Assembly: GCA_963768055.1 (NCBI GenBank)
Contig: CAVYGN010000002.1
Coordinates: forward strand, 960,001 to 1,024,000
From: an uncultured Spirochaetota bacterium
GTDB taxonomy: Bacteria > Spirochaetota > Brevinematia > Brevinematales > JAOACQ01
Direction: 5' to 3'
DNA length: 64,000 nucleotides
The translations under genes were made by a program, and so were the position numbers. This document shows positions 1 through 64,000 of the stretch, one piece after another (positions within the stretch are counted from its first letter, which is position 1; the number at the start of each line of letters is the position of its first letter). The notes under the pieces were generated by a model. That model saw only the letters and a program-made list of their open reading frames with translations, did no database searches and was not told the origin of the DNA.

Positions 1-29
1 TTGATTTTAGCCGGCTCGGTAATTATAAT
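1..29 (+). promoter_or_regulatory. sigma70-type promoter, possibly driving a leaderless mRNA
   Basis: TTGATT (1-6), 17 bp, TATAAT (24-29); ATG at 36 lies 7 nt after the -10, with no Shine-Dalgarno. Confidence 0.5.
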
Positions 30-35
30 TTGCCT

Positions 36-512
36 ATGGATAATAAAGAAGTACTTACCAGGGAAGAGGTCAGACGCCTGATAGAATCGGATCAAAACCC
101 GAAAATAAGGCTGATGCTTATACTTGCCTATTCCGCCGGGCTCACGATAGAAGAGATCCAGGCTCTGAAACCCGGGGATATTGATTTTAATAGGAAAGCC
201 GTTCATATAAAAAAAGGGATCGATAATTCCGGACGGACTGTCGATTTAAGTCAAAACATACTCGACCTGGTAAAACCTTACATAGAAATTTACAGGCCTA
301 CTGCGAGGCTTTTCCCCGGCGGCGATTCGGTTTCTGAAATCACCGAGGGAGCTGTCAGGAACATTTTCAGGGACGCGATGCTCAAAGCCGGGATTAAAAA
401 AGACGCCGGGATAGAGATACTCAGGCGAAGCATTTCAGCCCACCTCATGGAAAGCGGCGCAAGTAAAGAGGAAATCCGCCGGCTGCTGGGCGATCGGATT
501 AAGACGGTTTGA
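36..512 (+). CDS. Tyrosine recombinase (XerD/phage-integrase-like) catalytic domain, catalytic residues degenerate
   Basis: VLTREEVRRL..LAYSAGLT..LKPGDID..AGIKK..ILRRSISAHLMESG..IRRLLGD follows the family pattern, but GLR>GLT, HxLR>EILR, LGH>LGD and there is no C-terminal Tyr; frame is open to the window edge so the start is uncertain. Confidence 0.75.
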   Translation: MDNKEVLTREEVRRLIESDQNPKIRLMLILAYSAGLTIEEIQALKPGDIDFNRKAVHIKKGIDNSGRTVDLSQNILDLVKPYIEIYRPTARLFPGGDSVSEITEGAVRNIFRDAMLKAGIKKDAGIEILRRSISAHLMESGASKEEIRRLLGDRIKTV

Positions 513-1079
513 TTATCCCTCGTTATAGTGGAATTTATAATTTATTTCCCTATCACCCCTTTCTATGGTTTTAATTTTTTCATATGTAATGGATTTTCCT
601 CCGCAGAGCTCGATTAATTTATGAACATATCCCATGAAGGTATTTTCAAAATAAGAGTGATTCATCGGAAGATTATAGAATTCGACTTCCGCCGCTCCCG
701 TTTCGCACTTGATCCTCACGTCCCCCGCGGTATAATAAAGCTTCCAGATGACCGGGAGCGATTCCGTCAATGCACGTTCAATATTTCTATTTTTTAAAAG
801 AACCTTATAAGGGCCGTCAACCAGAGCAAATTCCGCCGACTTTTCCCCCATTGTCCAATAGGCGTTAATATTATTGTTGTAAAACTTCTTCAGCATATGA
901 TCGTTGAACAAAAGATACTTCTCCACAGGGAACATGTCGCTCATTGAAATATCCCTATGGGTTTTAAAAAATTCATCATTTTCCCCGACTTCATTCATCA
1001 ATTCATTAAACTTATCTTCACCGAATTGAGCAATTATGGCTTTTTTCCTGGAGACAAACGCTATTCCTTTTACTTCCAT
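513..1079 (-). CDS. Hypothetical protein, DUF2378/TIGR02265-like (V4R/H-NOX-related)
   Basis: N-terminal VKG motif, mid 'MGEKSAEFALVDGPYK', 'PVIWKLYYTAG'; GGGGGA RBS. Confidence 0.5.
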   Translation of the reverse strand: MEVKGIAFVSRKKAIIAQFGEDKFNELMNEVGENDEFFKTHRDISMSDMFPVEKYLLFNDHMLKKFYNNNINAYWTMGEKSAEFALVDGPYKVLLKNRNIERALTESLPVIWKLYYTAGDVRIKCETGAAEVEFYNLPMNHSYFENTFMGYVHKLIELCGGKSITYEKIKTIERGDREINYKFHYNEG

Positions 1080-1102
1080 AAAAATCCCCCTTATTATTTT
1101 TG

Positions 1103-1723
1103 TTATCTATAAAGCCTGCGTCCAAGCACTACGCAGCCGGCGGACAATATCACAACGCCAAGTATAGCTATATAAACTGAAAGCATCGGCCCGACGGCAT
1201 AAATGATAGCCCCTGAAAAGATCAAAATACCCGAGCTTTTATGAAATTCCTTCGATCGTATCAATGTAATACTGAAAAGAATAACTCCCAGGGCTAAAAA
1301 AGCTTGAAAAATATAATGAAAAAGCGCTATCATAGGATGATGCATAAGAATCGACTCGCTGAAAAGCGGGATTGACGGGGTATGGCTTAAAATTGCAGGA
1401 TAAACGAAGATTTCCCATGTGATCTGGCATGCCTGCAGTATATAAGCCGTGACTACAAATAGAAAGCCGAGGAAACCGATGACCCCGGAATTGGAATAAA
1501 TAAGGGAATATACTGCAGTAAATCCGTAAATCATCAATAAAACCCCGATAAAGGCGATCGTGGCTATCCAGACCCAGTTCTGATTAAGCACCATCGCAGA
1601 GGGATCCTTTGCTCTCTGGGCCACGGGCAGAAGGGTTGTCCAGAAAATCGCCCATAGCGTCAGGAATATGGAACCGGTAATAAGAGCAACGCCGCCGAAC
1701 TTTTGAATTGTCGAGAGTTTCAT
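1103..1723 (-). CDS. Integral membrane protein of unknown function (~6 TM)
   Basis: Multiple hydrophobic segments; GGAGG RBS before the ATG at 1723 (MKLSTIQK) rather than the ORF-track start at 1807. Confidence 0.7.
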   Translation of the reverse strand: MKLSTIQKFGGVALITGSIFLTLWAIFWTTLLPVAQRAKDPSAMVLNQNWVWIATIAFIGVLLMIYGFTAVYSLIYSNSGVIGFLGFLFVVTAYILQACQITWEIFVYPAILSHTPSIPLFSESILMHHPMIALFHYIFQAFLALGVILFSITLIRSKEFHKSSGILIFSGAIIYAVGPMLSVYIAILGVVILSAGCVVLGRRLYR

Positions 1724-1865
1724 AAATCCTCCATATTTTAACAATACTGATTTTGTATAAGTAATTATAAATAAAGAGTAAATATTTTTCAAATAGCGCT
1801 GAGGCAATCTTTTTGACTATTTCAACAAAGTTAAATAACATTGTTTAAAAAATAGCGGAGTCTAT

Positions 1866-2135
1866 ATGAGAAAATATGTATTCTTTTAAATTATAGCGAT
1901 AGCTTTTATGGGTTTAAAAATAAGCCTCATTTCAGGGCAGAACAACGGCGACTATTATCCCGGCGAAATCTGGCAGACTTCCACCCCTGAAGCTCAGGGT
2001 ATGGATTCGGGATATCTGATCAATATGCTGGATTATATTAAGTCGAATAATCTGGACATCCACAGTGTAATAATTATCCGGCATGGATATGTAATTGTAG
2101 AAGCTTATTCAGACCTGGAAAACGGCCACTGGTGA
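1866..2135 (+). pseudogene. Remnant of an exported serine hydrolase (beta-lactamase/AmpC-like family N-terminus)
   Basis: YYPGEIWQTSTPEAQGMDS..IHSVIIIRHGYVIVEAY is the typical family N-terminus; in-frame TAA at 1887 in the signal peptide; ends before the SxxK motif. Confidence 0.75.
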
Positions 2136-2219
2136 ATGGCATCAGGAATTTACAGGGAAAATAGTACAATAAATCGGACAATAATTGTATAAAAAATAAC
2201 CTTGATGGAGGATAGTTGC

Positions 2220-3338
2220 ATGAAAAATATTTTAGCAATGAAATGTTCCCGGAAATATATTTTATTTCCATGCATAATAACCGTAATTATTATTTTAACT
2301 TCATGTATTGATCTGGAATCCTTTTATGCCGAACCGGATGATACTGCCGTAGCCGGTTTACCGGTTCGGCAGGAAATTCTCACTTTTACCAACTCAGGGG
2401 TGCGGGGCATTTATCCTGCTGGTTCGCCGGTCGCCAGGTATGGCAAACTTAAAATAGTCGGTACACAGCTATGTGATGAATATGGTAATCCTGTACAGCT
2501 TCGGGGATTATTTCTGCGCGGCCTGAACTATGAAGCAAAATACATAAACTATGAAGCTATTTCCTATCTTTCAAAAAAATGGAAAATGGATGTCCTGAGA
2601 ATCCCTCTCTGGACAATAGGCGGAAGTTGGGGTTCGGTCAGCGAACCCGGATATTTATCTGACCTGTCTCTTGAAGAATATATAAAGGATGCTGTAAGGA
2701 TCACTGAAGAATGCGGAATTTACTGCATCATCGATTGGCATATTCTCTATGACGGCGATCCGAATCTGCATAAGCTCAATGCCTATGATTTCTTTAAAAG
2801 AATGGCGTTCCTGTATGGATCAAAAAAACATGTTATTTATGAAATCTGCAATGAGCCCAATCATGTAAAATGGGGCAGCAGGATTAAACCTTACGCCGAG
2901 TATATCATACCTGCAATCCGTGCAGGCGATTCCAATGCGGTTATAATCGTCGGCACGGAGTTCTGGAGCATCGACCAGCATCATGCAGCCGCAGATCCTC
3001 TAAAATATGAAAATATAATGTATGCCGCACATTTTTATACCGATTTTCCTCTCGCGATCACAAACCGGATTACAGCCGAATTATCAAATATTGCTATTTT
3101 CAGCACAGAATGGGGAACCGCGGGATCGAACCCCACAATGCCTATCAATTTATATATTGCCCGGCTCTGGGTAAATTTTTTGAATAGTAAAAATATCAGC
3201 TGGTGCAACTATTCCCTTTCCGATTTGAATGAGACGACGTCCTTTTTTAGGAAAGAGGCTAAAACAAACGGCGGATGGGAAGAAGAAGATTTAACAGAAT
3301 CCGGAAGATTCGTAAGGGACTTGATGACAAACCGCTAA
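2220..3338 (+). CDS. Glycoside hydrolase family 5 (cellulase/endoglucanase-like), probable lipoprotein
   Basis: G(N)PVQLRG, IIDWH, YEICNEP (acid/base), HFY, STEWG (nucleophile), ISWCNY; lipobox-like LTSC; GGAGG before ATG 2220. Confidence 0.9.
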   Translation: MKNILAMKCSRKYILFPCIITVIIILTSCIDLESFYAEPDDTAVAGLPVRQEILTFTNSGVRGIYPAGSPVARYGKLKIVGTQLCDEYGNPVQLRGLFLRGLNYEAKYINYEAISYLSKKWKMDVLRIPLWTIGGSWGSVSEPGYLSDLSLEEYIKDAVRITEECGIYCIIDWHILYDGDPNLHKLNAYDFFKRMAFLYGSKKHVIYEICNEPNHVKWGSRIKPYAEYIIPAIRAGDSNAVIIVGTEFWSIDQHHAAADPLKYENIMYAAHFYTDFPLAITNRITAELSNIAIFSTEWGTAGSNPTMPINLYIARLWVNFLNSKNISWCNYSLSDLNETTSFFRKEAKTNGGWEEEDLTESGRFVRDLMTNR

Positions 3339-3348
3339 ATACCTGAGT

Positions 3349-4227
3349 TTAAAATAGCCTGCCCTCAGCTATTTTCATCACCTGTCCGCCGATATTTACG
3401 GTTATTTTCTCTTCTACTTTTTCCGCTTTCAGGTACAGTAATGATTTCCTGCCGATTTCATAACCCTGCTCGACTTTTATGTCAATACCGCCCGTTTTAA
3501 AATAATCATATTTAACAAGGTAGCCGGCCAGGCATCCGTTGGCGCTCCCCGTGGCAGGGTCCTCGGGAATTCCGTAGGAGATATCCGCAAACATCCTGCA
3601 ATTAATTTGATTATCCGCTTCATAAGTTTCAGGACAAAACAGGAAAAGGGGCATTGGCGAACCTGTACTGAAATATTTCTTATAAGCGCCAATATTTGTA
3701 GAGGATTTTTTAACCGAGCTTAATTTTTTTAATGGTATTATGATAAAGAGCATTCCGGTTGATACTTCCTGGATTGGGTAACGGCCGTCGATTTCATCAG
3801 GATCGATATTTATGATTTCTGAAATTGCATGAGGGTCAAAAGTTTTACCGAATTCCGGATTCTTTTGTCTCATCCACAATATTTCCTTATCCTTGCTTCC
3901 TTGGAATGAAACCGGGATAACCCCAATCTTTAAATTCAGGTTAATTTGACCGGTGAATCCATGAAGAATTTCCTTTCCTATTATATATGCCGTACCAAGC
4001 GTCGGATGTCCGGCAAATGGGACCTCTTCCTTCGGTGTAAAAATACGGACATTGAAATCTTCATCGCTATTTTTGTACTTTAAAATAAATGAGGTTTCAG
4101 AAAAATGAAACTCGGATGCGATATCCTGCATCATTCCGGACGATATTTCTTCCTCCAGTATAACTACCGCAAGCTGGTTGCCCGAGTATTTATTCCGGCA
4201 GAAAACATCGACAATAAAATAATCCAT
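3349..4227 (-). CDS. PhzF family epimerase/isomerase
   Basis: VDVF..GNQLAV, SETSF, RIFTP.EE.PFAGHPT, EDPATGSA, EQG.EIGR. Confidence 0.93.
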   Translation of the reverse strand: MDYFIVDVFCRNKYSGNQLAVVILEEEISSGMMQDIASEFHFSETSFILKYKNSDEDFNVRIFTPKEEVPFAGHPTLGTAYIIGKEILHGFTGQINLNLKIGVIPVSFQGSKDKEILWMRQKNPEFGKTFDPHAISEIINIDPDEIDGRYPIQEVSTGMLFIIIPLKKLSSVKKSSTNIGAYKKYFSTGSPMPLFLFCPETYEADNQINCRMFADISYGIPEDPATGSANGCLAGYLVKYDYFKTGGIDIKVEQGYEIGRKSLLYLKAEKVEEKITVNIGGQVMKIAEGRLF

Positions 4228-4288
4228 CTATTACTCCTTTTTTTATTATTAATATATCATATTTTTACACTGCAATAACAGCCGGAGA

Positions 4289-5071
4289 TCATTTATAACC
4301 GATAAAAAAAAGCCTCTTGAAAGGGAAAAGGACCTTGCCGTTTTTTTGAGCCGGGTAATCCTTTTGTATTTCGGCAAGTACCGCGGCTTCGAATGTTATT
4401 CTTTCATCTCCGGTTTCCAGTCGCTCTAAATAGGGCCTCATCCCGGTTGATTTAATCATCTCGAATATGGAACAATGCGAATCAAGGATATGTATATAAT
4501 CTGTCGCCCAGATATCGACCGATCTGAAATAACCTGACAGAACATCGTAATAATAGCCGGGATCATGCATAGTGAAAATGCCGGAACACCCTCCGGCAAG
4601 AGATTTCCAGGTCCCTTTATCGGCTAAATATTCAAGGGATTTTCCGACAGGCATATCGAAAAACAGGGGCAATTGGACGGCGAGGACTCCTTTTTCAGTA
4701 AGAAACCCGCTGAATTTACTTATCAGGCCCTCATGGTCGTCGAGCCATTGGAAGGCGGCGTTAGAAAAAGCCACATCGAATTTCTTATTGGAAACATATT
4801 CATGCGCATCCGCAAGTATCCATTCCTGGCCGGGGTAATCATGCTTTGCCTGATCGATCATGCCGGGCGAATTGTCGATACCGACCAGCCGGCTGGCTGG
4901 CCATCTATGCAGAAGAGCCTGGCCGCTGTTTCCGGGCCCGCAGCCGATATCGATCAAAGAGCCTGGAACATAATCGATATCAATCCTGTCGGCTAAATCG
5001 ATGGAGGGCCGGTTTCTTTCATCTTTAAATTTAAGGTATAATCCGGGATCCCAGTCATTTTTTTGAGGCAT
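4289..5071 (-). CDS. tam: Trans-aconitate 2-methyltransferase-like SAM methyltransferase
   Basis: WDP.LYLKF..ER.RP, DIGCGPGNS, SNAAFQW, STGMRPYL, FPFKRLF. Confidence 0.85.
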   Translation of the reverse strand: MPQKNDWDPGLYLKFKDERNRPSIDLADRIDIDYVPGSLIDIGCGPGNSGQALLHRWPASRLVGIDNSPGMIDQAKHDYPGQEWILADAHEYVSNKKFDVAFSNAAFQWLDDHEGLISKFSGFLTEKGVLAVQLPLFFDMPVGKSLEYLADKGTWKSLAGGCSGIFTMHDPGYYYDVLSGYFRSVDIWATDYIHILDSHCSIFEMIKSTGMRPYLERLETGDERITFEAAVLAEIQKDYPAQKNGKVLFPFKRLFFIGYK

Positions 5072-5273
5072 ATTGAATCTCCTTAAATGATATTACATAT
5101 ACTGTATATGCTTTAGCATATATTAAGTCATAAAAAACCATTTGTCAATATAAATTTTATTTTTCTGCAAAATATTTATAGAATGTAAAGAATGGGTATA
5201 ATCCAAAAAATGAAAATTTCTAATAATTGATTTAAAATATTGATAAGAAATATAATATGTTTAGGAGCGATAG

Positions 5274-6137
5274 ATGAGCAGCCCGATAATTCTGGATGGA
5301 ACGGCTTACGCAAAGGAGATTAATGAAACGCTGAAGGCCCGCGTGAATACGATAAAAGAAATATCGGGCACAACTCCGATACTTGCGGCAATCCTTGTAG
5401 GGGACGATCCTGCGTCCATAACATATGTTAAAATGAAGGGGAATGACTGCAAAAGGGCCGGGATGGAATCATTGAAAGTTGAACTACCCGGAAACACAAC
5501 GACCGGGCAATTAATTGCGGAGATAGAAAAACTTAATAAAAACAACAATGTGCATGGCATACTTCTTCAGCATCCTGTCCCCCGGGGAATCGATGAAAGC
5601 AAATGTTTCAATGCAATTGATTACCGGAAAGATGTCGATGGAGTCACTTACACTTCTTTTGCAAAAGTTGCGATGAATGAAATGCTTTTTGGCAGCGCAA
5701 CCCCGCTTGGAATTATCCGTCTGCTCGATAAGTACAAGATCCAGATCGAGGGCAGGGAGGCCGTGGTTGTGGGAAGGAGCCCTATATTAGGAAAGCCTAT
5801 GGCAATGATGCTGCTGAATAAAAATGCAACGGTTACGATCTGTCATTCGAAGACAAGGAACATTAAAGACGTTGTTAAAAGGGCTGATATTGTCGTTGCA
5901 GCCGTTGGAATTCCGAAATTCATAAAGGCGGATTGGGTAAAGGAAAATTCCATTGTAGTTGACGCGGGTTATAACGAAGGCAATGTAGGTGACACGGACC
6001 TCGACAATATAAAAGATAAGGTTTACGCCTATACCCCCGTTCCGGGAGGTGTGGGCCCGATGACCAGGATCACTCTGATAGAACAGACAGTCAGGTCGGC
6101 GGAACTGAAATTCGGGATAGATCCGGAGGTTAAATAA
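5274..6137 (+). CDS. folD: Methylenetetrahydrofolate dehydrogenase/cyclohydrolase
   Basis: LVGDDPAS.TYV..K, KDVDG, GRSPILGKP, TPVPGGVGPMT. Confidence 0.97.
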   Translation: MSSPIILDGTAYAKEINETLKARVNTIKEISGTTPILAAILVGDDPASITYVKMKGNDCKRAGMESLKVELPGNTTTGQLIAEIEKLNKNNNVHGILLQHPVPRGIDESKCFNAIDYRKDVDGVTYTSFAKVAMNEMLFGSATPLGIIRLLDKYKIQIEGREAVVVGRSPILGKPMAMMLLNKNATVTICHSKTRNIKDVVKRADIVVAAVGIPKFIKADWVKENSIVVDAGYNEGNVGDTDLDNIKDKVYAYTPVPGGVGPMTRITLIEQTVRSAELKFGIDPEVK

Positions 6138-7573
6138 TGGAATACGAGGCTGTAATAGGACTTGAAGTCCATGTTCAGTTGAATACCCTCACAAAAATTT
6201 TCTGCTCTTGTTCAACGCAATTTGGAACTCCTCCTAATACGCATGTATGCCCGGTATGCATGGGCCAGCCGGGAGTCTTGCCTGTTTTGAATTCAGAGGC
6301 ACTGGAAAAGGCCGTTAAAGCGGGGTTGTCCCTAAACTGCGAAGTGCCTTCATTTTCTAAATTCGACAGAAAAAATTATTTTTACCCGGATCTTCCAAAA
6401 GGTTACCAGATATCGCAGTTCGATTTTCCAATCTCCAAGAATGGCTTCATAGATATCGACCTTTCCGGAGGAAATGTAAAAAGGATAGGAATAACGAGGG
6501 CTCATATGGAGGAAGACGCCGGAAAGCTCATTCATGAGGAAGGTCGTCCTTACAGCCTTGTCGATCTCAACAGGGCAGGGGTCCCCCTTCTGGAGATCGT
6601 TTCCGAGCCGGATATGCGTACAAGCGAAGAGGCTTACAACTATTTGAAAGAACTGAGAAGCATCATGAAATACATAGGGGTAAGCGATGTCAATATGGAA
6701 GAAGGCAGTCTCCGTTGCGATGCAAATATTTCGATCAGGCCCCTTGGTGAAAAAAAATTGGGGACGAAAGTAGAAGTGAAAAACATGAACTCCTTTAATG
6801 GAGTCAGGCATGCAATTGATTATGAAATTGAAAGGCAAAAAGAAATACTTTCCGGCGGGAAACCGGTCGATCAGGAAACCCGGACATTTGACGCTCCTTC
6901 CGGCAAAACTTTTCCCATGAGGAGTAAGGAAGAGGCTAACGATTACCGATATTTCCCTGAGCCGGACCTTCCTCCAATAAGAATGAAACCCGGAACTGTT
7001 GACAGGATCAGGAAATCTATCCCCGAACTGCCGAGGGCTAGGAAGCTCCGTTTTATTGAAGAATATATGATTACAGCCCAGGATGCGGAAACCCTTACGG
7101 ATGAAAAAGAGCTTGCGGTTTATTTCGAAGAAGTTGCCGGAAAAACGAAGGCCGGGCCTAAAAAGGCTGCAAACTGGATATTATCTGAGATGAACGCACA
7201 AATTAATTCCATGAAAATCCCCATTGATAAGTTTCAAAAAAAGGTGCCGGTGGAAAACATCATTGATCTTCTGGATCTTGTCGAAGAAGGGACCATAAGC
7301 GGTAAAATGGCGAAGGATATATATGCCGAAATGGCCTCTTCAGGGAAAAAAGCCGGAGAAATAATCGGCGCGAAGGGTTTAAAACAGATCTCCGATGCCG
7401 ATGAAATTGAGAAAGTCGTTGATCGGGTCATAGCCGGCCACCCCGCTGAAGTAAAGAAATTTAAAGATGGCAACGATAAACTGATCGGATTTTTTGTAGG
7501 CGAAGTCATGAAAGCTACCGGAGGGCAGGCGAACCCGAAAGCGGTTAATGAAATCCTGAGGAAAAAGCTTTGA
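6137..7573 (+). CDS. gatB: Asp/Glu-tRNA amidotransferase subunit B
   Basis: IGLEVHVQL, RKNYFYPDLPKGYQISQ, EEDAGK, DYRYFPEPDL. Confidence 0.98.
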   Translation: MEYEAVIGLEVHVQLNTLTKIFCSCSTQFGTPPNTHVCPVCMGQPGVLPVLNSEALEKAVKAGLSLNCEVPSFSKFDRKNYFYPDLPKGYQISQFDFPISKNGFIDIDLSGGNVKRIGITRAHMEEDAGKLIHEEGRPYSLVDLNRAGVPLLEIVSEPDMRTSEEAYNYLKELRSIMKYIGVSDVNMEEGSLRCDANISIRPLGEKKLGTKVEVKNMNSFNGVRHAIDYEIERQKEILSGGKPVDQETRTFDAPSGKTFPMRSKEEANDYRYFPEPDLPPIRMKPGTVDRIRKSIPELPRARKLRFIEEYMITAQDAETLTDEKELAVYFEEVAGKTKAGPKKAANWILSEMNAQINSMKIPIDKFQKKVPVENIIDLLDLVEEGTISGKMAKDIYAEMASSGKKAGEIIGAKGLKQISDADEIEKVVDRVIAGHPAEVKKFKDGNDKLIGFFVGEVMKATGGQANPKAVNEILRKKL

Positions 7574-8637
7574 AACTTCTCTTCTGTTTCATATTTCTTT
7601 CAGTCCAGGCGTTGCCCGGAACTTTGTCCTTCACAGAGGATAACATAGTTATCAATGCCGTCGGCGATATAATGCTCGGCACCCTCTACCCGTATCCACA
7701 ACTACCTCCGGACAGGGGAACTTCGGAAATAAAATTCATTGAACCCTATATGACAAACGGAAGTCCGGACCTTGTCCTGGCTAATCTCGAGGGGGCGGCT
7801 ACATATTACAGCAATACTTCTAAGGATGTAAGCAAGGGGGATAACTGGGCTTTCCAGATACCGCCGGATTACATGCAGCTTTTAAGGAATGCCCATATCT
7901 CCGCTGTAAACCAGGCGAATAATCACGCGATGGATTTCGGAGAGAGGGGCTTTCTGGATACAAGAAAGAACCTCGACCGCTTTGGAATAAAATATACGGG
8001 CCTGAAAAACGAGATATTAACTTACAATATCAGGGGACACAGGATTGCAATAATAGGATTTTCCTGGTTCGATTATTCAAATAATCTGTTAAAACCGAAA
8101 GAATTCGTGCCTTTCATTAAAATGGTTTCATTGTCAAACGATATCGTAATAGTCGAAGTTCACGGGGGAGGCGAGGGTGAAGAATTCCTCCATCTCAGAA
8201 ATGTAATGGATTATTACGGTGACGGGAAGAGGGGAAATATGATCGAGTTCGCCCGCCTGGCAATTGAGAGCGGTGCATCGCTCATACTTGGCTCAAGCCC
8301 GCATGTGGTCAGGGCGATGGAAATCTACAAAAAAAAGCTGATAGCTTATTCGCTCGGGAATTTTATCACATATAAGATGATGCGTACTGACGGTTCGAGG
8401 AAATACTCGCTTATACTAAGCGCCGTTCTCGACGCCGGGGGAGATTTCATTTCAGGCAGAATAATTCCCGTTGTTCAGTATCCTGAAGGGGAGCTAAAGG
8501 GTGTGCCGAAGTACGATGATAACGGCAGCACAATAAAACTCATAGCCTTACTTTCGAAAAGCGATATAAAAAACAATCCTCTTATTATTTCCGAAGATGG
8601 CGTACTATCAAAGAAACCCGATGGACAGATAAAATGA
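7570..8637 (+). CDS. CapA/PgsA family metallophosphoesterase-like protein
   Basis: AVGDIM, NLEG, ANNHAMDFG, HGGGE, PHV, YSLGNF. Confidence 0.9.
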   Translation: MKLLFCFIFLSVQALPGTLSFTEDNIVINAVGDIMLGTLYPYPQLPPDRGTSEIKFIEPYMTNGSPDLVLANLEGAATYYSNTSKDVSKGDNWAFQIPPDYMQLLRNAHISAVNQANNHAMDFGERGFLDTRKNLDRFGIKYTGLKNEILTYNIRGHRIAIIGFSWFDYSNNLLKPKEFVPFIKMVSLSNDIVIVEVHGGGEGEEFLHLRNVMDYYGDGKRGNMIEFARLAIESGASLILGSSPHVVRAMEIYKKKLIAYSLGNFITYKMMRTDGSRKYSLILSAVLDAGGDFISGRIIPVVQYPEGELKGVPKYDDNGSTIKLIALLSKSDIKNNPLIISEDGVLSKKPDGQIK

Positions 8638-9623
8638 AGATATCGATAATCGGAGCCGGTGGATGGGGAACTGCCCTGGCAATTACCGCCTCCCGGGATA
8701 ACGATGTTATTCTCTGGGCTTACAGCAGCAATGAGATTATACAGCTTATCGGCGGCAGGGAAAATACGGACTACCTGCCCGGGGTTAAGATTCCTGAAAA
8801 TATTCTGATTACAGACGATGCTAAAAGGGCGTCAAACGCAGATATTATGATATTTGCCGTTCCCTCGAAATTTATGAGGATTACCGCGGGAAGATTTACA
8901 TCCTTGTTAAATTCACGGATTATAATGGTTAGTGCGGCAAAGGGGCTGGAATTTCCTTCAGAAAAAAGGATGAGCGAGGTTATAAAAGAGGTTTTAAAAC
9001 CGGCATCCGATATAGTGGTAATTTCAGGGCCTTCTCATGCCGAAGAGGTAGCAAGGGGCATTCCGACAAGCATTGTAGCAGCTTCTAAAAACGAAGAGAA
9101 TGCTTATGCCGTACAGAAAGCCCTTTCGACTGAAAATTTCAGGCTTTACACGAATGCCGATGTATTGGGTGTAGAAACGGCAGGGGCTGTGAAAAACGTT
9201 ATCGCAATAGCAGCCGGCATTCTTAGGGGACTGGGGCTCGGGGATAACACTATGGCGGCGCTTTTAACGAGAGGCCTTGCTGAAATGAAAAGGTTGGGAA
9301 TGAGGCTGGGGGCCAGTGAAGAAACCTTTACGGGACTGGCGGGTATGGGAGACCTTATCGTCACATGTATTAGCTCTTATAGCCGGAATGGAAGGGTCGG
9401 GGAAGAACTGGCGGCAGGAAAACCGATTGAAAAGATCGTCTCATCAATGAAAATGGTCGCTGAAGGGGTTGAAACAGTGAAAACCATAATGCAGATGGAA
9501 AAGGAACTTGGTTTAGACCTGCCTATTTCCCATGCCGTTTATGATATTCTGGAGAAAAAAGTAACGCCCGCGGAGGCTCTTAAAAACCTCATGGCCAGGC
9601 CTTTAAAGGATGAATCCATATAA
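8634..9623 (+). CDS. gpsA: NAD(P)H-dependent glycerol-3-phosphate dehydrogenase
   Basis: GAGGWGTALA, SGPSHAEEV, KNVIAIA, GLAGMGDL..TC.S..SRN. Confidence 0.97.
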   Translation: MKISIIGAGGWGTALAITASRDNDVILWAYSSNEIIQLIGGRENTDYLPGVKIPENILITDDAKRASNADIMIFAVPSKFMRITAGRFTSLLNSRIIMVSAAKGLEFPSEKRMSEVIKEVLKPASDIVVISGPSHAEEVARGIPTSIVAASKNEENAYAVQKALSTENFRLYTNADVLGVETAGAVKNVIAIAAGILRGLGLGDNTMAALLTRGLAEMKRLGMRLGASEETFTGLAGMGDLIVTCISSYSRNGRVGEELAAGKPIEKIVSSMKMVAEGVETVKTIMQMEKELGLDLPISHAVYDILEKKVTPAEALKNLMARPLKDESI

Positions 9624-9638
9624 CAGGGAGATGAAAAG

Positions 9639-10430
9639 ATGCTTGTGACGATAGATATCGGCAATTCAAACATCAGTTTCGGGATCTTTCCGGGAACCGG
9701 AAAAGGAAAACCCGGAATTGAGCCTGAATTTTACGGAAATATCAGGACAGAAAAGACTATGACCACAGAAGAACTCGCCATAAAATTTTTAGATCTTTAC
9801 AAACTCTGGGGCCTTAACGAAAACGATTTTAAGGAAAAAGTGGTTATATCGAGTGTCGTTCCCCAGCTTGATTATGAATTTTTACATATGTTCGAGAAAT
9901 ATTATTATTCAAGTCCGTATTTTATTACTAAAAAGGATATACCTCTTACTATTAATTATGACTATCCCGATGAGATCGGGGCCGACAGGCTTGTTAACTC
10001 CTATGCCGGAAGTGTAATATATCCGGGTGAAAATTTGATCATTGTAGACTTCGGCACGGCTACTACCTTCGATGTATTGAAAGAAGGCCGTTCATACGAA
10101 GGGGGGCTCATAATGACCGGTATAATGACAAGCCTGAGAGCCCTTGAAGAAAATGCATCGAAGCTTCCTCATATCGATTTAAATCTTCCCTCGACGCTGA
10201 TTGCCAGGAATACCGTCGATGGAATACGTTCAGGCGTGATTAACGGGACCGGCGCCATGGTCGACGGACTTACCGTAAGGATAGCCGCCGAAATGGGATG
10301 GAAAAGTTACAAAGTTTTAGCGACCGGGGGTCTTTCGAAGCTTATTAAATCGTCTTCCGGATCGATCGACATGATAGACAGGCAGCTCACCTTAAAAGGC
10401 TTATATTTTTTATGGAATTTAAAAAACTGA
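9639..10430 (+). CDS. coaX: Type III pantothenate kinase
   Basis: IDIGNS, IGADR, VDFGTATT, ATGG, LTLKGL. Confidence 0.95.
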   Translation: MLVTIDIGNSNISFGIFPGTGKGKPGIEPEFYGNIRTEKTMTTEELAIKFLDLYKLWGLNENDFKEKVVISSVVPQLDYEFLHMFEKYYYSSPYFITKKDIPLTINYDYPDEIGADRLVNSYAGSVIYPGENLIIVDFGTATTFDVLKEGRSYEGGLIMTGIMTSLRALEENASKLPHIDLNLPSTLIARNTVDGIRSGVINGTGAMVDGLTVRIAAEMGWKSYKVLATGGLSKLIKSSSGSIDMIDRQLTLKGLYFLWNLKN

Positions 10431-11542
10431 TTATCTCTTTACTTGCTTCAGCATCCGTTTTTTTAATCCGGCCTGGTTTAATGGCGGATACTGCAATTTC
10501 CTTGCTATGTACGAAGCTGAATGCAGAATCGAAATATAATATCACCTACGGTTATGTAGACATGACCCGCCAGGGCCTATCCGTGAGGGTCTATCTTGCC
10601 CTGCCTTACATAGTCACAGGCGGCAGTATTTATTACATGAATACAATACCGTCGATAAACAAGAAGGGTGAGATCGAATTACCCGGTGAGTATGTCGCCA
10701 AGATAAGCGAATTATTTTCCGCAAGCAACTCGGTGCTGGAAAACATTAGCAGCAGCAGCATTTCAAGCGCTTCTACCAATGAAAAAGGTGACTTGGGGTA
10801 TAAGACCAATTATAATATAATGAACGAAGAAAAAGGATTTTTTCCCATCGACCTTGTAATTATCGATCCGGGCCATGGCGGTAAAGACCCGGGAGGGATA
10901 GGTTCGGAGGGAGTCAAGGAAAAAGAAATAGTACTTTCTGTCGCTAATATGGCCGGCCAATTCATTAAAAAGGATTGGAATATCCCTGTAGTTTTTACAA
11001 GGAAGGGAGATAATTATGTTTCCCTGAAAGACAGGACGGAAATCACTTCCATGTTATTAAAGAAAGGGAAAAATCCAATATTCGTAAGCATTCATGGGAA
11101 TATTTCCTTTAATAAAAACGTCAAGGGATTGGAGGTTTATTCCCTTTCCGACAGGGCCACTGACAATGAGGCCCTGGCTGTAGAAATGGTGGAAAATGCC
11201 GGTTATTCCAGGAGCGATATAGAAAAAACGGAAAACCTCAATTTTATTATCACCGACCTTCTCAAAGATTCTATCAGGAGGAATTCGGAGGATCTTTCAA
11301 AGGAAATCGGGTATTTTATAAGCAAATCCGGATTAACTGAACTTCGGGGGAACAAAAAAGCCAATTTTTATGTGCTGAAATATAATAGTATTCCATCCGT
11401 TTTGATCGAAATAGGGTATCTTTCAAATACAGATGAGGCAAGAAACCTGATTAACAGGGAGTATCAGAAAAAAATCGCTCGTGAAATAGCCAGGGGAATA
11501 AACGCTTTTATATCAAAATATAACAAAACGAGGGGTCTGTAA
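10412..11542 (+). CDS. N-acetylmuramoyl-L-alanine amidase (Amidase_3)
   Basis: IIDPGHGGKDPG, EKE, FVSIHGN, PSVLIEIGYLSN; N-terminal signal peptide. Confidence 0.93.
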   Translation: MEFKKLIISLLASASVFLIRPGLMADTAISLLCTKLNAESKYNITYGYVDMTRQGLSVRVYLALPYIVTGGSIYYMNTIPSINKKGEIELPGEYVAKISELFSASNSVLENISSSSISSASTNEKGDLGYKTNYNIMNEEKGFFPIDLVIIDPGHGGKDPGGIGSEGVKEKEIVLSVANMAGQFIKKDWNIPVVFTRKGDNYVSLKDRTEITSMLLKKGKNPIFVSIHGNISFNKNVKGLEVYSLSDRATDNEALAVEMVENAGYSRSDIEKTENLNFIITDLLKDSIRRNSEDLSKEIGYFISKSGLTELRGNKKANFYVLKYNSIPSVLIEIGYLSNTDEARNLINREYQKKIAREIARGINAFISKYNKTRGL

Positions 11543-11545
11543 AAA

Positions 11546-12067
11546 ATGACTTTTATAAAGAAATACAGTTCGGCGATCATATTATTCGCTTTATTTTCAA
11601 TATTTATTATTTGTGTAATATTTTTTACAAGGTCGATAGGTTCTTATCGTTTTTACTATCCTGACAATGACCTCAGGATTTTGAAATCAGAGCAGAGGCG
11701 CCTTTATAATCCCCTTTCATCGGGTGTTTCTAAGGAAGAGAAGATAATCAGGGAGTATTTTCTCGGGCCGATCAGGTATGACTTGAAGCTGCCCGTAAAG
11801 GAAAAGGTAAAAATTGAAAATATCTGGCTGATAGATTACGAGGGAAAAGAGGCGCTTGTTATTAACTTTAATGCCGATTTCCTTGATTTTGTTCAATCTG
11901 ACAGGGAAGACGCAATGTGGGTGATGGAAGGCCTTATTGAAACTATTAAGGCGGATACATCCGTTGAAAAACTCAATATATACGCGGACGATAAGCCCGT
12001 GCGGACCAGGCTGGGAAACTTGAACCTGGCTAACACTATCCTGCTTATAAAGAAAATAAAAAAATAA
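11546..12067 (+). CDS. Membrane-anchored protein, GerMN-like
   Basis: N-terminal TM, 'FYYP..LKSEQR', 'EYFLGP'; follows the amidase, as GerMN genes often do. Confidence 0.55.
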   Translation: MTFIKKYSSAIILFALFSIFIICVIFFTRSIGSYRFYYPDNDLRILKSEQRRLYNPLSSGVSKEEKIIREYFLGPIRYDLKLPVKEKVKIENIWLIDYEGKEALVINFNADFLDFVQSDREDAMWVMEGLIETIKADTSVEKLNIYADDKPVRTRLGNLNLANTILLIKKIKK

Positions 12068-12142
12068 TTATAGAAGCGATTAAACTTCTATATATCTGTT
12101 TCCGATCATTATGTTAAATAAGGGGCCTAGTCCTTATTGGGA

Positions 12143-12169
12143 TTATCGGATTAAGCGTTAAATCCTTTA
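12143..12169 (-). promoter_or_regulatory. sigma28 (FliA)-type promoter, divergent from flaA
   Basis: Minus strand reads TAAA-GGATTTAACGCTTAA(15 nt)-TCCGATAA; consensus is TAAA-N15-GCCGATAA. Confidence 0.55.
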
Positions 12170-12187
12170 GTTAAATAAAAAAAAATA

Positions 12188-12215
12188 TTGACATATTTTA
12201 AATTAGTAATAGAAT
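12188..12215 (+). promoter_or_regulatory. sigma70 promoter of flaA
   Basis: TTGACA, 16 bp, TAGAAT, with an AT-rich UP-like tract upstream; AAGGAG RBS before flaA. Confidence 0.7.
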
Positions 12216-12257
12216 ATTTAAACTTTCAGAAGAATTCTTTTTTAAAGGAGTGGATAT

Positions 12258-13301
12258 ATGAAAAAAGGAGTTGTGTGGTTATATGCGGGTGTGTTTTTAA
12301 TGACGATGAGTTCTGTTTCTTTCTCTGCCGTTATAAAAACTCTGATTGACTTCAATGTTTTTGACTCGAATATATCTATAGTGGCTGAGAGAGATAAAAC
12401 AATTCATTCCAATATGGTTCAAAAGGGTAAAGCAGTTGATTTTACCCAATATGGATATCCCGAGGTAGAATTTACAGGAGCTGACTGGGCCTTAGACAAA
12501 TGGAAAGTCACTCTGGCATCATCGGCCAATACTGTAAGGAATAACGTACTTTCTTACGTGATGAAAGTCCCTAGCAAAAAGTTCGGCGATGTTCTCGGCG
12601 CAAGGATCCACTTTATTGAAGGAAGGTTCCTTTCATGGGCAACTATCGCACCTCCTTTCGAATTTTTTCCCTACTATGACGATGGTTCAAATGTAAATGT
12701 CAACGCCCAGAATGAAGAAAACAGCTTTGTCATGGGCATTCTTATGAATGTTGGCCAGATCAAATCGGTATCGTCATGGATTTATGGATTAAACTACCAG
12801 ATGCAGGCCGGGGTCAGGATGCGCGACAGAAATGATCAAGTCCAGGACTATTTTATGGGTTCCGTTTATTACGACGGGTGGAGAAAACTTGTTTGGTCGA
12901 ATCCCGAATATACGGAATCGATCCAAGACAGGGTACTTCAGAGGATCGCTTTATATCCCAGGAGTTATCCTTATATAGCTTTCGATTCTTTTATAGTTTA
13001 TAAACCTGAAACTGAGAATGGCGGTGATTTCGTTATTTATTTCAAGGATGTCGATGTTGAATACGACAGGGCGATAATCCGTGAGGAACTTGATATAGAC
13101 GATGAAGCGGCTTGGGGTATACTGCAGGCCGAAAGGCTTAAAAAGAGGGTCAGCGACCTGAAAAATATCGGTGAAAAGATCTATCTCTACAAACAGGAAC
13201 TCAAACGGCAGGGCGCGGCTACAAATCAGAACAATCCGGTCACTCCCAAGACAGCCACAACTTCTACTGCAACAACTAACACGACGACAACAAATAAATA
13301 G
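12258..13301 (+). CDS. flaA: Flagellar filament outer layer (sheath) protein FlaA
   Basis: Signal peptide, LIDF, W.V.LASSA, LGARIHF, NVGQIKSV..W.YG.NY, GWRKLVW.NP.Y, GGDFV.YFKDV...YDRA, DIDDE..WGIL. Confidence 0.92.
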   Translation: MKKGVVWLYAGVFLMTMSSVSFSAVIKTLIDFNVFDSNISIVAERDKTIHSNMVQKGKAVDFTQYGYPEVEFTGADWALDKWKVTLASSANTVRNNVLSYVMKVPSKKFGDVLGARIHFIEGRFLSWATIAPPFEFFPYYDDGSNVNVNAQNEENSFVMGILMNVGQIKSVSSWIYGLNYQMQAGVRMRDRNDQVQDYFMGSVYYDGWRKLVWSNPEYTESIQDRVLQRIALYPRSYPYIAFDSFIVYKPETENGGDFVIYFKDVDVEYDRAIIREELDIDDEAAWGILQAERLKKRVSDLKNIGEKIYLYKQELKRQGAATNQNNPVTPKTATTSTATTNTTTTNK

Positions 13302-13317
13302 TATTTCAAGTTAACAT

Positions 13318-13352
13318 AAACCCCGCCCCTTAAAAAGAGGCGGGGTTTTTTT
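13318..13352. terminator. Intrinsic terminator between convergent flaA and maf genes
   Basis: AAACCCCGCC..GGCGGGGTTT stem followed by a T-run on the + strand. Confidence 0.85.
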
Positions 13353-13353
13353 G

Positions 13354-15099
13354 TTATTTCAAAGATTCCTGCGACAACCTTTTATCGATAAGTCGCCTGA
13401 TATAACCCAGTCCTTCTGAGGCTTCTGCATACAAAGAACGCCAGGCTTCGAGGGTTTCCGGGCTTAAAGCCCCCACATCGTTCAATAAAGAAACCCTTTC
13501 TATGGATTCCTGCATTGTAAATTCGATCAGACGGGCCAGGAGCGTTCTTTCCCTTGTGCATTTTAAAAATAGAATATCGAATTGTGTCATTATTTGAAAT
13601 TCTTCAGAGGGATCGGTTTTATTATTAAATTTAAGTATCGCCCGGTTTGAAGCGTAATAAGCCTTTATTGAGGAATCCTCTATTTTTCCTATCTCCGACT
13701 TGACCTCTTTCAGGGTTTCAAGAAACCTCGAATCATCGAGACGCTGGATCCCGCCATGGATCTTCTTATTTAACGGCGGTTCCAGGTCAAGCCCATTTAA
13801 GGCGTCTATTAATGGAATATGGTTCGCGCCTGATATCAGCGCTCCTCCCTCTGACGAGTTTATTACCCTGGCGCTGGTTTCTTTGATTTCTTTTTTAAAC
13901 CAATCCAGGAACGTTAAAAATTTTCTGTCTGTCGGCACTATTGCCGAGTTCCATCCCTCTATCTCGATCCTGTCGGAAAGAATAAGCATCTTTGAATTAT
14001 AGTTTTCGTACGTCTCAAAGCGGTTAACCCTGTAATAGAGAAATTCTTCGAGAATGCTTCCCCTGATATGGGTCTCTCTATTGGGATAAGAAAGGTCCTG
14101 CCCGATAAAAATTATGGGATCGCAGTTCAAAAACCTCGCGAGATCAAAAGCTGTGGTTGAAACCGATCCTCCGCAAGCAAGAAACCCCTTATCTCCCCAG
14201 AAATTCTTAAGTTCGTTATATATCGGGAAAATAGAATCGTAGATTACAGTCTTTTCAGGGTTGTATTTCAAAAAACTTATAAATGAAGCTGCGGAGTCGA
14301 TCACAAGCGTGGCTCTGCTGTTGAAAGCGTATAAAAGGTAAAGCGAGTTTTTATCCTGAGGGTCGACGCTTACAATAAAATCCGCGAGGATACCCTTATT
14401 ACAGAGATTAATATACGCGGTATCAGTGGAAATCACTACGACTTTATCCTGATATTTTTTAAGGGTTTCTATGTTTTTCGAGAGGGAGGGGCCTGCACCG
14501 ACAATTACTGCGGGTTTACCGGCAAGGTAGTGTTTTATATCGTTAATGCCCGGCAAAATGAAGTAGTATGAAGAATTTTTTATGATGTTCCTGAGCCACA
14601 CTTTCTGGAACCTTTTCAATGTAGTCTTATTGATCTGTTTTTTCGAAAGATAAGCCGCGATTATCCCCTCCAGAGATGTCATTATATCCGGGAAGAGGCT
14701 AAAATAAGGGCGGTGAATATAAAAGCTTAGTTCTTTAATACCGTTCGTGTCAAGAAAATCTATTACGCTTGCCTTGTCATGTTTTATCAGGTTAACCCTT
14801 GGATCAGATAGGACATTTTTAATTTCAGGCGACTTTTCTGCGGCTTCAAGAATATCATCAACAGGCTCGAAAACAATGACTTTGAAAGATGTGTGCTTCA
14901 GCATATAATCGATTATATAACCCAATCCGAATCCGGCGATCAGAACCCAGGATATTTCGGGATTAAAATTTCTGACGACTCTTTCTGCTTCCCTGTAAGG
15001 CTGATTCGAATGGAGCATAAACGACCGGCCGCTTACATGTATCTTCGCGTTTCTGAGCCCTTCGCTGGTTTCCAGCAATTCGATCGAATATGAAATCAT
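13354..15099 (-). CDS. Motility-associated factor (Maf/DUF115, MptE-like) flagellin glycosyltransferase family
   Basis: LHS..P.REA, VGAGPSL, DF.VSVDP, GGSVST.AFDLA, IIFIGQDLSY...TH, VINSSEGGA.I. Confidence 0.85.
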   Translation of the reverse strand: MISYSIELLETSEGLRNAKIHVSGRSFMLHSNQPYREAERVVRNFNPEISWVLIAGFGLGYIIDYMLKHTSFKVIVFEPVDDILEAAEKSPEIKNVLSDPRVNLIKHDKASVIDFLDTNGIKELSFYIHRPYFSLFPDIMTSLEGIIAAYLSKKQINKTTLKRFQKVWLRNIIKNSSYYFILPGINDIKHYLAGKPAVIVGAGPSLSKNIETLKKYQDKVVVISTDTAYINLCNKGILADFIVSVDPQDKNSLYLLYAFNSRATLVIDSAASFISFLKYNPEKTVIYDSIFPIYNELKNFWGDKGFLACGGSVSTTAFDLARFLNCDPIIFIGQDLSYPNRETHIRGSILEEFLYYRVNRFETYENYNSKMLILSDRIEIEGWNSAIVPTDRKFLTFLDWFKKEIKETSARVINSSEGGALISGANHIPLIDALNGLDLEPPLNKKIHGGIQRLDDSRFLETLKEVKSEIGKIEDSSIKAYYASNRAILKFNNKTDPSEEFQIMTQFDILFLKCTRERTLLARLIEFTMQESIERVSLLNDVGALSPETLEAWRSLYAEASEGLGYIRRLIDKRLSQESLK

Positions 15100-15137
15100 A
15101 ATCGGACTTCCTTTTACGTATAATTCTCCACATCTTT

Positions 15138-16733
15138 TTATTCGTTTGTAAAAAAGGAGGTCGAAGTTATCATGCGCCTTATTATATTTGCAAAAACCGG
15201 GGCAGCAACAAGCCCTCCGTAATGGTTGTCCCCATGCGGCCTGCTTATCACGACAACAACTGTGTACCTTGGTTTATTCGAGGGGACGTACCCGATAAAT
15301 ACAGCGTTGAAAAGGTCTTTGTAATAACCGGCGCCTTTCTCTTTAGCGATCTGCCCTGTCCCTGTTTTTCCGGCTATTGTTATTCCCTCGATTTTAGCCT
15401 TTATAGCCGTCCCTTTTTCGCTTACTACCTTTTCCATCATCGATAAAAGCATCCTGCTTGTTTCCGGTGAGATGACCTGGAATCTTATTATATCCGGTTT
15501 GTAAATATTATTTCCCTTGTCATCGATAATGCCGCGGATGAGAACCGGAGTTTTATATACCCCTTCGTCGGCAATGACGCTTGAAGCGATTGACAATTGA
15601 AGGGCATTGACGGAGATTTCCTGACCTATGGCGATCATATATTTCGATAGGATGGACCATTTCTCCGGGGGCCTTAGAATGCCGCTCGAATTTTCAAATA
15701 GGGGAAGGGGAATGTTTTCTCCAAAACCGAATCTCTTGAGGAAATTATAAAATTCATGCTTACTGAATTTATCGGCGATCTGGACCATACCTACATTGCA
15801 CGATTTCTGGATAATAGCGGTCAAGTCTACCTTGCCGTGGGGGGTTTCGCATGTAAAAGTGTGATCCTCTACTGCAGCAAAACCGGAACAGTCATAAACC
15901 GGATATGTGGGCGTTACGAATTTATTTTCGAGGGCAAAAGCCGCGCTGAATTGTTTCATGACAGAGCCCGGTTCGAAGGGACTGGAATTTGCCCTTGATT
16001 GAAGGTTAAAAGTAGTTATGCTTTTTAAATCATTCGGATCATAAGAGGGGTAATTAACGATTGAAAGAATATCCATTGTACTGTTGTCAATTATAACCGC
16101 GCTTCCATATTCCGCTTTATTCTCGATGATTCCTTTTTTAAGTTCATCGAATACGATCGCCGATAATTCGGCGTCCAGGGTAGTGTAGATCGAATATCCT
16201 TTGCTTAAATAATTGTTCATGGAAAGTTCCAGGCCTGAAAGGCCTGTATTGTCAATCCCGACTACTCCGACAGCATGGGTCGTAGCCGAAGATGTGTAAA
16301 ACCGGCCCTCCTCAGTTATGACCCCGAGTTCATCATGAACAATAATATTGCTTTTTCTGAGAATGGAAACCATTTCCCTGTAAGGAGCACTTTCATTTAA
16401 CGACATTTTTCTTTTAAGCCAGATAAAACTTTTGTTATCGTTTAAAAAAGATGCCTCGTTTGTCAGTTTAAAAGTGTTTGCCAGAAGCCTGTAAAGATCC
16501 TGTTTTAAGGCAGCGTTCATTGATTTAGGCCTTGCGTAAAGGGAATAAAAAGACGAACTCACTGCAAGTTCCCTGGAATTTCTATCAATTATAGACCCCC
16601 GCGTGTTAGGGGTGACGAGCAGGTTTTTCAAACGAGGGTCTGGAAAAAGGGATATCGATATTATCCTGATCTGCAGCAGGATAAAGTATAAAATGAATAA
16701 AAAGAAAATAACTACGATCCTGTTCTGGCGCAT
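15138..16733 (-). CDS. ftsI: Class B penicillin-binding protein (FtsI-like transpeptidase)
   Basis: RGSIIDRN, GLSGLE, EPGSVMK (SxxK), SCN, KTGTGQ. Confidence 0.8.
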   Translation of the reverse strand: MRQNRIVVIFFLFILYFILLQIRIISISLFPDPRLKNLLVTPNTRGSIIDRNSRELAVSSSFYSLYARPKSMNAALKQDLYRLLANTFKLTNEASFLNDNKSFIWLKRKMSLNESAPYREMVSILRKSNIIVHDELGVITEEGRFYTSSATTHAVGVVGIDNTGLSGLELSMNNYLSKGYSIYTTLDAELSAIVFDELKKGIIENKAEYGSAVIIDNSTMDILSIVNYPSYDPNDLKSITTFNLQSRANSSPFEPGSVMKQFSAAFALENKFVTPTYPVYDCSGFAAVEDHTFTCETPHGKVDLTAIIQKSCNVGMVQIADKFSKHEFYNFLKRFGFGENIPLPLFENSSGILRPPEKWSILSKYMIAIGQEISVNALQLSIASSVIADEGVYKTPVLIRGIIDDKGNNIYKPDIIRFQVISPETSRMLLSMMEKVVSEKGTAIKAKIEGITIAGKTGTGQIAKEKGAGYYKDLFNAVFIGYVPSNKPRYTVVVVISRPHGDNHYGGLVAAPVFANIIRRMITSTSFFTNE

Positions 16734-16918
16734 TATTGATCCTTGCTTAGCATGTCGAACGGTTTACCGGGATTATTCGTGTAATTCCCGTCCTCAAGAC
16801 ATAATTATAAGATGATTTCAAAGATAGTTCCAAAATATTAATCCGCGATGTTTACTGTTTTCCTGCTTCCCTTAATTTATAAAGGCCTTATTCCGAAAAT
16901 TAACTGCGGGGAGGAATT

Positions 16919-18322
16919 ATGCCGTCTTTTTTAAGCATGTTGCTGTTTATTTTATATAAAGCAGGGATTATAGGAATATATTATTTTTCCATTCAATATT
17001 ATAAACTGCGTTTCGATATCATAGCCTTTTATTTTTATCTTTTCCTGACATTTTTCCAGTTTTTATTTATCATCTTCCAGGCATTTTCCGGGGAAGACAA
17101 AAAAAAGCCTGAGACCACTGTTCAATACAGCGCGATTTTCCAATATACTCCTATAATTACCATGATGATGGAAATCCTTATTCTCGGACTAACCAGCTAT
17201 TATTTATATAATCTTGAGAACGACCTCATGACTTTACTTTTTGTCTTTACAGCCCTTATCCCGGTACACACGGTCTATTATTACCTCTTTTCCATGATTT
17301 TCGGGTTTATTATAAAAAAAAGAAATGTCAGGGTCAAAGGGGCAAGCCTTTTTCCGATCTTTTTATTTACAATAATTACATTTTTGGAGCCGGCCGCGTA
17401 TATTTTTTTCAAATACTTTTACAGCGGAAAAGAAAATTTATTAAATTTACAGACCTTGAATTCAGGTATGAATATGACCAGGATCGATATTATACTGTTT
17501 GTCATTATCATGATTTTAAACAGCATCGTGGTTTTTCTTTTCTTTTATTATAAGGAAACCAAAGCCAAAAAAATATACTCTCTGATCGGAAATCTTTCAC
17601 TGGTATCAGCGGGAGAAAAAATAAAGATCGATGATGCAAACGAATTCGGGTATATTGAATCGGGATTGATGGAATTCCAGGACAGGCTGATCGGGGAAAA
17701 GGGAAATATTACGCTCCTGAATGACTATATTTCAAAAAATATAAGGGATGAAATAACCAAAAGCGGACTGATCCTGGAAGGGGAAGAAAAGACCGCAGCG
17801 GTAGCCACAATAAGGTTTAAGTTTTCCCTGTCCGAGTATACGCCGGAAAAATATATAAAAATGACGAATAGTATTTTTACATTGATCGGAGAATATGCGG
17901 ATGAATATGAGGCCTATCCCTTTTTTCAACTGAATAAGGCGGTAGTAGTCTACGGGGTTCCATATTATTATGAACATGAGAAATTTAACGCGATAGAGGC
18001 TACACAGGAAACGATTATCGATATTGAGAGTTTGATAAAAAACGAAGGGGGTGAGATCGCAATTCACTCCGGACTATTCAGCGGCACTGTTGTCGTCGGG
18101 GCTTTCAATACGAAAGGGAGAGGCCTTAAGGAGTATTCGGTCGCCGGAAGCGGTGTGGAATTGTCCGAAAGAATCGCCCTGGCGGCGGAAAATATAGACG
18201 TCAAAATGCTTGTAGGATCCGGGATGGTGGAAAGCCTTAAAAATAAATTCTATCCGGAAAAGAGTTTCAAACTTAAATTAAAAAATAACGAGGAAATTGT
18301 AGTCTCATCTTTAAAGGTGTAG
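16919..18322 (+). CDS. Membrane protein with degenerate class III adenylate/guanylate cyclase-like domain
   Basis: ~6 TM, HAMP-like 'ANEFGYI', then GEEK.., GLFSGTVVVG, EYSVAGSGVELSERI matching the cyclase pattern without the metal-binding Asp residues. Confidence 0.7.
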   Translation: MPSFLSMLLFILYKAGIIGIYYFSIQYYKLRFDIIAFYFYLFLTFFQFLFIIFQAFSGEDKKKPETTVQYSAIFQYTPIITMMMEILILGLTSYYLYNLENDLMTLLFVFTALIPVHTVYYYLFSMIFGFIIKKRNVRVKGASLFPIFLFTIITFLEPAAYIFFKYFYSGKENLLNLQTLNSGMNMTRIDIILFVIIMILNSIVVFLFFYYKETKAKKIYSLIGNLSLVSAGEKIKIDDANEFGYIESGLMEFQDRLIGEKGNITLLNDYISKNIRDEITKSGLILEGEEKTAAVATIRFKFSLSEYTPEKYIKMTNSIFTLIGEYADEYEAYPFFQLNKAVVVYGVPYYYEHEKFNAIEATQETIIDIESLIKNEGGEIAIHSGLFSGTVVVGAFNTKGRGLKEYSVAGSGVELSERIALAAENIDVKMLVGSGMVESLKNKFYPEKSFKLKLKNNEEIVVSSLKV

Positions 18323-18326
18323 TTGA

Positions 18327-18776
18327 TCAGAGGTTTTTCAGCATTTCAGAGACCGTATTTTTGACCGCGGCGCCTTCAGCCCTTCCCCTGACCCGGGACA
18401 TTACTTCTTTCATAACCTTGCCAATATCCGCGGGGGACGAAGCCTCGAGTTCTTGAATAACCTGGCCGGTAATATCCGTAAGCTCTTTTTCAGTAAGGGC
18501 CGGCGGCAGCAGGGTCGACAGGTACTCTATTTCCGCTTTTTCCTTGTCGGAAAGATCGGTACGGTTTGCGCTTATATATTCCTGCGTCACCTCTTTTTTT
18601 TGCTTGACGGTCTTTTGTATGAAGGCAAGAATGTCTTCATCGGTTAGTTCTTTCTTTTTGTTTATTACCTCGTATTTGAGGTCCGAAACAAGCATTGACA
18701 AAACGCCCGTAAGAAACTTGTCCTGTTTCTTCCTTGCATCGATATATTTTCTTTCAATATCTTCAAATAAACTCAT
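18327..18776 (-). CDS. yqeY: GatB/YqeY domain protein
   Basis: ANRTDL..KE.AEI.YL...LP, DIGKVMKEVM..V.GRAEG; downstream of rpsU. Confidence 0.92.
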   Translation of the reverse strand: MSLFEDIERKYIDARKKQDKFLTGVLSMLVSDLKYEVINKKKELTDEDILAFIQKTVKQKKEVTQEYISANRTDLSDKEKAEIEYLSTLLPPALTEKELTDITGQVIQELEASSPADIGKVMKEVMSRVRGRAEGAAVKNTVSEMLKNL

Positions 18777-18787
18777 TCAAAATCTCT

Positions 18788-19000
18788 TTAGATATAACGG
18801 CTCATAAGCCGCATTTTACGGATTTTTTTTTCAATTTTGCGCTGAACGGTTGAGATTTTTTTCTTTCTTGACTCGGACGGTTTTTCATAAAAACGATGTT
18901 TTTTTTCTTCGGTAAGGATGCCATCTTTTTCTACTTCTTTTTTGAACCTTTTTAAGGCTGAATCGACCGTTTCATTATCTCTTACATCGACAAGGAGCAT
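18788..19000 (-). CDS. rpsU: 30S ribosomal protein S21
   Basis: ETVDSALKRFKK, RFYEKPSE; GAGGTG RBS before ATG 19000. Confidence 0.95.
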   Translation of the reverse strand: MLLVDVRDNETVDSALKRFKKEVEKDGILTEEKKHRFYEKPSESRKKKISTVQRKIEKKIRKMRLMSRYI

Positions 19001-19031
19001 TAATATCACCTCTTTTATAAATTTTAACAAC

Positions 19032-19373
19032 TTATCCCGGGGGCCATCCAAAGACCCTGCCGCCCAGGAGATGAAAATGAATATGGAAAACGGACTGGAG
19101 AGCGTCCCTGTTGCAGTTTGCGACGACCCTGAAACCGCTCCGGTCTATATTCATTTCCGCGGCTATTTTTTGAACAGCCTTGAAAAGGTCCATATATACC
19201 GAATAATCGGCCACATCATTCAATGTTGGGATGTGGACCTTGGGAATAATAATAATATGTACAGGCGCCTGCGGATTGACATCTTTAAACGCCAGAACCT
19301 TCTCATTCTCAAATACTATGTTTGAAGGTATTTCCCTGCTGATTATTTTACAAAAAATACAATCGGCAGCCAT
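19032..19373 (-). CDS. Histidine triad (HIT) nucleotide-binding protein
   Basis: DCIFCKI, PQAPVH, HIHFHLLGGR..WPPG. Confidence 0.95.
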   Translation of the reverse strand: MAADCIFCKIISREIPSNIVFENEKVLAFKDVNPQAPVHIIIIPKVHIPTLNDVADYSVYMDLFKAVQKIAAEMNIDRSGFRVVANCNRDALQSVFHIHFHLLGGRVFGWPPG

Positions 19374-19574
19374 TTTATACCCCATAAATAAGTTATATAT
19401 TATAATTCAGGACATATTATTATGCAAAAAATATGTGTAAAAATATATACAAAAATTCTTGACATATCCAAAATTAAGATTAATATTATTATGCTAAATT
19501 TGATGCGGATATTTAGAGCTCGGTAAATACTTTATAAAAAAGGATTTGCGGCAATTTAACATAGGAGCAAGGGT

Positions 19575-19973
19575 ATGTATATGAAGGACATGCTGGGGAA
19601 TTCGATAGCTGATGATGCGGAATTTGATGATTTAGACGATTTCGATTATGTAGATCAGTTCATCTCGAAAGAGGACGAAGGGGAAGATTCGTCCGATACG
19701 GGCGATGATCTGGATGACCTGGACGATCTTTATGTGGATGAAGGCGATGATGCTGATGAACTGGGTAACGGCCTTGAATACAATGATGATGAAGAGGAAA
19801 ATTCCGAAGATGAAGATATAAACGATATGGACGAAGAGCTGGAAGCCCGTTTTATTTGTGAAGATTGCGGGCATAAATGGCTCGATTTCGTTACAGAAAC
19901 TGACGAGGAAAACGATCTTCTCGAAACGAGCTGCCCCCTGTGCGGCTCTCAGAATGTAACCATGGAAAGATGA
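19575..19973 (+). CDS. Highly acidic protein with C-terminal zinc ribbon
   Basis: D/E-dominated N-terminus; CEDC...CPLCGS; AGGAG RBS. Confidence 0.75.
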   Translation: MYMKDMLGNSIADDAEFDDLDDFDYVDQFISKEDEGEDSSDTGDDLDDLDDLYVDEGDDADELGNGLEYNDDEEENSEDEDINDMDEELEARFICEDCGHKWLDFVTETDEENDLLETSCPLCGSQNVTMER

Positions 19974-19989
19974 CGCACGGAAGATAAGG

Positions 19990-20024
19990 AAAAGGGACTG
20001 ACTTTTGAGGCAGCCCCTTTTTTT
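19990..20024. terminator. Bidirectional intrinsic terminator
   Basis: AAAAGGG-CTG..CAG-CCCTTTTTTT between convergent genes. Confidence 0.75.
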
Positions 20025-20030
20025 ATTAAA

Positions 20031-20636
20031 TTAATAAAGATAAATATCATCTATCTCAAGATCGACCGATGGAATGGGTTGAGAAGTAGTCTGCCACTGG
20101 AATCCTATCGAGTTCTTTAAAGATTCATTGAGAGGTTGTTGCTTGCCCCAACTCTCCTGCCTGAAATCCTTAAACGGGAGCGTCAGAACGGTCCAATTCC
20201 CTGTAGTCGGGACTGCGGCAGTATAATAGCAGTAATCGAGGCTGACTGTCGATCTGATCTCTATTTTATAGGTGTTGCCGTCGCCCTTGACTGAGAGCTT
20301 GATCCCTTTGTATTTGGTCAGATCGAATATATCCATGTTCGTAATATCTAAACAGATTCCTATGAAACCGTACTGGAACTTTGTAGTAACCTTGCCGGTT
20401 AATTTGGCGAAAAAATTTGAACCTTTAGCGCCTCCCTTCGGCACGTTGGTAATAGAAAATACTGCCACACTATCGCCCTGGTTGCCGGCGTCATTGACTG
20501 CGTACACGCTCCCGCCTAAAGCTGTCACCGGTTGGCCGTTTTCAAAGTCGCATACCAGTGTTTCCCCTCTTAAGAACACCTGGATAGTGAAACAAATAAC
20601 GGCGGTAAAGCAAAATATCATTACTTTCTTTAACAT
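20031..20636 (-). CDS. Secreted CIA30/CBM11-like carbohydrate-binding domain protein
   Basis: Signal peptide, DFE.G, DLTKYKGIKL.VKGDGNTY, W..LTLPFKDFRQ..WG, LEIDDI.LY. Confidence 0.75.
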   Translation of the reverse strand: MLKKVMIFCFTAVICFTIQVFLRGETLVCDFENGQPVTALGGSVYAVNDAGNQGDSVAVFSITNVPKGGAKGSNFFAKLTGKVTTKFQYGFIGICLDITNMDIFDLTKYKGIKLSVKGDGNTYKIEIRSTVSLDYCYYTAAVPTTGNWTVLTLPFKDFRQESWGKQQPLNESLKNSIGFQWQTTSQPIPSVDLEIDDIYLY

Positions 20637-20748
20637 ACCGAACCTCCTTGATTAATAATAGCTATTATTATAAGCTGCCAAGTTATTATTTGTCAAAAAA
20701 CCTGTTTCAGGTTAAAATATGTCAAAATGCTGCGGATTGGAGGCCCTT

Positions 20749-21123
20749 ATGACGGATAATAGAAAATTTTCAAGGGTCGGATTCAATATCGATTGCCGGT
20801 TTAAAACACAGAAACGGGAAATTCTATGCAGGGTCCTGAACCTTTCTCTTAAAGGGCTTCTTGCCGAAATTAATGAAAATATTAATCCGGATGATTTTAA
20901 ATACGGCACTATCGAGATAAGGCTTCTTAATTCGGATATTATTATTTCTTTTGAATCAGAACTGGTCCATCTGAAAGAAAATCAGGCCGGATTCAGGTTC
21001 GTAAAAACCGACACCGAAAGCATTACTCATCTGCGTTCAATACTGGAGGCTAATACCGGCAACCCCGATCTTATCGACAGCGAACTGCATTTCCTTGTGG
21101 AAAACAGCAAACCTCTTACTTGA
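20749..21123 (+). CDS. PilZ domain c-di-GMP receptor
   Basis: RKFSR (RxxxR) and NLSLKG (D/NxSxxG); GGAGG before ATG 20749. Confidence 0.88.
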   Translation: MTDNRKFSRVGFNIDCRFKTQKREILCRVLNLSLKGLLAEINENINPDDFKYGTIEIRLLNSDIIISFESELVHLKENQAGFRFVKTDTESITHLRSILEANTGNPDLIDSELHFLVENSKPLT

Positions 21124-21125
21124 GG

Positions 21126-21512
21126 TTAAACCTTTTTCTTGTAATAACCATACCAGAGGCATTTGTCCTGCCAGCTGCAGTTTCCGCATATCCCTTCAAG
21201 ATCTTTTATTGTAGAAAATTTTCTGTCGATCATTTTGAAAAATCCCCCGGCAGAATTTTTCGAATTAATTTTTAAGCCTAAAAAAGCCAGCACAGCCATG
21301 TCTTTAACTTTTTGGCATTCAGGCTCAATATTATGGGGGCAATAAGAACAAATTGCGTCATTTTCGGCTGTGAGTTCGACCGGGATCCCGGGATTCGCTT
21401 TTATTGCTCCGGCTATGATGTCCATATTTGTTATAAAATCCTTGCTGTACCCGTACCCCTGATATCCCCGGATGCAGAGCAGGTGGTGCGGCCTGATTCT
21501 TATAGTCCTCAA
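21126..21512 (-). CDS. DUF1284 family protein (Cys-rich)
   Basis: RPHHLLC..GY.G.GYS..F..NM, D.IC..CP, C..C.W...C; TTG start overlapping the bioY stop. Confidence 0.8.
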   Translation of the reverse strand: MRTIRIRPHHLLCIRGYQGYGYSKDFITNMDIIAGAIKANPGIPVELTAENDAICSYCPHNIEPECQKVKDMAVLAFLGLKINSKNSAGGFFKMIDRKFSTIKDLEGICGNCSWQDKCLWYGYYKKKV

Positions 21513-22132
21513 TAAACTTTTTCCGTACTTATCCCATGGATAATCAATGCCCCAGCGGCTGCTTTGATCAAATCGCCGGGAATAAAAGGAAGGGCTCCCA
21601 TCCATAAGAGTTCCGGAATACCCGGGAAATTTCCCTTGACAATGGATAACCATAAACCCAGCTGGATCAATCCGGGTATATAAACCATTACTATCAGGGC
21701 GATCGTCATGACAAAGAAAATGAAAGGCAATTTCCTCGACCGGGGATAGTTGTCGATTACATGCCCCATGAACAGGGCCGCGATTGTAAAACCGATAAAA
21801 TATCCGCCCGTCGGCCCGAGTAAAACGGAAATTCCGCTTGAGAAACCTGAGTACCAGGGAACTCCAGCGATGCCGAGCGCTATGTAAACCAGGGTACTGA
21901 TCCCTCCCCACCATCTTCCCAGCAGCACGCCGAGAAGGACCGCTCCGAAAGTCTGTCCGGTGATTGGAACCGGCGTCCAGGGCAGGAATATCTTTAGCTG
22001 GGCAAGAGCACCCAGGAGACAGGCCCCGCCCAGTGTGAGGACGGCTTTGGAAACAAGCGAAGATTCGCCCCTCCACTTATAAAAACCATAGCGGAGTTTT
22101 GAATAATTTTCTGATATGGTATCAATCTGCAT
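21509..22132 (-). CDS. bioY: Biotin transporter BioY (ECF S component)
   Basis: PVPITGQT, LGPTGGY.IGF, PFIPGDLIK. Confidence 0.95.
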   Translation of the reverse strand: MQIDTISENYSKLRYGFYKWRGESSLVSKAVLTLGGACLLGALAQLKIFLPWTPVPITGQTFGAVLLGVLLGRWWGGISTLVYIALGIAGVPWYSGFSSGISVLLGPTGGYFIGFTIAALFMGHVIDNYPRSRKLPFIFFVMTIALIVMVYIPGLIQLGLWLSIVKGNFPGIPELLWMGALPFIPGDLIKAAAGALIIHGISTEKVY

Positions 22133-22223
22133 AAACCCTCCGAATTAGAAAAAAATCGCATAAAGATTATATTTAAAACCCGGAAGATTGTCAACCCGGA
22201 AAACATTTTGGTTTACAACTATA

Positions 22224-23306
22224 TTATCTGAACAGGCGTTCGAAATAATGGGATTGTCCCAGCTGTCCGCAGGCGGCGCTGATTTCATCGCCCATGCTTT
22301 TCCTCAAAACAAAGGGGATTCTTCGGGCTGTAAGAAGTTCCATGAATTTTACGATTGATCTTTCAGACGGGCGTGAAAAAGGGAGCCCTTCTGCCGGATT
22401 GAACGCTATCAAATTCAGATTGAAGTGCAGCCCTGAGAGCATATCTTTCAATGCGTCCGCATCATGGTCTGTATCGTTGATTGTATCCAGCAAAACGTAC
22501 TCGAAGGTTATCCTGCGTCCCGTCGAATCCTGGTAATCCCGTAAAGCTTTCATCAAATCCGGGAGAGGATATTTTTTCGATACCGGCATAAGCGAGGCTC
22601 TTTTATCCTGTATTGCGGAATTCAGGGAAACGGCAAGCCTGACCTGGTGCTTTTCATTTTTAAGTTCATTTATCTGCGGTACTATCCCCGCTGTTGAAAT
22701 CGTAAAATGCCGGCTTCCCAGATTGTACCCGCCGGAATAATTCAGGATATCTATCGATTTTATAACATTTTCATAATTCAGAAGCGGTTCTCCCATTCCC
22801 ATGAAAACAATATTTGATATGTTTCTTCCACTGGTACCCGGTTGCCGGGAGATCTTTAGTATGTATTCCTCGGCAAAAAGGACTTGTGAGATTATTTCGG
22901 AGGTATCGAGATTTCTCTTGAAGACGGCCCGGCCTGTGGCGCAGAAAGAGCAGGACAGGGGACAGCCGGCTTGAGAAGAAATGCAAAGAGTTATCCTCGA
23001 TCCTTGATCTCCTCTAAATGAGTCGTCTGCAAAGATAAGCACGGATTCGATAAAATTACCGTCGGAAGTCTCGAATAGAATTTTGGCAGTGTCGGAACGC
23101 CTGTCTGAAATTGCATCCTTCAGGCCGAGATCGGCTATCCTGAATTCATTATTCAATTCTTCCCTTATGTTTTTCGAAATATCCGACATACTGTCGAACG
23201 ATAGCAGGAATTTAGAGTAAATCCATTTATAAAGCTGTCCGGCCGTATATGCAGGGTAACCTTTCGCAAGGCAGAGATTTTTTAATTCCTCCGGAGAAAA
23301 GGACAA
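22224..23306 (-). CDS. rlmN: 23S rRNA/tRNA m2A methyltransferase (radical SAM)
   Basis: CISSQAGCPLSCSFCATG, MGMGEPL, TFEYVL, AACGQL. Confidence 0.96.
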   Translation of the reverse strand: MSFSPEELKNLCLAKGYPAYTAGQLYKWIYSKFLLSFDSMSDISKNIREELNNEFRIADLGLKDAISDRRSDTAKILFETSDGNFIESVLIFADDSFRGDQGSRITLCISSQAGCPLSCSFCATGRAVFKRNLDTSEIISQVLFAEEYILKISRQPGTSGRNISNIVFMGMGEPLLNYENVIKSIDILNYSGGYNLGSRHFTISTAGIVPQINELKNEKHQVRLAVSLNSAIQDKRASLMPVSKKYPLPDLMKALRDYQDSTGRRITFEYVLLDTINDTDHDADALKDMLSGLHFNLNLIAFNPAEGLPFSRPSERSIVKFMELLTARRIPFVLRKSMGDEISAACGQLGQSHYFERLFR

Positions 23307-23335
23307 TAATTTTTCCAGCCGGGTCCTCCTTTATT

Positions 23336-24247
23336 TTAGAATTCCTGGTACCATGCATTCTCAAAGCCGAGTTTATCTGCAAAATCAAGGACTTGTTCAT
23401 ATTCTTCAAAACTGATTTTTCTGTTTAATTCAGGCAGAAAGCTTTCGCCTATTTTATATGCAGGAAAATACTGGCCCATAAGGGAAAGATGGACTTTGTT
23501 CGATAAATGGTCCTTGATCCACTGAAGAACGCTTTTAGAATTATCCAAATTTCCAGGAAGCACAAGATGCCTTATAATAAGGCCGCTTTCGGCGATCCCT
23601 TCACTGTCCTTGTGCAATTCATATCCTGTCTTTTCGTAAATCCTCCCCAAAGTTTTACAGTTCTCCTCGAAATAACGGCCTGATTTAGAATATTTTTCAG
23701 AAATTTCCGGGCTATAGTATTTTGCGTCAGGAAGATAAATATCGATTATTCCCTCGAGGTCTTCTATGACATCGGAACGGTCAAAGCCGCCGGAATTAAA
23801 AACAAGGGGAATATCAAGCCCCTTTTCATAAGCCAGGTTCAGGGCTTCGACTATCTGGAACAGGTAGTGGCTTGGAGTGACGAGATTAATATTATGTGCC
23901 TTTCTTGCCTGCAGGCCGAGCATAACCCCGGCCAATTCTTCGGTTGTAAAGCTCCTGTGAGACGCTCGAAGCTGGCTGATAGGGAAATTCTGGCAGAAGG
24001 AGCATTTCATATTACAGCCGGTAAAAAAGACCGTGCCGCTCCCGTTTATCCCTGAAATTGGAGGTTCTTCGCCATGGTGTATATTAAAGCTTGAAACCCT
24101 TGTAAGCCATGGTTCCCCGCACTTTCCAGCTGCCAGGTTCCTGTCGATGCCGCAGCGGTGAGGGCAGATATCGCACTTATATCTGACATTTTTATATTTC
24201 TCCAGAAAATACGAAGTCTTTTCCAATTTTATCTTTTTATCAAACAT
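23336..24247 (-). CDS. Radical SAM protein, PflX-like
   Basis: C.ICPH.C, H.GEEPPISG..GSGTVFF.GCNMKC.FCQN, IIRHLVLPG. Confidence 0.9.
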   Translation of the reverse strand: MFDKKIKLEKTSYFLEKYKNVRYKCDICPHRCGIDRNLAAGKCGEPWLTRVSSFNIHHGEEPPISGINGSGTVFFTGCNMKCSFCQNFPISQLRASHRSFTTEELAGVMLGLQARKAHNINLVTPSHYLFQIVEALNLAYEKGLDIPLVFNSGGFDRSDVIEDLEGIIDIYLPDAKYYSPEISEKYSKSGRYFEENCKTLGRIYEKTGYELHKDSEGIAESGLIIRHLVLPGNLDNSKSVLQWIKDHLSNKVHLSLMGQYFPAYKIGESFLPELNRKISFEEYEQVLDFADKLGFENAWYQEF

Positions 24248-24288
24248 TAAACCTATTCTTGCCCGGCAATATCGATCAGGCGCCTCAG

Positions 24289-25173
24289 CTACTTTCCCGT
24301 TTTAAGGGGGAGGACGCCGGCCATTTCACCGAGAACGTTAACAAGATCCGAACCCGTAGGAATGACTACTTTCGAGTTACTCTTAAGCGCGTCTTCCACC
24401 ATCTGTATCCTTCTGAGGATCTGGGCGTTTCCGACAAAATACTGGTTTGCGGCTTCATTGACCAGCTTTATGGCCTGTGCTTCTCCTTCGGCCTTGAGGA
24501 TTTCGGCCTGCCTGATGCCCTCCGCCTTTTTTATCTCGGCCCTTTTCTGGCCGTCTGCGGCTGTTTCGGTCGCTGTCGCGTAATCGATGGCCGCGATCTT
24601 TTCATTTTCGGCCTTGACGACCTTGTTCATCGTTTCCTGCACGTCCTTCGGCGGGTCGATCTCCTTTAACTCGGTCCTCACTATATCGAGGCCCCAGCTG
24701 CTTGTTTCATTGAGCAGGGTCTTCAGGAGGTCGGAATTAATCCTCGACCTTTCGCTGTTAGCAGATTTAAGGGTCATTGTACCGATTATATTTCTTAGCG
24801 TAGTTCTCGCGAGATTCACGATCTGAAGCTGGTAATTGTAGACATTATATTGCGACCTCTTCACGCTTTCCTCGTCCTGCCTCACTTTGAAATAAACCTG
24901 GGCGTCCACTTTTGCGTTCAGGTTGTCGTTAGTGATGATCTCCTGGGTCTCGGCGTTAACCAGCTGTTCGGTTATATTGACCAGGTACATCTTTTCTATA
25001 ACGGGAAAGATCCAGTGAAATCCGGGATTGGCGAACCTTGCGTATTTTCCGAACCTTTCAATAAGACCCCTGTAGATCGGCCTTACGATTTTAATTCCTG
25101 AAAAGAAAAGTATAACGATAACAATACCGGCTAAATAATATAGCCATGTGTAACTGGCGGCTGTTTCTGCCAT
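24289..25173 (-). CDS. SPFH/Band 7 domain membrane protein
   Basis: N-terminal TM, ERFGKY, QEIIT.DN, LRNIIG, AE-rich coiled coil. Confidence 0.92.
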   Translation of the reverse strand: MAETAASYTWLYYLAGIVIVILFFSGIKIVRPIYRGLIERFGKYARFANPGFHWIFPVIEKMYLVNITEQLVNAETQEIITNDNLNAKVDAQVYFKVRQDEESVKRSQYNVYNYQLQIVNLARTTLRNIIGTMTLKSANSERSRINSDLLKTLLNETSSWGLDIVRTELKEIDPPKDVQETMNKVVKAENEKIAAIDYATATETAADGQKRAEIKKAEGIRQAEILKAEGEAQAIKLVNEAANQYFVGNAQILRRIQMVEDALKSNSKVVIPTGSDLVNVLGEMAGVLPLKTGK

Positions 25174-25196
25174 ATCGATCCTCCTTTATTTTTTAA

Positions 25197-26195
25197 TTAC
25201 AGCGATTGCGCAACAGTAATAGCTGATACGATCATAATATCCTCCGGGGTTGCTCCCCGCGACAGGTCGTTGACCGGTTTGGAAAGGCCCTGTAAAAGAG
25301 GGCCGTAAGCGTCGGCCTTCGAAAGCCTTTGAGTGATCTTATAGCCTATATTTCCGCTGTTGAGGTCTGGAAATATCATTACATTGGCATGACCGGCTAC
25401 CTGGGAAAGCGGGGCTTTAAGTTTCGCAACCACTGAATCGACGGCGGCATCGAACTGCATTTCCCCGTCGAAAAGAAAATTAACGTTCCTCTCTTTAAGC
25501 AGCCTTACGGCTTCCCGCACCTTCAAAACGGAAGGAGAATCTGCGCTGCCGATGGTTGAAAAGGAAAGCAAAGCGACAACGGGTTCAGTGTTCAGGAGTT
25601 TCCTGCATGTGTCTGCTGAGGAAACGGCAATGTCCGCAAGCTGATCGCTTGAAGGTTCGGGTACTACTCCGCAGTCGGCGTAAACGAAAGTGCCCTCTTT
25701 TCCATAAATACAATCAGGCACTGTAATAACAAAACTGCCCGATACTGTTTTTATCCCATCCTTTGGTTTTACGATTATAAGTGAGGCCCTCACGGTTTTT
25801 GCCGTCGGTGTCATGCTTCCTGAAACCATAGCGTCCACTTCCCCTGTATGAAGAAGCATCGCCCCATGGTAAACGGAATCTCTCATCAACTGGTCGGCTT
25901 CACCCTCGGTCATCCCTTTAGTTTTCCTGGACTCGTAAAGAATATTCGAATAATCGGAAAGTTTTGGTGAAACTGCAGGGTCCATTAGAGTGACCCCGGC
26001 AAGCGATATACCCTCTTTCCTGGCGGCAACTTCCATTTCCTGGGGTTTGCCCATGACAATAAGTTCGCTTGTAAATTTTTCCTTTATGATCATCTCTGCC
26101 GCTTTCAGCACGCGCCTGTCTTCGCCTTCCGGCAGAACAAGGCGCCTCGGGGAAGATTTAACAATATCCAGGATTTTATTTCTAAAATCGTACAT
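25197..26195 (-). CDS. pta: Phosphate acetyltransferase
   Basis: LVLPEGED.R, LLSFST.GS, DGEMQFDAA, FPDL.SGNIGYK, QGL.KPVNDLSRG. Confidence 0.96.
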   Translation of the reverse strand: MYDFRNKILDIVKSSPRRLVLPEGEDRRVLKAAEMIIKEKFTSELIVMGKPQEMEVAARKEGISLAGVTLMDPAVSPKLSDYSNILYESRKTKGMTEGEADQLMRDSVYHGAMLLHTGEVDAMVSGSMTPTAKTVRASLIIVKPKDGIKTVSGSFVITVPDCIYGKEGTFVYADCGVVPEPSSDQLADIAVSSADTCRKLLNTEPVVALLSFSTIGSADSPSVLKVREAVRLLKERNVNFLFDGEMQFDAAVDSVVAKLKAPLSQVAGHANVMIFPDLNSGNIGYKITQRLSKADAYGPLLQGLSKPVNDLSRGATPEDIMIVSAITVAQSL

Positions 26196-26223
26196 ATAAA
26201 TTACCCCTTATAATACACTTTTA

Positions 26224-26727
26224 TCATAGTACCTGACTGAATTTCTCCTTTAATTTTTCCCATACGAAAGGATGCACCTTCTGCGAGATATCCCCCCCGA
26301 GCCTGGCGATTTCTTTAACCATCGAAGAACTTACGAAAAGGTTTTCTTCGCTTGCCATAAAAAAAACAGTTTCCGCAGCTTTATTTAAATGTGTATTTAA
26401 AGAAGCAAGCTGCAATTCGTATTCAAAGTCGGATATAGCCCGGAGCCCCCGGACTATAGCCATTGCGCTTTCTTTAACGACGAAATCGACAAGAAGCCCG
26501 TACATGCTTGTGACGGTAATATTCTTGTAGCCTTCGAAAACCGCTTTAAGCATATTGAGACGTTCTTCCACCGGGAAGAGCACGCCTTTTGTGTCGTTGT
26601 CCGCGACGGCAATGACAACTTCGTCGAAAATCTGCGAGGCCCTGAGGGCTATATCGAAGTGGCCGTTAGTGGGAGGGTCGAAAGTCCCCGGATATACCGC
26701 TTTTTTGATAGATTTATTATCATTCAT
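26224..26727 (-). CDS. coaD: Phosphopantetheine adenylyltransferase
   Basis: YPGTFDP.TNGH, RGLRA.SDFEYE, SSS.VKEIA. Confidence 0.97.
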   Translation of the reverse strand: MNDNKSIKKAVYPGTFDPPTNGHFDIALRASQIFDEVVIAVADNDTKGVLFPVEERLNMLKAVFEGYKNITVTSMYGLLVDFVVKESAMAIVRGLRAISDFEYELQLASLNTHLNKAAETVFFMASEENLFVSSSMVKEIARLGGDISQKVHPFVWEKLKEKFSQVL

Positions 26728-26768
26728 CCTATAAATCCTGATTTATATTTTATCATAAATAGGGTAAA

Positions 26769-26860
26769 ATGGAAAGTATTTTAAAAAATGGAGACGCATG
26801 GAAGACGCATGAAGGACACAATGGATGAGAAGCCGCAATTATTTTAACTTTGAATAAGGA
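26769..26860 (+). repeat. Short degenerate tandem repeat / cluster of ANGGA motifs
   Basis: ATGGAGACGC-ATGGAAGACGC-ATGAAGGACAC-AATGGA plus flanking ATGGA (26769) and AAGGA (26856). Confidence 0.55.
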
Positions 26861-27002
26861 AACGCCTTCCCATTCCCGGGATGAATCGCATTCTAATCAG
26901 TCACCTGCATAATTTCATTTGATTTTTTAATTTGATTTTTTAAACAATTGTTTATAAGTTTATCTGAAACGCAAAATAATTCTAATAAAGGAGGCGTAAA
27001 TA

Positions 27003-27133
27003 ATGCAAAAAATAACACCATGCCTGTGGTTTGACGGCAAGGCCGGGGAAGGGCGGTAATGACGGTTACGTTCCTGCTCGAGGGCCAGGAATTCATGGCC
27101 TTAAACGGGGGCCCGGCATTTGCGTTTACCCCT
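27003..27133 (+). pseudogene. Internally deleted VOC/PhnB-like (3-demethylubiquinone methyltransferase-like) gene remnant
   Basis: AAGGAGG RBS, MQKITPCLWFDGKA then a frame change to VMTVTFLLEGQEFMALNGGP.F.F.P; both are hallmark motifs and the intervening segment is missing. Confidence 0.85.
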
Positions 27134-27162
27134 CGATTGAGGAACCTGCGGAGGGTATAACT

Positions 27163-27336
27163 ATGACAAGCCTTTCCAGGGCAAGGGAAATAACATTAAT
27201 CTTAGCGCTGCCAATCCTGTTGATCATTTTTTTGATTAATTCGATACGAAATAAAATGAAGCAAAAAAAAAGAAAAAAAAATTACTTCACCATAAAGACG
27301 CCAAGATCGCAAAGAAAGACAAGGCTACGGAAATAA
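27163..27336 (+). CDS. Possible small single-TM protein with basic tail
   Basis: GGAGGG RBS, one hydrophobic helix then a K/R-rich tail; 3' end runs into a repeat. Confidence 0.35.
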   Translation: MTSLSRAREITLILALPILLIIFLINSIRNKMKQKKRKKNYFTIKTPRSQRKTRLRK

Positions 27337-27430
27337 TATTATAAATATTTTATCCACTTTGCGTCCTTTGCAACCTCTTTCCGGCCTTTGCGGTTAAACC
27401 CCAAATAATGAAACGTTAAGAACGCAAAGA
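27286..27430. repeat. REP-like inverted repeat built from CGCAAAG/CTTTGCG units
   Basis: CACCATAAAGACGCCAAGATCGCAAAG ... CTTTGCGTCCTTTGC..CCTTTGCGGTTAA, plus a further AACGCAAAG. Confidence 0.6.
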
Positions 27431-27584
27431 CTGGAAAATGCATTATTTCGATTTTTTATTGCTTTTATTTATCTATCGAATTATCATTTTTTATCATTTA
27501 AGAGACAGCTTTAAGAGTAATTATCAGAAAAATGCCGCCCCGGTTTAAAGCAGGCAAAAATTGCAAAAGGAGGATTTTTCTTAT

Positions 27585-28022
27585 ATGCCCCGCAATCTGA
27601 AAATCGATATTGACGATCTTATTTTTGCCATGCAGAACCATGATACCTGGTTCGACCAGTATCTGGATTTGAAAACAGGCAAAATAATAGCGGATGATGA
27701 AGAATCTTATGAAGACCCTGAAGAAGAATTCGATAAGAACGATCCCGACCGTTATCTTTCCATTGAACCGTACCCTTCCAATGAAGGCTTCAGGATGATG
27801 GAAGAATTCATAGAGGGAGTGGAAAACCTGAAAGCGAGGGAAAACCTTTTTAAAGCCATATCCGGAGCAAGGCCTTTCCGGAATTTCAGGGACGCTCTCC
27901 TGGAATACCCGGAAATACGGGATGCATGGTATAAATTCGAGGAAGAGAGGATGAAGCAATACGCGCTGGAATGGCTGAGGGATAACGATATCGAGCCGGA
28001 GGCAGGGAATGAAATATCCTGA
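27585..28022 (+). CDS. UPF0158 family protein
   Basis: YLDLKTGKI, FRMMEEF, AISG.RPFR.FRD.L, WY.F, EWL.DN.I; AGGAGG RBS. Confidence 0.88.
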   Translation: MPRNLKIDIDDLIFAMQNHDTWFDQYLDLKTGKIIADDEESYEDPEEEFDKNDPDRYLSIEPYPSNEGFRMMEEFIEGVENLKARENLFKAISGARPFRNFRDALLEYPEIRDAWYKFEEERMKQYALEWLRDNDIEPEAGNEIS

Positions 28023-29370
28023 CAGGTATTATAACCCCGATAACCGGACCTATTATAATCTTAACAATTATGACGTCCTTGAAAACAAGACCATAATGCC
28101 TGTATTCGGCAACGGCCTTGTAGCCGGGAGCATGACAAATATGCCTGTTTATAAGACCGATATTCATATAATCCTTCAGCAGCAAAGACTTAAAAAGATT
28201 ATCGATTACTTTAATAGCTACATAAACGAAGGAAAAATATTCGGCTCAGAGGATTATGTAACAAGGTTTATTTCAGGCCTGAATTTTCAATTATTCGGAT
28301 ACCTGGGCGGTGAAACTTACCTTGAAGAAACCCGGTCCGAATATCCTTTTTGGGACCACCTGTCCATGTCGAAAAAATTTTTTATCAAAGACCTGGTAAA
28401 CCTTGCAAAGATAGTAAGCAAATGGGAAATAAAGGGAAACCGAATTACGACCAATAAAAACCTTGGCAGCGATTCCTCGTTCCTGGCCGACGGAAAATCG
28501 CTTGAATTTTTCAATGTCCTGAAACTATTGTATGGAATACCGCTGGATACTGAATATGTTCCTGTCGGTTCTGTAGATATTGCGGCCCTGAAATTCGGCA
28601 TCGAAGCCGAATCTTCTTTTTTCGGCACTTATCCCCGCGAATCCGTCTTCGGCTATAATATCGACGCGGTCAATCATAGCTTCTGGGAACCTGACAAAAC
28701 GGCTGAAATAGTTATTAAATCCCTTAAGGATGAAAATTCAATATCAAGGGTCCTGAAACTCCTTGAAAAAACAAAAAAGAACAGGGACATAACAGTTTCG
28801 GAAATTGAAGAAGATAAAAGCAAACCCTGCGCCGACGGGGGGATCAGGAAAATTTCATATATAAAAAAGAGTGAAATAAAAAGTGATTCTATAAAAAAAT
28901 CCGAGAGGCAAAATAAATACGCAGTATCTTATATTAATTACGATCTCAATGTCATCGACACCGGCAGACTCGAGAATTACGCTGTGGAAATCCCGCTGAA
29001 GCAAATTTATACAATCGAAAATTTCATTGAAACTACTAAAGACATCTTAAGGCAGGAAGTGCCCTTCAGGATAAACGCGGAGTTTTTCATTCTGGAAGGG
29101 CCGGTTACCGTTGAAAAAAGAATAGTATATCCGGACCCTATAATACTCTGTATTTTCAAAGAGTTTCCCGGGACTTATATTCCTGTGGAAGCATGGCTGC
29201 CCGACCAGGCTAAAATCTTAAAAATGCATGAGGCGTCGATTGAGCATGGCGGGATGATCAATACATTCGACACGAAAAGACTGCAAAAGCCGGAAAAAAG
29301 CGAAACCGCAGGAAAAACTGTCTGGAAAACCAATACCTTCCGGCCCTCAGGAACACTTCCGCCTTTTTGA
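28009..29370 (+). CDS. Hypothetical protein
   Basis: 453-aa ORF, GGAGG RBS, overlaps the upstream stop; no family recognised. Confidence 0.7.
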   Translation: MKYPDRYYNPDNRTYYNLNNYDVLENKTIMPVFGNGLVAGSMTNMPVYKTDIHIILQQQRLKKIIDYFNSYINEGKIFGSEDYVTRFISGLNFQLFGYLGGETYLEETRSEYPFWDHLSMSKKFFIKDLVNLAKIVSKWEIKGNRITTNKNLGSDSSFLADGKSLEFFNVLKLLYGIPLDTEYVPVGSVDIAALKFGIEAESSFFGTYPRESVFGYNIDAVNHSFWEPDKTAEIVIKSLKDENSISRVLKLLEKTKKNRDITVSEIEEDKSKPCADGGIRKISYIKKSEIKSDSIKKSERQNKYAVSYINYDLNVIDTGRLENYAVEIPLKQIYTIENFIETTKDILRQEVPFRINAEFFILEGPVTVEKRIVYPDPIILCIFKEFPGTYIPVEAWLPDQAKILKMHEASIEHGGMINTFDTKRLQKPEKSETAGKTVWKTNTFRPSGTLPPF

Positions 29371-29443
29371 GATTGTTTTTTGAAATAAAGAGCATCATAA
29401 TATAAGATAAATGCAGGCTTAATTAATGTTATAAGAGGTTGCG

Positions 29444-30715
29444 ATGGACAGAAATTGGGAATTGTTGAAACAGAACGACCCTGAAGTTTTTAGCGCTATA
29501 AAAGGCGAGGAAGAACGGGAAAGGAAAGGCATAGAATTGATACCCTCGGAAAATTATACTTATCCCGAGGTTTTTGCGGCTAACGGCAGTATTTTTACGA
29601 ATAAATATTCGGAAGGTTATCCCGGGAAAAGGTATTACGGGGGCCAGGAATATACGGATTATATTGAAAGACTTGCGATCGAAAGGGCGAAAAAGGTATT
29701 CCGCTGCGAACATGCCAACGTTCAAGCCCTGTCCGGTTCCCCGATGAACCAGGCCGTTTATCTTGCCTTCTTAAAACCCGGCGATACGGTGCTCGGCATG
29801 GACCTGTCGCATGGCGGTCATTTAACACATGGGGCGCCTGTATCGCATATGGGGAAGATTTTCAACTTTATCAGGTATAAAACTGATCCCGATAATAAGG
29901 GCAGGATCGATTTTGATTCCCTGATGAAAATCGCCAGGGAACATAAACCTAAAATTGTTCTCTGCGGTTTTACATCGTACCCAAGGGATTATAATTACGA
30001 GGATTTTAAGAAAATCGCCGATGAGGTAGGGGCCATCACAATGGCTGATGTAGCCCATATAGGCGGGCTTATCGCCGCCGGGGTGATGAAGAACCCGTTC
30101 GATTTCGGTTTTGATATTGTTACTACAACCACCCATAAAAGCCTTAGGGGCCCCAGGGGGGCCCTGATCATGTGCAGGGAAAAATTTGCTTCATCAATAG
30201 ATAAATCCGTTTTTCCGGGGCTCCAGGGAGGACCGCATATGCACACGGTAGCTGCTATAGCAGTAGCTCTCGGTAAAGCACTAAAACCCGAATTCAGGGA
30301 ATACGGCGTCCAGATACTTAAAAATGCCAAGGTGCTTTCGGAAACACTGATGGAATCCGGGGTAAGCCTTGTAACAGGCGGAACAGAAAATCATCTTATG
30401 GTTGCCGATATAATCAAAAGTTTCGGCTATGACGGTAAGATTGCCGAACAGGTCCTTGACAGCGTCTCTATAACAACTAATAAGCAGATAATCCCGGACG
30501 ACCCGAATCCGCCTTTAAGGCCCAGCGGCATAAGGCTTGGAACGCCCGCCGCCACTACAAGAAACATGAAAGAGCAGGAAATGGGAAAGATAGGATTATG
30601 GATAGCAAACGCCCTCAAAAATCATGATAATGAGGCGGTTTTGTCAGGGATAAAAAAAGAAGTAGAGGAGCTCTGTTTAAAGTTTCCGGTACCGGGCCTC
30701 ACCATTTCAGAATAA
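29444..30715 (+). CDS. glyA: Serine hydroxymethyltransferase
   Basis: LIPSEN, NKYSEGYPGKRYYGG, GGHLTHG, TTTHKSLRGPRG, FPGLQGGP. Confidence 0.98.
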   Translation: MDRNWELLKQNDPEVFSAIKGEEERERKGIELIPSENYTYPEVFAANGSIFTNKYSEGYPGKRYYGGQEYTDYIERLAIERAKKVFRCEHANVQALSGSPMNQAVYLAFLKPGDTVLGMDLSHGGHLTHGAPVSHMGKIFNFIRYKTDPDNKGRIDFDSLMKIAREHKPKIVLCGFTSYPRDYNYEDFKKIADEVGAITMADVAHIGGLIAAGVMKNPFDFGFDIVTTTTHKSLRGPRGALIMCREKFASSIDKSVFPGLQGGPHMHTVAAIAVALGKALKPEFREYGVQILKNAKVLSETLMESGVSLVTGGTENHLMVADIIKSFGYDGKIAEQVLDSVSITTNKQIIPDDPNPPLRPSGIRLGTPAATTRNMKEQEMGKIGLWIANALKNHDNEAVLSGIKKEVEELCLKFPVPGLTISE

Positions 30716-30726
30716 AGGAGGGCCTC

Positions 30727-31188
30727 ATGAAATTATATCTAGTCCGCCATGGAGAAGCCGTCCAGACTGAAAACGATAATGAAAGGGTCCTCACAAAAGA
30801 AGGCAGGGAAAGGGTGGAAGAAACCGCCGGATTTCTTTTTAAAAATAATGTCAATGTGGATATAATTTATCATAGCGTAAAAACCAGGGCAAGAGAAACG
30901 GCGAATATTATTGCCGCTAAGATAAACCCTTCCGGAGGAATAAAGGAATCCCCGGATTTGAAGCCTAATGATCCGGTAAGATCATGGCTTTATAACGCAG
31001 GGAACTTGAAGAGTGACGCGATGATTGTCGGCCATCTTCCCCATCTCTCAAAGCTTGTTTCATCTCTTACCGCAGGGGATGAAAACAGGGACATCCTTGT
31101 TATAGGAGGCGCATCAGTTGCCTGCCTTGAAAAAACGGGCGTCGACAACTGGTCTGTACTCTGGTTTGTAAATCCGGATATACTCTGA
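30727..31188 (+). CDS. sixA: Phosphohistidine phosphatase SixA
   Basis: LYLVRHGEA, R.LT.EG, RA.ETA, IVGHLP. Confidence 0.9.
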   Translation: MKLYLVRHGEAVQTENDNERVLTKEGRERVEETAGFLFKNNVNVDIIYHSVKTRARETANIIAAKINPSGGIKESPDLKPNDPVRSWLYNAGNLKSDAMIVGHLPHLSKLVSSLTAGDENRDILVIGGASVACLEKTGVDNWSVLWFVNPDIL

Positions 31189-31203
31189 ACAGGGTGGTTT
31201 TTT

Positions 31204-32073
31204 ATGACCCGATCCACCTGGCTGCACATGAGGATACCGTTTTCATATTTTTTAACCCCTGTTTTTATGCTTTCCCTGTGTCTGTCCAGGGAAATCAATA
31301 TCTTTAAGGCCGTCTTTTCATTTTTGATCATACATCTTCTGGTTTATCCTGCCAGTAACGGCTTTAACTCATACTACGACCGGGATGAACAGAGTATCGG
31401 GGGCCTCGGAAAACCCCCGGCCGTTACCCCCGATCTGCTCTATGTTTCCCTGTTGTTTGAACTGTCCGCCGTTCTTCTCGCTTTGATCATCAGCATTCCC
31501 TTTGCTGCAGGATTATTTATATATGGAATAGGTTCGAAATTATACAGTTATGACAGGACCCGGTTTAAAAAAAGGCCGTTCCTCAGCTGGATCAGCGTAT
31601 CGCTGTTTGGCGGTTTCCTGATTTTTCTTTTAGCGTACGGTTCGTTCAACACCGGCGGATATAATCTGATTTTTAATCCTGAAACCCTTATCCCGGCAAT
31701 AATAGCCTCATTTTACCTGATGGCCTCTTATCCGCTTACCCAGGTTTATCAGCATGAAGAAGACAGGCGCAGGGGCGATATAACTATTTCAATTCTTCTC
31801 GGGATTAAAGGCACTTTTATTATTGCCGCTGTTTTTTTTATTCTGGCCCTGGCGGGGTTTATAATCTATTTTAATCATTATCGGGGTGCTTTTCCCGCCG
31901 TATTATTTTTTGCCGTTCAATTGCCGGCGATTGCTTATTTTATTTCCTGGTTTTTACGGGTATTCAGGGATGTGAGGGCTGCAGGGTTCAAATCAGCAAT
32001 GTGGATGAATCTTGTGTCTTCCACTGCCACTAACCTGTTCTGCGTGATTTTTTTCCTGCTATTACGGAAATAG
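31204..32073 (+). CDS. UbiA prenyltransferase family membrane protein
   Basis: NSYYDRDE, TQVYQHEED.RRGD.T, multiple TMs. Confidence 0.85.
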   Translation: MTRSTWLHMRIPFSYFLTPVFMLSLCLSREINIFKAVFSFLIIHLLVYPASNGFNSYYDRDEQSIGGLGKPPAVTPDLLYVSLLFELSAVLLALIISIPFAAGLFIYGIGSKLYSYDRTRFKKRPFLSWISVSLFGGFLIFLLAYGSFNTGGYNLIFNPETLIPAIIASFYLMASYPLTQVYQHEEDRRRGDITISILLGIKGTFIIAAVFFILALAGFIIYFNHYRGAFPAVLFFAVQLPAIAYFISWFLRVFRDVRAAGFKSAMWMNLVSSTATNLFCVIFFLLLRK

Positions 32074-32164
32074 CCGGTTTATGAAAGGATTATTATTTCC
32101 GGAAAGGATTGACTATATGAAGCTGTGTGATAAAATATACAAAATTATATGAGGGAGTTTTCAT

Positions 32165-32725
32165 ATGAAAGAGTTTGTAATTTGCAAATCCTGCGGTTTT
32201 ATTATGCCGAAAGGCAGCTTGAAGGATAAATGCCCTGCATGCGGTGTCCCCGCTAAGATGTTCGAACCATACATAGAAAGGGTTTCGGAACACAGAAAGA
32301 TGATACTGTCCCTTGACATACATCCCGTTCTTGTCCACTTTCCGGTAGCCTTCAATTTTACAATCCTGGTCCTTTCCGCAGCCTTGCTTTTCATAACAGG
32401 GACCGCTCTTTATAAACTCATGACCGCTTTGACTGTTATGACATATTTTCTCCCTATAGTTATAATAGCCGCATTTCTTGGGGGCCTCCTGGACGGTAAA
32501 ATCCGTTTCAGAAGAGTTTCTACTCCGATATTGATACGCAAAATGATTTTCGGATCATTGTTCTTTTTAATCTCCTTTTTCATGCTTTTAATTAACCGGT
32601 TCTACGGCTTGGGCAGTCCTGGAGCCGCTATGATCACGGTAATCCTATCGGCTGGAGGAGTCGCATGTTCGACTATCCTGGCAAAATACGGCGTTAGCCT
32701 CCTGCCTGCGAAATTTCCGGGATAA
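32165..32725 (+). CDS. Rubredoxin-like domain fused to DUF2231-like membrane domain
   Basis: CKSCG..CPACG then HPVLVHFP and four TMs. Confidence 0.78.
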   Translation: MKEFVICKSCGFIMPKGSLKDKCPACGVPAKMFEPYIERVSEHRKMILSLDIHPVLVHFPVAFNFTILVLSAALLFITGTALYKLMTALTVMTYFLPIVIIAAFLGGLLDGKIRFRRVSTPILIRKMIFGSLFFLISFFMLLINRFYGLGSPGAAMITVILSAGGVACSTILAKYGVSLLPAKFPG

Positions 32726-32729
32726 TTTT

Positions 32730-33632
32730 ATGAAAATATTCATGACAGGCGGGATGGGATTTATCGGATCGTCAGTTGTGACGGCCCTTCTGGACAAAGG
32801 GCATGAGTTTACATTGCTTTCCAGGAATCCGGACAAGATACCCGCTTTTAAGTCGAATCCGGGCATCAGGGTGCTGAAAGGCGGTCTCGAGGATAAAAAA
32901 TTGATAGAGGACCATCTGCAGGGGCATGAAGCCTGCATTCACAACGCCCTTAATTGGGGAAATTCAGCTATTGAAATGCTGACAAAAGACACATTATCCT
33001 CGGTTTTTATTTTTGAGAAGGCTGCTGAAGCGGGGATAAAGAGGTTCATATATACTTCATCTACCGCGGCGATGGGAGAATTCAGGGAAAAAATGGATGA
33101 AGAAACGAAATCGAAACCGATCAATTATTATTGCGCGACAAAAGCGGCCAGCGAGGAATATCTTCTGGCTGTTTCATATCAATATCCGATGATATGCAGT
33201 ATTATCCGACCGGGTTATACATTCGGCAGGCCCGTGATCGCAGGAGCGCCCATGGAAGTGGATTCGAGATTCAGGGAAATCGTCATGGCCGCACTTGAAG
33301 GACGCGATATCACCGTAACTATAAATGACGGAACGCAGTTTATCTGGGCGGGAGATCTTGCTAAAATTTATCTCTCGGTCCTCGATTCGGGAGAAAACAG
33401 GAATATTTATTTTGGAATGGGGAAGGATTATATTACATGGGAAAAAGTAGCGGTAGAGGCGGTTAAACAGACGGCATCAGGCAGCCGCATAATTAAAATT
33501 GACGGCGGCATCGGCGCTATTTCCCTTTTTGATTTAAGTAAAATAAAAAATTCCTTTGGGTACAGTTTTGATTCCTGGGATAAAATCGTTAGCCATATAA
33601 AATATCTTGCGGAGACTATTCCAAAAAATTAA
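32730..33632 (+). CDS. NAD-dependent epimerase/dehydratase (extended SDR)
   Basis: TGGMGFIGS, YTSS, YCATK. Confidence 0.9.
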   Translation: MKIFMTGGMGFIGSSVVTALLDKGHEFTLLSRNPDKIPAFKSNPGIRVLKGGLEDKKLIEDHLQGHEACIHNALNWGNSAIEMLTKDTLSSVFIFEKAAEAGIKRFIYTSSTAAMGEFREKMDEETKSKPINYYCATKAASEEYLLAVSYQYPMICSIIRPGYTFGRPVIAGAPMEVDSRFREIVMAALEGRDITVTINDGTQFIWAGDLAKIYLSVLDSGENRNIYFGMGKDYITWEKVAVEAVKQTASGSRIIKIDGGIGAISLFDLSKIKNSFGYSFDSWDKIVSHIKYLAETIPKN

Positions 33633-33661
33633 AGGAGTAAATAATTCAGGAGGGACTAATT

Positions 33662-34540
33662 ATGAAAACAAGAATTTTGGTCCTTATTATGGTTCTCTTG
33701 GCGGCCTGCGCCTATGCTAAAAAACCGAGACTCGCAATCATTGATTTTCAGTACAAAGCCGGATCCGATTCCGGAAGCTGGCCCGTTGGGCAGGGTATTG
33801 CCGATATGCTGGCTACGGCCCTTTTTAAATCGGGTAAGTTTGACGTAATGGAAAGAACGAAATTGGAAAGTGTTCTCGATGAACAGAAACTGCAGATGAG
33901 CGGCATAACCACGCCCGAGTCGGCGGTTAAGGCAGGTAAAATACTCGGCCTGCAGTATATCGTTATCGGAAGCGTCAACCAGTTCGGCCAGAAAGCGGAT
34001 CAGACAAAGGCTTTCGGGGTCATTGTCAATAACATTACCGCAAGGGTTGCTACAGATGTGCGTATTATAAATGTGGAAACCGGCAGGGTGGAGGGAGCGG
34101 AAACAGGCGCCGGCGAGGAGACATCTACAGGGGTTTCAGTTGAAAATGAGAACCTGCCTACAGATCTTGCATTCGGATCTACAGGATTCGATGAAACTAT
34201 AATCGGTAAAGCGACAAAAAAATGCGTTGACGATCTTGTCAATCAGTTCACGAAAACCTTCGGTAATATGCCTATTGAAGGAAAAATTATGAAAGTGGAC
34301 AATGATTCGGCTTATATCAATCTAGGTAAAGATTCGGGTGTTGCGGTAGGAATGGTGCTGGTTGTAATGGAAAAGGGGGAGGAACTGATCGATCCCGATT
34401 CCGGAGAAAGCCTCGGAAGCGAGGATAAACAGGTCGGATCCCTGAAAATAAAGGAAATCAAGGATAAATACTGCATTGCGGATATTGTGGACGGTAAAGG
34501 CAGTATTAAAGCGAATGATGTAGTCTTGCAGAAAAAATAA
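33662..34540 (+). CDS. CsgG/HfaB family exported protein with FlgT-C-like tail
   Basis: Signal peptide, LAIIDF, F.VMER..L..VLDEQ, GKILG.QY, YINLG.DSGV..G. Confidence 0.8.
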   Translation: MKTRILVLIMVLLAACAYAKKPRLAIIDFQYKAGSDSGSWPVGQGIADMLATALFKSGKFDVMERTKLESVLDEQKLQMSGITTPESAVKAGKILGLQYIVIGSVNQFGQKADQTKAFGVIVNNITARVATDVRIINVETGRVEGAETGAGEETSTGVSVENENLPTDLAFGSTGFDETIIGKATKKCVDDLVNQFTKTFGNMPIEGKIMKVDNDSAYINLGKDSGVAVGMVLVVMEKGEELIDPDSGESLGSEDKQVGSLKIKEIKDKYCIADIVDGKGSIKANDVVLQKK

Positions 34541-34542
34541 TT

Positions 34543-35505
34543 ATGGATCCAAAGAGCGCATGGAAGGCTGACAGAAGCGAACGTGAGATTTTCGATTCAT
34601 ACTCGCAAACAGTAATATCGGTCTCAAAAGCTATAAGTTCCTCAGTCGTACATATTAAAGTAGGGCAAAATAAAACCCCGGACGGGGAAGGCAGCGGTTC
34701 AGGATTTATTTTTACTCCTGATGGGTTTATTTTAACAAATAGTCATGTTGTTCATAATCAAAAATATATCGAGGTAGCCCTTTCAGATTCCCGTCATTAT
34801 GAAGGAACCCTGATCGGAGATGATCCTGATACGGATCTTGCAATATTAAGAATTTCGGAATCGGATCTTTCAGCGGCTGTTTTCGGGGATTCTTCACGCC
34901 TGATTGTAGGTCAGCTTGCCGTTGCAGTCGGCAATCCCTACGGATTTCAAAACACCTTAACAGCGGGTGTAATCAGCGCTCTCGGCAGGTCTTTTCATTC
35001 GTCCAACGGACGCCTTATAGATAATGTAATTCAAACGGATGCGGCTTTAAACCCGGGCAATTCAGGAGGGCCGCTTTTGAATTCACATGGAGAAGTAATA
35101 GGCGTAAACACCGCGGTTATTCTTTCGGCCCAGGGATTATGTTTTGCCATTCCAAGCAATACGGCCCAGAAGGTCGCTTCGCTTCTTATCAAGAACGGGA
35201 AAATCCGCCGCGGTTATCTCGGGATAGGGGGACAGAATGTGGAACTTCATAGGAAGCTTGTGCGTTATTACCAGCTCCCGTTTGAAACCGGGGTCCTGAT
35301 TATAAATATTCAGAAAAGCAGTCCGGCAGAAGCGGCGGGCCTTCTTGAAAGGGATATAATCATTGATTATAATGAAAACCCGGTCGGTTCCATGGATGAT
35401 CTTCACAGCCTGCTTACTGAGGACAGCATAGGGCACCCTTCGAGAATGACAATAATTCGCTTTAATGAAAAAAGGACTCTTGAAATTATACCTGTTGAAT
35501 CATAG
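34543..35505 (+). CDS. HtrA/DegQ-like trypsin protease with PDZ domain
   Basis: GSGSGF, TNSHVV, TDLA, QTDAALNPGNSGGPL, C-terminal PDZ. Confidence 0.95.
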   Translation: MDPKSAWKADRSEREIFDSYSQTVISVSKAISSSVVHIKVGQNKTPDGEGSGSGFIFTPDGFILTNSHVVHNQKYIEVALSDSRHYEGTLIGDDPDTDLAILRISESDLSAAVFGDSSRLIVGQLAVAVGNPYGFQNTLTAGVISALGRSFHSSNGRLIDNVIQTDAALNPGNSGGPLLNSHGEVIGVNTAVILSAQGLCFAIPSNTAQKVASLLIKNGKIRRGYLGIGGQNVELHRKLVRYYQLPFETGVLIINIQKSSPAEAAGLLERDIIIDYNENPVGSMDDLHSLLTEDSIGHPSRMTIIRFNEKRTLEIIPVES

Positions 35506-37293
35506 TCATAAAGTCTTATTAAAGACCTCGAAGATCAGAGTACGCTCGGCAACCTGTTTGATATTTTTACTGCCGGAAGCTCTGGGAACAAGCCAGCATA
35601 CCGCCCTGTTCCCCTTGAAATATTTCATTGCCGAGGAAATTACCTTTTTAAGAGAATAAGGATTTCTGGAAACAATATTTATCATTATCATCAGCCAGTT
35701 TATCGAATAATGGCTTATATTGGAACCTCCATTGAAAAGCTGTGTAACTGAAGGGCCGGATGTCTTTTTTTTCGCATGTCCGAAATCCGGGGCTTCTGCC
35801 TTTCCTATCGGATCGACTCCGGCTGCCAGACAAAAATCTTCCGAGGCCCATTTTGCCACCGATTCAGTGGAAGAAATCCTGGAATAATTACAGCCATACA
35901 GGTCAATTATAAGTTCGAACGAACTTGAAAATCCGTCTTCGACAGGTGATTTGAACGATCTGGACAGGACTTTTGTCGGATCTGTGAGCCTCGGTTTATA
36001 ATATTCATTATCCGGTTTTAGCCTTTTATTATCCTGGGTCAGTTCCGCCCTGTAAATCAGGCTGTTATTCCGGATTTTCCGGATATCGGCGAAAGAACCA
36101 CGGGGTATGTGAAGGCAATTTCCCGATGAAGCTCCATAGTAAATAAGAGAATAGGAAACGGCATTATCAACGGGAAGTTCTGCACAGGTAAAGCAGTTGG
36201 CGCATCCTATGGAATCATACTGCCTGTAATTTATTGCGCTTGTTTCAATATACTGGATCAGGGTATCCCCCTCTCCGAATATTTCGTTTGAAACGATAGG
36301 AGTCCCGAAGGCCTTCATCTTGATAGCCTCGCATGTCTTTTCGCTCCATTCGGCAACTTTTTCCATTGTCGGGATCCTGTTGTTTTTCAGTTCGATATCA
36401 ATAACAATTTCTTCGCCATACTTATCCTGTTCGAGCCTTCGTTGAAATTCGGGATAAATCGATACGGATACATCAGGAGAATACCAATTAAATTTAAGCC
36501 CCGATTCTTTGAAAGCCTTTTTCGAATTATTTACAGACCTGGGGAAAACTTTTCTGCCCTTAGAGCCGGCGGTGAGGCTGAAAGGGCCTCCGATATAACT
36601 TGAATTTGAGAACTGGATTACCCTTACATCGTCAAAAACCCTTTCGACCTGTCTCCAGCTTGCAGGACATTCGGAAGGTTGTAATATAAGCGATCCCGTC
36701 TGGTGTATAGCTATTCCGCCATCAACAAGAGCATCGTAAACGCTCTGATAAAAATCGGTATTGAAAAGGCTTTGTGCGGGTCCGATGGGGTCGGTCGAAT
36801 CTATTATTATAACATCGCATTTATCTTTCAAGGATTTTATTACGTCCGCGCCGTCGCCGATTACAAGGTGTAATCTTTTATCGTCCCATACCCCTTCGGA
36901 TACGCTCGGCATGAATTCCCTGCACTTCTCTATTATCATTTTATCTATTTCAACCAGTGTGACAGATTTGACGGATTTATGCCTGAGCACCTCCCTGGCT
37001 ACTCCCCCGTCTCCTCCGCCTATGATAAGAATATTCCTGGCTGGTTTTAATAACGAGAATAAGGGCCAATGGGTTATCCATTCATGGTATATGCCCTCGT
37101 CCTCCTCGGTCAATTGTACCACGCCATCCAGAACGAGCACCCTTCCCAGACGGGATGTTTCAAGAATCAGCATATCCTGGTAACCGGTATCAGTGAGCGG
37201 TACCAGGACCTTTTCTACCTTAAAACCGTAAGTGATATCTGAATAAAGGTCTTCATAATACCAGAATTCCTTATTGCGGCTGATTAATCCCAT
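35506..37293 (-). CDS. speE: Polyamine aminopropyltransferase (spermidine synthase) fused to two AdoMet-decarboxylase-like repeats
   Basis: N-half: LDGVVQ.TE.DE..YHE, IGGGDGG, VEID, DSTDP; C-half: two SpeD-like units (E.VID..QYIETSAI..FTC; ELIIDLYGC..FGH..SGPSVTQL..SNISHY). Confidence 0.88.
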   Translation of the reverse strand: MGLISRNKEFWYYEDLYSDITYGFKVEKVLVPLTDTGYQDMLILETSRLGRVLVLDGVVQLTEEDEGIYHEWITHWPLFSLLKPARNILIIGGGDGGVAREVLRHKSVKSVTLVEIDKMIIEKCREFMPSVSEGVWDDKRLHLVIGDGADVIKSLKDKCDVIIIDSTDPIGPAQSLFNTDFYQSVYDALVDGGIAIHQTGSLILQPSECPASWRQVERVFDDVRVIQFSNSSYIGGPFSLTAGSKGRKVFPRSVNNSKKAFKESGLKFNWYSPDVSVSIYPEFQRRLEQDKYGEEIVIDIELKNNRIPTMEKVAEWSEKTCEAIKMKAFGTPIVSNEIFGEGDTLIQYIETSAINYRQYDSIGCANCFTCAELPVDNAVSYSLIYYGASSGNCLHIPRGSFADIRKIRNNSLIYRAELTQDNKRLKPDNEYYKPRLTDPTKVLSRSFKSPVEDGFSSSFELIIDLYGCNYSRISSTESVAKWASEDFCLAAGVDPIGKAEAPDFGHAKKKTSGPSVTQLFNGGSNISHYSINWLMIMINIVSRNPYSLKKVISSAMKYFKGNRAVCWLVPRASGSKNIKQVAERTLIFEVFNKTL

Positions 37294-37343
37294 TTTTTTA
37301 TCCTTTGTTCTGAATTGAAATAAACCCGGAAATATTGTTAATG

Positions 37344-37372
37344 ATTTTATTATAGGGTTTTTTTTATGTCAA
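37344..37372 (-). promoter_or_regulatory. sigma70 promoter of the speE fusion gene
   Basis: Minus strand TTGACA, 17 bp, TAAAAT. Confidence 0.6.
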
Positions 37373-37392
37373 GGATAGGAACTTGAATAACG

Positions 37393-37421
37393 TTGACAAA
37401 GCGCTGGTTTTTATAGATAAT
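37393..37421 (+). promoter_or_regulatory. sigma70 promoter of the 37512 gene (back-to-back with the above)
   Basis: TTGACA, 17 bp, GATAAT. Confidence 0.55.
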
Positions 37422-37511
37422 GTGAGGCTTATAAAATAACAAAGAGCATCCTGAAGTATGAATCTTAATAAAGCGGTATTATTATGACGATCTTTATAGA
37501 AGAGGAACTGT

Positions 37512-39317
37512 ATGGATAATGAGAAAGAAAAGAACTATATGGAAGCCTCCCTCGAGTATTCACGAATGGCGGAATTATTGAAGAAAGAGCGTCCCGCTGA
37601 AGCCGCGATTATGGTAAAAGATATTCTGGAATCGGGCGAGAGCCTCCAGGAAAAGATACGTAAAATAGAATTGATCGATGCGCAGGAAATTTCACTTTCT
37701 ATAGAGCAAACCCTCATTACAAATGAAGAAGCTCAGGACATAATACGTAAAAAGCATGTATTGACGGAGGAAACGGCCAGGAAAAATTGTGAAAAAATAA
37801 AAATAAAACTGCCGAAAAATCACTTTCTTTTATATTTATTCAGGGATTACAAAAAAATTCGTTTATTCGGTAAGTCTGCCGGTTTTATCAGATTCGGCTT
37901 CAATCCCTCCGGTGTAAAATTTGATTTTACCAGGCTCAGGACTTTATTAAATTCGCTGCAGAAAGATGCCGGCGATCTTATGGAAACATTGAATTTCGTA
38001 CTGGATAAAGGCTGGATGGACCTGGATAAGCTTGGGTATAATCTTATCGTTATTTTTAAACAGCTTTGCCAGGCAATAGTATCGGCGCCGATCGCCAGAA
38101 TAGGGACATCGGGCCGCCAGCTTCTAATGAAATACAGGGATGTTGAAACCTTTTTCCTTTCCTGCCATTATCAGCCCGAATATCCGGATATTATCCGGGC
38201 AAGTATCGTAGACGTACTTCTAAAACAGAAGAAAGCTGAAAGCACGATCGAGCTCTCTGAGATCCAGACAAAGAGGATCCTGTGGGAGCAGGGTAACTTT
38301 CTCTGCCTTCACAATTTCATACTTTCGATAAATATGTTCGAGTATAGAAGATTTGTCAAGCTGGACGATCTTATCCACAGGCAGCAGGGTGGAATAGTGA
38401 ATACGTTCTCATTCGATTGCCCGCCGAATATCCAGCAGAAGATCAATGTCTATATAAACGATAAGACACAGTCCCTGCAGAATTTGTTAAGGGACAAGGT
38501 AGAGATAAACAGGATCCAGTATTTTTTAAAACATTTCATCAAACAGGATTCCTCGGGTTACAGGAGTTATAATTTCAAGATTTTCATCGATTTTTACAAC
38601 TATACCGGTTTCGGGGCCGAAGAGGATTGTTTCAGCTACGATAAGAGCAATACCGCCAAATTGGCCTTCAATATTTTTTCAAAATTTTTAGCAGAGTTCG
38701 AAAATTTTTTTATCGACAAGATAAATATTGAGGATTTCGGTCCTATCAGGGTATTCAGCAGGGAAGTCTTTCAGCTTGAAATCGATAAGCTCCGCCTGGG
38801 GGTTTTGAAATTTTCGGATTCAATTTTTACCCTGCCGATAGTTTCCAGGAGGGAATTCTTTGAATTAAAAACCTCTAAAAAGGAAGTAATGCCGGCCCCT
38901 CCCGTACTGGCTATGATACAAACTATCGACGCTCTTTCCGACATTCTCTCTGAAATAGGGACAAAACTTGGCAATATCCATATAAACTATAAAAATGCAT
39001 CCTTAGAAAACCCTGCGGAAAATCAGGTCAACCCTCTTGAAATCTCTGCAACCAGGCAGCGGGTTGTTTCAGTCCCATACTGGGATAAAAAAATTATGAC
39101 TCCGGGGTTTTTAAGGGAAAAATTTTTTTCTGACGCGGTTGCGACAATTACGAGCCTTTGTTTTCTTTCGGCGGTTTATTTTTATAATATGCGTTTTTAT
39201 ACGGTCCTCGAAAAGGAAATGAAGATCAACAATATGATAATGGATGTAAAGAAAACCCTCGAAAGGCTAGCCGATGTGGTAACTTATGAAAAGATCAGAA
39301 AACTGCAAGGCGATTGA
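37512..39317 (+). CDS. Hypothetical protein (large, soluble)
   Basis: 601-aa ORF with GAGGA RBS and own promoter; no motif recognised. Confidence 0.75.
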   Translation: MDNEKEKNYMEASLEYSRMAELLKKERPAEAAIMVKDILESGESLQEKIRKIELIDAQEISLSIEQTLITNEEAQDIIRKKHVLTEETARKNCEKIKIKLPKNHFLLYLFRDYKKIRLFGKSAGFIRFGFNPSGVKFDFTRLRTLLNSLQKDAGDLMETLNFVLDKGWMDLDKLGYNLIVIFKQLCQAIVSAPIARIGTSGRQLLMKYRDVETFFLSCHYQPEYPDIIRASIVDVLLKQKKAESTIELSEIQTKRILWEQGNFLCLHNFILSINMFEYRRFVKLDDLIHRQQGGIVNTFSFDCPPNIQQKINVYINDKTQSLQNLLRDKVEINRIQYFLKHFIKQDSSGYRSYNFKIFIDFYNYTGFGAEEDCFSYDKSNTAKLAFNIFSKFLAEFENFFIDKINIEDFGPIRVFSREVFQLEIDKLRLGVLKFSDSIFTLPIVSRREFFELKTSKKEVMPAPPVLAMIQTIDALSDILSEIGTKLGNIHINYKNASLENPAENQVNPLEISATRQRVVSVPYWDKKIMTPGFLREKFFSDAVATITSLCFLSAVYFYNMRFYTVLEKEMKINNMIMDVKKTLERLADVVTYEKIRKLQGD

Positions 39318-39321
39318 CTTT

Positions 39322-41037
39322 TCACATTCTTTCGACTGTTTTTATACCAAGCAGGTCAAGTCCGGATTTTATTATTCTGGATGTCCTTTCCGCCAGCAGC
39401 ATCCTTGAATTCATAATTTCTTCCCTTACTTTAAGGACGGGCAGCGAATTGTAAAAACTGTTGAAATTCTGCGCCAGTTCAAAGAGGTAATCGGCAATAA
39501 AATTAGGCGTATAATTTTCAGCGGACTTTACAACAGTATTAGGAAACCTGGTTAACATTACCGCAAGCGTCCGCTCAATTTTTTCCGAAATTACTATTTC
39601 CGATTCATTATTAAAAATCTTGTTCATTTCCGATGCCTTTCGAAGGATCGACCTGATCCTTGCGTATGTATAAAGCAGATAAGGGGCTGTATTGCCGTCG
39701 AAATTGAGAGCCTTATCCCATTCGAAAACAAGGGCGCTTGTACGGTTCTGGCTCAGATCGAAATATTTTACAGACGCTGTTCCTATCACTTCAGCGGCTG
39801 TATCTCTTTCCTCCTTCGGAAGGTTCGGATTTTTTAGAGCGATTATAGCGGAAGAACGCTTTTTCGCCTCGTCAAGAAGGTCTTCGAGGCGGATTACATT
39901 GCCCTTACGGCTTGAAAAAATTCCGTCGGGGAAGCGCATTACTCCGAACCAGACATGTTCCTTTTTTAAATTCCAGCCTAATATATCCGAAATCCTGAAA
40001 ACCTGGCGGAAATGAGTTATCTGCCTGTCGTCCGTCACATAAACGATCCTGTTAAGATCGTAATTTTCATGCCTGTATTTCAAACATGCAAGATCGGAGG
40101 TAGCGTAAAGATATGCTCCGTCTTTCTTTTGAACAATGCAGACGGGAAGATTCTCTTTCTCGTCAAAAAAAACGACAAGGGCATCTTCCGATTTCACCGC
40201 AATGCCTTTCTCCTTCAGTTCGGTTATTACCGAAGGCATCAAATCATGGTAAAACGATTCGCCGTAGCTTGTGTCGAATTCCACTCCCAACCGTTTGTAA
40301 ATTTTATCATATTCGCAAAGCGAGGCCTCAACAAACTCTTTCCAGAGGTTCATGCTTTCCTTTTTTCCGTCCTGGAGGTCTTTTAATTCCATCCTTGCAT
40401 TTTCAAGAAGCGAGGGGTCCTTTTCCGAGCGCTTTTCGAATTCGACATAAATGCGCTCCAATTCTTCGATGGGATTTTTATCGTAGGCTTTTTTATCAAG
40501 CCATTTTTTAAACCCGACGATCAATTTTCCGAATTGCGTACCCCAGTCCCCCAGATGATTGTCGCCGATGACGCTGTAACCCAGGAAACGGAATATCCTT
40601 TTTAATGAGTCGCCTAAAACCGTGCTTCGCAGGTGTCCTATGTGCATCCTTTTGGCTATGTTGGGCGACGAATAATCGATTATGATATCGCCTTTCCGAT
40701 TTAAAAAGGAGAAATCATAATCCTCTTCGCCTATTTTTCGGACCGTTTCCCCTATAAAATTATCGTTTATAAATATATTGATGAAACCTGGGCCGGCGAC
40801 TTCCATTCTTTTTATAACCTCATTGACTCCCGCTGATCTTACGATCTCACCGGCAAGGGCCCGGGGGTTCATTTTAAACGCCTTTGCATTCACCATTGCG
40901 AAGTTCGTCTGGTAGTCGCCGAATTCTTCGCTGTTTGTTTTTTGAATAAAGAGTTTGTCCCGGCCGTCGAAATCCGGATATAATTTTTCCAGGGACGAGA
41001 TTAAGATCTCTTCAAGGAATTTTTCGAATAGCTTCAT
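39322..41037 (-). CDS. argS: Arginine--tRNA ligase
   Basis: FGDYQTN, AGPGFIN, SSPNIAK.MHIGHLRST, DWGTQFG, GNTAPYLLYTYAR, C-terminal ERM. Confidence 0.98.
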   Translation of the reverse strand: MKLFEKFLEEILISSLEKLYPDFDGRDKLFIQKTNSEEFGDYQTNFAMVNAKAFKMNPRALAGEIVRSAGVNEVIKRMEVAGPGFINIFINDNFIGETVRKIGEEDYDFSFLNRKGDIIIDYSSPNIAKRMHIGHLRSTVLGDSLKRIFRFLGYSVIGDNHLGDWGTQFGKLIVGFKKWLDKKAYDKNPIEELERIYVEFEKRSEKDPSLLENARMELKDLQDGKKESMNLWKEFVEASLCEYDKIYKRLGVEFDTSYGESFYHDLMPSVITELKEKGIAVKSEDALVVFFDEKENLPVCIVQKKDGAYLYATSDLACLKYRHENYDLNRIVYVTDDRQITHFRQVFRISDILGWNLKKEHVWFGVMRFPDGIFSSRKGNVIRLEDLLDEAKKRSSAIIALKNPNLPKEERDTAAEVIGTASVKYFDLSQNRTSALVFEWDKALNFDGNTAPYLLYTYARIRSILRKASEMNKIFNNESEIVISEKIERTLAVMLTRFPNTVVKSAENYTPNFIADYLFELAQNFNSFYNSLPVLKVREEIMNSRMLLAERTSRIIKSGLDLLGIKTVERM

Positions 41038-41052
41038 TATTATTTTCCATTT

Positions 41053-41163
41053 AGGGCACTTCTAATAACTGCCCCCCTTACGGGGACAAGTGCACCATTG
41101 GGCGGAATTATTAGATTCATTATTACTATTGCTTTTCAAAAATCTAGTTTTTTGAACCGCCCT
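41053..41163. mobile_element. MITE-like element, copy 1
   Basis: Imperfect 18-bp terminal IRs AGGGCACTTCTAATAACT / AGTTTTTTGAACCGCCCT; same end sequence as 45469-45580. Confidence 0.55.
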
Positions 41164-41216
41164 TTATTAAATTTTCGAGGTTTATTATAAAGAAAAGCGG
41201 TATTTTATTCTATTAT

Positions 41217-41245
41217 TTGACTGCGGAAACGTATGATTATATACT
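41217..41245 (+). promoter_or_regulatory. sigma70 promoter
   Basis: TTGACT, 17 bp, TATACT upstream of an RBS and ATG 41271. Confidence 0.6.
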
Positions 41246-41270
41246 TTTTTTTACCAAAGGGGGCTGATAA

Positions 41271-41770
41271 ATGAAAATAAAACGGCAGGTATATTCCTGG
41301 CATTAAGCTTCCTCCTGGCCGGCATAAATTATTCCTTTCCCGATTCAACAAATAAAAGTTTTATGAGCCTTGTCACTCCTGACGACATTGATAAAGAAAG
41401 GGGTATTCGGGGATCGGTTGAAACGGAAAGATTCTTTAAAAAAATAAACGGGGCAAGCCTGAACTTCACAAGGGAGGACGGGGGACAGCTTTTGAGCGTT
41501 GTAATTCAGATAGTAAACCCGGAGGATTTGAGGGAGGAAGAGAAAACCAGGGATTTTCAGGACCTATACTACGGCCCCGTTAAAGATCTGGGGGATAAAG
41601 CCTACGAGGGGCCGGCAAAGGGCGACAGGTACATTCTGTCATTTCTCAAGGGTTCATACTGGATAACCTTGTCGTCTTATTTAACGATACCCAGCTTAAA
41701 ACCTATCTTCGACCAGAATGATCTAAGAAAACTCGCGAATATCATGATCTCCAGGATATCCGCAGAATAA
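41271..41770 (+). pseudogene. Exported hypothetical protein with a 1-nt frameshift near the start (or a sequencing error)
   Basis: ATG 41271 after AAAGGGGG is out of frame by one base with the signal-peptide-like TAGIFLALSFLLAG, which continues into the 41363 ORF. Confidence 0.55.
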
Positions 41771-41797
41771 AACACCCCCGGGTAGATTTTTATTAAT

Positions 41798-41846
41798 AAA
41801 AAACAGGCGGCATTCGCGGGAGGGTAATCGCATTACCGCCTGTTTT
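41798..41846. terminator. Intrinsic terminator (best on minus strand, probably bidirectional)
   Basis: Minus strand AAAACAGGCGGTA..TGCCGCCTG-TTTTTT. Confidence 0.8.
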
Positions 41847-42026
41847 GTTAGCACAAAATTCTGATGAAGAGTACTTGCGGATTAATTAGTTTCTGATTAG
41901 ATAATTAATCCATCTTAAGAATAAATGCAGTCCCCGGAAAGAGTCAACTTCCCTTTCCAAGGACTTGAGACCCTGAGCTTAAACTCCTATGAAAAGAATC
42001 GATTTTCTGATGTACTACACATGTAG
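41798..42026 (-). ncRNA. Candidate novel small RNA (~230 nt)
   Basis: Own sigma70 promoter, three hairpins (two with G-U pairs valid only on the minus strand), U6 terminator, no credible ORF; ends inferred. Confidence 0.6.
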
Positions 42027-42061
42027 TATATAAATATACTACAACTGTAGTAATAAGTCAA
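42013..42061 (-). promoter_or_regulatory. sigma70 promoter overlapped by two BlaI/MecI/CopY-type operator palindromes
   Basis: Minus strand TTGACT (42061-42056), 17 bp, TATATT (42038-42033); TACTACACATGTAGTA (42013-42028) and TACTACAACTGTAGTA (42037-42052). Confidence 0.75.
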
Positions 42062-42218
42062 GGGTTTTTGAAAAAATATTTTTATTGGGTTTTTTCGGCT
42101 GAACTATGAACCGGCCGGCCATGCTTTGACAAACTTTTGTCTGGCCGATTCCCCCGGCGATATATGGATTTCAAATGTTCAGGTAAAAGAGGTTATGGAT
42201 TAAATCTTATGCGTCCTT

Positions 42219-42788
42219 TCAAATCGACGATATGAATTTGCTCTCCAGCATAACAAGCATCCGCCGTTCCTTTTGAAGCGAATTCCTCATGTCGAATAAA
42301 AGTTTCCTTGTCTGCGCCGGGTTTTTTATATCGGCCCCGCCGCTTTTCGCCTGAGAAAGATAATCGGGGAACCTCCCTGCTATATAACTTGAAACGGAGT
42401 CTTCGGATTTGAAAACATCGCTGATTTTCTTGAGATACGGCATCCATTTTTGCGAATCCTGAGCCTGTATTTTTAACATCTCATCAAGGTGGGATTTGAT
42501 CGTGCTTATCGTCGAGCAAAAACGGAAGTTTTTTTCCGCAAGCGCCCATTCTTCCTGTTTTTGAAAGTTTGCAAGTTCTTTAGCGAGCTGGCCGTCCTCT
42601 GCCGATTTCAAAATGTCCTTCAGCCTGACAATGATCATATTGATCGTCGTGCTCATAAGGCAATAAATTTCCTCGAGAGCTTCGAATACGGTTTCCCTTT
42701 TTTCCCTTAAATTTGCTTTGTCGGACCTTAAGCCTTCCTGCGCCCTGCCGAGGTCGTCTATCATTTCCTTAAAAAAACCGGTCGCCAT
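42219..42788 (-). CDS. Hypothetical helical/coiled-coil protein
   Basis: 189-aa ORF with GGGGA RBS, 9 bp after the thyX stop. Confidence 0.7.
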   Translation of the reverse strand: MATGFFKEMIDDLGRAQEGLRSDKANLREKRETVFEALEEIYCLMSTTINMIIVRLKDILKSAEDGQLAKELANFQKQEEWALAEKNFRFCSTISTIKSHLDEMLKIQAQDSQKWMPYLKKISDVFKSEDSVSSYIAGRFPDYLSQAKSGGADIKNPAQTRKLLFDMRNSLQKERRMLVMLESKFISSI

Positions 42789-42797
42789 TTTCGTCCC

Positions 42798-44291
42798 CTA
42801 TTGATTATAATAATCCCTCTTGATTTTTTCAAATTCGTCTTTTCCGCATGCAAGGGCCGCGGCAGCGGGAGCGGTTTTTTTTACGGTTTCAACCATTTCG
42901 GATGCTATTTTCCGTATATCCCACTGCGCGTAAGCGTCCATGCGCAACCTCGCGATATGATAGATTTCCCGTAAATTGACATTTACAAGTATCCTTCGCC
43001 TGTGGGCGTTAGTAAGGATGTAGTCCGAGGCCATGCCGTTTTCAGTCTTTAATTTTTCATAAGTATTTTCCGTTTCTGCAATGATATTATTAAATAAGCC
43101 GGCCATTCCGATCTCTTCGATCGATGGGGGTAATGTGACACCGAGCGAAGTCTCATAGGGCTGCTTGAGTATAGTCATCATCCGGTGCCTTTTCATCTGT
43201 GCAAAGGCGCTTGAACTAAGGATAATTTCAAACAGGAAATTCACATTTTCGAATTCCCTGTAAAGAGCGTCGTGCTCGCCCAGGTCTTTAAATATCTCTT
43301 TAAAAAAAAGAGTCCGCCCGTTTTCATTCATATTTTCCGCGGCCGACAGGCATTCCATGAAAGATCTCGCCGATGACGAATGAAGAAGGCTTGCTATGAT
43401 TTTTATGTCGGGTTCGGGCGTTTGTTCAAGAAGGGTCACGTTCCTGCCTGTTTTCGACTCTTTTCCGTTAAGATATTTTTTTGCCAGTAATTTAAGGTTT
43501 TCCCTGCCCTGTTTCAATATGCCGTCGGAAACGTCTCTGCCCGTTTGTTTTTTAAAACTTTCCCGGTCGGTCAATATAATAAGGGAGGGCACTACGGTCT
43601 TAGCCTTTTCGTAAAGTTTTAACGACAGGTCCCGGACTTCACTGAGAGGGTGGTATTTAAGTTTCCTGATAATATTTTCTAGGTTCCTGGCGTTAACGGA
43701 AAATCCGAGCTGGCATTCGGTGGCAAGAGACATGACATAACGGGCGTCTTCCTTGGCCCGCCCCTCTATTATGTTCGCTCCGGATTTCGTGGCTGTCATT
43801 TCAGGATGGGCGGCTTTCTGCGCTTCATGGAGAGCAGGGAAGAGTTTCATGTAAGCATCTATCTGTTTACAATAAGCGGAAGAGAAGAGCTCTTTATCTT
43901 CATCATTAAACTCTGCGGGTATTACCGTATCTCCCTCAAGGGTTATATATCGCTGTGATTTTTCCGTATACGAACTCAAACGTGATTCTTCAAGGGCTTC
44001 GACAGCGAGCCTCGATAAGCCGGTAATATCGAAATTCAGGCAGGCATGTTCGGCAACAGAGTGGTGCCCCATTTTAAATATAATGTTTTCGTTAGATTTC
44101 CTCGCTTTATCAAGAGCGTCCCTAGCCGCCGCGCGCAGTTCGCCGACAGGGCGTTCGTCCCTGCTGATTCTCGCATAGGCTGCGGAAAGCGTCTCCGGAG
44201 TAATGTTGTCCCTGCCGTCCCAACCTCTTTCTTTGAGGGATTCCAGGACTACTGCATCTACGTTAAATCCGGCAAGTTCGATTTTAAGCAT
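42798..44291 (-). CDS. thyX: FAD-dependent thymidylate synthase, tandem-domain type
   Basis: AAYARISR, GHHSVAEH, SYTEKSQRY, EDARY, NARNLE; second repeat with KRHR, NLRE, AQWDIR. Confidence 0.92.
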   Translation of the reverse strand: MLKIELAGFNVDAVVLESLKERGWDGRDNITPETLSAAYARISRDERPVGELRAAARDALDKARKSNENIIFKMGHHSVAEHACLNFDITGLSRLAVEALEESRLSSYTEKSQRYITLEGDTVIPAEFNDEDKELFSSAYCKQIDAYMKLFPALHEAQKAAHPEMTATKSGANIIEGRAKEDARYVMSLATECQLGFSVNARNLENIIRKLKYHPLSEVRDLSLKLYEKAKTVVPSLIILTDRESFKKQTGRDVSDGILKQGRENLKLLAKKYLNGKESKTGRNVTLLEQTPEPDIKIIASLLHSSSARSFMECLSAAENMNENGRTLFFKEIFKDLGEHDALYREFENVNFLFEIILSSSAFAQMKRHRMMTILKQPYETSLGVTLPPSIEEIGMAGLFNNIIAETENTYEKLKTENGMASDYILTNAHRRRILVNVNLREIYHIARLRMDAYAQWDIRKIASEMVETVKKTAPAAAALACGKDEFEKIKRDYYNQ

Positions 44292-44313
44292 AAATTCCTC
44301 AATGAACCGTACG

Positions 44314-45342
44314 CTAGTCTAACACTCCGATTTCCAGGGGAGGCCTTTCTATCAGTTCGTACTTCACCCCGGCTTCCTTGAAAAGCTCTTCGAAAGTTTT
44401 ATCGGGATAATAAGAACAGGCAATGAATTTCCTGATCTTTGAATTCACGATCATTTTAGCACAGATTATGCAGGGGGAGTGAGTGCAGTAAATAGTTGCG
44501 CCTTCAGTGGTTATTCCATTTAAGGCGGCATGTATAATGGCGTTCTGCTCGGCATGGACTGCGCGGCAGATCTCGTGCTGCATGCCCGATTTGATTCCAA
44601 GCTGGTCCCTGAGACAGCCGAGTTCAATGCAGTCTTTAATTCCGGAAGGGGCCCCGTTATAACCGGAACTGACTATATGATTATTATTTACTATGACAGC
44701 GCCTACATGGTGCCTGATGCAGGTGGAGCGTTCCGCTATGAGGTAGGCCATCTTTATAAAATATTCGTCCCAGGACGGCCTGATGTAAGGTTTGTAATTA
44801 AGTTCGGCAAGGATTGCGTCCAGTTTTTTATACATGGACCTCAAGCTTCCGGAATTATCGATTTTATAATCGGCAAGCTCCAGACAGCGGTTAAGCTGCT
44901 GGGCCTTATCATCCGAGGAGTTTTCTCTTTCCTCTTTACGGATAAATTCCTCAAGGGTCTCCCCGTCACCGACCCTTCCCCTCTTAATAGACCTTTCGAA
45001 CCTGTTATGTATGTCGGCCGTTATACCGATGAGTTTGAAAGATTTAAGATTGCTTCTTAAAACTTCGATTTCATATGGGTTTCTTATACTGTCGACAATC
45101 GCCTGCGGGAGGTTTTTAATCTTTGTTATGACCCTTTTAGCCAGGGTCGCCGGGCCTTCGCTTTCCCTCAAGTCATTGCCTATATCGATAAGACTGTCGC
45201 GGTTTGATTCCAGACCCTGCCTTACAGCTTCTTCCCTGATAATGTCGGAAAGAGAAAAAGCGATGAATTTTTTCTTTTCCACGAGGTATTTTATAGCTTC
45301 GCCCTTTCCGGCGGCGTTCGTCCCTGTAAAACCTAGAAACAT
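44314..45342 (-). CDS. dCMP deaminase (ComEB-like) fused to an N-terminal P-loop kinase-like domain
   Basis: GTNAAGKG P-loop, DSIRNP.E; then RPSWDEYF, RSTC, GYNG, HAEQNA, SPCIIC. Confidence 0.9.
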   Translation of the reverse strand: MFLGFTGTNAAGKGEAIKYLVEKKKFIAFSLSDIIREEAVRQGLESNRDSLIDIGNDLRESEGPATLAKRVITKIKNLPQAIVDSIRNPYEIEVLRSNLKSFKLIGITADIHNRFERSIKRGRVGDGETLEEFIRKEERENSSDDKAQQLNRCLELADYKIDNSGSLRSMYKKLDAILAELNYKPYIRPSWDEYFIKMAYLIAERSTCIRHHVGAVIVNNNHIVSSGYNGAPSGIKDCIELGCLRDQLGIKSGMQHEICRAVHAEQNAIIHAALNGITTEGATIYCTHSPCIICAKMIVNSKIRKFIACSYYPDKTFEELFKEAGVKYELIERPPLEIGVLD

Positions 45343-45468
45343 GCCACCCTCCCGAAAAATTATTGCCCCCGCGACAATTATTTTATAAAGTCATTGAGAA
45401 AATCACAAAATATCGGCGATTGAAATAATCAGCTGCTGAAATTAATGACAATTTAACCGTATTAAATT

Positions 45469-45580
45469 AGAGCGCTTCTAATAACCTTCGGATAGGAAGC
45501 GCCCATAGGGCATGCAATTAAAGTTAAATAGCAAGTCTCAAGCGCAAGGAGCGATATTCTTGAGTTATTAGAACTGCCCT
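45469..45580. mobile_element. MITE-like element, copy 2
   Basis: Terminal IRs AGAGCGCTTCTAATAACC / AGTTATTAGAACTGCCCT; 112 bp versus 111 bp for copy 1. Confidence 0.6.
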
Positions 45581-45615
45581 TTATAATATTGGGGTTTTAT
45601 CAAGAACGAGGCGCT

Positions 45616-48600
45616 ATGCCCAAAAGGACTGACATACATAAAATTCTTATAATCGGTGCAGGTCCGATCGTAATCGGCCAGGCTTGCGAATTCGATTATT
45701 CAGGTACCCAGGCCTGCAAAGCTCTTTGTGAAGAAGGTTTTGAGGTTGTTCTCATCAATTCAAATCCCGCGACAATAATGACAGACCCTGAAATGGCCGA
45801 CAGGACTTATATTGAACCGATAACCATCGAATATCTTGAAAAAATTATCGAGCATGAACGCCCTGACGCCTTATTGCCCACTCTGGGCGGTCAGACTGCC
45901 CTCAACGCTGCTGTAAAGTTGTATGAAGCCGGGATCCTTGAAAAATACAAGGTTGAAATGATAGGAGCAAATTACGAGGCTATAAAAAAGGGAGAGGATA
46001 GGGAAGAATTCAACAAAGCTATGAAACGGATCGGTTTAAAGCTGCCGGAAAGCTGCGTGATACATACCATGGAGGAAGCCATCGCTTCGATAGACAGGAT
46101 CGGGTTTCCGAATGTTATCCGCCCGTCTTACACGCTTGGGGGGACAGGGGGCGGTATAGCTTACAACATAGACGAGTTTAAAGAGGTCGTGAAAAGAGGT
46201 CTTGACGCCAGCATTAAAAGCGAGGTGCAGATAGATAAATCCCTTCTGGGCTGGAAGGAATTCGAACTTGAGGTAATGAGGGACAAAAAAGACAATGTGG
46301 TTATTGTCTGCTCCATTGAAAACTTCGATCCCATGGGAGTTCATACGGGGGATTCAATTACCGTTGCTCCAGCTCAAACATTGACTGACAAAGAATATCA
46401 GAAACTGAGGGATTATTCCATAGCAATAATAAGGGAGATCGGCGTAGATACCGGGGGATCCAATATACAATTCGCAGTTAATCCGATGGACGGCGAGGTG
46501 ATAGTTATAGAAATGAATCCAAGGGTTTCCAGGAGTTCCGCTCTTGCTTCGAAAGCGACGGGTTTTCCTATTGCTAAATTTGCGGCAAAACTTTCAATCG
46601 GATATACGCTGGACGAGATACCCAACGATATAACCAAAGAAACCCCGGCTTCGTTCGAGCCGACGCTTGATTATGTAGTAGTTAAAATCCCCAGGTTTAA
46701 TTTTGAAAAATTCAAGGAAACGAAACCTTATCTTGGAACACAGATGAAATCTGTCGGAGAAGTAATGTCGATCGGCAGGACGTTTAAGGAAGCGCTCCAG
46801 AAGGGCCTTCGTTCGCTGGAAAACAAATATACCGGTTTAAACGATTTCATGTTCGGCAAAGAGGGATTTACACCCGCCGAATTCAGGAAGATGCTTATCG
46901 AAAAACTGAGGATTCCTAATCCTGAAAGGATCCTTATTATCAAAGATGCATTGAAAACAGGGTTTTCCATCGATGAAATCCATGAAATCTCTAAGATAGA
47001 CCGCTGGTTTTTACATAATATCAGTGAGATCATTGAAAAGGAGAAAGAGATCGCCGGCAGGGAACTTGCAAGTTTAGATAGGGATGAAATGAAGGAGATA
47101 AAACAATTCGGCTTTTCCGATATGCAGCTCTCAATGATTTTGAATCATAATCCTCTAGAAAAAGATGTCAGGGCATTTAGAAAATCCGTCGGTGTAGAGC
47201 CGACATACAAACTCGTGGATACATGCGCAGCGGAATTTCAGGCAAAAACGCCTTATTTTTATTCGACATATGAAGACGAAGACGAAGCGGATCCCGATAG
47301 CAGTAAAAAGGTCATGATCCTTGGCAGCGGGCCTAACAGGATAGGGCAGGGCATCGAGTTTGATTACGCTTGTGTTCATTGTTCAATGGCTTTGAGGAAA
47401 GAAGGTTATGAAACTATTATGGTCAATTCGAACCCTGAAACGGTATCGACCGATTACGATATATCGGATAAACTCTATTTTGAGCCTTTGACATTTGAAG
47501 ATGTCATGAACATTTATGAAAAGGAAAAGCCTATAGGAGTTGTGCTTCAGTTCGGAGGCCAGACCCCGCTAAAATTGGCAATTCCACTTACAGAAGCGGG
47601 TGTTCCCATCCTGGGAACATCGTCTGAATCGATAGACATCGCAGAAGACCGGGACCGTTTTCATGACCTTATAGAAGATCTCGGATTCAAGCAGCCCCCC
47701 TCTTCGACGGCTGAAAATATCAAAGAGGCCCTTGTAATAGCCGACAGAGTCGGTTATCCTATTCTTGCCAGGCCCTCCTATGTTCTGGGCGGCAGGGCCA
47801 TGCTCATAGTTTACTCCAGGGAAGATCTTGAAAAGTACATGAAAGAAGAAGCCGAATCGCTGAAGGATGGTCCTGTTCTTATAGATAAATTTCTTGAAAA
47901 TGCCCAGGAAATCGACGTAGACGCGATAGGGGACGGCGAAAATGTCATAGTTGCAGGAATAATGCAGCATATCGAGGAAGCCGGCATACATTCGGGGGAT
48001 AGCGCGATGATTCTTCCGCCCCTGACTATCGACAAAAAAATCCTGCTTGAGATCGAGAGGCAGTCTATCACGGTCGGTAAAGCTCTTCATGTAAAGGGCC
48101 TTATGAATATCCAATTTGCGATAAAAGATTCTGAAATATATTTCATTGAGGTAAATCCGAGGGCTTCAAGGACCGTTCCTTTTGTCAGCAAGGCAACCGG
48201 GGTGCAGTGGGCAAAAATGGCGGCTCTGACGATGGTGGGCCATACCCTGAAGGACCTCGGAATTATGAAATACAGGGAACCGAAATATATTTCAGTAAAA
48301 GAGGTTGTTATACCTTTCAACAAATTTCCCGATGTAGACGCGGTCCTGGGCCCTGAAATGAAATCAACCGGGGAAGTCATGGGCGTCGATCAGGATTTCG
48401 GAACCGCTTTCCTGAAATCCCAGCAGGCTGCCGGGCAGAAATTCCCTAAATCCGGTTCGATACTTGTCACCGTAAACGATCTTAACAAATCCGGTATTTT
48501 AGCACCCGTAAAGAAATTGAAAAATCTTGGGTATAACTTTATCTGCACCGAAGGTACCGCCAACTTCCTTAATGATAACGGGATAGAATGCAGGACTGTT

Positions 48601-48855
48601 TTTAAATTGTCGGAAGGCCGCCCTAACATAATCGATGAAATAAAAAACGGCGGCATTCAGATAATATTCAATACACCCGCTGGCAAGGAAGCGCATACCG
48701 ACGATACGTACATCCGTAAAACCGCTATAACGCTCCAGATCCCGTTGTTTACAACGATCCAGGCAATGCTGGCGCTTGCTGAAGCGCTTGAATCCCTTCA
48801 TCATAAAGGGCCGGATGTCCGCCCTCTGCAGGAATATTATAAATTCGAGCAGTAA
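45616..48855 (+). CDS. carB: Carbamoyl-phosphate synthase large subunit
   Basis: [20 protein letters not shown], two ATP-grasp halves (EMNPR, EVNPR), C-terminal MGS domain. Confidence 0.99.
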
Positions 48856-48877
48856 ATAAAGAAAGGGGCTTTGACCT

Positions 48878-50470
48878 ATGAAGAAGATCCTTACAGCCGC
48901 CTTGTTTTTAATAATCGCCGGCAATGCTTATCCCGACCTTACCAAGGATTTGATTGTAGGTATTTCTAAGGGAAAGCTGAAAGATGTTCAAAAAATTGTG
49001 GAAAAAGGCGCAAATGTCAACGATCATCTTTACAGGGACAGGACTCCCCTGCATTGGGCGGTACTGCGGGCAGACATAAAAATTGCCTCTTATCTTATTT
49101 CGAAGGGTGCGGATGTAAATGCCAGGGATAAAAACCTGGTAACCCCTCTGGAATACTGCTCCCTTTTAAAAAACCTCGACATGGTAAAACTCCTGGTAAT
49201 GAAAGGGGCAGATGTAAATCTTTATGATAAATACGGCTGGACGGCTATGCATTACTTTACCTTTTATGACGACGATCTGGGGGTCAAGTATCTAATTGTC
49301 CAGGGGGCTTCGATAACAAACCGTTCATTCCAGAGTTTTATGGATATTAATGAAAAATCCACTCCCCTTGATATTGCCGTAAAGAAGGATTATTCGAATA
49401 TAATAACTACCCTTCTTAACCCGGATAAATATCTCCGCCTGTCCAACAGGCCCATATTAACGGTGGCATGCGAGAAAAATTTGGGGCCGGATAATGTCTT
49501 GATGTCTCCGAAAAAAGGCTCTCTCTCATTCTCCATTGAGAACAAAGGCGGGTCTGAGTCAGTGGACCTTTCCATTGAGATAGAAGGCGTATCCAATTAT
49601 GACGGAGTATCCTTTGACAATCCTCCTGTTTTTAACGTGGGAAGCGGGGAAAAATATGATTTTACGCTAAATGTAGAAGCGCAAAGGGATGTAAAGGAGG
49701 GTACAGCATTATTCAGGTTTTATGCCCATGAAACGAATTCTTTCATTAAAAGCGATCCCATAATGATTGAAATTCCGAAGAGGCCGGCCCTTCCCCCCTT
49801 ATTTCAATTAACCGCCGAATTGCCTGAAAATAACGCGGGGTTCCATGCCCGCTTAAGCAATTTGATCAGGGTAAATCTCCAGAACAAAGGTAAAGGCTAC
49901 TCTGAAAACAACGACATTAAAATCCTGGCGAAAACAGGCTGTGAAGAAATATCCTTTACTCCCGGGATCAGCAATATAGACATCGGCCCCGATGAGACCA
50001 AAACATTCGAACTGACGGCTGAAGCCTCTGATAATCTAAAGGACGGGAATGCCGAATTTCTGATCATCGCTGAAGATAATGATTTTCTGATATCTGCGAC
50101 AAACCTGGTAGCCGCAGCTACTTTCCATCTGCCAAGGCCTTCGTTAAAAGCTTACTTTCAAATAAATACCTCTCTTAATACTAATTTTATTATCAGGGTT
50201 GATAATGACGGGGAGGCCGCCGCCAGTAACCTTGAACTGGACCTTAGGGTTTTCGACGGCGGAAATAACAGTGCGAATACCAACGAACTTCAGCTGTTCC
50301 ATTACAGCATTAAGGAGATCGGAACCAACGATTACATGCTCCTGAAATTACCCTCTGTATTGACAAATTATTTAGATTTTGATAATTATATCTGGAATTT
50401 ATCAGGTTATGACGGGGAAAAGCTTTCAAGTATTAGTACGAATCTTGGAAGCGATACTGCTAAAAACTGA
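48878..50470 (+). CDS. Secreted ankyrin-repeat protein with C-terminal Ig-like beta domains
   Basis: Signal peptide; TPLH/GADVN repeats; repeated 'I.N.G...' beta modules. Confidence 0.85.
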   Translation: MKKILTAALFLIIAGNAYPDLTKDLIVGISKGKLKDVQKIVEKGANVNDHLYRDRTPLHWAVLRADIKIASYLISKGADVNARDKNLVTPLEYCSLLKNLDMVKLLVMKGADVNLYDKYGWTAMHYFTFYDDDLGVKYLIVQGASITNRSFQSFMDINEKSTPLDIAVKKDYSNIITTLLNPDKYLRLSNRPILTVACEKNLGPDNVLMSPKKGSLSFSIENKGGSESVDLSIEIEGVSNYDGVSFDNPPVFNVGSGEKYDFTLNVEAQRDVKEGTALFRFYAHETNSFIKSDPIMIEIPKRPALPPLFQLTAELPENNAGFHARLSNLIRVNLQNKGKGYSENNDIKILAKTGCEEISFTPGISNIDIGPDETKTFELTAEASDNLKDGNAEFLIIAEDNDFLISATNLVAAATFHLPRPSLKAYFQINTSLNTNFIIRVDNDGEAAASNLELDLRVFDGGNNSANTNELQLFHYSIKEIGTNDYMLLKLPSVLTNYLDFDNYIWNLSGYDGEKLSSISTNLGSDTAKN

Positions 50471-51347
50471 CTGTATATTTTTTTATCAGTCTAAAGGGCG
50501 AGTAACTGAGCTTCGCCTTTCTTAAACCTTCGACGCCCATATCCTGCTCTCTGTTGACATAAGGGTATATAGGGAATACTTCGTTCTGAATAAAAAGCTG
50601 GTTTATTATCTGGTAACTTCCTATAAATTCCAGATCCGCTTTTTCAAAGTGAACCACGAATGTGGTATCGTTCAGCCTTTCGCCGAAGGCAAACGCCGCA
50701 AGCCGGTCTTTTACGAATATAAGGCCCCCGGTCAGGGTATCGGAAAGGCTGCTGAAATTAGATAAGAATTCCCTGAATGAAAAATATTCGTCGTTAATAT
50801 TCTTGTCCATCAGGTGTTTTTCACCCAGCCAAATCTCGTAAAGTTCTAGGCACTGGCTTTTAAATCCGTCATCATAGCAGACATACTCGTAAGAATAATT
50901 CTGTATGAATTTTTTTATGAAGCCTCTTTTACCGTCAAGGCGCCACCCCTTTAGAGAGGCAAGAGACGATGATTTATAGATATAATCGAAGCTGTTCCTG
51001 TCAGGTATGATCCTGCAGGGTTGGCCTTTCAAATATTTCTTCTGGAATTCGGGCAAAAGCTCAATAAGGCGTATATCGTTTTGCTTTCCATATTCAATCA
51101 AAAATTCAAGTACCACTTTACAGTTCTCAAAACCGATCGGGGGCAGAAAATAGCTCCTCCCCTCCCTGTCCAGGGCAGTCATAATAAGCCCGCCCTCGTA
51201 TATTGCGTAACGGATGTCCCTGGGTTTAGACCAGATGAAAAGGTTGGTGAATGTATATTCCGATATTTTGGGCAGATATGAGTTGAAGTAATGATCGAAG
51301 ACATGCTTATCTTCAATGCTTATTTTTTTAAATTCAAGGGAGTTCAT
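50460..51347 (-). CDS. DUF2156 / aminoacyl-phosphatidylglycerol transferase-domain protein
   Basis: SEYTFTNLFIW, DRNSFDYIY, VHFEKAD, VNREQDMG.EGLRKAKLSY.P. Confidence 0.88.
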   Translation of the reverse strand: MNSLEFKKISIEDKHVFDHYFNSYLPKISEYTFTNLFIWSKPRDIRYAIYEGGLIMTALDREGRSYFLPPIGFENCKVVLEFLIEYGKQNDIRLIELLPEFQKKYLKGQPCRIIPDRNSFDYIYKSSSLASLKGWRLDGKRGFIKKFIQNYSYEYVCYDDGFKSQCLELYEIWLGEKHLMDKNINDEYFSFREFLSNFSSLSDTLTGGLIFVKDRLAAFAFGERLNDTTFVVHFEKADLEFIGSYQIINQLFIQNEVFPIYPYVNREQDMGVEGLRKAKLSYSPFRLIKKYTVSF

Positions 51348-51670
51348 TCCTTCTCCTTAAGGGTTTTATTTATCCATTCAAGATAATCGCCGGAACCTCC
51401 CGCGATATCTCTCGAGATTATCTCCGGCACTTCGTAAGGGTGCATTTTCTTTACTGATTTTTCAATTCTATCAAGGAATTCGATCCGGGTTTTTATAGTA
51501 AGGGTCCATTCAATTGAATTTTCTTTTTTCCCTTTCCACCAGTAAAGGCTTTTTACAGGCCCGCCTATCTGGACACAGGCGGCCAATTTTGAATTCAGAA
51601 GTTCATCTGCAATTTTCAATGCCTTATTTTTATTATCGATTGTGACAAAGGCTTCAATAAAACCGGACAT
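51344..51670 (-). CDS. cutA: Divalent-cation tolerance protein CutA
   Basis: LAACVQ, S.YWW.G, HPYEVPEII, YL.WI. Confidence 0.95.
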   Translation of the reverse strand: MSGFIEAFVTIDNKNKALKIADELLNSKLAACVQIGGPVKSLYWWKGKKENSIEWTLTIKTRIEFLDRIEKSVKKMHPYEVPEIISRDIAGGSGDYLEWINKTLKEKE

Positions 51671-51686
51671 AGCACCCCCGATTCGC

Positions 51687-52631
51687 TCAAATATAATAAC
51701 CCCCGCTCTTTTTTAAAATACCTGCATAGAAATTGACCCCTTCTTCAAGGGAGGTAAATTTACCGGAGTAACCGGATTTTCTTAGCAGGGTAAGGTCCGC
51801 CCTTGTGAAAGCCTGGTATTTTCCTTTTAAGTTTTCAGGGAATGGGATAAACTCCAGGTTGCTATCTGAAAACGAGGTTTTCATAATATTGGCTATCTTG
51901 AGGAAACTTTCAGCGTTTCCGGTCCCGCAGTTGAATATTCCATTCTTTGACGGATTTTTTAAAAAAAACAGGTTAACTTCGACAACATCGCCGACGAAAA
52001 TAAAATCTCTTAAGAATCCATCGCTGCCTTCGAAAAGCCTCATTTTTCCTTCTGTTTGAATTTCCTCGTAAAAATGACAGATCACGCTGGACATTTTGCC
52101 TTTATGGTTTTCCTGAGGACCGTAGACATTAAAATAACGAAGGCCGACTACCTGTGTTCTGATCCCCGGAAGAATCTTCCTGACATATTGATCGAAAAGA
52201 TACTTGGAAAAAGCATAAATATTAAGGGGATATTCGCAGCGGCGCTCTTCGTTAAAACCCCTTGACCCGTCTCCATAAACGGAGGCTGAAGAGGCGTAAA
52301 TAAAGGGTATTTTATTATCAAGACAAAAATGAAGCAGTTTTTTTGAATAGCCGTAATTGTTATCCATCATATAGCGGCCATCTTTTTCCATGGTATCGGA
52401 ACAGGCCCCCAGGTGGAAAACCGCTTTAATTCCCGATTTATTAAAACTGTCAAGAGTAGAAATAAAATCCAGCCTGTCGATATAATCTGAAAAATAGAGA
52501 CTGTTCAGGTTTTTGTGTTTTTCACCGTTTAAAAGGTCGTCAACTATAAGGATATCGTTTTCCGATATCGCGTTAAGCCCTTTAACCAGATTACTGCCTA
52601 TGAACCCGGCCCCTCCAGTTACTACGATCAT
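51687..52631 (-). CDS. hldD: ADP-L-glycero-D-manno-heptose 6-epimerase
   Basis: TGGAGFIGSN, HLGACSDT, YASSASVYG, LRYFNVYGP.E.HKG.MSS, KGKYQ.FT.AD. Confidence 0.95.
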   Translation of the reverse strand: MIVVTGGAGFIGSNLVKGLNAISENDILIVDDLLNGEKHKNLNSLYFSDYIDRLDFISTLDSFNKSGIKAVFHLGACSDTMEKDGRYMMDNNYGYSKKLLHFCLDNKIPFIYASSASVYGDGSRGFNEERRCEYPLNIYAFSKYLFDQYVRKILPGIRTQVVGLRYFNVYGPQENHKGKMSSVICHFYEEIQTEGKMRLFEGSDGFLRDFIFVGDVVEVNLFFLKNPSKNGIFNCGTGNAESFLKIANIMKTSFSDSNLEFIPFPENLKGKYQAFTRADLTLLRKSGYSGKFTSLEEGVNFYAGILKKSGGYYI

Positions 52632-54046
52632 ATTTTTTCCGCTCCCATTTTTTTTATAGTCGCCGTTGTCGAGTATCCTTCCAGGTATGGAATTACGGCT
52701 GTTCTTCCGGCGAATTTCCTACCGACGATTTCCTCTTCCTTGTAATCGCCGCCCTTGACAAGAATGTCCGGTCTGATTGTGCGGATAAGGTCCAGAGGGG
52801 TCTTTTCGCTGAAAAGGACAATATAATCGATAAATTCCAGGGCCGATAAAACCTCTGCGCGGTCCCTTTCATTGTTAAACGGTCTGCCCGTGCCCTTGTT
52901 CAGCCCGATGGAAGAATCGGTGTTCAGCCCGATTATGAGCGAGTCGCCCATCTCTTTGGCTTTACGGAGATATTCGATATGGCCTCTGTGTATAATGTCG
53001 AAGCAACCGTTTGTGAAAACTATAGTCTTGCCTTCCTTTTTAAGGCTTTCGGCAACAGCGCCGATTCTATCCATCCCGACGATCTTGCCTTCCTCCCTAT
53101 CTTCGAAAGAATTCAACAGTTCATCCTTCTCTATCGGGTTGGTTCCGAATTTTCCGATGACTATACCCGCGGCTTTATTGGAAAGTTTGACTGCATCCAG
53201 GAGGTCCATTCCGCCGGCTATTCCAAGAGTGACTGTCGCTATAGCGGTATCCCCGGCCCCGGAAACATCGTAAACTTTCCTTGCCTCAGTCTGGATATGA
53301 AAAGCGTCTTTTTTTCCGATAAGGCTCATGCCTTTTTCAGACCTTGTGACCAGAAGGCAACCGAAGGAATATTTTCTCAATATTTCCCTTCCGCATTCCT
53401 CGATTTCAGAGTCCTCGTTTTTGATGTCTGCCGAACAAATTTCGCTCAGTTCTTTTAAATTCGGGCTTATTATAAATGCACCGGAATACTTGCGCCAATC
53501 ACTGCCTTTAGGGTCTATTATTACACGCTTATTGTGCCTGTCGGCAAGGCTGATGGCGCCTCTGCAGAGAGAATCGGAACAAAATCCTTTGGCGTAATCG
53601 GAAATAATAACCGCGCTGGACCTGTCAAGGGATTGTTCAACAAGCTCAAGCGCCTGTTCTGCAGTCTTTTCATTTATTTCGGCCCGTTTTTCAAAATCCA
53701 GCCTGACAATCTGCTGGTGTTCGCCGATGACCCGCATTTTTGTTACTGTAGGGCCCTCAGTTTTTATAAGGCTGCTCGCCATTTTCTTTTTTCTTAAAAT
53801 TTCAGAAAGCATTTTTCCGTTCTGATCGCCGCCTATAGTACCAATTAATATAGGCAAAGCCCCCAGCCGGGATATATTATAAGCCACATTGGCCGCACCG
53901 CCGGGAGTGTAAACGCAGTCTTCAACTTTGACGACCGGGACAGGGGCTTCAGGGGAAATCCGGCTGACCCGCCCGTAGTAATATTGATCAAGCATCACGT
54001 CTCCGATCACAAGTATGGCCGTTCCGGTAAAATCGGGTATTTTCAT
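52628..54046 (-). CDS. hldE: Bifunctional heptose-7-P kinase / heptose-1-P adenylyltransferase
   Basis: GDVMLD, RISPEAPVP, ISDYAKG, DVSGAGDT; FTNGCFDIIH.GH, VKGGDY. Confidence 0.96.
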   Translation of the reverse strand: MKIPDFTGTAILVIGDVMLDQYYYGRVSRISPEAPVPVVKVEDCVYTPGGAANVAYNISRLGALPILIGTIGGDQNGKMLSEILRKKKMASSLIKTEGPTVTKMRVIGEHQQIVRLDFEKRAEINEKTAEQALELVEQSLDRSSAVIISDYAKGFCSDSLCRGAISLADRHNKRVIIDPKGSDWRKYSGAFIISPNLKELSEICSADIKNEDSEIEECGREILRKYSFGCLLVTRSEKGMSLIGKKDAFHIQTEARKVYDVSGAGDTAIATVTLGIAGGMDLLDAVKLSNKAAGIVIGKFGTNPIEKDELLNSFEDREEGKIVGMDRIGAVAESLKKEGKTIVFTNGCFDIIHRGHIEYLRKAKEMGDSLIIGLNTDSSIGLNKGTGRPFNNERDRAEVLSALEFIDYIVLFSEKTPLDLIRTIRPDILVKGGDYKEEEIVGRKFAGRTAVIPYLEGYSTTATIKKMGAEKI

Positions 54047-54103
54047 CTATTTTCCCGCTTATTATAGACTCGAAAGAATTATAATAACCTGACCCGCCTT
54101 CTG

Positions 54104-55243
54104 TCAAATTATTAATTCGGAGAGAATATTGACATTAAAATCCATGCATGTCATATCATCACACCCTGTTTCGCATGGTTCGCATGGCCTGTCGAGAGAG
54201 AGTATGTTAATATTTCTCCCCAGGGGACGCCATTGATTATGGTCGCCCATCCCGCAGAAAAACACTATTGTTTTAACGCCGCTCCAACCCGCTATATGCG
54301 AACTCAGGCTGTCAACGGTAATGATCATTGAGGATTTTTTAAAAAACAGGGCCAGTCGTGGGATAGTCCATATACCGGCGGAGATAAACGCGGAGTTTGA
54401 AGCTATATCCTTTAACAGCCACGCCTCCCCGGCGCTCCCTGTCAGAATTACTTTGTAGCCTTTCAACATAAGTATCTTGATCACGTTTTTCCATTGATCC
54501 TTTGTAAGTGTCTTTTTCATAATGCCGGCTCCGGGGTGCACTATAGCTGTTTTATCAAATGATGAAAAATTCTCTTTCCAATAAGAATCAACTGAGGTTT
54601 CATCCTCAACGGAAGGGTAGATTCCGTAAGAAAGGTCTTCCGGTTCTGCGGCTATACCCAGAGGGCGGAGGACCTCGAGGAAATGGCTTGTTTCATGCAG
54701 ACCCTTTTCCCAGCCTGCTTCAAAAGAGAGCAGGGGTCCGAAACCGGCGGTGCCATGACCGATAGAGTATGCAATTTTACCCAGGAGGGCAAGGTAAATC
54801 ATATTTCCGCGCCTGGAGCGCATAAAAAGACCGAGGTCGTATTTCTCCCTTCTGATCTTACGCAGAGCAGGAAAAAGAGTATTGAAATAAATCAAAATTT
54901 TTTTTATCCTTCCCGGTGTTTCTCTGTTCGTGGATGAATTATTGATTATATATATTTTGCGGATATGAGGATTGTTTTCAAGGACAGTCATTGACCAGGC
55001 GCCGCAAACAATGTCTATAATCGCATCGGGAAATCTATTGCTGATAAGGCCTAAAACGCTTGTAAGAAGGAGCATATCGCCCATATGATCGGGTTTTATA
55101 ATGAGGATTTTCAGAATCCTCGACGGCATACTTTTCTTTTTACGGAAGGAAAATGCCTTCAAGACTGTGTCGATAATGGTTAAAATGAGCCTGTTGCTCT
55201 TTTTTTTTGATAAGTAATGAGTATTCCGGCATGTGCAGTTCAT
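54104..55243 (-). CDS. Glycosyltransferase family 9 (heptosyltransferase-like)
   Basis: KILIIKPDHMGD.LL, HPGAG, TVDS...HIA, C.PC...C....CM. Confidence 0.9.
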   Translation of the reverse strand: MNCTCRNTHYLSKKKSNRLILTIIDTVLKAFSFRKKKSMPSRILKILIIKPDHMGDMLLLTSVLGLISNRFPDAIIDIVCGAWSMTVLENNPHIRKIYIINNSSTNRETPGRIKKILIYFNTLFPALRKIRREKYDLGLFMRSRRGNMIYLALLGKIAYSIGHGTAGFGPLLSFEAGWEKGLHETSHFLEVLRPLGIAAEPEDLSYGIYPSVEDETSVDSYWKENFSSFDKTAIVHPGAGIMKKTLTKDQWKNVIKILMLKGYKVILTGSAGEAWLLKDIASNSAFISAGIWTIPRLALFFKKSSMIITVDSLSSHIAGWSGVKTIVFFCGMGDHNQWRPLGRNINILSLDRPCEPCETGCDDMTCMDFNVNILSELII

Positions 55244-55490
55244 AATTTTTGAAGCTCCGATATTATAAGACGGATTTTATATTAGCATAAAATCGGGCAT
55301 AGGTAAAATTTTACGATTATTATCATTAATCCGGGCTGCTTCGCCTGTAGATAAAGTTTATTTAATATCTTTTATGTGCTATAATATCCGGATCATTATT
55401 GAGATTGCCATAGGTTCGGGCACTGATATTATATCGGAATTATTCGGCAGTTGCAGTGAATAAATAATAAGGAATAAAAAGGAATAATGA

Positions 55491-56546
55491 ATGAAAATTG
55501 TACTAAGTTTATTAATCGCTGCTGAAATATCCGCGATAGCGGCGTGCCAGGGGAGAATATTCGGTGAAGACACTTTAACTTTAAAAGCTACGGGGGACAT
55601 AGTGCCTTACTCAAATTATCCCCCCGGAAAATTTGTCCGTCCGGCATCGATAACGAATCTGCTTGACGCCGCAATACCTTATTTAAGCGGCGCAGACATT
55701 GTAGTCGGAAATTTCGAAGGCCCCATCACCGTTTACCAGCACTCGAGCAAGGACATGACTAAGAGCAAATACCTTATAGCCTTCAGATATCCTCCCGTTG
55801 AAACCGAGGCCCTTATAAAAAGGGCAGGTTTTAATATTGCTCATATAGCCAATAATCATGACCTTGACTTCGGTATTGTCGGAATGGACAATACCATTAT
55901 GGCCTTCAAGAAGGTCGGGGTCGATTGTGTAGGCCTGAAAGATGAAATATTATATAAAAAGCTTAATAATATCAGGGTCGCTGTAATAGGTTTTAACTAT
56001 GTAGGATGGGTCTATAACAGCATGTATGAGACTGATAACGCTTTGAAGCTTGTCGGAGAAGCGAAAACGAATGCTGATATCGTAGTCATTACAGTGCATG
56101 CCGGGGGCGAAGGCGCCGACCACTGCCATGTCACGAAAAAAGAGGAGATTTTCCTTGGGGAACACAGAGGGGATATCTATAATTTCAGCCATAAAATGAT
56201 CGATGCCGGGGCCGACTGCGTTATAGCGTTCAGCCCCCATGTACTCAGGGGTATGGAGATGTACAGGGGACATGTTATTGCTTATTCCCTGGGAAATTTT
56301 ATAGGCTATGGCGGTGAATCGAACCGTGAAGGGGTCCTTGCGAATTCTGCAATTCTTGTACTGAACATGACCGGAACCGGTGAATTTTTATCGGGCAGGA
56401 TCATTCCTATGAGGATAAGTGAGAACGGCATCCCTGTATATGACGATAAATACAGGAGTGTGGCTTTCATCAAGGGATTATCGGATGAGGATTTTCCCGA
56501 ATCCGGGATGGAGATCGATACAAACGGCGAATTTGTAAAAAAGTAA
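55491..56546 (+). CDS. CapA/PgsA family protein (second paralog)
   Basis: ATGDI, GNFEG, ANNHDLDFG, HAGGEG, SPHV, YSLGNF. Confidence 0.9.
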   Translation: MKIVLSLLIAAEISAIAACQGRIFGEDTLTLKATGDIVPYSNYPPGKFVRPASITNLLDAAIPYLSGADIVVGNFEGPITVYQHSSKDMTKSKYLIAFRYPPVETEALIKRAGFNIAHIANNHDLDFGIVGMDNTIMAFKKVGVDCVGLKDEILYKKLNNIRVAVIGFNYVGWVYNSMYETDNALKLVGEAKTNADIVVITVHAGGEGADHCHVTKKEEIFLGEHRGDIYNFSHKMIDAGADCVIAFSPHVLRGMEMYRGHVIAYSLGNFIGYGGESNREGVLANSAILVLNMTGTGEFLSGRIIPMRISENGIPVYDDKYRSVAFIKGLSDEDFPESGMEIDTNGEFVKK

Positions 56547-56621
56547 GGTGTTTGCCATCGTGGCTGATTTTAACTATTTTCTTATTAAATATTCGCAAAG
56601 CGCCTTTTTACCGGAGGTATT

Positions 56622-57416
56622 ATGCATCATTTAGGGTTGAAACTCTATTCCACGAACATAAATTATGTTAAGCCGGCACAGGATTTGTTCGATAAGGGCC
56701 TTTATCAATACATAGAGCTTTATACCGTACCTGGTTCTTTAAGGGAATTCGTTAAAATCTGGAAAGACATGCAAATACCGTTCAATATACATGCGCCGCA
56801 TAATAATGACGGCCTTAATTTCGCTATAAAAGAAAATGAAAAAATCAATAAGGCTCTTGCTGCTGAAGCTCTCAGGTTCGCCGATGCTTTAAAGGCTTCG
56901 GTGATAATATTTCATCCCGGTGTGAACGGGGATATCCGGGAAACTGCGAGGCAGATTATAGCTATAAACGATGAAAGGATTATTGTCGAGAACAAGCCTT
57001 ATTACGGTAGCGGTGAAAAACTTATCTGCAACGGCTCTTCGCCCGAAGAAATTCTTTATGTTATGAACGAGACCGGCTCCGGTTTCTGTCTGGATTTCGG
57101 CCATGCTATTTGTTCCGCGAACGCGCGCGACTATAATCCGGTTGAATACCTTGAGCGTTTCATCGAATTGAAACCGCGGATTTATCATTTTACCGACGGC
57201 GACTACACAGGGTTGTATGACAGGCATGATCATTATGGCGAGGGAAGCTTCCCGCTTGAACGTCTTGCCGGTATGATACCCCGAGGTTCTTATATAACAA
57301 ATGAATCGGCCAAGAATTCCGATCAAAATCTGGATGATTTCGCGGCTGATATCGGAATACTCAAAGGCTTATTATTGGGGGAGGGAATAATTGATATTAT
57401 TGATAACTCATATTAA
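56622..57416 (+). CDS. TIM-barrel protein, xylose-isomerase/AP-endonuclease-2-like
   Basis: IHAPH, IFHPG, VEN.P, CLDFGHA, H.TDG, HDH. Confidence 0.8.
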   Translation: MHHLGLKLYSTNINYVKPAQDLFDKGLYQYIELYTVPGSLREFVKIWKDMQIPFNIHAPHNNDGLNFAIKENEKINKALAAEALRFADALKASVIIFHPGVNGDIRETARQIIAINDERIIVENKPYYGSGEKLICNGSSPEEILYVMNETGSGFCLDFGHAICSANARDYNPVEYLERFIELKPRIYHFTDGDYTGLYDRHDHYGEGSFPLERLAGMIPRGSYITNESAKNSDQNLDDFAADIGILKGLLLGEGIIDIIDNSY

Positions 57417-57449
57417 AATAATTGTTAAAATTATTTTTTGGAGTTTTTT

Positions 57450-58451
57450 ATGTCCAGATCTTTAAAAAGAAAATTGTTAATTGTAGTTGTATTTTTAATC
57501 TTCAGTGCGTTGAATTATCTCTACGGCGGGAATGCAGTTGTTTTCATCTATGCGGCTGTATTGGCCCTTATGACTATTCTTCTGGAAAGTATGTTTTATT
57601 CCAAGAGAGGAATATTTCTTTATTCCCTGCTTGGATTGATAGCGGGTTTCTACAGCGGCAAATTAATGTATGAGCTTTTCAGCCAGATGATGCCTTCACT
57701 CTTCAAGGATCAGATAGGGCTGATAGCCGAGCAGGTCAAACCTTATTTTATACTGGCGTTTTCATACCTCGGATTTATACTTCCCACTCTTTCATCTCAA
57801 AAATACGGCGGATACGCCTTGAATTTTCCATTCGGCGGAGAGCCGGAAAAGAAAAATGACGATGTAAAACTGCTTGACACCAGCGTTATAATCGATGGAA
57901 GGATTGCCGATATAGCCGAAACCGGATTTATTTGCGGTACTCTTATCCTTCCAAAATTTGTTCTTAATGAAATACAGGCCCTGGCGGATTCAAAGGATCC
58001 TATCAAGAGGAGCAGGGCGAGGCGCGGATTGGATGTATTGAACAAGCTTAAAGAAATTCAAACTCTCGACATGAAGATATTTTCCAAGGATTATATGGAT
58101 ATTAAAGGGGTTGACGCGAAATTGATAGCACTGGCCAAAGAACTTTCCGCAAGCATAATAACCAATGATTATAACCTGAATAAAGTTGCAAAGCTTGACA
58201 GTATACAGATCTTGAATTTAAACGATCTTGCTAACGCAATGAAACCTGTCCTGCTTCCGGGTGAAGAAATGGAACTTGATGTTATAAAAGAAGGAAAAGA
58301 GAATAATCAGGGGGTCGGGTATCTTCCCGACGGGACGATGGTTGTCGTGGCTAACGGGATCAATTTTATCGGCAGAAAAATAAATGTGAAGGTCACCAGC
58401 ATACTCCAGACTTCGGCGGGCAGGATCATTTTTACCGAACCTAAGAGGTAG
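57450..58451 (+). CDS. PIN/TRAM domain membrane protein (YacL-like)
   Basis: N-terminal TMs, LDTSVIIDGRI, TNDYNLNKVA, QGVGYL.DGTMVVV, LQTSAGR.IF. Confidence 0.93.
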   Translation: MSRSLKRKLLIVVVFLIFSALNYLYGGNAVVFIYAAVLALMTILLESMFYSKRGIFLYSLLGLIAGFYSGKLMYELFSQMMPSLFKDQIGLIAEQVKPYFILAFSYLGFILPTLSSQKYGGYALNFPFGGEPEKKNDDVKLLDTSVIIDGRIADIAETGFICGTLILPKFVLNEIQALADSKDPIKRSRARRGLDVLNKLKEIQTLDMKIFSKDYMDIKGVDAKLIALAKELSASIITNDYNLNKVAKLDSIQILNLNDLANAMKPVLLPGEEMELDVIKEGKENNQGVGYLPDGTMVVVANGINFIGRKINVKVTSILQTSAGRIIFTEPKR

Positions 58452-58452
58452 C

Positions 58453-58917
58453 ATGCTGAAGATCGGTCTGGGTTACGATTTGCACCGTCTTGTTCACGGT
58501 AGAGCATTTATCCTGGGCGGCGTAATAATAAAAAGCCGCTTCGGGGCTGCGGCACATTCGGACGGTGACGCTTTTATCCATGCCCTTGTAGACTCCATTC
58601 TTTCGCCATTGGGCGCTCCGGATATCGGTGTGTTATACCCCGACAGCGACGACTCGATTAAAGGGATTAACAGTATCTCGATGCTGAAATGCGTGAGGGA
58701 TAATTACCTGCTTAATTGCAGGATTATCAATATCGACGGTGTAGTGATACTCGACAGTCCTAAGATTTACCCCTATATACCTGAAATGAGGAAAACGATT
58801 GCGGAAGTACTTGGTATTTCAAGCGACAGGATAGGAATTAAGGGTAAAACATCGGAGCATACGAGACCTTTCACAGTCGAATGCCATGTGGTTACCCTGC
58901 TTGATGGGGACTTTTAA
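58453..58917 (+). CDS. ispF: 2-C-methyl-D-erythritol 2,4-cyclodiphosphate synthase
   Basis: IG.GYDLH, HSDGD..IHA, DIG..YPD, IKGKTSE. Confidence 0.95.
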   Translation: MLKIGLGYDLHRLVHGRAFILGGVIIKSRFGAAAHSDGDAFIHALVDSILSPLGAPDIGVLYPDSDDSIKGINSISMLKCVRDNYLLNCRIINIDGVVILDSPKIYPYIPEMRKTIAEVLGISSDRIGIKGKTSEHTRPFTVECHVVTLLDGDF

Positions 58918-58928
58918 AGGAGGAAAAC

Positions 58929-60002
58929 GTGAGACAGAAAAAAGATAAAAAAAATATGACATTCAAGGAAAAATTGATAGATAATATCAATGTCTTCCTG
59001 TCGGCGTATGCGATAGCATTTGTGATCAGGCTATTCGCAGTCGAGGCATATCAGATACCATCGCAGTCAATGGTCCCGAGTCTTCTGGTAAAGGATATCC
59101 TGATGGTCGAAAAGGTTACGATGGGTTCACGGGTCCCGATCATTAACTGGAAAATACCGGGCCTTGTCAAGGCCGATAGAAACGACATTATCGTTTTCGT
59201 GACCCCGGCCTGGAAAAGCCCGGGGATTGACAGAGAGATCATTTCGCTTCTGTCCTTATCATTAATAAATCTCGATAACACTTTCGATAATCCTAAAAAC
59301 CTTGTAAAACGGCTCGTCGGCATACCGGGCGACAGGATATCGATGACGAACCAGACGCTTATGATTAACGGACAAACGGTGACAAAGGAACTCGTACGCT
59401 CTGCTGTCCCTGAAAGCAGTTATGAACAGCTTGTAAAAAGGCGCGAGAGGCTGTTTTTCGACCTTTACCAGGAAGAATTCATGGGCAAAAAAAGGATAAT
59501 CCAGCATATTTACGAGGGAATACCGGCGGCGAAGGATGATTATTTAGGCATATCCTCATTTAGAGGGGTTGCCGCTGATAATGAAGAAGCCTATTTTCAA
59601 AGCCAGAATGCCGCTTATATCAAGAGAACGGTACTTAATAACAATTTTTCCGAAATTTATGTGCCGAAAAAGGGTGATGTCATTACCTTTAAAGATAAAA
59701 ACGACTATTACAGGGGATTATTGAAACTGCTTGTAGAAAGAGAGTCCGGTAAAATCGTTATAATAACAAACGGCGCTTTTTATATCGATGGAAATGAACT
59801 TCAGAACTGGAAAATCAGGGATAATTATTATTTCTGCATGGGAGACGACAGGGACTTGAGCTATGACTGCCGTTATTTCGGTTTTATTCCCGAAAAAAAT
59901 ATTTTCGGGAAACCTCTCTTCCGGTATTGGCCTTTTACAAGGTTCGGATTCGGGGTCGATGAGAATTCAAATTCCGTAAAAAGCCACAATTTTGAAGACT
60001 AG
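58929..60002 (+). CDS. lepB: Signal peptidase I
   Basis: IPSQSMVP (Ser), VKRLVG.PGD (Lys), YFCMGDDR..S.DCRYFGF.P. Confidence 0.93.
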   Translation: MRQKKDKKNMTFKEKLIDNINVFLSAYAIAFVIRLFAVEAYQIPSQSMVPSLLVKDILMVEKVTMGSRVPIINWKIPGLVKADRNDIIVFVTPAWKSPGIDREIISLLSLSLINLDNTFDNPKNLVKRLVGIPGDRISMTNQTLMINGQTVTKELVRSAVPESSYEQLVKRRERLFFDLYQEEFMGKKRIIQHIYEGIPAAKDDYLGISSFRGVAADNEEAYFQSQNAAYIKRTVLNNNFSEIYVPKKGDVITFKDKNDYYRGLLKLLVERESGKIVIITNGAFYIDGNELQNWKIRDNYYFCMGDDRDLSYDCRYFGFIPEKNIFGKPLFRYWPFTRFGFGVDENSNSVKSHNFED

Positions 60003-60064
60003 ATCCGGTATTAAATTTCCTTTTCCATTTTGTCAGACTAATATATTATTGAGGTTATATATTT

Positions 60065-62623
60065 ATGAAGAAGAACAAATCTCTTGAAATAAAAAAGGGC
60101 CCGAATTGGCCGATCTATGTCGGCGTATTCCTTGTGTCCCTTTCCATTCTTTGCCTGGAGGTTATATTAAACAGGATGTTTTCCCTGACTTTCTGGTATC
60201 ACTTCGGTTTTATCATATTGTCGGTTGCACTGTTCGGTATAGGCTTCGGAGGGTTACTTGTCTTCTTCACAAACCGCTATTTGAAAAATTTCGCAATTAT
60301 TACCCTGGTCGCGGTCTCCGTTTGTCTGGCAGCGTCGATCCCATTCGCCCTTTTAGAGATCAACAGGATACCGCTTGAAATGAATGTTATGTCCGAATAT
60401 CCCATTCATAATAATTATACTTCTAAACTGTCGGCTGTTATCGAAAAGTCGGGTATTACCGATGGAGAGAAGACCAGCCTGAAAAGTATTTTAAAACAAA
60501 TCATACAGCCGCCCATCGATGCAGGTCAAATAACCAATCTCCGGAACGAGATATCCAAATCGTCCTTTACGAAAAGTCAGAAGTCCGTCCTCTACAAGCT
60601 GGTGAACCAGAACTCGCAGAAGGAATATTTCACCCTATTTCTCATGATACTACTTATACCCTTCATATTCGCGGGGTATATATTTTCTTTCATGTTTACC
60701 AATTTCAAGGAACATATCAACACGATCTACTTTTTCGATCTTGTCGGCGGGGGTATAGGCTGTTTTTTCGCGCTTATGATATTTCCCCATAACGGGCCTC
60801 TTGTCGTTTCTTTTATTATTTCCATCATTGTGATCATAGCAGCAGCGATTTTTGCCTTCGAGAGGCATTTTATCTTTGCTGTAGCTGTGGCCCTCCTCGC
60901 AGTCGCCGATTTCTATTATATTTATCCGCTTGTTAAAAACACGGAGGTTAGGGTAAGTGAAGAGAAAAGGAATGTAAACTCTTATAAAGATAAAATCCAG
61001 TCTGATTGGGATAATTTCGGTTATGTGGCCGTCCACAGAAGGACCCCGGAAACATGGGTCTTCACGGTTGATTATTCATGTTTTACATACCTCTATCATG
61101 TTACGCAGACCAATGACCTCTCGATGTTTAAAACTGTCCTGCGGACCCAGTATTATCCCTATGTAATTAAGAAGGATCCCGCGAATGTAGGTATTGTCGG
61201 GGTCGGTGCCGGAAAGGATATTATCCTTGCCCTTGCAGCCGGAGCGAAAAATGTCAATGGAGCGGAGTTTAACAGCACGATCTATAACCTATTCAACAAT
61301 GTTTACAGTAAAAGACTGGGAGATATCGGGCACAGGACAAACGTTCACATAGAATTCCAGGAGGGGCGGTTCTTTATCCGCTCGTCAGAGAAAAAATACG
61401 ATGTACTTGTTTTCGACAACTCGATCTCCCAGGTGGCAGTATCTTCCGGTTCTTTCACACTTGCTGAAAGCTACCTTTTCACTGTCGAGGGGATGATCGA
61501 CTATATTACCCACCTGAAAACTGACGGGATCTTATATCTTTCCAATCCTTATGTTGACGGGCCGAGATTTGTAACGGTGCTCCGGGAGGCTTTCAGGAGA
61601 CTGGGTAAAGATAAGGATTTCGATAGAAGCATCATTATTTTTAACGAACCGGGAGATTATCATAAATGCAAGATCCTCGTTAAGAACGGGATATTCACGG
61701 AAAATGAAACAGCGCTGCTTGCCGCTTACGGCAAATCTATCGGCCAGGGATTAATATATTCTCCATATGCCAAGACAGGCAGCAAGGAAGAAAAACTGGT
61801 AAGATCCGATAATATATTAAGGGAATACTTTCTTTCCGACACCGATATACGGCCTTCAACGGACGACTGGCCGTTTTTTTCCCAGCGTGTTAAACCTGAA
61901 AACACTTCATTGACCAAGGGCGACAACGCCGTTAGTTTTTTCTATCCCCAGCCGTTTTTCCTGCTCAGGGAAGTCACAAGCCAGGTTGTGTTTTATTGCG
62001 CCCTTTTCCTGGTTGTTCCGTTGATTTTCTTAAACCTGAAGGGCCTGAGAAAGCTTCCGCATAAATTCGGGAGCATTATTTATTTCTCATCGCTGGGCCT
62101 GGGATTCATGCTCATAGAGATAGTAATGATGCAGAAATACACCCTTTTGCTCGGACACCCTATTTTCGCCTTCGCCGTGGTGCTTTCATCTCTTTTAATC
62201 AGTTCAGGACTGGGAAGCATGTTCAGCCAGAGGTTTAAAAATCCCTATAAAGCGATCTGGGTGGCCCTTGGAGGGATAGCCTTGACAATGATTTTCTCTT
62301 ACGGCTTTGTTTTTTTACTGGGAACAACAATGATCGGGTGGCCTCTTATTGTCAGGATGATGATAATTATCGTCCTGATTGCGGCGTCGGGATTTTTTAT
62401 GGGGTTTATGATGCCTTCGGGAATCAGGGCAATCTCGGAGAACGAAGAGGGCAGTTCTATACCCTGGATGTGGTCTGTAAATGGAGTATTCTCTGTCCTG
62501 GCGAGTTTTGTAGCAATATATGTCTCGATCATTTTCGGATATACCCTGGTCTTCGTACTAGGGCTTGCCGTTTATGCCATAGGCACCGCCGCGTTTTCGA
62601 TAAGGATGAAATTAAGGAATTGA
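60065..62623 (+). CDS. Multi-TM membrane protein with central spermidine-synthase-like SAM-binding domain
   Basis: Y.FDL.G; VGVGAGKDI, AEFN, EGR.FI, E.YLFT.E, PSTDDWPFF, LGLGFM.IE, LLGHP, W.W.VNG. Confidence 0.8.
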   Translation: MKKNKSLEIKKGPNWPIYVGVFLVSLSILCLEVILNRMFSLTFWYHFGFIILSVALFGIGFGGLLVFFTNRYLKNFAIITLVAVSVCLAASIPFALLEINRIPLEMNVMSEYPIHNNYTSKLSAVIEKSGITDGEKTSLKSILKQIIQPPIDAGQITNLRNEISKSSFTKSQKSVLYKLVNQNSQKEYFTLFLMILLIPFIFAGYIFSFMFTNFKEHINTIYFFDLVGGGIGCFFALMIFPHNGPLVVSFIISIIVIIAAAIFAFERHFIFAVAVALLAVADFYYIYPLVKNTEVRVSEEKRNVNSYKDKIQSDWDNFGYVAVHRRTPETWVFTVDYSCFTYLYHVTQTNDLSMFKTVLRTQYYPYVIKKDPANVGIVGVGAGKDIILALAAGAKNVNGAEFNSTIYNLFNNVYSKRLGDIGHRTNVHIEFQEGRFFIRSSEKKYDVLVFDNSISQVAVSSGSFTLAESYLFTVEGMIDYITHLKTDGILYLSNPYVDGPRFVTVLREAFRRLGKDKDFDRSIIIFNEPGDYHKCKILVKNGIFTENETALLAAYGKSIGQGLIYSPYAKTGSKEEKLVRSDNILREYFLSDTDIRPSTDDWPFFSQRVKPENTSLTKGDNAVSFFYPQPFFLLREVTSQVVFYCALFLVVPLIFLNLKGLRKLPHKFGSIIYFSSLGLGFMLIEIVMMQKYTLLLGHPIFAFAVVLSSLLISSGLGSMFSQRFKNPYKAIWVALGGIALTMIFSYGFVFLLGTTMIGWPLIVRMMIIIVLIAASGFFMGFMMPSGIRAISENEEGSSIPWMWSVNGVFSVLASFVAIYVSIIFGYTLVFVLGLAVYAIGTAAFSIRMKLRN

Positions 62624-63481
62624 CCGGGCTCCGAATATGGTGATAAGATTGGAATAAAGGCCCGGGCTTTTCCAGAAATCCCAGTTATGAGAAAAACCAT
62701 TACCGATCGCCGTTTCGTCTATGACGTCGATATTGGTTAAATGTGAGTTTATCAGGATCTCAGCCTGGGGCCGGAATATGGAATTTTCCTCCGAGAAAAC
62801 ATAGACCGTTGTCTTTTTCATTGTTTTTAATATTTCAAGGGGATTTTCACTTTTCCATTGGTTGTTTTGCCTATCGAAAATCTTTTCATGTATTTTATAT
62901 TCCCCGCTTGACGGCGATAAACTGTAATAATCGAAGGTGCCTGAAAGGCAAACTACGGATCTCACACCGTTAACGAGCGACGCTAGCTTAACGGCCCCCT
63001 CCGAGCCCGTAGAAATTCCTGTGAATATTAACCCTTCCGGCGGTAATTTCTTTTTAAAATAAAGAACAATTTCGGAAAGGACCTTAATGTCCGAAACAGT
63101 TTCATTGGAGGCAGGGACCAGCGGATAAATTGTACTCCCCATGTCCGGGATAAAAAAGATGTCATGATCGAAACACGAGACCTGCTGCAGATTCCAATTT
63201 TTAGCGATAATTCCGGGGTCCTGAAAATAAGGGTCGCCTTCAGGTTTGTAGCCATGCAGGATCCAGACTTCATTTCTTATATTCCTCTCTTCGTAATTTA
63301 TGATTATTAGCGGAATTTTCCTCACGAAAACTCCGCTTCCGTATGTTGCTGTAAAATAATAAATGTTATCGCTTTGCGATGTTATAAATGCGGATATCGA
63401 CACCGCCGGCTGGCAGGAGCAGGAAGAAACGGCTGCTCCTGAAAGGATAATGCAAAAGGATAATAAAATAATTGCTTTCAT
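62612..63481 (-). CDS. Putative alpha/beta-hydrolase (esterase family), probable lipoprotein
   Basis: ILHGY, TGISTG (GxSxG), HNWDFW; N-terminal signal with Cys. Confidence 0.7.
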   Translation of the reverse strand: MKAIILLSFCIILSGAAVSSCSCQPAVSISAFITSQSDNIYYFTATYGSGVFVRKIPLIIINYEERNIRNEVWILHGYKPEGDPYFQDPGIIAKNWNLQQVSCFDHDIFFIPDMGSTIYPLVPASNETVSDIKVLSEIVLYFKKKLPPEGLIFTGISTGSEGAVKLASLVNGVRSVVCLSGTFDYYSLSPSSGEYKIHEKIFDRQNNQWKSENPLEILKTMKKTTVYVFSEENSIFRPQAEILINSHLTNIDVIDETAIGNGFSHNWDFWKSPGLYSNLITIFGARSIP

Positions 63482-63526
63482 ATAGGCTCCTATAATAATC
63501 GATAAATTAAAAATTATAAAGTTTAG

Positions 63527-63610
63527 GTCCTGAAAATTTTTATCCTCTGAAAATCTTCTGTCAACCTTGAGCCGCAGGCTCAGGGTTGGCGGAAGTTTTC
63601 CTTACAGGAC
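63527..63610 (+). other. Long RNA hairpin upstream of mntH
   Basis: CTTCTGTCAACCTTGAGCC-GCA-GGCTCAGGGTTGGCGGAAG, 19-bp stem with three G-U pairs; outer GTCCTG/CAGGAC stem. Confidence 0.6.
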
Positions 63611-63689
63611 TTTAGAAAAAGAAATTTGTCCTTTTGCCGCCCCATTTACTATTATTGTTTGTTTGAATAATTATTAAAGGCGGTGGCGG

Positions 63690-64000
63690 ATGGCTGGCCC
63701 TAAAAAAATGGATAAGGGTGTAATCAGCGAGGCCGAGGCAATACTTTCAAGTTCCGGTAAAAAATATGGCCTTTCAAAGATCCTTCCATTTTTAGGGCCG
63801 GCCTTTATTGCCAGCATCGCTTATATGGACCCCGGGAATTTTGCCACAAATATCCAGGGGGGGTCAGAATTCGGCTATACCCTTATCTGGGTCATTGCGG
63901 CTTCTAACCTTGCTGCTATGCTTATCCAGGTATTATCGGCGAAACTGGGCATCGCGACCGGCATGAACCTTGCGGAGTTGTGCAGGAAAAAACTGAGTTA
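63690..64000 (+). CDS. mntH: Nramp family Mn2+/Fe2+ transporter (5' part, truncated by window end)
   Basis: Translates [63 protein letters not shown] motif; absent from the ORF track because it has no stop in the window. Confidence 0.95.

Follow-up and report, generated by a model that had tools for sequence, protein, structure and literature searches.

The minus-strand gene at positions 35506..37293 of the window (the whole 64-kb stretch of DNA that was analysed) encodes a spermidine synthase joined to two diverged copies of a decarboxylase fold, which appear from their sequences to share one active site. We read the product, with a probability of roughly 0.45, as a bifunctional polyamine enzyme that couples SpeE to a single-site split decarboxylase derived from a duplicated IETS-type domain, with L-ornithine as its most likely substrate. 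The features that enter into this reading are as follows.

35506..37293, minus strand: whole ORF, 595 aa plus stop, comprising SpeE, decarboxylase repeat 1, a linker and decarboxylase repeat 2
36454..37275, minus strand: aminopropyltransferase (SpeE) domain, residues 7–280, N-terminal tetramerisation domain included (Pfam, NCBIfam and PDB matches)
36100..36438, minus strand: decarboxylase repeat 1, residues 286–398, processing site and Cys kept, without His (HMM, BLASTP, tree)
35920..36099, minus strand: end of repeat unit 1 (helix and strand past the PRGSF motif) and variable linker, residues 399–458 (model secondary structure; indels in alignment A2)
35590..35919, minus strand: decarboxylase repeat 2, residues 459–568, Ser and His kept, Gly at the pyruvoyl position, without Cys (HMM, BLASTP, tree)
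36238..36243, minus strand: T351–S352, predicted self-cleavage site, with S352 the predicted pyruvoyl precursor (invariance and alignment with T. maritima S63)
36184..36186, minus strand: C370, predicted catalytic Cys in the T. maritima C83 column (invariance and alignment)
35761..35778, minus strand: loop H506-A-K-K-K-T511, just ahead of S515 (conservation in 108 sequences)
35749..35751, minus strand: S515, predicted processing helper in the T. maritima S55/human S229 column (invariance and alignment)
35725..35727, minus strand: G523, in place of the pyruvoyl Ser in repeat 2, a sign that the second site is dead (invariance and alignment)
35710..35712, minus strand: H528, T. maritima H68/human H243 column (invariance and alignment)
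35698..35700, minus strand: N532, column of T. maritima E72 (His+4) (invariance and comparison with bona fide SpeDs)

An earlier note on this DNA had proposed SpeE followed by two tandem AdoMetDC-like repeats in one ORF. Both this layout, with SpeE at residues 7–280 and the repeats at approximately residues 286–398 and 459–568, and the residue positions given there (T344, T351, S352, R357, C370, S515, G523, H528, N532 and R543) proved correct. The same architecture was found in 110 of 120 listed homologues, and both repeats lie on one ORF in 53 of 54 related loci, a recurrence that rules out an assembly or frameshift artefact behind the fusion.

The N-terminal domain scored 169 bits against Pfam Spermine_synth (PF01564; gathering score 22.9), and its tetramerisation domain scored 38.4 bits against PF17284 (gathering score 22.1). 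It also exceeded the 260-bit equivalog cut-off of NCBIfam NF002010 (PRK00811), with 285.9 bits, and fell slightly under that of TIGR00417 (246.8 against 249.55). Its alignment with E. coli SpeE (3o4f) spans residues 9–280 with an E value of 8e-58, and it carries GGGDGG and DSTDP, which we take to be the active-site motifs of the aminopropyltransferase.

The C-terminal repeats stay under the gathering score of 25 bits for Pfam AdoMet_dc (PF02675), which gave 21.3 bits in two stretches over the whole protein, 24.2 bits on residues 285–595 and 14.4 bits on repeat 2 alone, with no match to repeat 1 alone; the same model exceeded its gathering score in 33 of the 35 remote phmmer matches scanned. 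By contrast, an HMM built from 18 standalone SpeD-like proteins recovered both repeat 1 (286–398; E 7.8e-18) and repeat 2 (459–568; E 3.5e-19). BLASTP gave no alignment between the two repeats at E ≤ 100, yet each aligns with the single SpeD domain of a shorter SpeE fusion, P0127 (E 3e-29 for repeat 1, 9e-34 for repeat 2). Against PDB sequences, phmmer with each repeat alone returned nothing relevant and the family profile from alignment A2 returned 0 matches; the SpeDs of T. maritima and A. aeolicus were reached only by a profile that included the standalone relatives. The ESM Atlas gave no usable match. The assignment of the repeats to the class 1b AdoMetDC fold is based on the HMM matches and on a Foldseek match of the predicted structure to T. 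maritima SpeD.

An AlphaFold model of residues 285–595 (pLDDT 93, pTM 0.92) found its best Foldseek match in the PDB in the human AdoMetDC proenzyme (1msv/1jl0; E ~1e-6, 318–321 columns, TM 0.5), followed by T. brucei AdoMetDC/prozyme and then by T. maritima SpeD (TM 0.85, 118 columns). The model thereby predicts the single-chain pseudo-dimer that had been claimed, with the full-length human proenzyme as its closest counterpart. Alignment and predicted fold together give a class-2-like layout, in which one chain holds two half-domains and one pyruvoyl site, with Ser/Cys preceding Ser/His. As for sequence membership of class 2, a check that had been suggested beforehand, Pfam SAM_decarbox is absent among the matches at E ≤ 10. 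The C-terminal half would work like a class 2 AdoMetDC, though it is not a member of that class, and its active-site residues would be expected to converge. In the full-length model (pLDDT 85.7, pTM 0.67), the orientation of SpeE relative to the decarboxylase is too loosely fixed to argue for channelling; residues 506–512 have pLDDT below 50 and form a low-confidence block in the C-terminal model as well.

The repeats were mapped onto T. maritima S55, S63, H68, E72 and C83 by means of alignment A3, whose profile matches 1tlu/1vr7. S352 aligns with S63 and shares the IETS motif with the validated S229 of D. phosphitoxidans SpeD2. The proposed division of catalytic residues, with the pyruvoyl Ser and the Cys in repeat 1 and the second Ser and the His in repeat 2, is borne out by this alignment and by conservation: E350-T351-S352 and C370 of repeat 1 and S515, G523, H528 and N532 of repeat 2 are the same in all 110 full-length homologues, which are only ~50–80% identical. 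Across 108 sequences, 45 of 311 C-terminal positions are invariant, including all four proposed catalytic residues, which is more than chance would give. Two details fared less well. Thr344, previously listed as a departure from an expected Ser, is no defect, as Thr occupies the Ser55 column in 23 of 24 bona fide SpeDs. Arg357 had been placed at the His position, whereas MAFFT puts N355 under His68; the wider point stands, for residues 353–369 contain no His either way. Repeat 1 also carries a 2-residue deletion between S352 and C370.

The conserved features particular to this family are N532, W533 and the loop at 506–511, in which A507 is conserved to at least 90% and H506, K508–K510 and T511 do not vary (108 sequences). 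In the column of T. maritima E72, which we take to be the ribose-binding Glu (His+4), Asn532 is present in 110 of 110 family members, in contrast to Glu in 24 of 24 bona fide SpeDs. In the work of Toms et al. (2004), one protomer reportedly contributes Ser63 and Cys83 to the T. maritima site, and its partner contributes Ser55 and His68. The same split of {Ser63, Cys83} versus {Ser55, His68}, with the order reversed, is seen in P0160, an unrelated double that occurs as a standalone protein, and echoes this cis/trans pairing. In the human enzyme, we take C82 to be the catalytic Cys in the first half. The roles assigned beforehand to human S68, S229 and H243 agree with the available portion of PMC3975893, in which T. 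maritima S55 is equated with human S229.

A phylogenetic tree places all 13 sampled repeat-1 domains in one clade (support 100/99) and all 13 sampled repeat-2 domains in another (100/100). Both join the single-domain fusion P0127 at 97/92, and four other SpeE-plus-one-SpeD fusions form the sister group of this clade (94/89). P0127 aligns to P0001 over residues 3–419, and its single domain carries all of the motifs together. The repeats are thus nested within bacterial class-1b-type domains, among SpeE-plus-one-SpeD fusions, and arose by internal duplication in that lineage, so that the split site resembling that of eukaryotes was invented independently, as the earlier note had supposed. That note had also contrasted the C-terminal position of the decarboxylase with known N-terminal fusions. 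The characterised fusions are indeed N-terminal in the accessible parts of PMC11107197 and PMC12803844, but C-terminal placement is not unique: single-domain SpeE–SpeD proteins of 426–470 aa occur among 29 listed clusters, CPR and DPANN entries included.

These observations suggest how the protein might work. The SpeE domain would move an aminopropyl group from decarboxylated AdoMet (dcAdoMet) onto a diamine. The C-terminal 310 residues would form two diverged class-1b AdoMetDC-fold copies packed within one chain in the manner of the protomers of a bacterial SpeD dimer; such a dimer has two composite active sites, of which one would survive here. Repeat 1 would supply the self-cleaving T351|S352 bond, with S352 converted into the pyruvoyl cofactor, together with C370, and repeat 2 would supply S515 and H528. 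The mirror site is predicted to be dead, with G523 in the Ser column, no Cys in repeat 2 and no His in repeat 1. Processing is predicted to yield chains of 39.7 kDa (SpeE with the first half of repeat 1) and 27.2 kDa, the latter bearing pyruvate at its N-terminus. This arrangement came about through tandem duplication of a single SpeD-like domain in an older SpeE–SpeD fusion, followed by complementary loss, an end state that eukaryotic class-2 AdoMetDC reached on its own. On the favoured substrate, L-ornithine would be decarboxylated to putrescine for the attached SpeE, and dcAdoMet would come from a separate SpeD. We also entertain, as a tentative proposal, that the class-2 design was reinvented in bacteria by duplication within a SpeE fusion, complementary loss and retention of a single composite site, so that the dead mirror site, with its invariant G523 and R357, could turn into a regulatory pocket like the human putrescine site.

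The family comprises at least 153 protein clusters from Brevinematales and Aminicenantes MAGs, annotated as aminopropyltransferase only. At one locus, L048, a bona fide SpeD that scores 113.9 bits with TIGR03330 (cut-off 75.65) and is joined to a partial SpeE lies 64 bp past the family gene, with an ATP-grasp gene and another SpeE next in line; in that genome, AdoMetDC has a separate source. A separate bona fide SpeD lies within 10 kb in only 1 of 54 loci, a count that carries little weight either way. No second SpeD was found in the 64-kb window, and Pfam searches of 57 of its 89 ORFs of at least 100 aa detected no other polyamine gene (the 32 left out mostly overlap longer opposite-strand ORFs). 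The Aminicenantes genes are flanked by urocanase, DnaK and other housekeeping genes, and no conserved polyamine partner was found in the neighbourhoods of the 54 loci, so that context gives no function except at L048. A search with the L048 bona fide SpeD for an own SpeD of Aminicenantes or Brevinematales returned 23 proteins, none named from those groups, and is uninformative.

The decarboxylase lineage points to L-ornithine as the most likely substrate, with AdoMet possible. Tested members of the IETS-motif lineage are L-ornithine decarboxylases, termed SpeDC (Li et al. 2023, PMC10407285), and the descent of the repeats from this lineage makes L-ornithine the likeliest substrate. Validated ornithine decarboxylase (ODC) domains, in which S229 is the processing Ser, follow the pattern ...QLIETS...GHF...Y.D.FSC, and bona fide SpeD domains read ...AESH...H.WPE...FTC, the Pro of H-x-x-P-E being fully conserved in bona fide enzymes (PMC10407285). 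In our alignment, the bona fide SpeD rows have AESH in 24 of 24 and H-x-x-P-E in 23 of 24, and the window protein has E-T-S and H528-Y-S-I-N532. The Ser, His and Cys of SpeDC (T. maritima S63, H68 and C83) are present as invariant S352, H528 and C370, but across two repeats, and Q347, T351-S352, Q518 and Y529 are SpeDC-like. For the four diagnostic SpeDC residues, whose columns are deduced from the Fig. S5 text and Fig. 8 legend of PMC10407285, Gln is matched by Q347 (conserved in at least 90% of 108 sequences, with no exception among the 28 of A2) and likewise by Q518, and Thr by T351 (110 of 110); the Phe column holds Tyr in 104 members and Phe in the other 6, and Tyr has been lost (C364 and M537). 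Strict retention is thus limited to two of the four, Gln and Thr, which counts against the SpeDC assignment. The repeats scored 62–72 bits with an IETS-type HMM versus 7–11 bits with one of the bona fide SpeD type, the former having been built from proteins found with this query and so being biased in its favour. In an exhaustive phmmer search, SpeDC-type proteins came out as the nearest standalone relatives. The name AdoMetDC that the enzyme had been given beforehand is not supported for a protein of IETS/SpeDC type that has no TIGR03330 match and lacks Pro-Glu after the His, although the same note had rightly left the substrate open in view of Asn532 at the position of the ribose-binding Glu.

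Could the same single-chain, split-site decarboxylase instead act on AdoMet, making the protein a self-contained putrescine-to-spermidine enzyme that uses its own dcAdoMet? We consider this unlikely, but a case can be made. A SpeE fused to its own dcAdoMet supplier has the simpler biosynthetic logic, and the characterised SpeD/aminopropyltransferase fusions in the accessible parts of PMC11107197 and PMC12803844 all couple AdoMetDC with the transferase. A second SpeD is absent from the window and from 53 of 54 flanks. The ancestral-type SpeE-fused single domains share Pro at His+3 and the FTC motif with bona fide AdoMetDC, and such fusions occur, judging from two names, in small-genome CPR/DPANN organisms. 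Set against this, the TIGR03330 equivalog (cut-off 75.65 bits) gave no match to residues 285–595 at E ≤ 1, yet it scored 113.9 bits on the true SpeD adjoining the family gene in L048, the positive control, and on this reading that operon would hold two AdoMetDCs. The family also has invariant N532 where bona fide SpeDs have Glu, lacks Pro at His+3, and is grouped with the tested ODC lineage by its IETS motif and HMM scores.

It seems less probable still that an active split-site pyruvoyl decarboxylase accepts something else here. Candidates would be L-arginine, whose product agmatine could feed an agmatine aminopropyltransferase route, L-lysine, and an amino compound that is acidic or of some other, unknown type. 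The loss of the fourth diagnostic Tyr, the change from Phe to Tyr and the family-specific H-A-K-K-K-T loop, N532 and W533 would suit such a shift, and the SpeDC clade includes one arginine decarboxylase, from Pelagibacter phage HTVC201P (PMC10407285). However, validated SpeDC enzymes showed no activity with arginine or lysine (PMC10407285), and no particular alternative is positively favoured. That the repeats are catalytically dead and serve SpeE as a scaffold or oligomerisation module is very improbable. Human spermine synthase offers a precedent, with a degenerate AdoMetDC-like N-terminal domain kept for dimerisation (available part of PMC12803844); moreover, the repeats stay under the Pfam gathering score and, of the two potential sites, one is plainly dead. 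A scaffold would nevertheless have no reason to retain exactly one complete catalytic set, and E350-T351-S352, C370, S515 and H528 are invariant at the divergence noted above. We accordingly keep to the bifunctional enzyme with a split decarboxylase, probably acting on L-ornithine.

Should the live site prove to be an ornithine decarboxylase, it would be the first case of one protein both forming putrescine and aminopropylating it. A second, unannotated predicted enzyme is present in hundreds of MAG proteins whose only label is 'polyamine aminopropyltransferase', and polyamine pathway reconstructions for Aminicenantes and Brevinematales would change accordingly. The split repeats amount to a natural complementation experiment on cis versus trans residues in pyruvoyl decarboxylases of the AdoMetDC fold, and standalone doubles with the reversed split, such as P0160, would show that this route was taken more than once.

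The two-repeat SpeE fusion adds to SpeD fusions and class-2-like designs that are already known; the architecture itself, for which no description was found in the literature searched, appears to be new. The AdoMetDC–aminopropyltransferase fusions of Pelagibacter, a delta-proteobacterium and Krumholzibacteria likewise join an AdoMetDC-fold decarboxylase and a SpeE-type transferase in one polypeptide, but with one bona fide class-1b AdoMetDC domain placed N-terminally (accessible parts of PMC11107197 and PMC12803844). In the window protein, by contrast, the transferase comes first and two IETS-type repeats follow. AdoMetDC–aminopropyltransferase fusions were reportedly described by Green et al. 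in 2011. Closer in domain order and IETS/FTC motifs are the SpeE-plus-one-SpeD fusions (P0127, P0128, P0134, P0143 and others, 426–470 aa), which differ in that their only SpeD domain is complete, holding Ser, IETS, His and Cys, and which presumably dimerise to form two sites.

Standalone SpeDC L-ornithine decarboxylases share the IETS processing motif, the Gln three residues past the helper Ser, the aromatic residue after the His and the N/D-x-F-x-C motif (PMC10407285). In contrast to them, the window protein is a fused asymmetric pair with one predicted site and has lost the fourth diagnostic Tyr. They are ~110–165 aa long and presumably homodimers with two sites, a dimer state that we take to be as in T. 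maritima SpeD. The SpeD1–SpeD2 tandem fusions of D. phosphitoxidans, Ca. Omnitrophica OLB16 and V. vadensis likewise combine two class-1b domains in one bacterial chain, and one of the two is of IETS (SpeDC) type; they pair a bona fide AdoMetDC with an ODC domain of different ancestry, have no SpeE, and keep either two complete sites or one wholly degraded domain (PMC10407285). The window repeats, on the other hand, duplicate one domain, each keeping the catalytic half that the other has lost.

The most far-reaching likeness is to eukaryotic class-2 AdoMetDC (human, potato and T. brucei; 1msv, 1jl0, 1mhm and 5tvm), which also holds two AdoMetDC-fold halves and a single pyruvoyl site in one chain, its first half providing the pyruvoyl Ser and the Cys (human S68 and C82) and its second half the other Ser, the helper, and the His (S229 and H243), and which is the best structural match to the predicted model over both repeats. 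The window protein differs in lacking a SAM_decarbox match, in its separate origin by tree, in its attachment to SpeE, in its IETS/SpeDC type and in the lack of Glu at His+4. Li et al. 2023 (PMC10407285) noted that the two-SpeD fusion assumed to be the ancestor of the eukaryotic enzyme is seemingly absent in prokaryotes, and offered as the best model of the class-2 ancestor a SpeD–ODC fusion with a degraded second domain, the V. vadensis form of which keeps only one pyruvoyl site. The present family is a true tandem duplicate whose halves divide the catalytic residues as in the eukaryotic enzyme, and would provide a living, testable case of the passage from a symmetric two-site dimer to an asymmetric one-site monomer.

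The gene at 35506..37293 (reverse strand) of the window is one open reading frame (ORF) of 595 amino acids, residues 7–280 of which are a standard polyamine aminopropyltransferase by Pfam (Spermine_synth, 169 bits), NCBIfam (PRK00811, 285.9 bits; cut-off 260) and PDB sequence match (Escherichia coli SpeE, 3o4f; E = 8e-58). The earlier note had read the remainder as two SpeD-like repeats, and the residue positions that it gave were all correct on checking the translated sequence. In these last 310 residues, Pfam AdoMet_dc gives two sub-threshold stretches (21–24 bits versus a gathering score of 25), and the two repeat units have no BLASTP match to each other. An exhaustive phmmer search of 1.84 billion representative proteins with residues 285–595 returned 43 matches, some of them proteins of ~110–165 amino acids that match repeat 1 or repeat 2; AdoMet_dc is above threshold in 33 of the 35 scanned. 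A hidden Markov model (HMM) of 18 standalone SpeD-like proteins among these matches found both repeats in the window (repeat 1, 286–398, E = 7.8e-18; repeat 2, 459–568, E = 3.5e-19). It also places both within one ORF at 53 of 54 related loci; L053, the exception, has two ORFs. P0127, a 435-residue protein with SpeE and one SpeD-like domain, matches repeat 1 (38% identity, E = 3e-29) and repeat 2 (44%, E = 9e-34) through that single domain by BLASTP. The two repeats after SpeE were borne out by the HMM of standalone relatives and by P0127, and the HMMER check proposed for them succeeded with relatives and fell below the gathering score with Pfam. Both repeats are real, yet their direct mutual resemblance is gone.

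An AlphaFold2 model of residues 285–595, made from a 113-sequence alignment, has a mean pLDDT of 93 and pTM of 0.92. The best Foldseek matches in the PDB are 1msv and 1jl0, uncleaved human AdoMetDC proenzyme mutants (E about 1e-6, 318–321 columns aligned, TM about 0.5). Trypanosoma brucei AdoMetDC/prozyme chains rank second, and Thermotoga maritima and Aquifex aeolicus SpeD come next, covering one repeat with TM of 0.76–0.85 on the target. On the basis of this model and ranking, the C-terminal half is predicted to be a single-chain counterpart of the SpeD dimer, as in the class 2 (eukaryotic single-chain) enzyme, in agreement with the pseudo-dimeric AdoMetDC fold proposed previously. In the full-length model (pLDDT 85.7, pTM 0.67), the orientation of SpeE relative to the decarboxylase is uncertain.

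Active-site columns were mapped by aligning the 18 standalone proteins with the two repeats and matching the resulting profile to T. maritima SpeD (1tlu, 1vr7).

Residues of the two repeats at T. maritima SpeD columns (profile match of the alignment).
S55: repeat 1, T344; repeat 2, S515
S63: repeat 1, S352; repeat 2, G523
H68: repeat 1, N355 or R357; repeat 2, H528
E72: repeat 1, not applicable; repeat 2, N532
C83: repeat 1, C370; repeat 2, R543

The ambiguity at H68 arises because repeat 1 has a two-residue deletion. The claim that Arg357 takes the His position stands in that repeat 1 has no His anywhere in 353–369, but the column may instead be N355. T344 had been called a departure from an expected Ser; Thr is ordinary there, occupying the S55 column in 23 of 24 bona fide SpeDs. 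Across 110 full-length homologues, E350, T351, S352, R357, C370, S515, G523, H528, N532 and W533 do not vary, whereas R543 does. A 108-sequence alignment has 45 invariant positions among the 311 of the C-terminal part, and it is unlikely that the four proposed catalytic residues (S352, C370, S515 and H528) would all belong to these by chance. A further conserved element lies just before S515:

35761-35778, reverse strand: H-A-K-K-K-T loop, residues 506–511, with five invariant positions and A507 at least 90% conserved

This loop is predicted to be flexible (pLDDT <50 in the full-length model). It is strongly basic and lies beside a site expected to take a cationic substrate.

Three standalone doubles recovered by the phmmer search with residues 285–595 have one-site designs of a different make. 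In P0160 (258 amino acids), the helper Ser and His are retained by domain 1, whereas IETS and Cys lie in domain 2, where Arg fills the His column; this residue split is identical to that of the fusion repeats but in reversed order. In the standalone doubles P0156 (321 amino acids) and P0159 (323), the first domain retains Ser and His but has neither the pyruvoyl Ser nor the Cys; the second is complete in P0156 and has EVS, plus His at the helper-Ser column, in P0159. These one-site designs support a candidate division in which one half supplies the pyruvoyl Ser and Cys and the other the helper Ser and His. The four domains of P0156 and P0159 cluster together (91/90) in a maximum-likelihood tree of 63 domains (IQ-TREE careful search; bootstrap values not fully settled), which suggests another, independent internal duplication.

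In the same tree, the repeat-1 domains (13 of 13; 100/99) and the repeat-2 domains (13 of 13; 100/100) each form a single clade, and the two clades unite with P0127 at 97/92. Their sister group comprises four other SpeE-plus-one-SpeD fusions (94/89). In P0127, one domain unites every motif, namely the FGH...GPS loop, IETS, His and FTC. The simplest history of the module would start from an older SpeE–SpeD fusion, whose SpeD-like domain would have been duplicated in tandem, after which complementary residues, a different set from each copy, would have been lost. The branching order is similar inside both repeat clades, with L048 at the base and the spirochaete sequences grouped, which suggests that the duplication may be older than the spread of the family. 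Single-domain SpeE–SpeD proteins of 426–470 amino acids are present among the clusters listed (29), two entries being named from Ca. Sungbacteria (CPR) and Ca. Aenigmatarchaeota (DPANN). P0127, P0128, P0134, P0143 and P0187–P0210 consist of SpeE with a single IETS-type SpeD domain behind it, 426–470 amino acids in all, and are annotated only as spermidine synthase, aminopropyltransferase or hypothetical.

The architecture search proposed earlier was fruitful: a word-indexed search gave 153 clusters at E ≤ 0.001, and among the 120 listed, 110 share the layout at 570–600 amino acids, named, where at all, 'spermidine synthase' or 'polyamine aminopropyltransferase'. A genome scan with one genome per species returned the 54 loci, of which six are labelled Brevinematales or Spirochaetota (64–80% identical to the window) and most others Aminicenantes or Acidobacteriota, while the putative labels of a few bins are Chrysiogenales, Patescibacteria, Eubacteriales and Clostridia. 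One metagenome-assembled genome, CAWAOD01, has two copies on two contigs, whose identity to the window is 66% and 64%, and one copy (L006) lacks six residues directly before the repeat-1 catalytic Cys motif. The neighbours of the gene in the window are an HtrA-like protease gene, convergent with it, and a divergent ORF, a homologue of which holds the same position in the two nearest Brevinematales loci. The FlaA gene fits a spirochaete, consistent with the Brevinematales relatives. One ORF, of 497 amino acids, is roughly double the length usual for ThyX and may be a further tandem-duplicated enzyme of this genome.

30-512, forward strand: phage-integrase-family ORF (Pfam), 160 amino acids, at the window start
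12258-13301, forward strand: FlaA flagellar outer-layer (sheath) protein gene (Pfam), a spirochaete marker
37512-39317, forward strand: divergent ORF, 601 amino acids, no Pfam family at E ≤ 1e-5
42798-44291, reverse strand: ThyX-type ORF, 497 amino acids, two Thy1 (ThyX) stretches (Pfam)
44314-45342, reverse strand: AAA_17 kinase-like and dCMP/cytidine deaminase fusion (Pfam), 342 amino acids, adjoining the ThyX gene

The sole informative gene context for the family is an apparent operon in L048:

L048:9131-13988, forward strand: SpeE–repeat 1–repeat 2, SpeD–partial SpeE, ATP-grasp, SpeE

Here, 64 bp after the family gene, lies a 362-residue ORF that joins a bona fide SpeD (TIGR03330, 113.9 bits) to a partial SpeE, followed by an ATP-grasp (D-Ala-D-Ala ligase-like) gene and a 296-residue SpeE. 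The operon, which brings together two kinds of decarboxylase and three transferase domains, possibly serves a longer or modified polyamine.

The name AdoMetDC was not supported for the fusion protein. TIGR03330, the AdoMetDC equivalog (cut-off 75.65), has no match in residues 285–595 at E ≤ 1 and gives 24–46 bits on IETS-type relatives; the repeats score 62–72 bits on an IETS-type HMM, itself built from matches to the same query, versus 7–11 bits on one made from 24 bona fide SpeDs. The SpeDC clade of SpeD homologues is reported to comprise pyruvoyl-dependent L-ornithine decarboxylases (ODCs; Li et al. 2023, PMC10407285). In D. phosphitoxidans and Ca. Omnitrophica, the validated ODC domains show the pattern ...G-F-S-x-x-Q-L-I-E-T-S...G-H-F...Y-x-D-x-F-S-C, with the IETS Ser (S229) the proven processing residue, against ...A-E-S-H...H-x-W-P-E...F-T-C in bona fide AdoMetDCs (PMC10407285). 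In the fusion protein, repeat 1 has Q347 and T351-S352, and repeat 2 has Q518 and H528-Y529; the standalone relatives have the Gln in 18 of 18 and the Thr in 16 of 18. On the IETS motif and these scores, which align the repeats with the tested ODC lineage, L-ornithine is our tentative substrate, with a probability of about 0.45.

AdoMet, which the earlier note named beside Arg and Orn when it left the substrate open, seems unlikely on the same evidence, and in L048 the bona fide SpeD beside the family gene implies that AdoMetDC activity is supplied separately. Against a firm ornithine assignment, biosynthetic logic would couple AdoMetDC to SpeE, every characterized fusion pairs AdoMetDC with a SpeE-type enzyme (PMC11107197, PMC12803844), the SpeE-fused single domains are bona fide-like (Pro at His+3, and FTC), and of the four SpeDC diagnostic residues the family strictly retains just two, Gln and Thr. 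Action on another substrate is rather improbable, and we consider it very improbable that the repeats are a dead scaffold.

Reported relatives of this arrangement are N-terminal AdoMetDCs fused to aminopropyltransferases (PMC11107197, PMC12803844) and SpeD1–SpeD2 fusions upstream of speE (PMC10407285). The searched literature on SpeD fusions mentions no Aminicenantes, SpeE-first fusion or complementary tandem pair, and subscription papers and figures may hold more. Fold and chemistry are already known, and so is the idea of duplication and fusion; what would be new is a true prokaryotic tandem duplicate that has a split site, is of SpeDC-type ancestry and stands behind SpeE.

Follow-up and report, generated by a model that had tools for sequence, protein, structure and literature searches.

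A candidate BlaI-gated non-coding RNA in a predicted outer-membrane stress regulon of an uncultured spirochaete lineage

What does a bacterial locus produce when it has a promoter, two repressor operators, and a terminator, and no protein gene in between? This question is raised by a minus-strand locus in a 64,000-nucleotide stretch of DNA (the window) from an uncultured Spirochaetota bacterium. The host genome, referred to as G000, spans 3.69 Mb on 2 contigs and was compared with those of four species of the same genus (G001-G004). From the letters of the window, the original prediction proposed an orphan small RNA whose repressor is encoded elsewhere and whose inducing signal is cell-wall or metal stress. 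The comparative analysis described here leads to a different view of both its partners and its signal. With a probability of roughly 60%, the locus would encode a trans-acting regulatory RNA of ~230 nt which serves as the post-transcriptional arm of a BlaI/M56 outer-membrane stress regulon.

On the minus strand, the promoter, the twin operators, the three hairpins, and the T6 tail were all found where they had originally been placed. The −35 hexamer TTGACT (42056..42061), invariant in the four-species alignment, is separated by a 17-nt spacer from the −10 hexamer TATATT (42033..42038), and the promoter scan scored this combination at 10/12. Upstream of the −35 hexamer, an A/T-rich tract (42062..42085, minus strand) holds AAAAATATTTT, which is invariant in 4/4 aligned species. 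This tract is probably a UP-like element, and near-identical A/T tracts precede the −35 hexamers of unrelated strong, operator-free promoters in the family. Two perfect 16-bp palindromes of the form TACTACA-NN-TGTAGTA lie with their centres 24 bp apart. Operator 1, TACTACAGTTGTAGTA (42037..42052), fills the spacer and overlaps the start of the −10 hexamer; operator 2, TACTACATGTGTAGTA (42013..42028), lies over the predicted start at ~42027. Once transcribed, operator 2 would form the 5' terminal hairpin of the RNA (helix 1), whose 6 pairs are all invariant. When the window was searched for ACTACANNTGTAGT with at most one mismatch, 2 matches were found, compared with a shuffle mean of 0.00 (0/100 shuffles reached 2).

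The predicted non-coding RNA of ~230 nt occupies positions 41798..42027 of the minus strand, with its start inferred from the −10 hexamer and its end from the terminator. Its 5' modules CATCAGAAAATC and GATTCTTTTCAT (41989..42012) are complementary to gene starts and partially conserved. Hairpin 1 (41930..41964) has 14 bp, is seen in both the folding and the alignment covariation, and is followed by a T-rich tract. Hairpin 2 (41879..41911) is A/U-rich and variable, with 82.5% of its cells paired, and is largely deleted in G001. The seed CTCTTCATCAGAA (41859..41871), of which CTCTTCATCA is invariant in 5/5 species, is the complement of the start of an outer-membrane protein (OMP) gene considered below. 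Hairpin 3 (41804..41846) is the terminator stem-loop, with its stem at 41842-41804, and is followed by the T6 tail (41798..41803); its loop ATTACCCTCC at 41828-41819 contains an anti-Shine-Dalgarno CCUCC. The terminator stem and the ACCCTCCC loop core are identical in 4/4 close species, with one loop position being A or T, and in G004 the outer stem and the loop ATACCCTCCC are kept and the inner stem is changed. The loop carries CCCUCCC with a predicted unpaired probability of 0.75-0.88, and by the alignment and the predicted ensembles no other part of the RNA is as conserved or as accessible.

Folding of both strands favored the minus strand, at −72.7 kcal/mol (z = −5.3) compared with −61.0 kcal/mol (z = −3.25) for the plus strand. 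The G-U pairs of the hairpins, together with the covariation, fit the minus strand as had been suggested. RNAalifold predicted six helices on the four-species alignment, and 95% of the cells in paired positions of this structure are paired across the four species. Moreover, 8 pairs changed on both sides compared with 2.2 in shuffles, and 0/500 shuffles reached 8; when the 3' partner was slid by 1-3 columns, the number fell to 0-3. Six of the eight both-side-changed pairs belong to hairpin 1, in which 6/14 pairs change yet stay paired. This covariation suggests a structured RNA, as judged from four sequences and a structure derived from those same sequences. Hairpin 1 was also flagged as terminator-like by the terminator scan and is followed by clear T-runs in G001 and G002. 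It is possible that it acts as an internal terminator, which would give a short isoform of ~100 nt.

Homology search and reading of the loci revealed the RNA unit in 5/5 species of the genus. Full-length homologues with 73-80% identity were found by BLAST in 3 same-genus genomes. The divergent and longer copy of G004 (316 nt) was found by reading locus L011 and keeps the promoter, the twin operators, the seed, and the terminator loop. No match to the unit was found by homology search in 7 other genomes of the family. Weak BLAST matches in other genera (L012, L013, L016, and L017) were rejected; these are ordinary promoters which share the A/T tract and the −35 hexamer, and in which the operators are absent. 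When 151 Spirochaetota genomes were searched with a covariance model of the 3' module, it recovered both of the 2 genus members in the sample plus one 30-bit match (E 0.006), and gave nothing convincing in the 149 other genomes. A metagenome scan with the terminator hairpin pattern returned 3 loci, all near-identical to the G001 and G002 copies, which add no sequence diversity. In Rfam 15 there was no match at the gathering score across the whole window. Below the threshold only 7 matches were listed (E 0.41-8.3), the best of them reaching 17.8 bits against a 50-bit cut-off (E 0.41). By this comparison, the predicted RNA belongs to no described family.

Further genome-wide analysis revealed that the RNA is not an orphan. 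The dyad scan of the host genome gave seven sites in all, and most of them lie in the promoters of a small set of genes. Besides the 2 sites of the RNA promoter (window 42013-42052, minus strand), 1 site lies inside the TTGACA-17-TATAAT promoter of blaI-blaR1, upstream of a gene for a 128-aa Penicillinase_R protein, and 1 lies inside the TTGACA-17-TAAAAT promoter of bamA, whose product has five POTRA repeats. Another 2 sites lie upstream of htrA, whose product combines Trypsin_2 and PDZ domains. The seventh site is a weak dyad at C2:1764619 (11/14 match). Placement inside the 17-nt spacer is common to the RNA, blaI, bamA, and htrA promoters. All four promoters carry matching dyads in the four other species too, so that in every one of the five species the sites lie in sigma-70 promoters, with 1 at blaI-blaR1, 1 at bamA, 2 at htrA, and 2 at the RNA. 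Additional dyads were found in G001, at a gene for an aspartyl-protease-PDZ lipoprotein, and in G004, at a gene for a 252-aa secreted protein and at two further sites.

The exact 16-mer TACTAC-N4-GTAGTA occurs at 6 sites in the host genome compared with 1 for the control. Across the five species there are 6-8 exact 16-mers per genome, versus 0-1 for the control, and in 30 other genomes of the order there are 0-2. The lax search with the 14-mer dyad at up to one mismatch gave 6 sites in the whole genome versus 8 for the reversed control pattern; genome-wide enrichment of the dyad thus appears only for the exact 16-mer.

The gene with its own dyad encodes a BlaI-family repressor, which is in line with the proposal that the RNA's repressor is encoded elsewhere. 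This BlaI has 128 aa and matches Penicillinase_R (PF03965) in Pfam at 86 bits. The adjacent M56 protease is a 367-aa ORF which starts 8 nt past blaI, matches Peptidase_M56 (PF05569) at 73 bits, and contains an HEIGH motif. Since a profile search of the host genome found one strong BlaI and one M56 above the cut-off, it is reasonable to regard this BlaI as the putative repressor acting on the dyads. The locus thus shares with BlaI/MecI/CopY regulons the TACA-NN-TGTA dyad, a PF03965 gene under its own dyad, and an adjacent M56 protease. The beta-lactam sensor domain of BlaR1/MecR1 was not found. Only M56 and M48 regions match in the protease, which ends at residue 367, and no penicillin-binding sensor domain was detected in it. 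The CXC motifs of CopY/CopR are missing as well; BlaI has no cysteine and therefore no CopY-type CXC copper site, a motif described in PMC7253601, and it scored 51 bits against the CopY_TcrY model TIGR02698, below the 122-bit cut-off. With a sensor-less protease and a cysteine-free repressor, beta-lactams and copper are poor candidates for the signal, which makes the cell-wall or metal stress of the original prediction unlikely. The content of the regulon instead points to stress in outer-membrane protein biogenesis.

To what would such an RNA bind? For target prediction, 3351 genes were defined crudely as the longest non-overlapping ORFs, covering 91% of the genome, and duplexes were scored between conserved RNA segments and each of the 3351 start regions. 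For the invariant linker, the two best duplexes of the 3351 had energies of −27.9 and −27.0 kcal/mol (mean −12.6, sd 2.9). Each partner has a signal peptide, and each duplex spans the start codon. One, a protein of 394 aa, matches the Alginate_exp barrel family in Pfam. The other, a protein of 516 aa, is the OMP mentioned above; it has the C-terminus ...IKF, and its gene carries a consensus promoter preceded by an A/T tract. The 516-aa OMP matched no Pfam or NCBIfam family. Its AlphaFold model (pLDDT 66, from a 9-sequence alignment) has a signal helix followed by long beta strands, and the Foldseek PDB matches listed for it are all outer-membrane proteins, nearly all of them TonB-dependent-transporter barrels, at TM ~0.3. 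The protein (~520 aa in the genus) thus appears to be outer-membrane beta-barrel-like, an assignment of fold class only.

Positions 41871-41859 of the RNA, CUCUUCAUCAGAA, are perfectly complementary to UUCUGAUGAAGAG, at −5 to +8 of the OMP mRNA. The exact 13-mer was found at the start of the OMP orthologue in 4/4 assessable species (G000, G001, G003, and G004); the 5' end of the G002 orthologue is absent from the assembly, and this species was left out of the count. The energies of the seed-OMP duplexes per species are −27.2, −32.1, −32.2, and −42.2 kcal/mol. In G004 the pairing reaches 17 perfect bp and continues into the anti-Shine-Dalgarno stretch. G004 also shows a matched change, where the mRNA has GAGA (codon 3 AGA for AGG) and the RNA has UCUC, compared with GAGG and CCUC in the others. 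Across the five genomes there are 8 exact non-self occurrences of the 13-mer: 4 at OMP starts, 1 at the 394-aa protein (G000), 1 at a 148-aa signal-peptide protein (G002), and 2 off gene starts. In G000 both non-self exact 13-mers lie on start codons, versus 1/14 one-mismatch sites. The 5' end of the RNA offers further complementarity. The first 5' module, with the segment CAUCAGAAAAUC, complements −9 to +3 of the 516-aa OMP mRNA in G000 and is degraded in G003 (3 mismatches), and the second complements ATGAAAAGAAT(C) gene starts. The start region of the OMP is therefore the predicted target of the RNA, through a candidate pairing with a seed that is complementary to the target start across species. 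This predicted target, kept across species, adds a new element to the locus.

Several observations bear on how this prediction is to be read. Genera which do not have the RNA conserve the OMP start region GGAGGAUUUUCUGAUGAAGA as well, so that the RNA does not account for this conservation. Many exported proteins begin with AUG-AAG-AG, which makes matches of this kind more likely to arise by chance, and one-mismatch versions of the 13-mer number 17 in G000 compared with 3 for the control. A k-mer shuffle test gave moderate support for the target: at k = 12, there were 10 genes versus 2.8, with 1.6% of 500 shuffles as high, and at k = 13 there were 4 genes versus 0.74, a number reached by 2% of shuffles; the test was not significant at k = 10 or 11. 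The seed is only partly accessible in the predicted ensembles, with an unpaired probability of 0.22-0.78. The 394-aa Alginate_exp-like barrel was rejected as a conserved target, as its orthologues in G001, G003, and G004 have no match. Two other duplex searches were also set aside. With the terminator-loop segment, the top matches needed stem nucleotides and were uninformative, and the 54-nt 5' segment gave long loop-ridden duplexes and no clear outlier.

If the RNA is real and controlled by BlaI, its main job could still be something other than repression of the 516-aa OMP. It might act broadly through the anti-Shine-Dalgarno loop or the 5' anti-AUGAAAAGAAU module, or it might bind or titrate a protein. 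The terminator loop is both the best conserved part of the RNA and predicted to be unpaired, and regulatory roles are reported for sRNA terminator loops (PMC11979758). Moreover, the 5' module perfectly complements (at least 11 nt) the starts of 9 further ATGAAAAGAAT-type genes, and several GGA motifs are present in the RNA. However, the GGA motifs lie mostly in stems rather than loops, G001 and G002 have lost the anti-AUG portion of the 5' module, and a 5-nt CCUCC match brings no specificity. The seed match of 13-17 nt to one orthologous mRNA in 4/4 species is far more specific, and a broad role of this kind is considered unlikely.

Two other explanations were considered. If the unit is a relic or by-product, it might be the remaining promoter and leader of a lost gene, or a set of operators which titrates BlaI, with hairpins serving only as terminators for the neighbors. 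Hairpin 1 with its T-rich tract does resemble an attenuator or terminator, and in this genome the convergent gene at 41363-41770 could make use of the terminator, whose plus-strand form is also followed by T residues. However, the genes which flank the unit vary from species to species, and G002 has an unaltered terminator and loop even though the convergent gene is absent after the unit; on this comparison the unit is thus self-contained, and is neither a leader nor a shared terminator. In none of the 5 species does a protein gene lie between the promoter and the terminator. In addition, the pairing of hairpin 1 is kept through changes on both sides, and conservation is higher in the seed and terminator loop than in the promoter-distal flanks, a pattern which speaks for selection on the transcript. 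A relic is accordingly judged very improbable. An encoded small protein, or a dual-function RNA, is the other alternative. The candidate is a 24-codon TTG ORF (41960-41886) which starts inside hairpin 1 and has an AGGAG upstream; a peptide start MEREVDSF is common to G000, G001, and G002, and both relatives have ATG. However, the AGGAG, located 26 nt away from the TTG, is not conserved (GAAGAG in G002, GAAGAT in G001). The G003 frame is an unrelated 10-aa peptide, the hairpin is replaced in G004, and the peptides vary in length between 10 aa and more than 55 aa. Substitutions keep base pairs and not codons. In line with the original prediction, the minus-strand search of the unit gave no ATG ORF after the internal AGGAG; the sense ORFs of at least 8 codons consist of an 11-codon ATG ORF upstream of the AGGAG plus TTG/GTG ORFs. 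Comparison across the five species found no conserved ORF, which supports an independent non-coding unit of ~230 nt and leaves a coding role extremely improbable.

The locus thus has the features of a trans-acting base-pairing sRNA, namely its own promoter, a Rho-independent terminator, and no conserved ORF, and repression of the OMP by such an RNA remains the preferred reading. At rest, BlaI dimers would sit on both operators, at the spacer/−10 and at +1, and would block a strong sigma-70 promoter; we infer this silencing from the position of the operators. Under envelope stress, the M56 protease would remove BlaI, by analogy with BlaR1/BlaI and with PetP/PetR. In the absence of BlaI, synthesis of the RNA would rise along with that of BlaI/M56, BamA (the barrel insertase), and HtrA (a periplasmic protease-chaperone). 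CUCUUCAUCAGAA would then pair across the OMP start codon (−5 to +8) and exclude ribosomes, and the C-rich terminator loop may assist by covering the Shine-Dalgarno sequence. In this way, the supply of new barrel substrate would fall as folding capacity rises. A bolder version of the model can be offered tentatively, as a possibility that we would not favor. Here the sensor-less BlaI/M56 pair, and not an ECF sigma factor, would be the master outer-membrane stress sensor, an independent analogue of sigma-E/RseA/DegS-RseP with its own porin-silencing RNA. That RNA might use the seed, the second 5' anti-start copy, and the anti-Shine-Dalgarno loop at once, read the AUG-AAR-AGR of signal peptides, and damp a class of exported proteins.

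bamA and degP belong to the sigma-E regulon, and VrrA of Vibrio and CpxQ are further sRNAs alongside MicA, RybB, and MicL. Sigma-E is reported to induce repair proteins and porin-repressing sRNAs, and with MicA, RybB, and MicL of E. coli and Salmonella an envelope-stress regulator induces repair factors together with small RNAs that block translation of abundant outer-membrane proteins (PMC4102768). The logic proposed here is similar: bamA, htrA, and the RNA share one operator, and the seed would mask the start codon of a barrel protein that looks abundant. Unlike in the sigma-E system, control would be by removal of a repressor and not by release of a sigma factor. The RNA is also unrelated in sequence and structure to the sigma-E sRNAs (no Rfam match), it may make a second contact through its terminator loop, and its host belongs to a spirochaete lineage in whose genome no Hfq was found with PF17209.

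The regulator itself resembles BlaI/BlaR1 and MecI/MecR1 of Staphylococcus aureus and Bacillus licheniformis, with a winged-helix Penicillinase_R protein, TACA-NN-TGTA dyads (two on strongly controlled promoters), and an autoregulated operon in which the M56 protease gene adjoins the repressor gene. Unlike BlaR1/MecR1, the protease has 367 aa with M56 only and without the penicillin-binding sensor. In contrast to the beta-lactamase or PBP2a controlled by BlaI/MecI, the predicted regulon comprises bamA, htrA, and the RNA, and the host is diderm. The operator of CopY/CopR is described as 16 bases built on KACANNTGTM (PMC7253601), and the dyad shares this core; CopY/CopR promoters also often carry two operators. 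Unlike CopY/CopR, BlaI carries no cysteine, hence no CXC copper/zinc site, and the outermost operator positions differ from RNYKACANNTGTMRNY.

In the diderm Synechocystis sp. PCC 6803, PetR/PetP is reported to pair a BlaI/CopY-family factor with a BlaR-type membrane protease that determines its level, and is likewise unrelated to antibiotics (bioRxiv 10.1101/2020.07.31.226407). As described there, PetRP answers to copper and controls four protein genes, whereas the present regulon would concern outer-membrane biogenesis and quality control and includes a non-coding RNA. The claim that no such arrangement had been described consequently holds for the RNA and not for sensor-less BlaI/M56 switches, of which PetR/PetP is a reported example. 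Envelope-stress sRNAs which silence porins are also known already. What appears to be new is the combination, that is, a BlaI-family repressor gating a non-coding RNA in a bamA/htrA regulon of a spirochaete lineage. In open-access text, no paper was found on a BlaI-family repressor controlling an sRNA or on a BlaI/bamA/htrA regulon.

Envelope-stress responses which pair repair proteins with porin-silencing sRNAs are textbook knowledge for enterobacteria. To our knowledge, hardly anything has been described of them in spirochaetes or in uncultured lineages. The computational case made here is unusually complete, as it covers the promoter, operator, regulator, regulon, structure, and a conserved predicted target. 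It supplies a candidate regulator-RNA-target triplet which could be tested in E. coli with synthetic DNA and without culturing, and it proposes a function for one of the many sensor-less BlaI/M56 pairs. A protease-controlled repressor from an antibiotic-sensor family, in which the antibiotic sensor has been lost, would thus offer a testable example of convergent circuit design.

An additional operator-type dyad (TACTACAGAGGTAGTA) was found directly downstream of blaR1, the gene for the sensor-less M56 protease, in G004, another species of the genus (contig C2; locus L036, approximately 1490-1600). It is placed within a promoter-like TTGAAA...TATAAA and is followed, about 35 nt further on, by a GC-rich 11-bp hairpin with the loop TCCTACCTCCTA and then a T8 tail. 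This stretch contains no ORF. It may encode a second BlaI-controlled RNA of about 70 nt with an anti-Shine-Dalgarno terminator loop. The dyad is absent from the corresponding gap after blaR1 in G000, the window's own genome, and the extra dyad and hairpin were found in G004 only. In G000, the gene for a 338-aa signal-peptide protein of no known family is located 290 nt downstream of blaR1 (contig C1, 1279337-1280353, minus strand, outside the window). Its G004 counterpart of 311 aa sits after the extra dyad and hairpin. This protein may be part of the same stress module as blaI-blaR1.

The A/T tract (window 42062-42085) and -35 element of the sRNA promoter (AAAAATTTTTTCAAAAAACCCTTGAC-like) were also found at four promoters from other genera (L012, L013, L016, and L017). 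This near-identical arrangement is common to strong promoters across the family regardless of the downstream gene, which explains the spurious BLAST matches to the sRNA promoter. The tract is probably a UP element typical of the lineage.

Two further minus-strand ORFs lie in the window. ThyX (42798-44291) has 497 aa, about twice the usual length, and matches Thy1 in two separate stretches; it appears to be a flavin-dependent thymidylate synthase with tandem domains. The 342-aa ORF (44314-45342), its translation inspected by eye, appears to be a fusion of an N-terminal P-loop kinase-like part (GTNAAGKGE) and a C-terminal dCMP-deaminase-like part (HAEQNA...PCxxC).

Other dyads precede genes that join the regulon in one species only. 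In G001 (contig C9, L034), twin dyads lie upstream of a gene for a lipoprotein with aspartyl-protease and PDZ domains, and in G004 (contig C6, L045) a single dyad precedes the gene for a secreted protein of 252 aa with no assigned family. Both genes lie behind the same operators and are predicted regulon members, each in its own species only.
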